The notes beneath the pieces were generated by a model, which was not told the DNA's origin, searched no databases, and saw nothing but the letters and a program-made list of their open reading frames with translations. From the IMG/VR virus record IMGVR_UViG_2693429623_000009: DNA of 15,670 nucleotides; one strand, written 5' to 3'. The position numbers and the translations under genes were made by a program. This DNA comes from a virus (taxonomy: Duplodnaviria > Heunggongvirae > Uroviricota > Caudoviricetes). Of the stretch, positions 1 to 15,670 are shown piece after piece; position 1 is the first letter of the stretch, and each line of letters starts with the position of its first letter.

Positions 1-1
1 G

Positions 2-109
2 GCGAATTACCGTCTTATATCACTGGCGCTGACATCTCCGGATGACGGGGGCAGCTGTTATCTCTGGCTCAACCGTGGGCAACCACCCGCAGTTAACCGG
101 CGACGATAA
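2..109 (+). CDS. FII: Head-tail joining protein FII-like, 3' end only (start lies upstream of the window)
   Basis: Frame 2 reads ...TSPDDGGSCYLWLNRGQPPAVNRRR then TAA at 107-109, which matches my recollection of the lambda FII C-terminus (...SPDDGGSCHLWLGRGVPPAVNRRR). It sits immediately upstream of Z, as in lambda. Confidence 0.65.
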   Translation, partial: ANYRLISLALTSPDDGGSCYLWLNRGQPPAVNRRR

Positions 110-123
110 ACGCAGGGTGAATT

Positions 124-699
124 ATGGCGATAAAAGGGCTTGATCAGGCGATTGACAATCTGAGCCGGGTTCGTAAAAACGCCATTCCGGCTGCTTCTGC
201 AATGACCATTAACCGCGTGGCCACAACGGCGATTAATCAGTCTTCGTCACAGGTTGCCCGGGAAACCAGGGTGAGACGGAAACTGGTAAAGGAACGGTCC
301 AGACTGAAACGGGCGACGGTCAGAAATCCGAATGCCAGAATTATCGTTAACCGCGGTGATCTCCCTGTGATTAAGCTGGGGATCAGAATGCTGGGGCGTC
401 GTCCGAACAGCATACTCAAAGCCGGTCAGCATCGTTATCAGCGGGCATTTATCCAGCGATTAAATAATGGGCGCTGGCATGTTATGCAACGTCTTCCCCA
501 GGCCAGATATGAGGAGGGCAATGACGACAAGGGAAGGAAAAAGCGTAATCGCCTTCCCATTCAGGTGGTGAAAATCCCGATGGCGGCCCCACTGAAACAG
601 GCATTTGATGAGAATGTTGACCGTATCCGGCGTGAACGCCTGCCTAAAGAACTGGCATACGCGCTGAAACAACAACTGAGGATTGCGATAAAACGATGA
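124..699 (+). CDS. Z: Tail completion protein Z (lambda gpZ homologue)
   Basis: 191-aa ORF whose N-terminus (MAIKGL...) and C-terminus (...[25 protein letters not shown]) resemble lambda gpZ as I recall it. Position is between FII and U, and its stop overlaps the U start (ATGA at 696-699). Confidence 0.88.
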   Translation: MAIKGLDQAIDNLSRVRKNAIPAASAMTINRVATTAINQSSSQVARETRVRRKLVKERSRLKRATVRNPNARIIVNRGDLPVIKLGIRMLGRRPNSILKAGQHRYQRAFIQRLNNGRWHVMQRLPQARYEEGNDDKGRKKRNRLPIQVVKIPMAAPLKQAFDENVDRIRRERLPKELAYALKQQLRIAIKR

Positions 700-1091
700 A
701 ACACACTGACATTCGTGCCGCAGTGCTGGATGCACTCGAGCAGCATGAACACGGGGCGACGCTGTTTGATGGTCGCCCCGTTGTTTTTGACGAAGAGGAT
801 TTTCCTGCGATCGCGGTTTATCTGACGGATGCAGAGTATACCGGTGAAGAGCTGGATGCAGATACCTGGCGGGCCACACTGCATATTGAGGTGTTTTTAC
901 CGGCACAGGTACCTGATTCGGAGCTCGATCAGTGGATGGAAAGCCGGATTTATCCGGCGATGACTGCGATCCCTGCACTGGCAGGACTGATTACCACGAT
1001 GGTTACGCAGGGCTATGAGTATCGTCGTGATGACGATATGGCGTTATGGAGCTCTGCGGATCTGACTTATTCCATTACATACGAGATGTGA
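696..1091 (+). CDS. U: Tail terminator protein U (lambda gpU homologue)
   Basis: 131-aa ORF ([15 protein letters not shown]...[10 protein letters not shown]), the same length as lambda gpU and closely similar along its length from memory. It is translationally coupled to Z. Confidence 0.9.
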
Positions 1092-1098
1092 GGACGAT

Positions 1099-1851
1099 AT
1101 GGCAACACCAAATCCCCTGGAGCCGGTAAAAGGTGCCGGTACCACTCTGTGGGTTTACAACGGCAAGGCTGATGCTTATGCAAACCCGTTGTCAGACGAT
1201 GACTGGCAGCGACTGGCTAAGGTGAAGGATCTGACGCCGGGCGAGATGACGGCTGAATCCTATGATGATAACTACCTGGATGATGAAGACGCGGACTGGA
1301 GCGCGACCGGGCAGGGGCAGAAATCTGCAGGTGATACCAGTTTTACGCTGGCCTGGAAACCGGGAGAGGAAGGCCAGAAAGGGCTTATAGGCTGGTTTGA
1401 AAGCGGCGATGTCCGGGCCTATAAAATCCGTTTTCCGAATGGCACGGTGGATGTGTTTCGTGGCTGGGTCAGCAGTATCGGTAAGGCCGTGACGGCGAAA
1501 GAAGTGATCACCCGCACGGTGAAAGTCACTAACGTGGGTAAACCTTCTGTAGCGGAAGAACGCAGCAAAATTACGCCGGTCAGTGCGATTAAGGTGACGC
1601 CGACATCCGGTACGGTGGCAAAAGGGAAAACAACCACCCTGACGGTTTCTTTTGAGCCGGAAAGTGCAACCGACAAGACGTTCAGAGCGGTTTCCGCCGA
1701 TCCGTCGAAAGCCACCATTAGTGTGAAAGATATGACAATTACGGTAAACGGCGTGGCGACAGGTAAGGTGCAGATCCCTGTGGTGAGCGGAAATGGTCAG
1801 TTCGCCGCAGTGGCTGAAGTCACCGTTACTGAAGCGGGCGCTGCAGGGTAA
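1099..1851 (+). CDS. V: Major tail tube protein V (lambda gpV homologue) with C-terminal Ig-like domain
   Basis: 250-aa ORF with a GAGG RBS just upstream. The N-terminal region ([27 protein letters not shown]...) is lambda gpV-like, and the C-terminal roughly 90 aa ([22 protein letters not shown]...[17 protein letters not shown]) has the Big_2/Ig-like pattern known for the gpV C-terminus. Confidence 0.9.
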
Positions 1852-1864
1852 ACGGAGGTAATAC

Positions 1865-2296
1865 ATGTTTCTGAAAACAGAACAATTTGAATATAACGGT
1901 GTGTCTGTCACGCTTTCCGAATTGTCTGCGCTGCAGCGTATCGAGCATCTTGCCCTCCTGAAACGGCGTGCAGAACAGGCAGAATCCAGCGGCAACCTGC
2001 AGGTAAGCGTGGAAGATCTCGTCAGAACCGGCGCGTTTCTGGTGGCGATGTCCCTGTGGCATAACCATCCACAGAAAACGCAGTCACCGTCAATGAATGA
2101 GGCCGTGATGAAGATAGAGCAGGAAGTGCTCACCACCTGGCCTGCCGATGCCATTGCCCGGGCGGAAGACGTGGTGTTGTGCCTGTCCGGGATGATCGAA
2201 GCTGTTCGTCCGGATACTGATATTACTGAAGTGGCGAAAAATAACACGCTGACTGATGATGATTTTTCTGCGGGAAAGTCTTCGACGGCGAGCTGA
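1865..2296 (+). CDS. G: Tail assembly chaperone G (lambda gpG homologue)
   Basis: 143-aa ORF (MFLKTEQFEYNGVSVTLSELSALQRIEHLALLKRRAEQ...) preceded by a GGAGG RBS. It contains the slippery heptamer near its 3' end. Confidence 0.9.
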   Translation: MFLKTEQFEYNGVSVTLSELSALQRIEHLALLKRRAEQAESSGNLQVSVEDLVRTGAFLVAMSLWHNHPQKTQSPSMNEAVMKIEQEVLTTWPADAIARAEDVVLCLSGMIEAVRPDTDITEVAKNNTLTDDDFSAGKSSTAS

Positions 2297-2736
2297 ACTT
2301 TGCCCTCAGACTGGCGCGTGAGATGGGGAGACCCGACTGGCGCGCCATGCTTGCCGGGATGACATCCACCGAATATGCCGACTGGCGCCGTTTTTACCGC
2401 ACGCATTATTTTCAGGATACCCAGCTGGATATGCATTTTTCCGGGCTGACGTACGCTGTACTCAGCCTGTTTTTTTGCGATCCGGATATGCATCCCTCTG
2501 ATTTCAGCCTGCTTGTCCCCCGGCATGAGGAAGAGCAGGTGGAGAGGCCGGATGAGGACAAAATGCTGATGCAGAAAGCGGCAGGACTTGCCGGAGGCGT
2601 CCGGTTCGGTGGGGACGGAGGGCGCGATATTTTATCGTCTGCGGATGTGGCGGATGTCATGGTGGATGATGCCGCATTAATGATGGCTTCAGCGGGGATT
2701 CCGGGAGGTGTGAGATATGTCCCAGCCGGTTGGTGA
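1865..2736 (+). CDS. T: Tail assembly chaperone G-T fusion, made by programmed -1 ribosomal frameshift at 2272-2278
   Basis: G GGA AAG lies in the G zero frame at 2272-2278. The -1 frame is open from 2278 (VFDGELNFALRLAREMGRPDWRAML...) to the TGA at 2734-2736, and the T-frame protein resembles lambda gpT. The T stop overlaps the H start. Confidence 0.85.
2272..2278 (+). other. Slippery heptamer GGGAAAG for the G to G-T -1 programmed frameshift
   Basis: X XXY YYZ motif positioned so that GGA and AAG are zero-frame codons of G, about 18 nt before the G stop. This is the same heptamer and placement as in lambda. Confidence 0.85.
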
Positions 2737-5700
2737 TCTTGTTATTGACCTGAGTCTGGATGCTGTCCGTTTCGATGAGCAGATGAGCCGGGTAAGGCGT
2801 CATTTTTCAGGTCTGGATACCGACGCCAGAAAAACCGCCAGTGCTGTTGAACAGGGCCTGAGCCGCCAGGCGCTGGCTGCACAAAAAGCCGGGATTTCCG
2901 TCGGGCAGTATAAAGCGGCCATGCGAACCCTGCCCGCACAGTTTACGGATATCGCCACGCAGCTTGCCGGTGGTCAGAATCCCTGGCTGATCCTGCTGCA
3001 ACAGGGCGGTCAGGTGAAGGACTCCTTCGGCGGGATGATCCCCATGTTCAGGGGGCTTGCCGATGCGATCACCCTGCCGATGGTCGGGGTCACCTCGCTG
3101 GCGGTGGCGACAGGTGCACTGGTGTACGCCTGGTACCAGGGAGATTCCACGCTTTCAGCGTTTAATAAAACCCTGGTTCTTTCCGGTAATCAGTCCGGAC
3201 TGACTGCCGATCGTATGCTGACTCTCTCAAGAGCCGGGCAGGCAGCAGGGCTGACGTTTAACCAGGCGAGAGAGTCACTGGCAGCCCTGGTGAATGCCGG
3301 TGTGCGTGGTGGTGAACAGTTTGATGCCATCAACCAGAGTGTCGCGCGTTTTGCGTCTGCATCCGGTGTGGAGGTGGATAAAGTCGCTGAAGCCTTCGGG
3401 AAGCTGACCACTGACCCGACGTCGGGACTGATGGCGATGGCGCGCCAGTTCCGTAACGTGACGGCAGAGCAGATTGCGTATGTTGCACAGCTGCAGCGTT
3501 CCGGAGACGAGGCCGGGGCATTGCAGGCGGCGAACGATATCGCCACGAAAGGCTTTGATGAGCAGACCCGTCGCCTGAAAGAAAACATGGGAACACTGGA
3601 GACCTGGGCGGATAAAACAGGGAAGGCATTCAAATCGATGTGGGATGCCATTCTGGATATCGGTCGTCCGGAATCCTCAGCGGATATGCTCGCCAGTGCG
3701 CAGAAGGCATTTGATGAGGCGGATAAAAAATGGCAGTGGTACCAGAGTCGGAGCCAGCGCCGCGGTAAAACCTCCTCTTTCCGGGCCAACCTTCAGGGCG
3801 CATGGGATGACCGGGAAAATGCCCGTCTGGGTCTGGCAGCGGCAACGCTGCAGTCGGATATGGAAAAAGCCGGTGAACTGGCGGCAAGGGACAGGGCTGA
3901 GCGTGAGTCGTCACAGCTGAAGTATACCGGAGAGGCGCAGAAGGCGTATGAGCGCCTGCTGACGCCACTGGAGAAATATACCGCCCGGCAGGAAGANGCC
4001 ATGCGTATGCTGCCTGCACAGTTCACCGACGTGGCCACGCAGCTTGCAGGGGGGCAGAATCCCTGGCTGATCCTGCTGCAACAGGGTGGTCAGGTTAAGG
4101 ACTCCTTCGGCGGGATGATCCCCATGTTCAGGGGGCTTGCCGGTGCGATCACCCTGCCGATGGTGGGGGCCACCTCGCTGGCGGTGGCGACCGGTGCGCT
4201 GGCGTATGCCTGGTATCAGGGCAACTCAACCCTGTCCGATTTCAACAAAACGCTGGTCCTTTCCGGTAATCAGGCGGGACTGACGGCAGATCGTATGCTG
4301 GTCCTGTCCAGAGCCGGGCAGGCGGCAGGGCTGACGTTTAACCAGACCAGCGAGTCACTCAGTGCACTGGTTAAGGCGGGGGTAAGCGGTGAGGCTCAGA
4401 TTGCGTCCATCAGCCAGAGTGTGGCGCGTTTCTCCTCTGCATCCGGTGTGGAGGTGGACAAGGTCGCTGAAGCCTTCGGGAAGCTGACCACAGACCCGAC
4501 GTCAGGGCTGACAGCGATGGCACGCCAGTTCCATAACGTGACGGCGGAGCAGATTGCGTATGTTGCTCAGTTGCAGCGTTCCGGCGATGAAGCCGGGGCA
4601 TTGCAGGCGGCGAACGAGGCCGCAACGAAAGGGTTTGATGACCAGACCCGCCGCCTGAAAGAGAACATGGGCACGCTGGAGACCTGGGCAGACAGGACAG
4701 CACGGGCATTCAAATCCATGTGGGATTCGGTGCTGGATATTGGTCGCCCGGACACTGCCCAGGGAATGCTGGAGAAAGCAGAAAAGGCTTTTGATGAGGC
4801 GGACAAAAAATGGCAGTGGTATCAGAGCCGGAGCCACCGGCGCGGTAAAACCTCAGCATTTCTTGCCAATCTCCGGGGAGCATGGGAGGACAGAGCGAAT
4901 GCGCAACTTGGGCTTTCAGCCGCCACGTTGCAGGCCGATCTTGAAAAGGCCAGAGAGATGGCAGCAAAGGACTGGGCCGAGTCTGAGGCATCACGGCTGA
5001 AATATACCGAAGAGGCGCAGAAGGCTTACGAACGGCTGCAGACGCCGCTGGAGAAATATACCGCCCGTCAGGAAGAACTGAACAAGGCACTGAAAGACGG
5101 GAAAATCCTGCAGGCGGATTACAACACGCTGATGGCGGCGGCGAAAAAGGATTATGAAGCGACGCTGAAAAAGCCGAAACAGTCCGGCGTGAAGGTGTNC
5201 CCGACGTCGGGGCTGACGGCGATGGCACGCCAGTTCCATAACGTGACGGCGGAGCAGATTGCGTATGTTGCTCAGTTGCAGCGTTCCGGCGATGAAGCCG
5301 GGGCATTGCAGGCGGCGAACGAGGCCGCAACGAAAGGGTTTGATGACCAGACCCGCCGCCTGAAAGAGAACATGGGCACGCTGGAGACCTGGGCAGACAG
5401 GACTGCACGTGCATTCAAATCCATGTGGGATGCGGTGCTGGATATTGGTCGTCCTGATACCGCGCAGGAGATGCTGATTAAGGCAGAGGCTGCGTTTAAG
5501 AAAGCAGACGACATCTGGAATCTGCGCAAGGATGATTATTTCGTTAACGATGAAGCACGGGCGCGTTACTGGGATGATCGTGAAAAAAAACGCCTGGAGC
5601 GGGATGCAGCCCAAAAGAGGGTAGATCAACAGCGTCAACAGGACAAAAATGCGCAGCAGCAGAGCGATACCGAAGCGTCACGGCTGAAATATACCGAAGA

Positions 5701-7398
5701 GGCGCAGAAGGCTTACGAACGGCTGCAGACGCCGCTGGAGAAATATACCGCCCGTCAGGAAGAACTGAACAAGGCACTGAAAGACGGGAAAATCCTGCAG
5801 GCGGATTACAACACGCTGATGGCGGCGGCGAAAAAGGATTATGAAGCGACGCTGAAAAAGCCGAAACAGTCCGGCGTGAAGGTGTATGCGGGCGATCGTC
5901 AGGAAGACAGTGCTCATGCGGCCCTGCTGACGCTTCAGGCAGAACTCCGGACGCTGGAGAAGCATGCCGGAGCAAATGAGAAAATCAGCCAGCAGCGCCG
6001 GGATTTGTGGAAGGCAGAAAGTCAGTTCGCGGTACTGGAGGAGGCGGCNNNNNNNNNNNNNNNNNNNNNNNNNNNNNNNNNNNNNNNNNNNNNNNNNNNN
6101 NNNNNNNNNNNNNNNNNNNNNNNNNCCTGAAAGACGGGAAAATCCTGCAGGCGGATTACAACACGCTGATGGCGTCGGCAAAAAAGGATTATGAGTCGAC
6201 GCAGAAAAAGCCGTCCGGTGTGAAGGTGTCTGCCGGTGAGCGCCAGGAAGACCAGGCGCATGCAGCCCTGCTGGCGCTTGAAACTGAGCTCAGGACGCTG
6301 GAGAAGCACAGCGGTGCGAATGAAAAAATCAGCCAGCAGCGCCGTGATTTATGGAAAGCGGAAAATCAGTATGTGGTCCTGAAAGAGGCCGCCACGAAAC
6401 GGCAGTTATCTGAGCAGGAAAAATCCCTGCTGGCCCATGAGAAAGAAACGCTGGAGTACAAACGCCAGCTGGCTGAGCTGGGCGACAAGATTGAACACCA
6501 GAAACGGCTGAATGAGCTGGCACAGCAGGCGGCGCGGTTTGAACAGCAGCAGAGCGCGAAGCAGGCGGCAATCAGCGCAAAAGCCCGCGGACTCACCGAC
6601 CGTCAGGCGCAGCGGGAGTCGGAAGAGCAGCGCCTTCGTGAGGTGTACGGTGATAATCCGGCTGCGCTGGCGAAGGCCACATCTGCACTGAAGAACACCT
6701 GGTCTGCGGAGGAGCAGCTTCGTGGAAGCTGGATGGCCGGGATGAAGTCCGGCTGGGGCGAGTGGGCGGAAAGTGCGACGGACAGTTTTTCGCAGGTTAA
6801 AAACGCGGCCACGCAGACCTTTGACGGTATTGCACAGAATATGGCAGCGATGCTGATCGGCAGCGAACAGAACTGGCGTGGTTTCACCCGTTCTGTGCTG
6901 TCCATGCTGACAGAGATTTTTCTGAAGCAGGCGATGGTGGGGATAGTCGGGAGTATCGGCAGCGCCATTGGCGGTGCTTTCGGTGGTGGTGCGTCTGCCT
7001 CCACGGGGACGGCCATTCAGGCTGCGGCGGCGAACTTCCATTTCGCGACCGGGGGATTTACGGGGACGGGGGGTAAATATGAACCTGCGGGGATTGTTCA
7101 TCGCGGGGAGTTTGTCTTCACGAAGGAGGCGACCAGCCGGATTGGTGTCGGCAATCTGTACCGCCTGATGCGGGGCTATGCGGAAGGTGGTTATGTCGGC
7201 GGTGCCGGAAGTCCGGCGCAGATGCGGNGCATTAATTTTAATCAGAACAATCACGTGGTGATTCAGAACGACGGCCCCAACGGGCGGGCAGGGCCGCAGC
7301 TGATGAAAGCGGTGTATGAGATGGCCCGCAAGGGGGCACAGGATGAACTCCGGCTGCAGTTGCGTGATGGCGGTATGTTATCAGGGAGCGGTGGATGA
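2717..7398 (+). CDS. H: Tail tape measure protein H (lambda gpH homologue), interrupted as assembled by N-delimited overlapping segments
   Basis: ATG at 2717 with a GGGAGG RBS, overlapping the T stop. The N-terminus (MSQPVGDLVIDLSLDAVRFDEQM...) and C-terminus (...GGKYEPAGIVHRGEFVFTKEATSRIGVGNLYRLMRGYA...RDGGMLSGSGG) are gpH-like, and the stop overlaps the M start (ATGA). Internal structure is not colinear: single N at 3997, 5199 and 7228, and an N run at 6049-6125 that breaks the frame. Total span is about 1560 codons. Confidence 0.85.
2921..5076 (+). repeat. Two tandem, in-frame diverged copies of a 1080-bp tape-measure segment (2921-3996 and 4001-5076) joined at an N (3997)
   Basis: Base-by-base comparison at offset 1080, for example 3421-3780 against 4501-4860, gives roughly 85-90% identity by eye. 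The second copy is nearly identical to lambda gpH as I recall it, and the first is a diverged allele. Confidence 0.8.
5200..6048 (+). repeat. Third overlapping tape-measure segment that re-starts about 705 bp back in the gene after the N at 5199
   Basis: 5200 to about 5450 is near-identical to 4495 to about 4745, and 5678-5885 is identical to 4991-5198. The segment then runs into the N gap. Confidence 0.8.
6049..6125. other. Assembly gap (77 N) inside the tape measure gene
   Basis: Run of n characters. The flanks overlap: 6127-6398 is a diverged copy (about 85% by eye) of 5777-6048. Confidence 0.95.
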
Positions 7399-7724
7399 AA
7401 ACCTTTCGCTGGAAAGTGAAGCCGGATATGGAGGTGAACTCGCAGCCATCGGTGCGTGAAGTGCGTTTTGGTGACGGGTACTCACAGCGTATGGCGGCAG
7501 GGCTGAATGCTGACCTGAAAACATACAGGGTGACGCTTTCCGTGACCCGGGAGGAGGCCCGGCATCTGGAAGCGTTCCTGGCAGAGCACGGTGGCTGGAA
7601 GGCATTTTTGTGGAAGCCACCCTATGCATACCGGCAGATAAAGGTGACCTGTGCCGGGTGGTCTGCGCGGGTCGGGATGTTGCGCGTTGAGTTCAGCGCG
7701 GAGTTTAAGCAGGTGGTGAACTGA
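7395..7724 (+). CDS. M: Tail tip protein M (lambda gpM homologue)
   Basis: 109-aa ORF (MKTFRWKVKPDMEV...RVEFSAEFKQVVN), the same length as lambda gpM and closely similar from memory. Start overlaps the H stop and stop overlaps the L start (TGATG). Confidence 0.9.
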   Translation: MKTFRWKVKPDMEVNSQPSVREVRFGDGYSQRMAAGLNADLKTYRVTLSVTREEARHLEAFLAEHGGWKAFLWKPPYAYRQIKVTCAGWSARVGMLRVEFSAEFKQVVN

Positions 7725-8422
7725 TGCAGGATATTCGCGAAGAAAGTCTGAACGAGTCGGTTAAGTCAGAGCAGTCACCGCGGGTGGTACTCTGGGAAAT
7801 CGACCTGACGGTACAGGGTGGTGAGCGGTATTTTTTCTGTAATGAGCTGAATGAAAAAGGGGAGCCGGTCACCTGGCAGGGGCGTAAGTATGAGGCATAC
7901 CCGATTGACGGCAGCGGCTTTGAGATGAACGGCCGGGGCAGCAGTGCCAGACCGTCGCTGACGGTGTCCAATCTGTTCGGTCTGGTCACCGGGATGGCGG
8001 AAGACCTGCAGAGTCTGGTGGGGGCCACGGTGGTCCGCCGCCGGGTGTATGCCCGTTTTCTGGATGCGGTGAATTTCGTTGCGGGCAATCCGGAGGCGGA
8101 CCCGGAGCAGGAGCTGAGTGACCGCTGGGTGGTGGAGCAGATGTCGCAGCTGACAGCCATGACGGCCTCGTTTGTGCTGGCTACACCGACCGAGACGGAC
8201 GGGGCGCTGTTTCCCGGTCGCATCATGCTGGCGAACACCTGTATGTGGGATTACCGGGGAGATGAATGCGGGTATAACGGTCCTGCGGTGGCGGATGAGT
8301 TCGACAACCCCACCACGGATATCCGTAAGGACAGATGCAGCAAGTGCATGCGCGGGTGTGAACTGCGCAGGAATGTCGGCAATTTTGGCGGTTTCCTTTC
8401 CATTAATAAACTTTCGCAGTAA
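7724..8422 (+). CDS. L: Tail tip protein L (lambda gpL homologue)
   Basis: 232-aa ORF (MQDIREESLNE...GNFGGFLSINKLSQ), the same length and synteny as lambda gpL, with the C-terminal Cys cluster (CSKCMRGC). Confidence 0.9.
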   Translation: MQDIREESLNESVKSEQSPRVVLWEIDLTVQGGERYFFCNELNEKGEPVTWQGRKYEAYPIDGSGFEMNGRGSSARPSLTVSNLFGLVTGMAEDLQSLVGATVVRRRVYARFLDAVNFVAGNPEADPEQELSDRWVVEQMSQLTAMTASFVLATPTETDGALFPGRIMLANTCMWDYRGDECGYNGPAVADEFDNPTTDIRKDRCSKCMRGCELRRNVGNFGGFLSINKLSQ

Positions 8423-8432
8423 ATCCCGGTTT

Positions 8433-9176
8433 ATGACACAGACTGAATCAGCGATTCTGGCACATGCCCGGCGGTGTGCGCCTGCGGAGTCGTGCGGCTT
8501 CGTGATAAGCACGCCGGAGGGGGAGCGGTATATCCCTTGTGTGAATATTTCCGCAGAGCCGGAGGCGTATTTTCGTATCGCACCGGAAGACTGGCTGCGG
8601 GCAGAGATGCAGGGGGAGATTGTGGCACTGGTCCACAGTCATCCCGGTGGGCTGCCCTGGCTGAGCGAGGCTGACCGGCGGTTGCAGATAAAAAGCGCAC
8701 TGCCCTGGTGGTTGGTCTGCCGGGGTGACATTCACAAATTCCGCTGTGTGCCACATCTGACAGGACGGCGCTTTGAGCACGGGGTGACGGACTGTTACAC
8801 GCTGTTCCGGGATGCTTATCATCTGGCGGGGACTGAAATGCCGGATTTTCATCGCGAGGATGACTGGTGGCGCAACGGTCAGAACCTTTACCTGGACAAT
8901 ATGGCGGTCACCGGCTTTTACCGGGTGCCCCTGTCCTCTGCACAGGCGGGCGATATTCTGCTGTGCTGCTTTGGTGCTTCGGTACCGAACCATGCCGCCA
9001 TTTACTGCGGCAACGGTGAGCTGCTTCACCATCTGCCTGAACAACTGAGTAAACGGGAGAGGTATTCCGAAAAATGGCAACGACGAACGCATTCAGTCTG
9101 GCGTCACCGCCACTGGCACGCATCTGCCTTCACGGGGATTTACAACGATTTGGCCGCCGCCTCAGCCTGTATGTGA
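8433..9176 (+). CDS. K: Tail tip assembly protein K (lambda gpK homologue) with JAB/MPN-like and NlpC/P60-like motifs
   Basis: ATG at 8433, 11 nt after the L stop (MTQTESAILAHARRCAPAESCGF...). It contains an HSHP...SEAD motif (JAMM-like) and a C-terminal Cys/His region. The six-frame ORF extends upstream to 8172 but that part overlaps L. The 3' end overlaps I by 103 nt, as in lambda. Confidence 0.82.
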   Translation: MTQTESAILAHARRCAPAESCGFVISTPEGERYIPCVNISAEPEAYFRIAPEDWLRAEMQGEIVALVHSHPGGLPWLSEADRRLQIKSALPWWLVCRGDIHKFRCVPHLTGRRFEHGVTDCYTLFRDAYHLAGTEMPDFHREDDWWRNGQNLYLDNMAVTGFYRVPLSSAQAGDILLCCFGASVPNHAAIYCGNGELLHHLPEQLSKRERYSEKWQRRTHSVWRHRHWHASAFTGIYNDLAAASACM

Positions 9177-9754
9177 ACACGGCAGCGGAAGCCATTCGCG
9201 CCCTGTCGATGCAGATGCCGGGCTTTCGCCGTCAGATGAACGAAGGCTGGTACCAGATACGTATTGCCGGTTATGACACGGCACCGGAGGCGGTGTACGC
9301 CCGTCTTCACGAACAGCTGGGTGAGGGAACGGTCATCCACATTGTGCCGCGACTGGCCGGGGCCGGAAAGGGTGGACTGCAGATTGTGCTGGGGGCGGCA
9401 GCCATCGTGGGCTCTTTCTTCACTGCCGGGGCATCAATGGCGTTATGGGGTTCAGCCCTGGCAGCCGGTGGTTTTTCTGCCACCACGATGCTGTTTTCAC
9501 TTGGAGCCAGCATGATTCTGGGCGGTGTGGCCCAGATGCTGGCCCCGAAGGCAAAAACACCGGATTACCGCGCAACGGATAACGGCAGACAGAACACGTA
9601 CTTTTCCTCACTGGATAACATGATTGCCCAGGGGAACCCGATGCCGGTGCCTTACGGGGAAATGCTGGTTGGCTCCCGCCGTATATCCCAGGACATCAGC
9701 ACCCGTGATGAAGGCGGGGGCGGAAAGGTCGTGGTTATCGGGCGGCAGGGGTAA
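9074..9754 (+). CDS. I: Tail tip assembly protein I (lambda gpI homologue)
   Basis: 226-aa ORF starting inside the K 3' end, matching the lambda K/I overlap arrangement. It has a Gly/Ala-rich hydrophobic central segment and ends ...GGGGKVVVIGRQG. Confidence 0.82.
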   Translation: MATTNAFSLASPPLARICLHGDLQRFGRRLSLYVNTAAEAIRALSMQMPGFRRQMNEGWYQIRIAGYDTAPEAVYARLHEQLGEGTVIHIVPRLAGAGKGGLQIVLGAAAIVGSFFTAGASMALWGSALAAGGFSATTMLFSLGASMILGGVAQMLAPKAKTPDYRATDNGRQNTYFSSLDNMIAQGNPMPVPYGEMLVGSRRISQDISTRDEGGGGKVVVIGRQG

Positions 9755-9768
9755 AAAGAATAAAAAAA

Positions 9769-9800
9769 TCCCGCAGTGATCGCGGACAGGAACTGCGGGA
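9769..9800 (-). terminator. Candidate intrinsic terminator for a leftward (minus-strand) transcript
   Basis: An 8-bp stem (TCCCGCAG at 9769-9776 pairs with CTGCGGGA at 9793-9800) with a 16-nt loop. On the + strand it is preceded by A7 at 9762-9768, so on the minus strand the hairpin is followed by a U run. Confidence 0.4.
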
Positions 9801-9967
9801 GAGTTACGAAGATTAAGTGTAAGGAATTATTCTTATATCACGACAAAAAAATTAACGCAGAGAAATTATACGCGCCACAGTCAGTTTGTGAAAATGTGAA
9901 GATATTCAGAATTTTTATGCCATTACCGGTTTTAACCAACAGGATTATCGGTGGGCATGAAAGAAAA

Positions 9968-10000
9968 CCCCGGTATCTGCTGATACCGGGGTTTCTCTTT
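9968..10000. terminator. Perfect 10-bp GC-rich hairpin with a 4-nt loop, flanked by an A-rich 5' side and T-rich 3' side (bidirectional terminator shape)
   Basis: CCCCGGTATC at 9968-9977 pairs with GATACCGGGG at 9982-9991, loop TGCT, followed by TTTCTCTTT and preceded by AAGAAAA. Confidence 0.45.
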
Positions 10001-10097
10001 AGCATGGCAGAAATGTGTTTCATGCTTTTCGGGCGAAGGATATCCGACTTCTGTACGGAATGGCAAGTGGCGGTTAATTTATTCAGGGGAAGGCTGT

Positions 10098-15427
<5,330 letters not shown>

Positions 15428-15449
15428 AATATTTATAACCCCAATAAAT

Positions 15450-15476
15450 GGCGTCAGGAATGACGCCTTTTTTATT
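15450..15476 (+). terminator. Rho-independent terminator downstream of J
   Basis: GGCGTCA at 15450-15456 pairs with TGACGCC at 15461-15467, loop GGAA, followed by TTTTTTATT. Confidence 0.7.
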
Positions 15477-15497
15477 GCAGAAAAGCGAGAGGTAATT

Positions 15498-15670
15498 ATG
15501 CGTAAAGTTTGTGCAGCCATTTTGTCCGCAGCCATCTGTCTGGCCGTATCCGGTGCGCCTGCATGGGCGTCTGAACATCAGTCCACGCTGAGCGCGGGGT
15601 ATCTTCATGCCCGGACCAACGTTCCCGGCAGTGATGATCTGAACGGGATTAACGTGAAATACCGTTATGA
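15498..15670 (+). CDS. lom: Ail/Lom-family outer membrane protein (lambda lom homologue), 5' end only
   Basis: GAGAGG RBS then ATG at 15498. The N-terminus has a signal peptide (MRKVCAAILSAAICLAVSGAPAWA) followed by ...LSAGYLHARTNVPGSDDLNGINVKYRYE, which resembles lambda Lom and the Ail/PagC/OmpX family. Position immediately downstream of J is the same as in lambda. The ORF runs off the window end. Confidence 0.8.
   Translation, partial: MRKVCAAILSAAICLAVSGAPAWASEHQSTLSAGYLHARTNVPGSDDLNGINVKYRY

What the first reader, a model, noticed from the sequence alone, without database searches (positions are those of the whole stretch)
2921..6398. Tape measure gene is about twice its expected length from in-frame overlapping segments joined at N bases
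H spans 4682 nt (about 1560 codons) against about 853 aa for lambda gpH. The gene is a chain of overlapping pieces. A diverged allele covers the first 1280 nt to the N at 3997, then a 1080-bp in-frame repeat re-starts at the MRMLPAQFTD motif in a near-lambda allele. After the N at 5199 the sequence jumps back about 705 bp, and after the N run at 6049-6125 it jumps back about 270 bp into the diverged allele. Junctions coinciding with N characters, and two alleles alternating, point to a scaffold or chimera of paralogous lambdoid prophages. Tape measure length sets tail length, so a real duplication would predict a proportionally longer tail, which is why this matters.
Basis: partly seen in the sequence, partly recalled or inferred. 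Interest (0 to 1): 0.5.

Follow-up and report, generated by a model that had tools for sequence, protein, structure and literature searches.

The report
Scaffolding artefact inflates tape measure gene
The apparently double-length phage tail "ruler" gene is not real: two stray contigs from other lambda-like prophages were placed in a 12-base assembly gap, and removing them restores an ordinary 857-codon gene.

Summary
N characters sit at 3997, 5199, 6049-6125 and also 7228. At each one the sequence jumps back within gene H, by 1080, 705 and about 272 nt at the first three.

The window is eight contigs joined by Ns. Contigs A (1-3996), D (6126-7227) and E (7229-) are one H allele. In 36 of 36 related IMG/VR contigs, in hundreds of complete E. 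coli genomes and in an N-free sibling contig, A is followed by 12 nt (GCTGAATAAGGC) and then D. D is then followed by 10 nt and E. Restoring these bridges gives a 2574-nt, 857-aa gene that is collinear with lambda gpH (853 aa).

The inserted contigs B (3998-5198) and C (5200-6048) are fragments of two further H alleles. Each is about 99% identical to normal-length tape measure genes elsewhere. The A|D break lies next to a 48-nt stretch identical in all three alleles, which is a typical repeat-induced contig break.

Corrections to the finding:
- There are three alleles, not two.
- The third junction is out of frame.
- Gene J is inflated in the same way.

Nothing biological is new here, so interest is low.

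The parts
2717..3996 (+). H (tape measure), allele 1, nt 1-1280; this is the 3' end of contig A (window 1-3996)
   Evidence: ORF start at 2717. Contig A is 100% identical to L006 and 99.9% or more identical to L023, L037, L036 and L032. Pfam TMP_2.
3997..3997 (.). Single N: contig boundary A|B. The flanks are not collinear (H nt 1280 is followed by H nt 202).
3998..5198 (+). Contig B: misplaced fragment of a second, mosaic lambda-like H allele (lambda H nt 202-1384)
   Evidence: 96.4-98.6% identical to lambda H apart from a 202-nt patch. Single-piece 1201-nt matches at 99.2% inside normal tape measure genes of complete E. coli genomes. Its last 208 nt are identical to C 5678-5885.
5199..5199 (.). 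Single N: contig boundary B|C (jump back of 705 nt)
5200..6048 (+). Contig C: misplaced fragment of a third, lambda-type H allele (lambda H nt 699-1547)
   Evidence: 96.3% identical to lambda with no gaps. 99.4% to E. coli ACN002. 99.6% to sibling scaffold L023, where it lies in a lambda-collinear, normal-length H.
6049..6125 (.). 77-N scaffold gap: boundary C|D (jump back of about 272 nt; the frame is not preserved)
6126..7227 (+). Contig D: H allele 1, nt 1293-2394. It is the true continuation of A after 12 missing nt (GCTGAATAAGGC).
   Evidence: 100% identical to L037, L036, L033, L023, L022 and L004. The A-12 nt-D arrangement is seen in 36/36 contigs and as one alignment in complete genomes.
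7228..7228 (.). Single N standing for 10 missing nt (CGGGCGGAAG): contig boundary D|E
7229..7398 (+). H allele 1, nt 2405-2574 with the stop codon; this is the 5' end of contig E (7229-12157)
   Evidence: E is 100% identical to L004 and L022. The repaired H is 2574 nt and 857 aa with a single terminal stop.
124..2736 (+). Upstream tail genes Z (124-699), U (696-1091), V (1099-1851), G (1865-2296) and T (2323-2736), with the G-T slippery heptamer GGGAAAG at 2272-2278
   Evidence: Pfam Minor_tail_Z, Phage_tail_U, Phage_TTP_12+Big_2, Phage_TAC_2 and Phage_tail_T. Heptamer found.
7395..8422 (+). Downstream tail tip genes M (7395-7724) and L (7724-8422)
   Evidence: Pfam Phage_min_tail and Phage_tail_L. 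Same gene order in 8 public loci.
10098..15670 (+). Gene J region, inflated by the same artefact. Contig E's tail (10997-12157) is repeated as contig G's head (12729-13889). The lambda-like J fragment F (12159-12727) sits between single Ns at 12158 and 12728. The stretch 14308-14414 is repeated at 14436-14542 across the 21-N run.

Best explanation
The 4.7-kb H gene is a product of draft-genome scaffolding, not of biology. The sample held at least three lambda-like tail modules. They were most likely paralogous prophages in one E. coli-type genome.

Shown:
- The assembler broke the allele-1 H gene into contigs A, D and E. The A|D break lies beside a 48-nt stretch identical in all three alleles.
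- Fragments of two other H alleles (contigs B and C) sit in the 12-nt A|D gap, joined with placeholder Ns.
- Removing N+B+N+C+77N and restoring the 12-nt and 10-nt bridges gives an ordinary 857-aa lambda-type tape measure gene.

Inferred:
- The scaffolder linked the contigs through read pairs that map ambiguously among the alleles.
- Which software did this, and whether the alleles come from one genome or from mixed strains.

Biologically, this is a standard Z-U-V-G-T-H-M-L-K-I-J lambdoid tail operon. Its H protein would act as the usual tail-length ruler, giving a lambda-sized tail.
For: - All four discontinuities in H, and all seven in the window, fall exactly on N characters, and the flanks are non-collinear at each.
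- A-end700 joined to D-start700 aligns as one piece over 1412 nt in complete E. coli genomes, so exactly 12 nt are missing.
- 36/36 IMG/VR contigs containing the last 68 nt of A continue with GCTGAATAAGGC and then the start of D.
- Sibling contig L022 has no N and carries A+12+D+10+E. The repaired gene is 2573/2574 identical to it, 857 aa, and 77% identical to gpH end to end.
- Complete genome CP056470.1 shows the same 12-nt and 10-nt spacings and an 857-aa H.
- In 8/8 loci encoding an identical gpM, the upstream H is 853-859 aa; in one of them it is split 571+324.
- B and C are about 99% identical to segments of normal-length H genes elsewhere. C lies in a lambda-collinear H in sibling scaffold L023.
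- The copies within the window are only 82.7% identical to each other.
- D starts at a 48-nt block identical among the three alleles.
- Probes across junctions 1 and 2 hit the best-ranked complete genomes only as two pieces spanning 1081 and 687 nt, which is the normal gene order and not abutting.
- E. coli genomes commonly hold several such modules: median 2-3 places per genome, up to 13.
- The literature describes prophage misassembly and artefactual duplications in E. coli drafts (PMC4134206).
Against: - No reads were available, so the misjoin is inferred from comparison and not seen directly.
- The source record was not found, so its assembly method and status are unknown.
- Junctions 1, 2 and 4 happen to keep the reading frame (3 of 4), which looks superficially purposeful. 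This is expected by chance about 11% of the time (my arithmetic, from a 1/3 chance per junction).
- Only the top-ranked records of the junction-probe searches were listed, so a rare natural abutting junction among thousands of records is not strictly excluded.
Confidence: 0.96

Rival explanations
1. The same artefact, but the three H alleles come from different strains or phages in a mixed or metagenomic sample and were co-assembled. They would then not be paralogous prophages in one genome.
For: Some contigs carrying the identical end of A come from metagenome-type IMG/VR ids (3300029xxx). No single complete genome among the listed hits carried all three alleles at 99% or more.
Against: The closest sibling contigs have isolate-type ids (26xxxxxxxx) and begin at the same base as the window. 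Sibling scaffold L023 also links allele 1 and the C-type lambda-like module on one scaffold. Multiple lambdoid tail modules per E. coli genome are the norm.
Confidence: 0.12
2. A real, expanded tape measure gene built by recombination among prophage H alleles. The Ns would be merely low-quality base calls, and the tail would be about 1.8 times longer.
For: Junctions 1 and 2 (single Ns) preserve the H reading frame. Tail length is set by a ruler protein in lambda (Katsura & Hendrix 1984, as cited in PMC3185693), so such a gene would in principle be functional.
Against: - A single ambiguous base would leave the flanks collinear; they are not collinear at any N.
- The N at 7228 replaces 10 nt.
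- The 77-N junction breaks the frame, with an immediate stop at 6128-6130.
- The copies are 83% diverged, and each is about 99% identical to alleles in separate, normal-length genes.
- No relative shows the arrangement: 36/36, 8/8 and all listed complete-genome hits collapse to about 2.6 kb.
- J shows the same pattern, with a near-perfect 1161-nt overlap of contigs E and G.
Confidence: 0.01
3. Contigs were ordered against a reference phage or genome and then concatenated with N spacers, rather than linked de novo by read pairs.
For: Within H the pieces are sorted by their start coordinate on the reference gene (A nt 1, B 202, C 699, D 1293, E 2405). PMC4134206 shows that reference-ordered E. 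coli drafts misplace prophage contigs.
Against: In J the order F (lambda J nt about 1789) before G (J nt about 900) is not sorted by start. The N runs vary in length (1, 77, 21), which looks like gap-size estimates rather than fixed spacers.
Confidence: 0.25

Closest known systems
Bacteriophage lambda gpH (tail length tape measure protein; Pfam TMP_2 PF06791 + Tape_meas_lam_C PF09718)
   Same: The repaired gene is 857 aa against 853 aa and 77% identical end to end. It has the same two Pfam domains and the same G-T-H-M-L neighbourhood, with the GGGAAAG slippery site in G.
   Different: As written in the window the gene is 4682 nt long and contains Ns, two foreign allele fragments and a frame break. 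That difference is an assembly artefact and not a property of the gene.
Repeat-induced scaffold misjoins and artefactual duplications in prophage regions of draft E. coli assemblies (for example NA114 and the alternative-allele contigs discussed in PMC4134206)
   Same: Paralogous prophage sequence is placed wrongly, giving apparent differences that are not biologically relevant. The paper warns explicitly about artefactual duplications in phage regions.
   Different: Here the misplaced pieces are small (1.2 and 0.85 kb). They lie inside a single gene and partly keep the reading frame, which mimics an in-frame gene expansion.
Tail-length ruler studies of lambda gene H (Katsura & Hendrix 1984)
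   Same: They are the reason a real expansion of H would matter: the ruler protein determines tail length (PMC3185693). That in-frame changes in H alter tail length proportionally is my own recollection of those studies.
   Different: Such an altered H gene would be one continuous sequence of a single allele. The window instead holds diverged alleles (83% identical) joined at Ns.

Membership tests
Lambda-type tape measure protein (gpH family) | N-terminal TMP_2 domain (PF06791) | tested here: met
   Repaired H residues 54-256, E = 5e-69. Fragment B also matches, E = 1e-65.
Lambda-type tape measure protein (gpH family) | C-terminal Tape_meas_lam_C domain (PF09718) | tested here: met
   Repaired H residues 631-705, E = 6e-20.
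Lambda-type tape measure protein (gpH family) | End-to-end collinearity with gpH and a comparable length (about 853 aa) | tested here: met
   Repaired H is 857 aa and aligns 1-856 to gpH 1-852 at 77% identity. This is not met by the sequence as written (4682 nt with Ns), which is the artefact.
Lambda-type tape measure protein (gpH family) | Position between the G/T chaperone genes and M-L in the tail operon | tested here: met
   Pfam assignments of the neighbouring ORFs. Same order in 8 public loci. GGGAAAG slippery site at 2272-2278.
Lambda-type tape measure protein (gpH family) | Sets tail length in the virion | not testable with these tools
   Needs electron microscopy of induced phage.
Scaffold misjoin / artefactual duplication | Every discontinuity coincides with an N placeholder, and the flanks are non-collinear | tested here: met
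   7 of 7 N runs.
Scaffold misjoin / artefactual duplication | The sequences flanking the inserted block are contiguous in independent assemblies | tested here: met
   A-12 nt-D in 36/36 IMG/VR contigs, as a single 1412-nt alignment in complete genomes, in L022 without any N and in CP056470.1.
Scaffold misjoin / artefactual duplication | The inserted pieces belong to other copies of the repeat family that are normal elsewhere | tested here: met
   B at 99.2% and C at 99.4-99.6% inside normal-length tape measure genes.
Scaffold misjoin / artefactual duplication | Contig breaks lie at stretches shared exactly between the repeat copies | tested here: met
   D begins at a 48-nt block identical in the three alleles. 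B ends within 208 nt that are identical to C.
Scaffold misjoin / artefactual duplication | Read-level inconsistency (depth, mate pairs) at the junctions | not testable with these tools
   No reads available, and the source record was not located.
Genuine in-frame internal duplication of a tape measure gene | Uninterrupted sequence and an open reading frame through all junctions | tested here: not met
   There is an N at every junction, and a stop at 6128-6130 in the upstream frame after the 77-N run.
Genuine in-frame internal duplication of a tape measure gene | Repeat copies derive from the same allele (near-identical), or the arrangement is shared by relatives | tested here: not met
   The copies are 82.7% identical. 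No relative has the arrangement.

The most novel reading that the evidence does not exclude
The source strain really carries a mosaic tape measure gene of about 1560 codons, built by recombination among three prophage H alleles, and would make tails about 1.8 times lambda length. The Ns would be base-calling failures at the recombination joints.
Probability: 0.01. Interest if true: 0.5.

Novelty: not a real feature. Interest (0 to 1): 0.05.

Why it matters
It matters mainly for data quality. An automated annotator or tail-length predictor reading this scaffold would report a giant or broken tape measure gene and a duplicated J gene. Viral-genome catalogues built from draft scaffolds can carry such chimeras. 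Sibling scaffolds L023, L031 and L036 also contain single-N joins; in L023 and L036 the sequence on the two sides of the N is not collinear with a single phage genome.

The practical rule shown here is that single-N placeholders in lambdoid prophage regions mark overlapping or misplaced paralogous contigs, not single bad bases.

Biologically, the corrected locus is an ordinary lambda-like tail module. It tells us nothing new about tail-length control.

Tried and rejected
1. Finding the source record. A junction-spanning pattern in viral contigs gave 0 hits. The exact 68-nt end of A in genome contigs gave 0 hits. The N in a pattern does match a literal N in the window scope, so the source is probably not held in the viral collection.
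2. A real duplication. This was rejected on the grounds listed under the rival explanations.
3. A single N as a simple ambiguous base. This was rejected because the flanks are non-collinear at all five single Ns, and the one at 7228 replaces 10 nt.
4. Looking for one complete E. coli genome holding all three alleles at 99% or more. The listed top hits for allele 1, B and C are different genomes, so this direct demonstration was not obtained.
5. Naming the scaffolding program from the N conventions. My recollection is that some scaffolders write one N for a non-positive gap estimate. I did not verify this in the literature and do not rely on it.
6. Side lead: Rfam searches of the window (gathering threshold) and of the I-J spacer (E-value mode) gave nothing above threshold.
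Full report
**Observation**

The window contains 103 N characters in seven runs: 3997, 5199, 6049-6125, 7228, 12158, 12728 and 14415-14435. The apparent H gene runs from the ATG at 2717 to the stop at 7398, which is 4682 nt.
- 2913-3996 = 3993-5076: offset 1080, 82.7% identity.
- 4495-4782 = 5200-5487: offset 705, 94.4%.
- 4985-5198 = 5672-5885: offset 687, 99.1%.
- 5777-6048 = 6127-6392: 82.7%, a jump back of about 272 nt across the N run.

Four details need correcting.
- Junctions 1 and 2 are in frame, but after the 77-N run the upstream frame meets a stop at 6128-6130 and H resumes in another frame.
- A fourth junction inside H, at 7228, was missed.
- The inserted pieces are two different alleles, so three alleles are present.
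- Gene J is affected in the same way.

**Anatomy**

Splitting the window at its Ns gives eight segments: A 1-3996, B 3998-5198, C 5200-6048, D 6126-7227, E 7229-12157, F 12159-12727, G 12729-14414 and a last segment 14436-15670. I mapped them to lambda and to the best phage hit, PhiR5_1.
- A, D and E are one allele, which I call allele 1. They cover H nt 1-1280, 1293-2394 and 2405 to the end.
- B is a mosaic lambda-like allele covering lambda H nt 202-1384. It is 96-99% identical to lambda except for a 202-nt patch.
- C is a lambda-type allele covering H nt 699-1547, at 96.3% identity with no gaps.

At every N the flanks are non-collinear. The Ns are therefore contig-boundary placeholders, not ambiguous base calls.

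**The decisive comparisons**

1. I joined the last 700 nt of A to the first 700 nt of D. This joined sequence aligns as a single piece over 1412 nt in hundreds of complete E. coli genomes at 98.5% identity. Exactly 12 nt are therefore missing between A and D.
2. The last 68 nt of A occur in 36 IMG/VR contigs. In 36 of 36 the next bases are GCTGAATAAGGC (or a one- or two-base variant of it), followed by the start of D.
3. Several of these contigs are near-identical siblings of the window. A is 100% identical to L006, and 99.9% or more to L023, L037, L036 and L032. D is 100% identical to six contigs. E is 100% identical to L004 and L022. L022 has no N at all and reads A + 12 nt + D + 10 nt + E.
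4. I restored the two bridges (GCTGAATAAGGC and CGGGCGGAAG). The result is a 2574-nt ORF of 857 aa with a single terminal stop. It is 2573/2574 identical to the L022 gene and aligns 1-856 to gpH 1-852 at 77% identity. It carries Pfam TMP_2 and Tape_meas_lam_C.
5. In eight public loci that encode an identical gpM, the upstream tape measure gene is 853-859 aa; in one of them it is split 571+324. The complete genome CP056470.1 shows A at 99.4%, then 12 nt, D at 98.0%, then 10 nt, and E at 97.8%.
6. B matches normal tape measure genes in complete genomes over its full 1201 nt at 99.2%. C matches at 99.4%. C also matches sibling scaffold L023 at 99.6%, where it lies in an 8.2-kb stretch collinear with lambda from V to J.
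7. Probes made from the written junctions (A-end + B-start, and B-end + C-start) hit the best-ranked complete genomes only as two pieces spanning 1081 and 687 nt. That is the normal gene order; the halves do not abut.
8. Whole-window and H-region searches collapse onto about 11.7 kb and about 2.8 kb of the target records, against 15.6 kb and 4.9 kb of query.

The length accounting is exact: 4682 - (1+1201+1+849+77) + 12 + (10-1) = 2574.

**Mechanism**

Contig D begins at a 48-nt block that is identical in all three alleles. B ends inside 208 nt that are identical to C. These are the places where a short-read assembly graph cannot tell paralogous copies apart. That explains both the contig breaks and the false links that a scaffolder would draw between contigs of different prophages.

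E. coli genomes typically hold two to three lambda-type tail modules, and up to 13. The literature documents prophage misassembly in draft E. coli genomes and warns of artefactual duplications in phage regions (PMC4134206).

What is shown: the pieces, their true neighbours, and the shared-sequence breakpoints. What is inferred: that read-pair ambiguity (or reference-guided ordering) placed B and C in the gap, and that the alleles are paralogous prophages of one genome rather than mixed strains.

**Rivals**

A genuine expansion is contradicted on five counts:
- There is an N at every junction.
- The frame breaks after the 77-N run.
- The copies are 83% diverged from each other.
- Each piece is about 99% identical to alleles in separate, normal genes.
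- No relative shows the arrangement.

The evidence leaves it about 1%. A mixed-sample origin of the alleles, or reference-guided ordering, would change only the route to the artefact and not the verdict.

**Comparison with the known, and novelty**

The corrected gene is an ordinary member of the lambda gpH family, in an ordinary Z-U-V-G-T-H-M-L-K-I-J operon. The doubling is not a real feature. Interest is low, apart from a cautionary note for catalogues built from draft scaffolds.

**Noticed in passing**

- J is inflated by the same artefact.
- Allele-1 J carries a 22-nt frameshifting deletion between CTGACGG direct repeats.
- The I-J spacer holds an sRNA-like promoter-terminator unit on the minus strand with no Rfam match.

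Noticed in passing
window 10098-15670 (Ns at 12158, 12728 and 14415-14435): The host-specificity gene J is inflated by the same scaffolding artefact. Contig E's tail (10997-12157) and contig G's head (12729-13889) are nearly identical (99.8%; at least 399 nt exact at the ends). A 569-nt lambda-type J fragment (97% aa identity to lambda J residues 597-785) is wedged between them. The stretch 14308-14414 is repeated at 14436-14542 across the 21-N run.
   Followed up: yes
window after 11963 (and the duplicate copy near 13695): Allele-1 J lacks 22 nt that are present in PhiR5_1 and L015. In those relatives the missing stretch is flanked by a CTGACGG direct repeat. The loss shifts the frame at about J residue 627 (tblastn frames 3 to 2). 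Sibling contigs L004 and L036 are 100% and 99.9% identical over this contig, so they presumably share the deletion. In CP056470.1 no J gene is called in that interval. This suggests a defective (cryptic) prophage tail tip gene.
   Followed up: partly
window 9755-10097 (spacer between I and J): A 343-nt AT-rich spacer, also left without a called gene in most related loci. On the minus strand it has a near-consensus sigma-70 promoter (TTCACA-16-TATAAT, 9892 to 9865) followed by a GC-rich hairpin and a T run (9799 to 9762). That would be an sRNA-like unit of about 90 nt. A second strong hairpin lies at 9965-9988. There is no Rfam match above threshold. [quoted passage not shown] I could not test this because no PasB sequence was available.
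   Followed up: partly
L023 (N at 5910 of the reoriented locus), L036 (N at 462 and 12034), L031 (N at 12117): Sibling IMG/VR scaffolds of close relatives also contain single-N joins. In L023 the N joins the allele-1 tail module (broken off in gene L) to the V-to-J region of a second, lambda-like prophage. In L036 the sequence is likewise non-collinear across both Ns. L031 was not mapped. Chimeric joins between lambdoid prophages therefore seem to recur in this set of assemblies.
   Followed up: partly
window 1-34, and the starts of L022, L032, L037 and L023: The window and four sibling contigs begin at exactly the same base. In L036 an N lies five bases before that point (N at 462, A from 467). 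The left end of contig A is therefore itself a recurrent assembly breakpoint, presumably another repeat boundary near the FII/Z junction. Bases 1-34 do not align to PhiR5_1, lambda or the complete-genome hits.
   Followed up: no
window 4783-4984 (within contig B): Allele B is a natural mosaic. It is lambda-like on both sides, but it has a 202-nt patch whose protein resembles allele 1 (…KAFDEADKKWQWYQSRS…) in place of the 184-nt lambda-type patch seen in C. The same mosaic occurs at 99.2% identity in complete genomes. This illustrates recombination between H alleles in nature without any change in gene length.
   Followed up: partly

What the first reader, a model, noticed from the sequence alone, without database searches (positions are those of the whole stretch)
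9755..10097. AT-rich 343-bp insert between tail genes I and J with terminator-like hairpins (moron-like element)
From memory, lambda I and J are separated by only about 60 bp. Here they are 343 bp apart, and the spacer is visibly AT-rich against GC-rich tail genes, which is the usual signature of a horizontally acquired moron. It contains two strong hairpins (9769-9800 and 9968-9991) whose flanking A and T runs give them terminator character, one of them specifically for a leftward transcript. I see no ORF with a credible RBS. A small RNA or a cis-regulatory or attenuator element inside the late tail operon is therefore plausible.
Basis: partly seen in the sequence, partly recalled or inferred. 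Interest (0 to 1): 0.55.

Follow-up and report, generated by a model that had tools for sequence, protein, structure and literature searches.

The report
Prophage small RNA gene pasB
The AT-rich gap between tail genes I and J holds a divergent copy of pasB, a published Hfq-dependent prophage small RNA transcribed against the tail operon, followed by a separate, almost invariant 179-bp hairpin-rich module of unknown role, so most of the finding is real but already known.

Summary
The I-J spacer is 343 bp, against 60 bp in lambda. It is the most AT-rich stretch of the window and contains both reported hairpins.

The spacer is two units, not one insert.

Left unit (about 9762-9892, minus strand):
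- A complete small-RNA gene with a near-consensus sigma-70 promoter, an unstructured body of about 97 nt, and an intrinsic terminator with seven U.
- It belongs to the PasB family, described in EPEC E2348/69 (83 nt, Hfq-dependent, 37 RIL-seq partners). It probably also corresponds to EcOnc22-24 of EHEC Sakai.
- It lies in the same I-J position and antisense orientation as PasB.
- A covariance model built only from other alleles finds it at 59 bits (E = 2e-12).
- The window's allele is 74% identical to E2348/69 PasB over aligned bases. Published surveys seem to have missed it. The 343-bp spacer that carries it is at least 99% identical in 633 of the 20,395 records (5,426 complete E. coli genomes).

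Right unit (9919-10097):
- A non-homologous alternative to a shorter version found in other prophages.
- It carries a 13-bp bidirectional terminator-like hairpin. This is the positional counterpart of a hairpin in lambda's own I-J spacer.
- It is nearly invariant across E. coli and its function is unknown.

No credible ORF is present. Interest is low to moderate.

The parts
9173..9754 (+). Tail assembly gene I (3' flank of the spacer); stop codon TAA at 9752-9754.
   Evidence: Pfam PF06805 Lambda_tail_I, E = 3.4e-10. RefSeq calls the identical region 'tail assembly protein'.
9762..9858 (-). pasB-family small RNA, window allele ('type B'), about 97 nt. The 5' end is predicted 7 nt after the -10 box; the 3' end is after U7.
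   Evidence: A covariance model built from 12 non-B alleles hits 9858..9762 at 59.1 bits, E = 2e-12, over the full model length; the next best hit scores 17 bits. 20 of 23 nt of the published PasB northern probe match exactly (9762-9781). Same I-J position and antisense orientation as E2348/69 PasB.
9762..9800 (-). Intrinsic terminator of pasB: stem 9800-9792 / 9777-9769, 14-nt loop, U7 at 9768-9762.
   Evidence: The 7-bp core CCCGCAG/CUGCGGG is invariant in 25 of 25 distinct alleles, while the loop varies from 4 to 16 nt by indels.
9808..9816 (-). Conserved single-stranded motif UUAAUCUUC just 5' of the terminator; the AUCUU core is at 9813..9809. Candidate seed.
   Evidence: A46 U47 C48 U49 U50 are the only invariant run in the otherwise variable body of 25 alleles. 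The region is unpaired in the consensus fold. Zhu et al. place the PasB seed just upstream of the terminator.
9865..9892 (-). Sigma-70 promoter of pasB: -35 TTCACA (9892..9887), 16-nt spacer, -10 TATAAT (9870..9865).
   Evidence: 11 of 12 consensus positions. The -10/-35 architecture is kept in alleles A and B.
9892..9913 (.). Conserved stretch just upstream of the -35 box: AAATGTGAAGATATTCAGAATT. It is CRP-like (TGTGA-N6-TCAGA) and A/T-rich (UP-element-like). It is also the joint between the left and right modules.
   Evidence: Two mismatches to the 22-mer CRP consensus; 1 match in the window against 0.03 expected. The 25-mer TGTGAAAATGTGAAGATATTCAGAA (9887-9911), which overlaps this stretch, is present in 118 of 120 loci selected only by the terminator. 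The half-sites are kept in the diverged Sakai allele. The centre lies at about -44.5, not the canonical -41.5, so CRP control is only a lead.
9919..10097 (.). 'Long' right module: a 179-bp orphan, nearly invariant, hairpin-rich sequence. It replaces the roughly 85-bp 'short' module of E2348/69 and Stx phages.
   Evidence: At least 99% identical in 1442 of 1451 E. coli records, always at this site. Nucleotide diversity is 0.000-0.003 against 0.02-0.08 in the flanking genes. No homologue in any other context.
9965..9994 (.). 13-bp perfect hairpin flanked by an A-tract and a U-tract on both strands (plus: UUUCUCUUU; minus: UUUUCUUUC). It has the form of a bidirectional intrinsic terminator.
   Evidence: z about -7. 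Positional analogues: the short-module hairpin plus UUGUUUUU, with one CG<->UA compensatory pair, and lambda's GAAACCGCC-UGCG-GGCGGUUUU.
9914..10025 (.). Nested inverted repeats around the central hairpin: 9914-9923 / 10004-10013 and 9955-9962 / 10018-10025.
   Evidence: Whole-module folds give z = -4.9 (minus strand) and -3.3 (plus strand).
10037..10066 (-). Weak promoter-like site TTGCCA-18-TATCCT. With the hairpin it would give a minus-strand RNA of about 72 nt (10030..9957). Speculative.
   Evidence: 9 of 12 consensus positions, within the range expected by chance (3 sites found against 0.8 +/- 0.8 in shuffles). The putative RNA folds at -31.9 kcal/mol, z = -7.4, mostly because of the terminator hairpin.
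10086..10301 (+). J translation start (SD GGGGAAGG 10086-10093, ATG 10098) and the first 67 codons, ending at a premature TGA (10299-10301).
   Evidence: The closest complete genomes (99.8% identical) have an intact gpJ.

Best explanation
The spacer is a composite of two modules that sit in a cargo slot of a lambdoid tail operon.

(1) Positions 9762-9892, minus strand, form a self-contained small-RNA gene of the PasB family: sigma-70 promoter, a mostly unstructured body of about 97 nt, and an intrinsic terminator with U7. By homology it is transcribed in the lysogen while the tail genes around it are silent. It is stabilised by Hfq. It acts in trans by base-pairing with host and prophage mRNAs. 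The pairing region is probably the conserved single-stranded UUAAUCUUC just 5' of the terminator.

(2) Positions 9919-10097 form a separate module. Its core is a strong terminator-type hairpin. This is the local equivalent of a hairpin that lambda and the short-spacer relatives also carry just upstream of J. It most likely stops RNA polymerase that has not been modified by Q from reading into J. On the other strand it would shield the pasB promoter from antisense read-through.

Basis of each step:
- Shown by sequence or statistics here: gene anatomy, family membership, position, and conservation pattern.
- Taken from published work on homologues: expression, Hfq dependence, and trans partners.
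- Inferred only: expression of this particular allele, the identity of the seed, and the terminator or insulator function of the right module.
For: Anatomy: promoter 11 of 12; terminator hairpin plus U7.

Identity:
- The PasB northern probe AATCCCGCAGTGATCGCGGAGCT and the coordinates NC_011601 1466343..1466261 (minus strand, between E2348C_1436 and E2348C_1437) come from PMC8550237 Table S6.
- Those genes are I and J.
- The alignment places the window element at the same site and on the same strand.
- A model built without any type-B allele scores the window at 59.1 bits, E = 2e-12.
- Zhu et al.'s 'PasB-2 differs at position 27' is reproduced exactly by my allele A_L010.

Function in homologues:
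- pasB baseMean is 482 and 1082, against 5 and 15 for the flanking I and J genes.
- log2FC in the hfq deletion is -6.8 and -2.4.
- U-tract of 7; 37 RIL-seq partners; second RNA in at least 98.7% of chimeras.
- Northern blot validation.
- EcOnc22: about 85 nt, destabilised in the hfq deletion. It maps to the I-J spacer of Sp15 and Sp11, antisense to the tail genes.

Conservation: stem invariant in 25 of 25 alleles with variable loops; AUCUU invariant; the body otherwise 73% mean column identity.

Right module: hairpin z about -7; analogous plus-strand hairpins in the short module, with one compensatory pair, and in lambda.
Against: - No transcript data exist for this allele or for this genome. 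The 5' end is predicted only. The published PasB start, estimated from read coverage, lies about 14 nt downstream of my predicted start.
- The terminator stem never varies, so covariation neither supports nor tests it.
- The EcOnc22 equivalence rests on an inferred +128-nt coordinate shift between NC_002695.1 and .2. I calibrated that shift only on HnrS.
- The window allele differs from E2348/69 PasB at 26% of aligned positions, so its targets may differ.
- For the right module there is no evidence of termination in vivo. The terminator scan did not call the hairpin, probably because its flanking A and U tracts extend the stem.
- The module's near-zero diversity is not explained by a simple terminator role.
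Confidence: 0.85

Rival explanations
1. PasB acts mainly in cis. It is perfectly complementary to the I-J segment of the late tail mRNA. It would pair with leaky or late transcripts, with RNase III or RNase E cleavage or transcriptional collision as the outcome, and so limit or uncouple J expression. Trans partners would be secondary.
For: - The gene is always antisense and always at the I-J junction in all 155 related loci and in the E. coli hits.
- I and J are nearly silent in the lysogen while pasB is abundant.
- The body sequence drifts freely. A cis-antisense RNA tolerates this, because both strands change together.
Against: - RIL-seq finds 37 trans partners, with PasB as the second RNA in the chimeras, which is the signature of a trans-acting Hfq sRNA.
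- An invariant AUCUU motif within a drifting body points to a constraint from trans targets.
- In the window J is already inactivated by a nonsense codon while pasB is intact.
- No interaction with the I-J transcript appeared in the supplement search.
Confidence: 0.2
2. The long right module encodes a second, uncharacterised small RNA. It would be about 72 nt on the minus strand, from the weak promoter at 10066..10037 to the hairpin plus UUUUCUUUC (10030..9957), in tandem with pasB. Alternatively it would be a plus-strand RNA ending at the same hairpin.
For: - A promoter-like site, two stem-loops and a U-rich tail are present.
- The module is extremely conserved: diversity 0-0.003 against 0.02-0.08 in the flanks, and at least 99% identity in 1442 of 1451 records.
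- The whole module folds far better than shuffles.
Against: - The promoter scores only 9 of 12, within chance expectation.
- Nothing reached a family's gathering score in Rfam. The best sub-threshold match was STnc310 at 19.4 bits against a gathering score of 40, and it covers mainly the terminator.
- No diverged homologues exist, so there is no covariation to test.
- Invariance can equally mean recent origin and spread.
- The two further orphan Hfq-CRAC peaks I checked in Sakai, EcOnc54 and EcOnc35, lie outside I-J spacers. I did not establish that Sakai carries the long module.
Confidence: 0.17
3. The spacer is inert debris: a decayed remnant of a protein-coding moron. Its hairpins and promoter-like hexamers would have no present function.
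For: - The I-J junction is a cargo slot (sodC in Sp10).
- The DNA is AT-rich.
- The ORFs have no ribosome-binding site and no family matches.
- The prophage in the window looks defective.
Against: - The promoter, terminator and motif are kept across alleles that differ at about 26% of positions.
- Homologues are abundantly expressed and Hfq-bound.
- 1662 of 5426 complete genomes retain part or all of this spacer.
Confidence: 0.04
4. The right module encodes a small protein: the 66-aa plus-strand ORF from ATG 9917, or the 61-aa minus-strand ORF from ATG 10022.
For: The ORFs exist. One phage record annotates a 'hypothetical protein' over the region (H12).
Against: - Neither ATG has a Shine-Dalgarno sequence.
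- Both ORFs read through the 13-bp hairpin.
- The plus-strand ORF overlaps the J start out of frame.
- There are no Pfam or PHROG hits.
Confidence: 0.03

Closest known systems
PasB (pathogenicity-associated sRNA B) of EPEC O127:H6 E2348/69 prophage PP6 (Pearl Mizrahi et al. 2021, PMC8550237; Zhu, Shabalina and Storz 2026, bioRxiv 10.64898/2026.05.13.724894)
   Same: - Same locus, between tail genes I and J, and same antisense orientation.
- Same promoter hexamers.
- Same 5' GCGUUA and U-run.
- Same AUCUU motif.
- Identical terminator stem and U7.
- 20 of 23 nt of the northern probe match.
- The covariance model gives E = 2e-12.
   Different: - The body is only 74% identical over aligned bases, or 66% counting gaps.
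- The terminator loop is 5 nt longer.
- E2348/69 has the short right module, giving a 240-bp spacer.
- This allele is typical of ExPEC-type strains such as ATCC 25922 and ST131.
- The published blastn survey describes only variants with a few nucleotide differences, so it appears to have missed this allele.
EcOnc22/23/24 of EHEC O157:H7 Sakai prophages Sp15, Sp14 and Sp11 (Tree et al. 2014, PMC4104026, Table S2)
   Same: - An Hfq-CRAC peak on the strand antisense to the tail genes, in the I-J spacer.
- About 85 nt on northern blot and destabilised in the hfq deletion.
- The Sakai spacer holds a third allele with the same terminator stem, AUCUU motif and upstream TGTGA-N6-TCAGA.
   Different: - The Sakai allele is 74% identical to the window's over aligned bases and has a weaker -35 box.
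- The equivalence depends on my +128-nt coordinate shift between genome versions.
- Targets are unknown.
HnrS (EcOnc10-12), a 66-nt prophage sRNA that represses hha (Poudyal et al. 2026, PMC13502914)
   Same: A multicopy, Hfq-associated sRNA encoded among the late genes of lambdoid prophages. It also contains AAUCUUC.
   Different: - It lies at a different locus, between the lysis genes and terminase.
- The sequence is unrelated.
[quoted passage not shown]
AgvB / AsxR anti-sRNAs and classical lambdoid morons (Tree et al. 2014; Juhala et al. 2000)
   Same: Autonomous cassettes, each with its own promoter and terminator, carried in the late regions of lambdoid prophages and expressed from the lysogen.
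   Different: - Those sit downstream of pR' in the Q-S 'moron' site, not between I and J.
- They are 51-60 nt long and act as sponges of core sRNAs.
- There is no sequence similarity, and the Rfam AgvB and AsxR models do not hit the window.
sodC cargo between I and J in Sakai prophage Sp10
   Same: The same junction is used as a cargo slot, with the cargo on the antisense strand. A type-B pasB body plus terminator lies downstream of sodC.
   Different: There the cargo is a protein gene. The insertion replaced the pasB promoter, and the long module is absent.
Terminator-like hairpin in lambda's own 60-bp I-J spacer
   Same: A G+C-rich stem with a 5' A-tract and a 3' U-tract, lying between the I stop codon and the J ribosome-binding site.
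   Different: No sequence similarity. In lambda the stem is 8-9 bp and lies about 25 nt from J. Here it is 13 bp, lies 103 nt from J, and is embedded in further inverted repeats. I am not aware that its function has been established in lambda either.

Membership tests
PasB / EcOnc22 prophage sRNA family | Located in the spacer between tail assembly gene I and host-specificity gene J, and transcribed antisense to them. | tested here: met
   I stops at 9754 and J starts at 10098. The element lies at 9762-9892 on the minus strand. E2348/69 PasB lies at 1466261-1466343 (minus strand), between I (ending 1466255) and J (starting 1466496).
PasB / EcOnc22 prophage sRNA family | Significant sequence and structure similarity to described members. 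| tested here: met
   A covariance model built from 12 alleles, excluding all window-type sequences, gives 59.1 bits, E = 2e-12, over the full model length. The next hit scores 17.4 bits. Identity to E2348/69 PasB is 74%.
PasB / EcOnc22 prophage sRNA family | [quoted passage not shown] | tested here: met
   A 9-bp stem plus U7. The core stem is invariant in 25 of 25 alleles.
PasB / EcOnc22 prophage sRNA family | Own promoter, giving a primary transcript of about 80-100 nt. | tested here: inconclusive
   The consensus-like promoter TTCACA-16-TATAAT predicts a 97-nt RNA. The published sizes are 83 nt (from coverage and northern blot) and about 85 nt. No 5'-end mapping was available for any allele.
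PasB / EcOnc22 prophage sRNA family | Conserved single-stranded seed just upstream of the terminator. | tested here: met
   AUCUU is invariant and lies in the unpaired region. Its role as the seed is a proposal, by Zhu et al. and by me, and has not been shown.
PasB / EcOnc22 prophage sRNA family | Hfq-dependent stability and Hfq-mediated pairing with mRNAs. | not testable with these tools
   Shown only for the E2348/69 allele (log2FC -6.8 in the hfq deletion; 37 RIL-seq partners) and for EcOnc22.
Lambdoid moron (autonomous cargo cassette) | Extra DNA between conserved phage genes, of atypical composition, with its own promoter and terminator, expressed from the prophage. | tested here: met
   283 bp more than in lambda; GC 0.354 in the pasB unit against 0.57 for the window; promoter and terminator present. 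Expression is shown only in homologues.
Rfam families (AgvB, AsxR, STnc100, others) | Score at or above the family's gathering threshold. | tested here: not met
   No hit at gathering thresholds anywhere in the window. All sub-threshold hits in 9650-10200 are below half of the family's gathering score.
Intrinsic (bidirectional) terminator, for hairpin 9965-9994 | G+C-rich stem followed by a U-tract on the transcribed strand, and termination in vivo. | tested here: inconclusive
   A 13-bp stem with 4-nt loop, and tails UUUCUCUUU (plus strand) and UUUUCUUUC (minus strand). The simple scan did not call it. Termination itself cannot be tested here.

The most novel reading that the evidence does not exclude
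The 179-bp right module (9919-10097) is a functional element in its own right and has recently swept through E. coli lambdoid prophages. It could be a second small RNA that ends at the 9965-9994 hairpin, or a structured cis element that controls J expression or insulates pasB. This would explain why it is essentially invariant in 27% of complete E. coli genomes, while the tail genes on either side and the adjacent pasB body are polymorphic.
Probability: 0.2. Interest if true: 0.5.

Novelty: new member of a known kind. Interest (0 to 1): 0.3.

Why it matters
PasB is one of the most interaction-rich accessory sRNAs of EPEC, yet its targets and role are still undefined.

- Allele diversity. The family comes in at least three deeply diverged alleles that share only the promoter, a short AUCUU-centred motif and the terminator. 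The allele in this window is the commonest one in ExPEC-type strains such as ATCC 25922 and ST131. This widens the family beyond the EPEC and EHEC pathotypes where it has been studied, and it gives a natural allelic series for defining the seed.
- Modular exchange. The I-J junction is a modular cargo slot. The body alleles, the two right modules and sodC are exchanged there through a conserved promoter joint.
- Annotation. About 1,660 complete E. coli genomes carry part or all of this spacer with no annotated feature under it. The practical gain is correct annotation of that unannotated sRNA gene.
- Right module. The invariant right module is a small unexplained observation that would be cheap to test.

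Tried and rejected
- Rfam. Gathering thresholds over the whole window, and permissive E-values over 9650-10200, gave no family. Only sub-threshold terminator look-alikes appeared.
- HnrS (EcOnc10-12) as the identity of the element. Rejected, because it lies between the lysis genes and terminase.
- svsR / co293. Rejected, because it is encoded at the 3' end of cI.
- PasB sharing the hha target with HnrS through the common AAUCUUC. HnrS pairs CUUCUACC with GGUAGAAG as published, but the PasB alleles show no specific duplex: the E2348 and Sakai alleles are no better than shuffles, and the window allele is marginal, with an implausibly long duplex.
- Protein-coding readings of the spacer. No ribosome-binding sites and no Pfam or PHROG hits (two calls, 79-80, failed on a frame error).
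- A MITE or repeated-element reading of the right module. It occurs only at this locus in E. coli, phages, plasmids and metagenomes. Other metagenomic matches to the hairpin pattern are unrelated sequences.
- A plus-strand promoter that could feed the plus-strand hairpin. None was found (and by inspection).
- Other Sakai EcOnc peaks (EcOnc54, EcOnc35) as possible I-J transcripts. They are not at I-J.
- Full-text search for the sequences. No paper found.
- One scan of species-representative genomes with the promoter 21-mer. Only E. albertii, plus two probable contaminant contigs.
- Listing PasB's RIL-seq targets. Not feasible, because the table is too long for the remaining supplement look-ups.
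- Covariation for the pasB terminator. Uninformative, because the stem never varies.
Full report
OBSERVATION

- Gene I matches Pfam Lambda_tail_I and ends with TAA at 9752-9754.
- J starts at ATG 10098, behind a GGGGAAGG Shine-Dalgarno sequence. That leaves 343 non-coding bases.
- The spacer has GC 0.417, against 0.566 for the window and about 0.6 for I and J. It is in the lowest 0.1% of all 343-nt windows.
- Both hairpins exist. The first has arms 9769-9777 and 9792-9800. The second has arms 9965-9977 and 9982-9994, a perfect 13-bp stem that folds about 7 standard deviations better than shuffled sequence on either strand.
- The ORFs that cross the spacer have no ribosome-binding site, run through the hairpins, and match no Pfam or PHROG family.

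THE LEFT HALF IS A COMPLETE SMALL-RNA GENE ON THE MINUS STRAND

The promoter scan found TTCACA-16-TATAAT (11 of 12 consensus positions) at 9892..9865 on the minus strand. About 97 nt downstream lies hairpin 1. On that strand it is followed by seven U (9768-9762), so it is a classical intrinsic terminator. The predicted RNA (9858..9762) has no ATG and folds into little apart from the terminator.

IT IS A MEMBER OF THE PUBLISHED PasB FAMILY

- Pearl Mizrahi et al. (PMC8550237, Table S6) list PasB in EPEC E2348/69 at NC_011601 1466343..1466261. It is on the minus strand, 83 nt long, in prophage PP6, between E2348C_1436 and E2348C_1437, and antisense to both. The northern probe is AATCCCGCAGTGATCGCGGAGCT.
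- Those two genes are the tail assembly protein I and gpJ.
- Twenty of the 23 probe bases occur exactly at 9762-9781 of the window.
- The alignment places the two elements at the same site and on the same strand.
- As a formal test I built a covariance model from 12 alleles that excluded every window-type sequence. It finds 9858..9762 at 59.1 bits, E = 2e-12, over the full model length. The next best hit in the window scores 17 bits.
- As a cross-check, Zhu, Shabalina and Storz (bioRxiv 10.64898/2026.05.13.724894) state that PasB-2 differs from PasB by a single base at position 27. My second commonest allele differs from the E2348/69 sequence at exactly that position.
- Rfam holds no PasB model, and nothing in the window reaches any family's threshold.

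WHAT THE FAMILY DOES, FROM PUBLISHED WORK ON HOMOLOGUES

In E2348/69:
- pasB has a normalised RNA-seq level of 482 to 1082, while the flanking I and J genes are at 5 and 15.
- It drops by log2 6.8 and 2.4 in an hfq deletion.
- It has a U-tract of 7 and 37 RIL-seq partners, and it is the second RNA in at least 98.7% of its chimeras. That is the signature of a trans-acting Hfq sRNA.
- It was confirmed by northern blot and is higher under the 'non-activating' condition.

In EHEC Sakai:
- Tree et al. (PMC4104026, Table S2) list three homologous orphan Hfq-binding sites, EcOnc22, 23 and 24, in Sp15, Sp14 and Sp11. They are about 85 nt on northern blot and destabilised without Hfq.
- The Sp15 and Sp11 coordinates fall in the 240-bp I-J spacers, on the strand antisense to the tail genes. 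Those spacers hold a third pasB allele.
- The published peak falls on the pasB body if coordinates are shifted by +128 nt, which is the length difference between the two versions of the Sakai record. I calibrated that shift on HnrS, whose terminator I located in the current record. This equivalence is therefore an inference.

THE ALLELE IN THE WINDOW IS DIVERGENT AND COMMON

I scanned IMG/VR with the terminator and with a promoter 25-mer and obtained 155 loci. These gave 38 distinct RNA sequences.
- The window's exact RNA is the commonest (49 loci, including the E. albertii contig from the species-representative genome scan).
- It is only 74% identical to E2348/69 PasB over aligned bases, or 66% counting gaps. 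It is equally distant from the Sakai allele.
- Across 25 distinct alleles the invariant parts are the 5' GCGUUA, a U-run, the pentamer AUCUU (9813..9809) in the unpaired stretch just before the terminator, the 7-bp stem CCCGCAG/CUGCGGG, and the U-tail. The terminator loop ranges from 4 to 16 nt through indels.
- The stem never varies, so covariation says nothing for or against it. Its retention amid 27% mean column divergence and free loop length does argue for constraint.
- AUCUU is my candidate for the seed core. This fits Zhu et al.'s proposal that the PasB seed lies just upstream of the terminator.

In complete E. coli genomes:
- The spacer matches 1662 of 5426 genomes.
- 633 of the 20,395 records searched are at least 99% identical (window allele plus long module). 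950 are 90-95% identical (mostly the E2348-type body plus the long module).
- Carriers of the exact spacer include ATCC 25922 and an ST131 strain.
- Zhu et al. describe PasB variants as differing by only a few nucleotides and filtered blastn hits at 75% query coverage. The window-type allele was therefore very probably outside their survey.

THE SPACER IS MODULAR

Right of about 9918 the sequence exists in two unrelated versions.
- The 'long' version is the window's 179 bp.
- The 'short' version, about 85 bp, occurs in E2348/69 and in Stx1 and Stx2c phages.
- Among loci chosen only by the terminator, all four combinations of body allele and right module occur: B-long 45, A-short 32, A-long 29, B-short 6.
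- The joint is the stretch just upstream of the -35 box. The 25-mer TGTGAAAATGTGAAGATATTCAGAA (9887-9911) is present in 118 of those 120 loci.
- The overlapping stretch 9892-9913 is AAATGTGAAGATATTCAGAATT. This is two mismatches from the 22-mer CRP consensus, with 1 match in the window against 0.03 expected. The half-sites are kept in the diverged Sakai allele.
- Its centre would lie near -44.5, not the canonical -41.5. It is also A/T-rich like an UP element. CRP control is therefore only a lead. It is compatible with PasB being higher in LB than in glucose-rich DMEM.

The junction is a general cargo slot. In Sakai Sp10 a sodC gene sits on the antisense strand between I and J. Downstream of it lies a window-type pasB body and terminator that have lost their promoter.

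THE RIGHT MODULE

Hairpin 2 has an A-tract before it and a U-rich tract after it on both strands (plus: UUUCUCUUU; minus: UUUUCUUUC). That is the form of a bidirectional intrinsic terminator. It is nested within two further inverted repeats, and the whole module folds well on both strands.

A terminator-like hairpin just upstream of J is not peculiar to this insert.
- The short module has CAGGCAYYC...GRRUGCCUG followed by UUGUUUUU. This stem has one CG<->UA compensatory pair and 98.6% of cells paired.
- Lambda's own 60-bp spacer has GAAACCGCC-UGCG-GGCGGUUUU.

I therefore read hairpin 2 as the local version of an ancestral I-J feature. It would most likely be a terminator that only Q-modified polymerase passes. 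In this version it would also act on the other strand to shield the pasB promoter. This is inference, and none of it is tested.

One feature remains unexplained: the module's near-total invariance.
- It is at least 99% identical in 1442 of 1451 E. coli records and always lies at this site.
- Among 53 distinct haplotypes, nucleotide diversity is 0.000-0.003 across 9887-10086. It is 0.02-0.08 in the coding flanks and 0.20 in the pasB body. The two seed patterns used to select those loci account for only 49 of those 200 bases.
- No diverged homologue, and no copy in another context, was found in phages, plasmids, E. coli genomes or metagenomes.
- Either the module is young and has spread by recombination, or nearly every base is constrained.
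- A second small RNA on the minus strand, from a weak TTGCCA-18-TATCCT promoter to the hairpin (about 72 nt), is possible. That promoter is within chance expectation.

ALTERNATIVES I REJECTED

- HnrS is a different sRNA at a different late-region site.
- svsR is at cI.
- The spacer ORFs are not credible genes.

VERDICT

That RNA is already known as PasB, and the window carries a divergent, common and apparently unsurveyed allele of it. The second hairpin belongs to a separate, invariant module whose role is open. I rate the novelty as a new member of a known kind and the interest as low to moderate.

Noticed in passing
window 10299-10301; also 12014, 12165-12773, 12718-13746, 13740-14591: The J (host-specificity) gene is broken. 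Codon 68 is TGA where relatives read W. Further along, the reading frame is interrupted several times. The closest complete genomes (99.8% over 9500-10700) have an intact gpJ, so the lesion seems private to this genome. pasB is intact in a probably defective prophage.
   Followed up: partly
window 3998-6048 and 12729-14053, compared with L003 (ATCC 25922 prophage): Parts of the tape-measure gene and of J align twice to the ATCC 25922 prophage. The 6-kb collinear block carries 61 gaps. This indicates internal duplications, or possibly assembly noise, in the window.
   Followed up: no
L162 (Sakai Sp10) 17485-18335; record 1963484-1964334: A Cu/Zn superoxide dismutase gene (sodC, ECs_1989) lies on the antisense strand between I and J. 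A window-type pasB body and terminator sit downstream of it, and the insertion replaced their promoter. Any PasB made there would have to come from sodC read-through.
   Followed up: partly
L131 and L128 (IMG/VR loci): Insertion sequences interrupt the spacer in two loci. One lies between the -35 and -10 boxes of the pasB promoter (L131). The other lies inside the long module, after ...CAACAGGATT (L128).
   Followed up: no
L156 (Sakai Sp12) 1672-1737; record about 2234371-2234436: Probable HnrS gene: a 66-nt stretch ending in a 9-bp terminator plus U7. It contains CUUCUACC, complementary to the hha ribosome-binding site GGUAGAAG. Coordinates in Tree et al. 2014 appear to be offset by about +128 nt relative to NC_002695.2.
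   Followed up: partly
L157 (Asaia platycodi JCM 25414 contig, 546 bp) and L159 (Streptomyces flavalbus contig, 3408 bp): Species-representative assemblies of unrelated bacteria contain short contigs with the E. coli prophage pasB promoter 21-mer. L159 holds a complete pasB-like allele. These are most likely contaminant contigs.
   Followed up: no
L285 (lambda) 1264-1287; record about 15463-15486: Lambda's own I-J spacer contains a terminator-like hairpin, GAAACCGCC-UGCG-GGCGGUUUU, about 25 nt upstream of the J start codon. I did not find it discussed in the papers I read.
   Followed up: partly
window 10087-10236: Nucleotide diversity among haplotypes that carry the long module recovers only gradually into J (0.008, 0.018, 0.034 per 50 nt). 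On the left it jumps abruptly at the pasB body. This asymmetric valley is consistent with recent spread of the module together with the J start.
   Followed up: no

What the first reader, a model, noticed from the sequence alone, without database searches (positions are those of the whole stretch)
9762..9870. Candidate leftward small transcription unit: minus-strand TATAAT facing the minus-strand terminator
On the minus strand there is a perfect -10 hexamer TATAAT (complement of + 9865-9870) with a weak -35-like TTTTCA (complement of 9889-9894) at 18-bp spacing. About 60-95 nt downstream in the leftward direction lies the hairpin 9769-9800 followed by a U run (complement of A7 at 9762-9768). 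Together these would give a short non-coding RNA of roughly 70-100 nt transcribed antisense to the late operon. The -35 is weak, so this is speculative.
Basis: inference. Interest (0 to 1): 0.45.

Follow-up and report, generated by a model that had tools for sequence, protein, structure and literature searches.

The report
Prophage small RNA gene (PasB family)
The short leftward transcription unit between the phage tail genes I and J is real: it is a divergent, so far unstudied allele of PasB, a known Hfq-dependent regulatory small RNA that lambda-like prophages carry into pathogenic E. coli.

Summary
A promoter plus terminator unit like this arose in 1 of 300 shuffles.

It is the pasB locus. 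The 83-nt PasB of EPEC E2348/69 was validated by RIL-seq and Northern blot and is Hfq-dependent. It maps onto window 9843-9762, and its Northern probe matches 9766-9785. EHEC sRNAs EcOnc22/23/24 very probably belong to the same family.

The window allele shares the promoter (56/61) and terminator. It is only 61% identical in the body upstream of the terminator hairpin. It is at least 99% identical in 633 complete E. coli records. The 2026 PasB survey used a BLAST word size of 28, and the longest shared exact run is 25 nt, so the survey probably missed it. Rfam has no model.

New here: all 42 variants keep TCTGA-N6-TCACA upstream of the -10, with a variable spacer. This looks like a CRP site but is untested.

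Verdict: a new member of a known kind, of modest interest.

The parts
9762..9858 (-). PasB-family sRNA gene, window allele. The primary transcript predicted from the TATAAT promoter is 97 nt. The part homologous to the annotated 83-nt EPEC PasB is 9762-9843.
   Evidence: Alignment with NC_011601 1466261-1466343. The Northern probe of PMC8550237 Table S6 matches 9766-9785 at 20 of 23 bases.
9865..9870 (-). -10 hexamer TATAAT (promoter P1).
   Evidence: It is kept as a -10-like hexamer (TATAAT, AATAAT, GATAAT, TATCAT) in nearly all of 42 variants.
9887..9892 (-). -35-like TTCACA, 16-bp spacer. It is not conserved among divergent alleles.
   Evidence: 11/12 matches. Other alleles have TTCCGG, TTCTGT or TTTTGC at this position.
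9895..9910 (.). Candidate dimeric transcription-factor site: TCTGA-N6-TCACA on the minus strand, TGTGA-AGATAT-TCAGA on the plus strand. It matches 9 of 10 core positions of the CRP consensus. Its centre is at 9902.5.
   Evidence: Both half-sites are invariant in all 42 variants, while the 6-nt spacer takes 5 forms. The pattern with at most 1 mismatch is expected 0.46 times per window. CRP binding is inferred, not shown.
9911..9918 (-). A/T block ATAAAAAT upstream of the factor site. It could act as an UP element.
   Evidence: ATAAAA is invariant in 42 variants. The function is inferred.
9844..9858 (-). Conserved 5' leader GCGUUA followed by a U6-8 run. It also contains an invariant TAnnnT (9849-9854), which could be a second -10 giving the shorter 5' end. 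Alternatively the U run could be a processing site or an Hfq-binding site.
   Evidence: The EPEC-annotated 5' end maps to 9843.
9821..9826 (-). UUCCUU, an anti-Shine-Dalgarno-like motif within the family-conserved AAyUCC.
   Evidence: The pairing role is inferred.
9808..9816 (-). UUAAUCUUC, the most conserved single-stranded stretch, just 5' of the terminator. It is the probable seed.
   Evidence: UUrAUCUU is conserved in the family. Zhu et al. 2026 predicted the PasB seed at this position.
9770..9799 (-). Terminator hairpin: 7-bp stem CCCGCAG/CTGCGGG with a variable loop.
   Evidence: -15.7 kcal/mol. In the 15 aligned variants five of the seven stem pairs never vary and two are each broken in one variant, with no compensating change, so there is no covariation.
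9762..9768 (-). U7 tail: the 3' end and the probable Hfq-binding site.
   Evidence: Same 3' end as EPEC PasB. Longest U tract 7 in RIL-seq Table S5.

Best explanation
Window 9762-9858 (minus strand) is a free-standing small-RNA gene of the PasB family. It behaves as a 'moron': its own promoter plus terminator, inserted between tail genes I and J of a lambda-like prophage.

In a lysogen the late operon is silent. Host sigma-70 RNA polymerase starts at the TATAAT promoter, transcribes leftward, and stops at the hairpin plus U7 that lies 8 nt beyond the I stop codon. The product is an RNA of 82-97 nt: a largely single-stranded body followed by a terminator hairpin and a U tail.

The RNA binds Hfq and pairs in trans with host and accessory-genome mRNAs, mainly in their 5'UTR or coding regions. 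Pairing probably uses the conserved UUAAUCUUC stretch and the anti-Shine-Dalgarno-like UCCUU. The 5' part is allele-specific and probably changes the set of targets.

Transcription is probably controlled by a dimeric factor, most likely cAMP-CRP, bound at TCTGA-N6-TCACA just upstream of or overlapping the -35.

Shown in homologues: expression, size, Hfq dependence, and many RNA partners.

Inferred for this allele: that it is expressed, its seed, its targets, and CRP control.
For: 1. The anatomy is real and far beyond chance.

2. It is the same locus as EPEC PasB. The gene sits in the I-J intergenic region, antisense to the tail genes, with the same 3' end. The promoter region is 56/61 identical. 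The terminator arm and U tail form an exact 25-nt match.

3. PasB in EPEC:
- 83 nt, confirmed by Northern blot.
- Reduced in delta-hfq (log2 fold change -6.8 and -2.4).
- 37 RIL-seq partners, 30 of them CDS or 5'UTR.
- It is the second RNA in 99-100% of its chimeras, which is typical of an sRNA.
- The flanking tail genes are silent.

4. EHEC Sakai EcOnc22/23/24 (about 85 nt, destabilised in delta-hfq) lie in the I-J intergenic regions of prophages Sp15, Sp14 and Sp11, on the antisense strand. After calibrating the old-to-new genome coordinates with AgvB and AsxR (shift of about +137 to +142), they fall on the PasB-like RNA.

5. Forty-two distinct variants keep the factor-site half-sites, a -10-like hexamer, the leader, the seed, the stem and the U7, while the body diverges.

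6. Both ORFs of at least 90 aa that run through the region give no Pfam hit, and single-base length changes in the U run argue against coding.

7. CRP idea:
- The site matches 9 of 10 core consensus positions.
- The half-sites are invariant and the spacer is variable.
- The distance to the -10 is 24 bp in the alleles checked by hand (window, Sakai Sp15, L131) and 25 bp in L046.
- PasB gave 7 times more chimeric fragments in overnight LB than in DMEM. CRP-repressed Spf (Spot 42) behaves the opposite way.
Against: - No transcript data exist for this allele. Identity to the studied allele is only 72% over the RNA and 61% in the body.
- The 5' end is ambiguous. The EPEC-annotated end lies 21 nt downstream of the TATAAT, not the usual 7 or so.
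- The terminator stem shows no compensating changes, so comparative data give no covariation support.
- The CRP-like site is centred about 44.5 bp from the P1 start, or about 59.5 bp from the shorter 5' end. Neither is a canonical class II (-41.5) or class I (-61.5) position.
- Higher expression in stationary LB could equally reflect growth phase.
- No target motif was found for PasB in the EPEC study: three of the five Pas sRNAs showed a target motif and the ones listed are PasA, PasD1 and PasD2.
Confidence: 0.85

Rival explanations
1. The RNA acts mainly in cis. It is perfectly complementary to the late polycistronic mRNA between I and J. It, or the convergent act of transcribing it, could therefore modulate processing or expression of the tail-tip gene J during lytic growth, rather than regulating host genes.
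For: It is antisense to the late operon by construction. The cassette sits at the same I-J position in all 87 loci where both flanking genes could be anchored, and in the annotated genomes and phages examined. The same intergenic region also carries terminator-like hairpins that face J on the + strand.
Against: In EPEC, PasB has 37 trans partners on Hfq, and it is expressed while the tail genes are silent. The RNA lies more than 240 nt upstream of the J start, so it cannot mask the J ribosome-binding site. The locus is kept intact in a window whose J gene is a pseudogene.
Confidence: 0.12
2. It is a sponge (anti-sRNA) that titrates a core-genome sRNA, like the prophage RNAs AgvB and AsxR, rather than a direct regulator of mRNAs.
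For: Prophage sRNAs with conserved 3' parts and variable 5' ends have been shown to be anti-sRNAs in EHEC. The PasB family shows the same pattern of a conserved 3' part and a variable 5' part.
Against: EPEC Table S5 lists 0 sRNA partners and 30 CDS or 5'UTR partners for PasB. There is no sequence or Rfam similarity to AgvB or AsxR. The genomic position is different: the tail module rather than the PR' moron site.
Confidence: 0.07
3. There is no functional RNA. The match is a chance promoter-like sequence next to a hairpin that merely ends or stabilises the I message.
For: Promoter-like sites as a class are no more frequent in the window than in shuffles (8 found against 6.5 expected). This allele has never been assayed.
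Against: The combined promoter plus terminator unit occurred in 1 of 300 shuffles. The hairpin has no U run on the + strand. The elements are conserved across 42 variants whose bodies diverge. The homologues are expressed.
Confidence: 0.03

Closest known systems
PasB sRNA of EPEC O127:H6 E2348/69 (Pearl Mizrahi et al. 2021, PMC8550237; distribution in Zhu, Shabalina & Storz 2026, bioRxiv 10.64898/2026.05.13.724894)
   Same: - Same position (I-J intergenic region of a lambdoid prophage) and same strand.
- Same 3' end and U7.
- Same terminator stem.
- Promoter region 56/61 identical.
- Shared core UCCUU...UUrAUCUUC.

   Different: - The body is only 61% identical upstream of the terminator, and 72% over the 83 nt.
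- The terminator loop is 5 nt longer.
- The intergenic region is 343 bp against 240 bp, with an extra hairpin module.
- The longest exact run shared with PasB is 25 nt. The 2026 survey used blastn with word size 28 and reports only few-nucleotide PasB variants, so it very probably did not count this allele.
EcOnc22/EcOnc23/EcOnc24 of EHEC O157:H7 Sakai (Tree et al. 2014, PMC4104026, Table S2)
   Same: These are Hfq-crosslinked RNAs of about 85 nt, destabilised in delta-hfq. They lie in the I-J intergenic regions of Sp15, Sp14 and Sp11, antisense to the tail genes. The Sp15 locus aligns with the window unit along its whole length.
   Different: - A third allele group, about 74% identical to the window RNA, with -10 AATAAT and a different -35.
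- The equation with PasB rests on my coordinate calibration, not on a published statement.
- The function is listed as unknown.
Other prophage-borne Hfq sRNAs (AgvB, AsxR, PasA/C/D, STnc100, DicF)
   Same: They are self-contained promoter-to-terminator units carried by lambdoid prophages, expressed in lysogens, and acting through Hfq.
   Different: There is no sequence or Rfam relationship. Those genes sit near PR', the lysis genes or the immunity region, not inside the tail operon.
CyaR, a cAMP-CRP-activated core sRNA (comparison from my own knowledge of the literature)
   Same: It is an Hfq-dependent sRNA whose promoter depends on a CRP site overlapping the -35. That is the architecture proposed here.
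   Different: The sequence is unrelated. CRP control of the PasB promoter is only inferred, and the site spacing is non-canonical.

Membership tests
PasB sRNA family | Encoded between tail genes I and J of a lambdoid prophage, on the strand opposite the tail genes | tested here: met
   Window I ends at 9754 and J starts at 10098. The unit is on the minus strand. The arrangement is the same in E2348/69.
PasB sRNA family | Sequence homology to the 83-nt E2348/69 PasB | tested here: met
   Alignable end to end. Identity is 72% overall, with an exact 25-nt match across the 3' stem arm and U tail, and 61% in the body. The Northern probe matches at 20 of 23 bases. It is a divergent allele, not a near-identical copy.
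PasB sRNA family | [quoted passage not shown] | tested here: met
   7-bp GC-rich stem, -15.7 kcal/mol, U7.
PasB sRNA family | Conserved single-stranded seed just upstream of the terminator | tested here: met
   UUAAUCUUC at 9808-9816 is unpaired in the consensus fold and conserved in the family.
PasB sRNA family | Expressed as a discrete RNA of about 80-100 nt in the lysogen | not testable with these tools
   Shown only for the EPEC allele and, probably, the EHEC alleles. No transcript data for this allele were found.
PasB sRNA family | Hfq-dependent stability and Hfq-mediated pairing with mRNAs | not testable with these tools
   Shown for EPEC PasB. Inferred here from the U tail and the single-stranded body.
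Any Rfam family | Score at or above a family's gathering threshold | tested here: not met
   There are no hits at gathering thresholds. The best sub-threshold hits score 15-20 bits against thresholds of 39-315.
CRP-activated promoters (class I or II) | CRP site TGTGA-N6-TCACA centred near -41.5 or -61.5 | tested here: inconclusive
   The site matches 9 of 10 core positions and has conserved half-sites. Its centre is about -44.5 from the TATAAT-derived start, or about -59.5 from the shorter 5' end.
Anti-sRNAs AgvB/AsxR | Homology to the conserved 3' region; location at the PR' moron site in a convergent sRNA pair | tested here: not met
   The Rfam AgvB and AsxR models find the genuine Sakai genes but nothing in the window. 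The genomic location is different.

The most novel reading that the evidence does not exclude
The I-J 'PasB cassette' is a single, widespread sRNA platform.

- It is found in about a third of complete E. coli genomes.
- It comprises PasB, EcOnc22-24 and this allele.
- Its promoter (CRP-like site plus -10) and its terminator are held constant.
- The 5' body is exchanged between alleles by recombination, which gives different lineages different target sets under the same catabolite or stationary-phase control.

The window carries the major allele of human extraintestinal isolates. Neither the EPEC nor the EHEC studies nor the 2026 survey examined it.
Probability: 0.35. Interest if true: 0.5.

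Novelty: new member of a known kind. Interest (0 to 1): 0.35.

Why it matters
PasB is one of the most interaction-rich accessory sRNAs in EPEC, and its function is still unknown. This work adds four things:

1. The same cassette exists as several strongly diverged alleles.
2. The allele in this window is at least 99% identical in 633 complete E. coli records, many from human clinical isolates, and has never been studied.
3. The EHEC RNAs EcOnc22-24 are very probably the same family. That links three separate data sets.
4. A concrete and cheap-to-test regulatory hypothesis now exists: a CRP-like site with invariant half-sites.

The finding also illustrates that a word-28 BLAST survey under-counts sRNA families whose seed regions evolve fast.

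It does not reveal a new kind of element.

Tried and rejected
- **Rfam, whole window at gathering thresholds and the region at E up to 10.** Only sub-threshold matches driven by terminator shape.
- **AgvB/AsxR anti-sRNAs.** My first recollection was that they sit in tail regions. The paper places them at the PR' moron site, and the Rfam models do not match the window.
- **sRNA-17 of NMEC RS218 and C271 of UPEC UTI89.** I considered these as possible earlier names for this allele. Their published primers and probes are absent from the window.
- **Protein coding.** Both ORFs of at least 90 aa that run through the region (94 aa on the minus strand, 113 aa on the plus strand) give no Pfam hit. Variants differ by 1-2 nt indels.
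- **Secondary structure and covariation.** RNAalifold finds only the terminator stem, which shows no compensating changes, so it is uninformative.
- **Scan of the species-representative genome collection (genome contigs, GTDB) with a gapped terminator pattern.** The pattern was too loose. Of 44 hits, only the two E. albertii contigs and two tiny, probably contaminant contigs are genuine.
- **A divergent + strand promoter sharing the CRP-like site.** No acceptable -10 lies at a workable distance, by inspection and in the scan.
- **A second minus-strand unit.** TTGCCA-18-TATCCT at 10066-10037 would lead into the hairpin at 9968-9991. The promoter is weak (9/12) and there is no comparative signal, because the module is nearly invariant. 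Left as a note.
- **A full list of PasB RIL-seq targets.** Not extracted, because the supplementary table is very large and look-ups were capped.

Full report
**1. What is in the sequence**

The window is the tail module of a lambda-like prophage. On the + strand the genes run V, G, T, H, M, L, K, I and then J, followed by a Lom-like gene. The closest annotated relative confirms this order. Gene I ends at 9754 and J starts at 10098, which leaves a 343-bp intergenic region.

| Element | Window coordinates (minus strand) | Source |
|---|---|---|
| -10 TATAAT | 9865-9870 | |
| Better -35, TTCACA, 16-bp spacer | 9887-9892 | |
| Terminator stem CCCGCAG/CTGCGGG | 9793-9799 / 9770-9776 | |
| U7 tail | 9762-9768 | |

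- With TTCACA, the promoter scores 11/12 and is the best sigma-70-type match in the entire window.
- The hairpin folds at -15.7 kcal/mol.
- On the + strand the hairpin has no U run, so it terminates leftward only.
- Promoter-like sites as a class are not enriched in the window (8 found, 6.5 expected).
- A promoter followed 50-150 nt later by such a terminator arose in only 1 of 300 dinucleotide shuffles. It arose in none at 11/12 or better.

**2. What it is**

Rfam gives nothing. The intergenic region is 100% identical in many complete E. coli genomes, where no gene is annotated in it.

The literature search led to the Pas sRNAs of EPEC E2348/69. Table S6 of Pearl Mizrahi et al. (PMC8550237) places PasB at NC_011601 1466343..1466261 on the minus strand. 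It is 83 nt long, lies between E2348C_1436 and E2348C_1437, and was detected with the probe AATCCCGCAGTGATCGCGGAGCT.

- Those two genes are tail genes I and J.
- The probe matches window 9766-9785.
- The alignment maps PasB onto window 9843..9762, with the same 3' end.

In EPEC, PasB was confirmed by Northern blot, and the evidence that it is an independent, Hfq-dependent sRNA is as follows:

- Its abundance is baseMean 482 and 1082, while the flanking tail genes read 5 and 15.
- It falls by log2 6.8 and 2.4 in a delta-hfq strain.
- It has 37 distinct RIL-seq partners, 30 of them CDS or 5'UTR.
- It is the second RNA in 99-100% of its chimeras, which is the signature of an sRNA.

**3. Link to EHEC (inferred from coordinates)**

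Tree et al. 2014 list three homologous RNAs in Sakai prophages Sp15, Sp14 and Sp11: EcOnc22, 23 and 24. EcOnc22 runs at about 85 nt on a Northern blot and is destabilised in delta-hfq.

- In NC_002695.2 all three peaks fall in I-J intergenic regions, on the strand antisense to the tail genes. Their offset from the J start is constant.
- The paper used an older genome version. I calibrated the coordinate shift with Rfam hits to AgvB and AsxR. It is about +137 to +142.
- Applying the shift puts EcOnc22 on the PasB-like RNA of Sp15. That RNA has -10 AATAAT at 2902824-2902829 and a U run ending at 2902926.
- The RNA predicted from that promoter is 85-91 nt, which fits the Northern result.
- A review lists these RNAs as having unknown function.

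The residual uncertainty is that the shift was measured at 1.27 and 1.94 Mb, not at 2.2-2.9 Mb.

**4. The family and where this allele stands**

I collected loci from three sources: IMG/VR, using the terminator pattern (120 loci); Sakai; and seven more distant hits from E. coli genomes and phage records. Together they give 42 distinct versions of the unit.

Conserved in all or nearly all versions:

- ATAAAA-n-TTCTGA-N6-TCACATT upstream of the promoter.
- A -10-like hexamer.
- The leader CTGCGTTA followed by a U6-8 run.
- AAyTCC and TTrATCTTC in the body.
- The stem CCCGCAG/CTGCGGG and the U7 tail.

The sequence between the U-run leader and the seed, and the terminator loop, differ strongly between allele groups.

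Compared with E2348/69 PasB, the window allele is:

- 72% identical over the 83 nt.
- 61% identical upstream of the terminator.
- 56/61 identical in the promoter region.
- The longest shared exact run is 25 nt.

Zhu et al. 2026 searched bacterial genomes with blastn at word size 28. Their relaxed search excluded Escherichia and Shigella. They describe PasB variants that differ by only a few nucleotides. Their PasB-2 (position 27, C to A) corresponds to one allele group in my set. The window allele was therefore very probably not counted.

The allele is common:

- 633 complete E. coli records match the 176-bp unit at 99% or better.
- 1848 of 5426 genomes have some version of the locus.

The same J-proximal flank occurs with different RNA bodies. 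This indicates recombination inside the cassette.

Outside E. coli, the species-representative genomes (genome contigs, GTDB) gave genuine hits only in E. albertii. Two very small contigs in unrelated assemblies also matched and look like contamination.

**5. How it most likely works**

The consensus fold has one helix, the terminator. The rest of the RNA is single-stranded. That is the usual layout of an Hfq-binding, trans-acting sRNA.

- The conserved UUAAUCUUC (9808-9816) lies where Zhu et al. predicted the seed.
- UUCCUU (9821-9826) is complementary to a Shine-Dalgarno sequence. This fits the predominance of 5'UTR and CDS partners in EPEC.

These roles are inferred.

**6. The 5' end is unresolved**

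- The TATAAT predicts a start at G9858 and an RNA of 97 nt.
- The EPEC annotation corresponds to about 9843, giving 82-83 nt.
- A TAnnnT motif (9849-9854) is invariant in all alleles and sits at the right distance to act as a second -10 for the shorter end. The U run could also be a processing site.
- The EHEC Northern size (about 85 nt) fits the upstream start better. The EPEC size fits the downstream one.

**7. A candidate regulatory site**

The block TCTGA-ATATCT-TCACA (9895-9910) matches the CRP consensus TGTGA-N6-TCACA at 9 of 10 core positions.

- The half-sites never vary in 42 variants, while the spacer takes five forms.
- The distance to the -10 is 24 bp in the alleles I checked by hand (window, Sakai Sp15, L131) and 25 bp in L046, although the intervening sequence, including the nominal -35, diverges.
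- Such a match is expected 0.46 times per window.
- PasB is higher in overnight static LB than in exponential DMEM: 1820 against 258 chimeric fragments. CRP-repressed Spf (Spot 42) behaves the opposite way: 387 against 7925.

Against the idea:

- The centre lies about 44.5 bp from the P1 start, or about 59.5 bp from the shorter 5' end. Neither is a canonical activation position.
- The two growth conditions differ in much more than glucose.

Neither paper discusses the promoter. I rate CRP control at roughly even odds.

**8. Rivals**

- A purely cis-antisense role on the late mRNA is not excluded as an additional function. It does not explain the trans partners. It also does not explain why the unit is kept in a window whose J gene is broken.
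- A sponge role is unlikely, because EPEC PasB has no sRNA partners.
- Chance is excluded by the shuffles and by conservation.
- Coding is unsupported.

**9. Verdict**

The finding is correct and its interpretation is supported. The element belongs to a known, experimentally validated sRNA family. The window carries a divergent, abundant and unstudied allele of that family. The additions made here are the allele structure of the family, the probable identity of EcOnc22-24 with PasB, and the candidate CRP site.

Noticed in passing
window 9968-9991 (context 9955-10005): A very stable hairpin, CCCCGGTATC-loop-GATACCGGGG (about -25 kcal/mol), lies between the PasB promoter and J. U-rich runs follow it on both strands, so it looks like a bidirectional terminator. 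It belongs to a module of about 100 bp present only in 'long' (343-bp) intergenic regions. One IMG/VR variant (L051) has a 47-bp deletion that removes it. 'Short' (240-bp) regions in E2348/69 and Sakai carry a different hairpin at the same place (CAGGCACC..GGTGCCTG followed by TTGTTTTTG), which terminates on the + strand only. Why J should be preceded by + strand terminators is unexplained.
   Followed up: partly
window 10037-10066 (minus strand) to 9960: A weak promoter-like site, TTGCCA-18-TATCCT (9/12), faces the 9968-9991 hairpin. It could give a second minus-strand RNA of about 70 nt with a 5' GCAUG...CAUGC hairpin. The module is almost invariant among loci, so conservation says nothing.
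   Followed up: partly
window 10098-14591: Tail-tip gene J is disrupted. There is a TGG-to-TGA change at codon 68 (10299-10301), many later stops, and a 1164-bp direct duplication at 99.9% identity (10997-12160 = 12729-13892). No complete E. coli genome shows this arrangement; the best matches are 92-96% identical and about 1.8 kb shorter. It is either a decaying prophage or an assembly artefact.
   Followed up: partly
window 2717-7398: The tape-measure gene is expanded by internal direct repeats: 2918-3996 against 3998-5076 at 83%, and 4985-5198 against 5672-5885 at 99%, among others. It is split into two overlapping ORFs (2717-6130 and 6007-7398). The relative in strain SK1144 has a single 2562-bp gene.
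   Followed up: no
L130 (E. coli JNE170426, NZ_AP027217 1162768-1163720): The I-J intergenic region is 471 bp and holds two tandem PasB-like units of different allele types. Each has its own factor site, -10 and terminator.
   Followed up: no
L177 (E. albertii NBRC 107761, NZ_BBMY01000216, 1827-1871 and upstream): A PasB-like body and terminator lack the conserved promoter block, which is replaced by unrelated sequence. It may be a promoterless remnant.
   Followed up: no
L147 (Parendozoicomonas haliclonae, 460-bp contig) and L158 (Streptomyces flavalbus, 3.4-kb contig): Complete PasB-type units, including the E. coli-type promoter block, occur on tiny contigs of unrelated organisms. Contamination of those assemblies with E. 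coli or phage DNA is the most likely cause.
   Followed up: no
window 1722-1737 and 2709-2724: Two further one-mismatch matches to TGTGA-N6-TCACA lie inside tail genes. Three matches in the window against 0.46 expected is unusual, but these two were not examined for conservation.
   Followed up: no
window 15450-15467: A GC-rich hairpin, GGCGTCAGGAATGACGCC, is followed by T runs on the + strand (TTTTTTATTG), downstream of the Lom-like ORF. It is the likely terminator of that moron.
   Followed up: no
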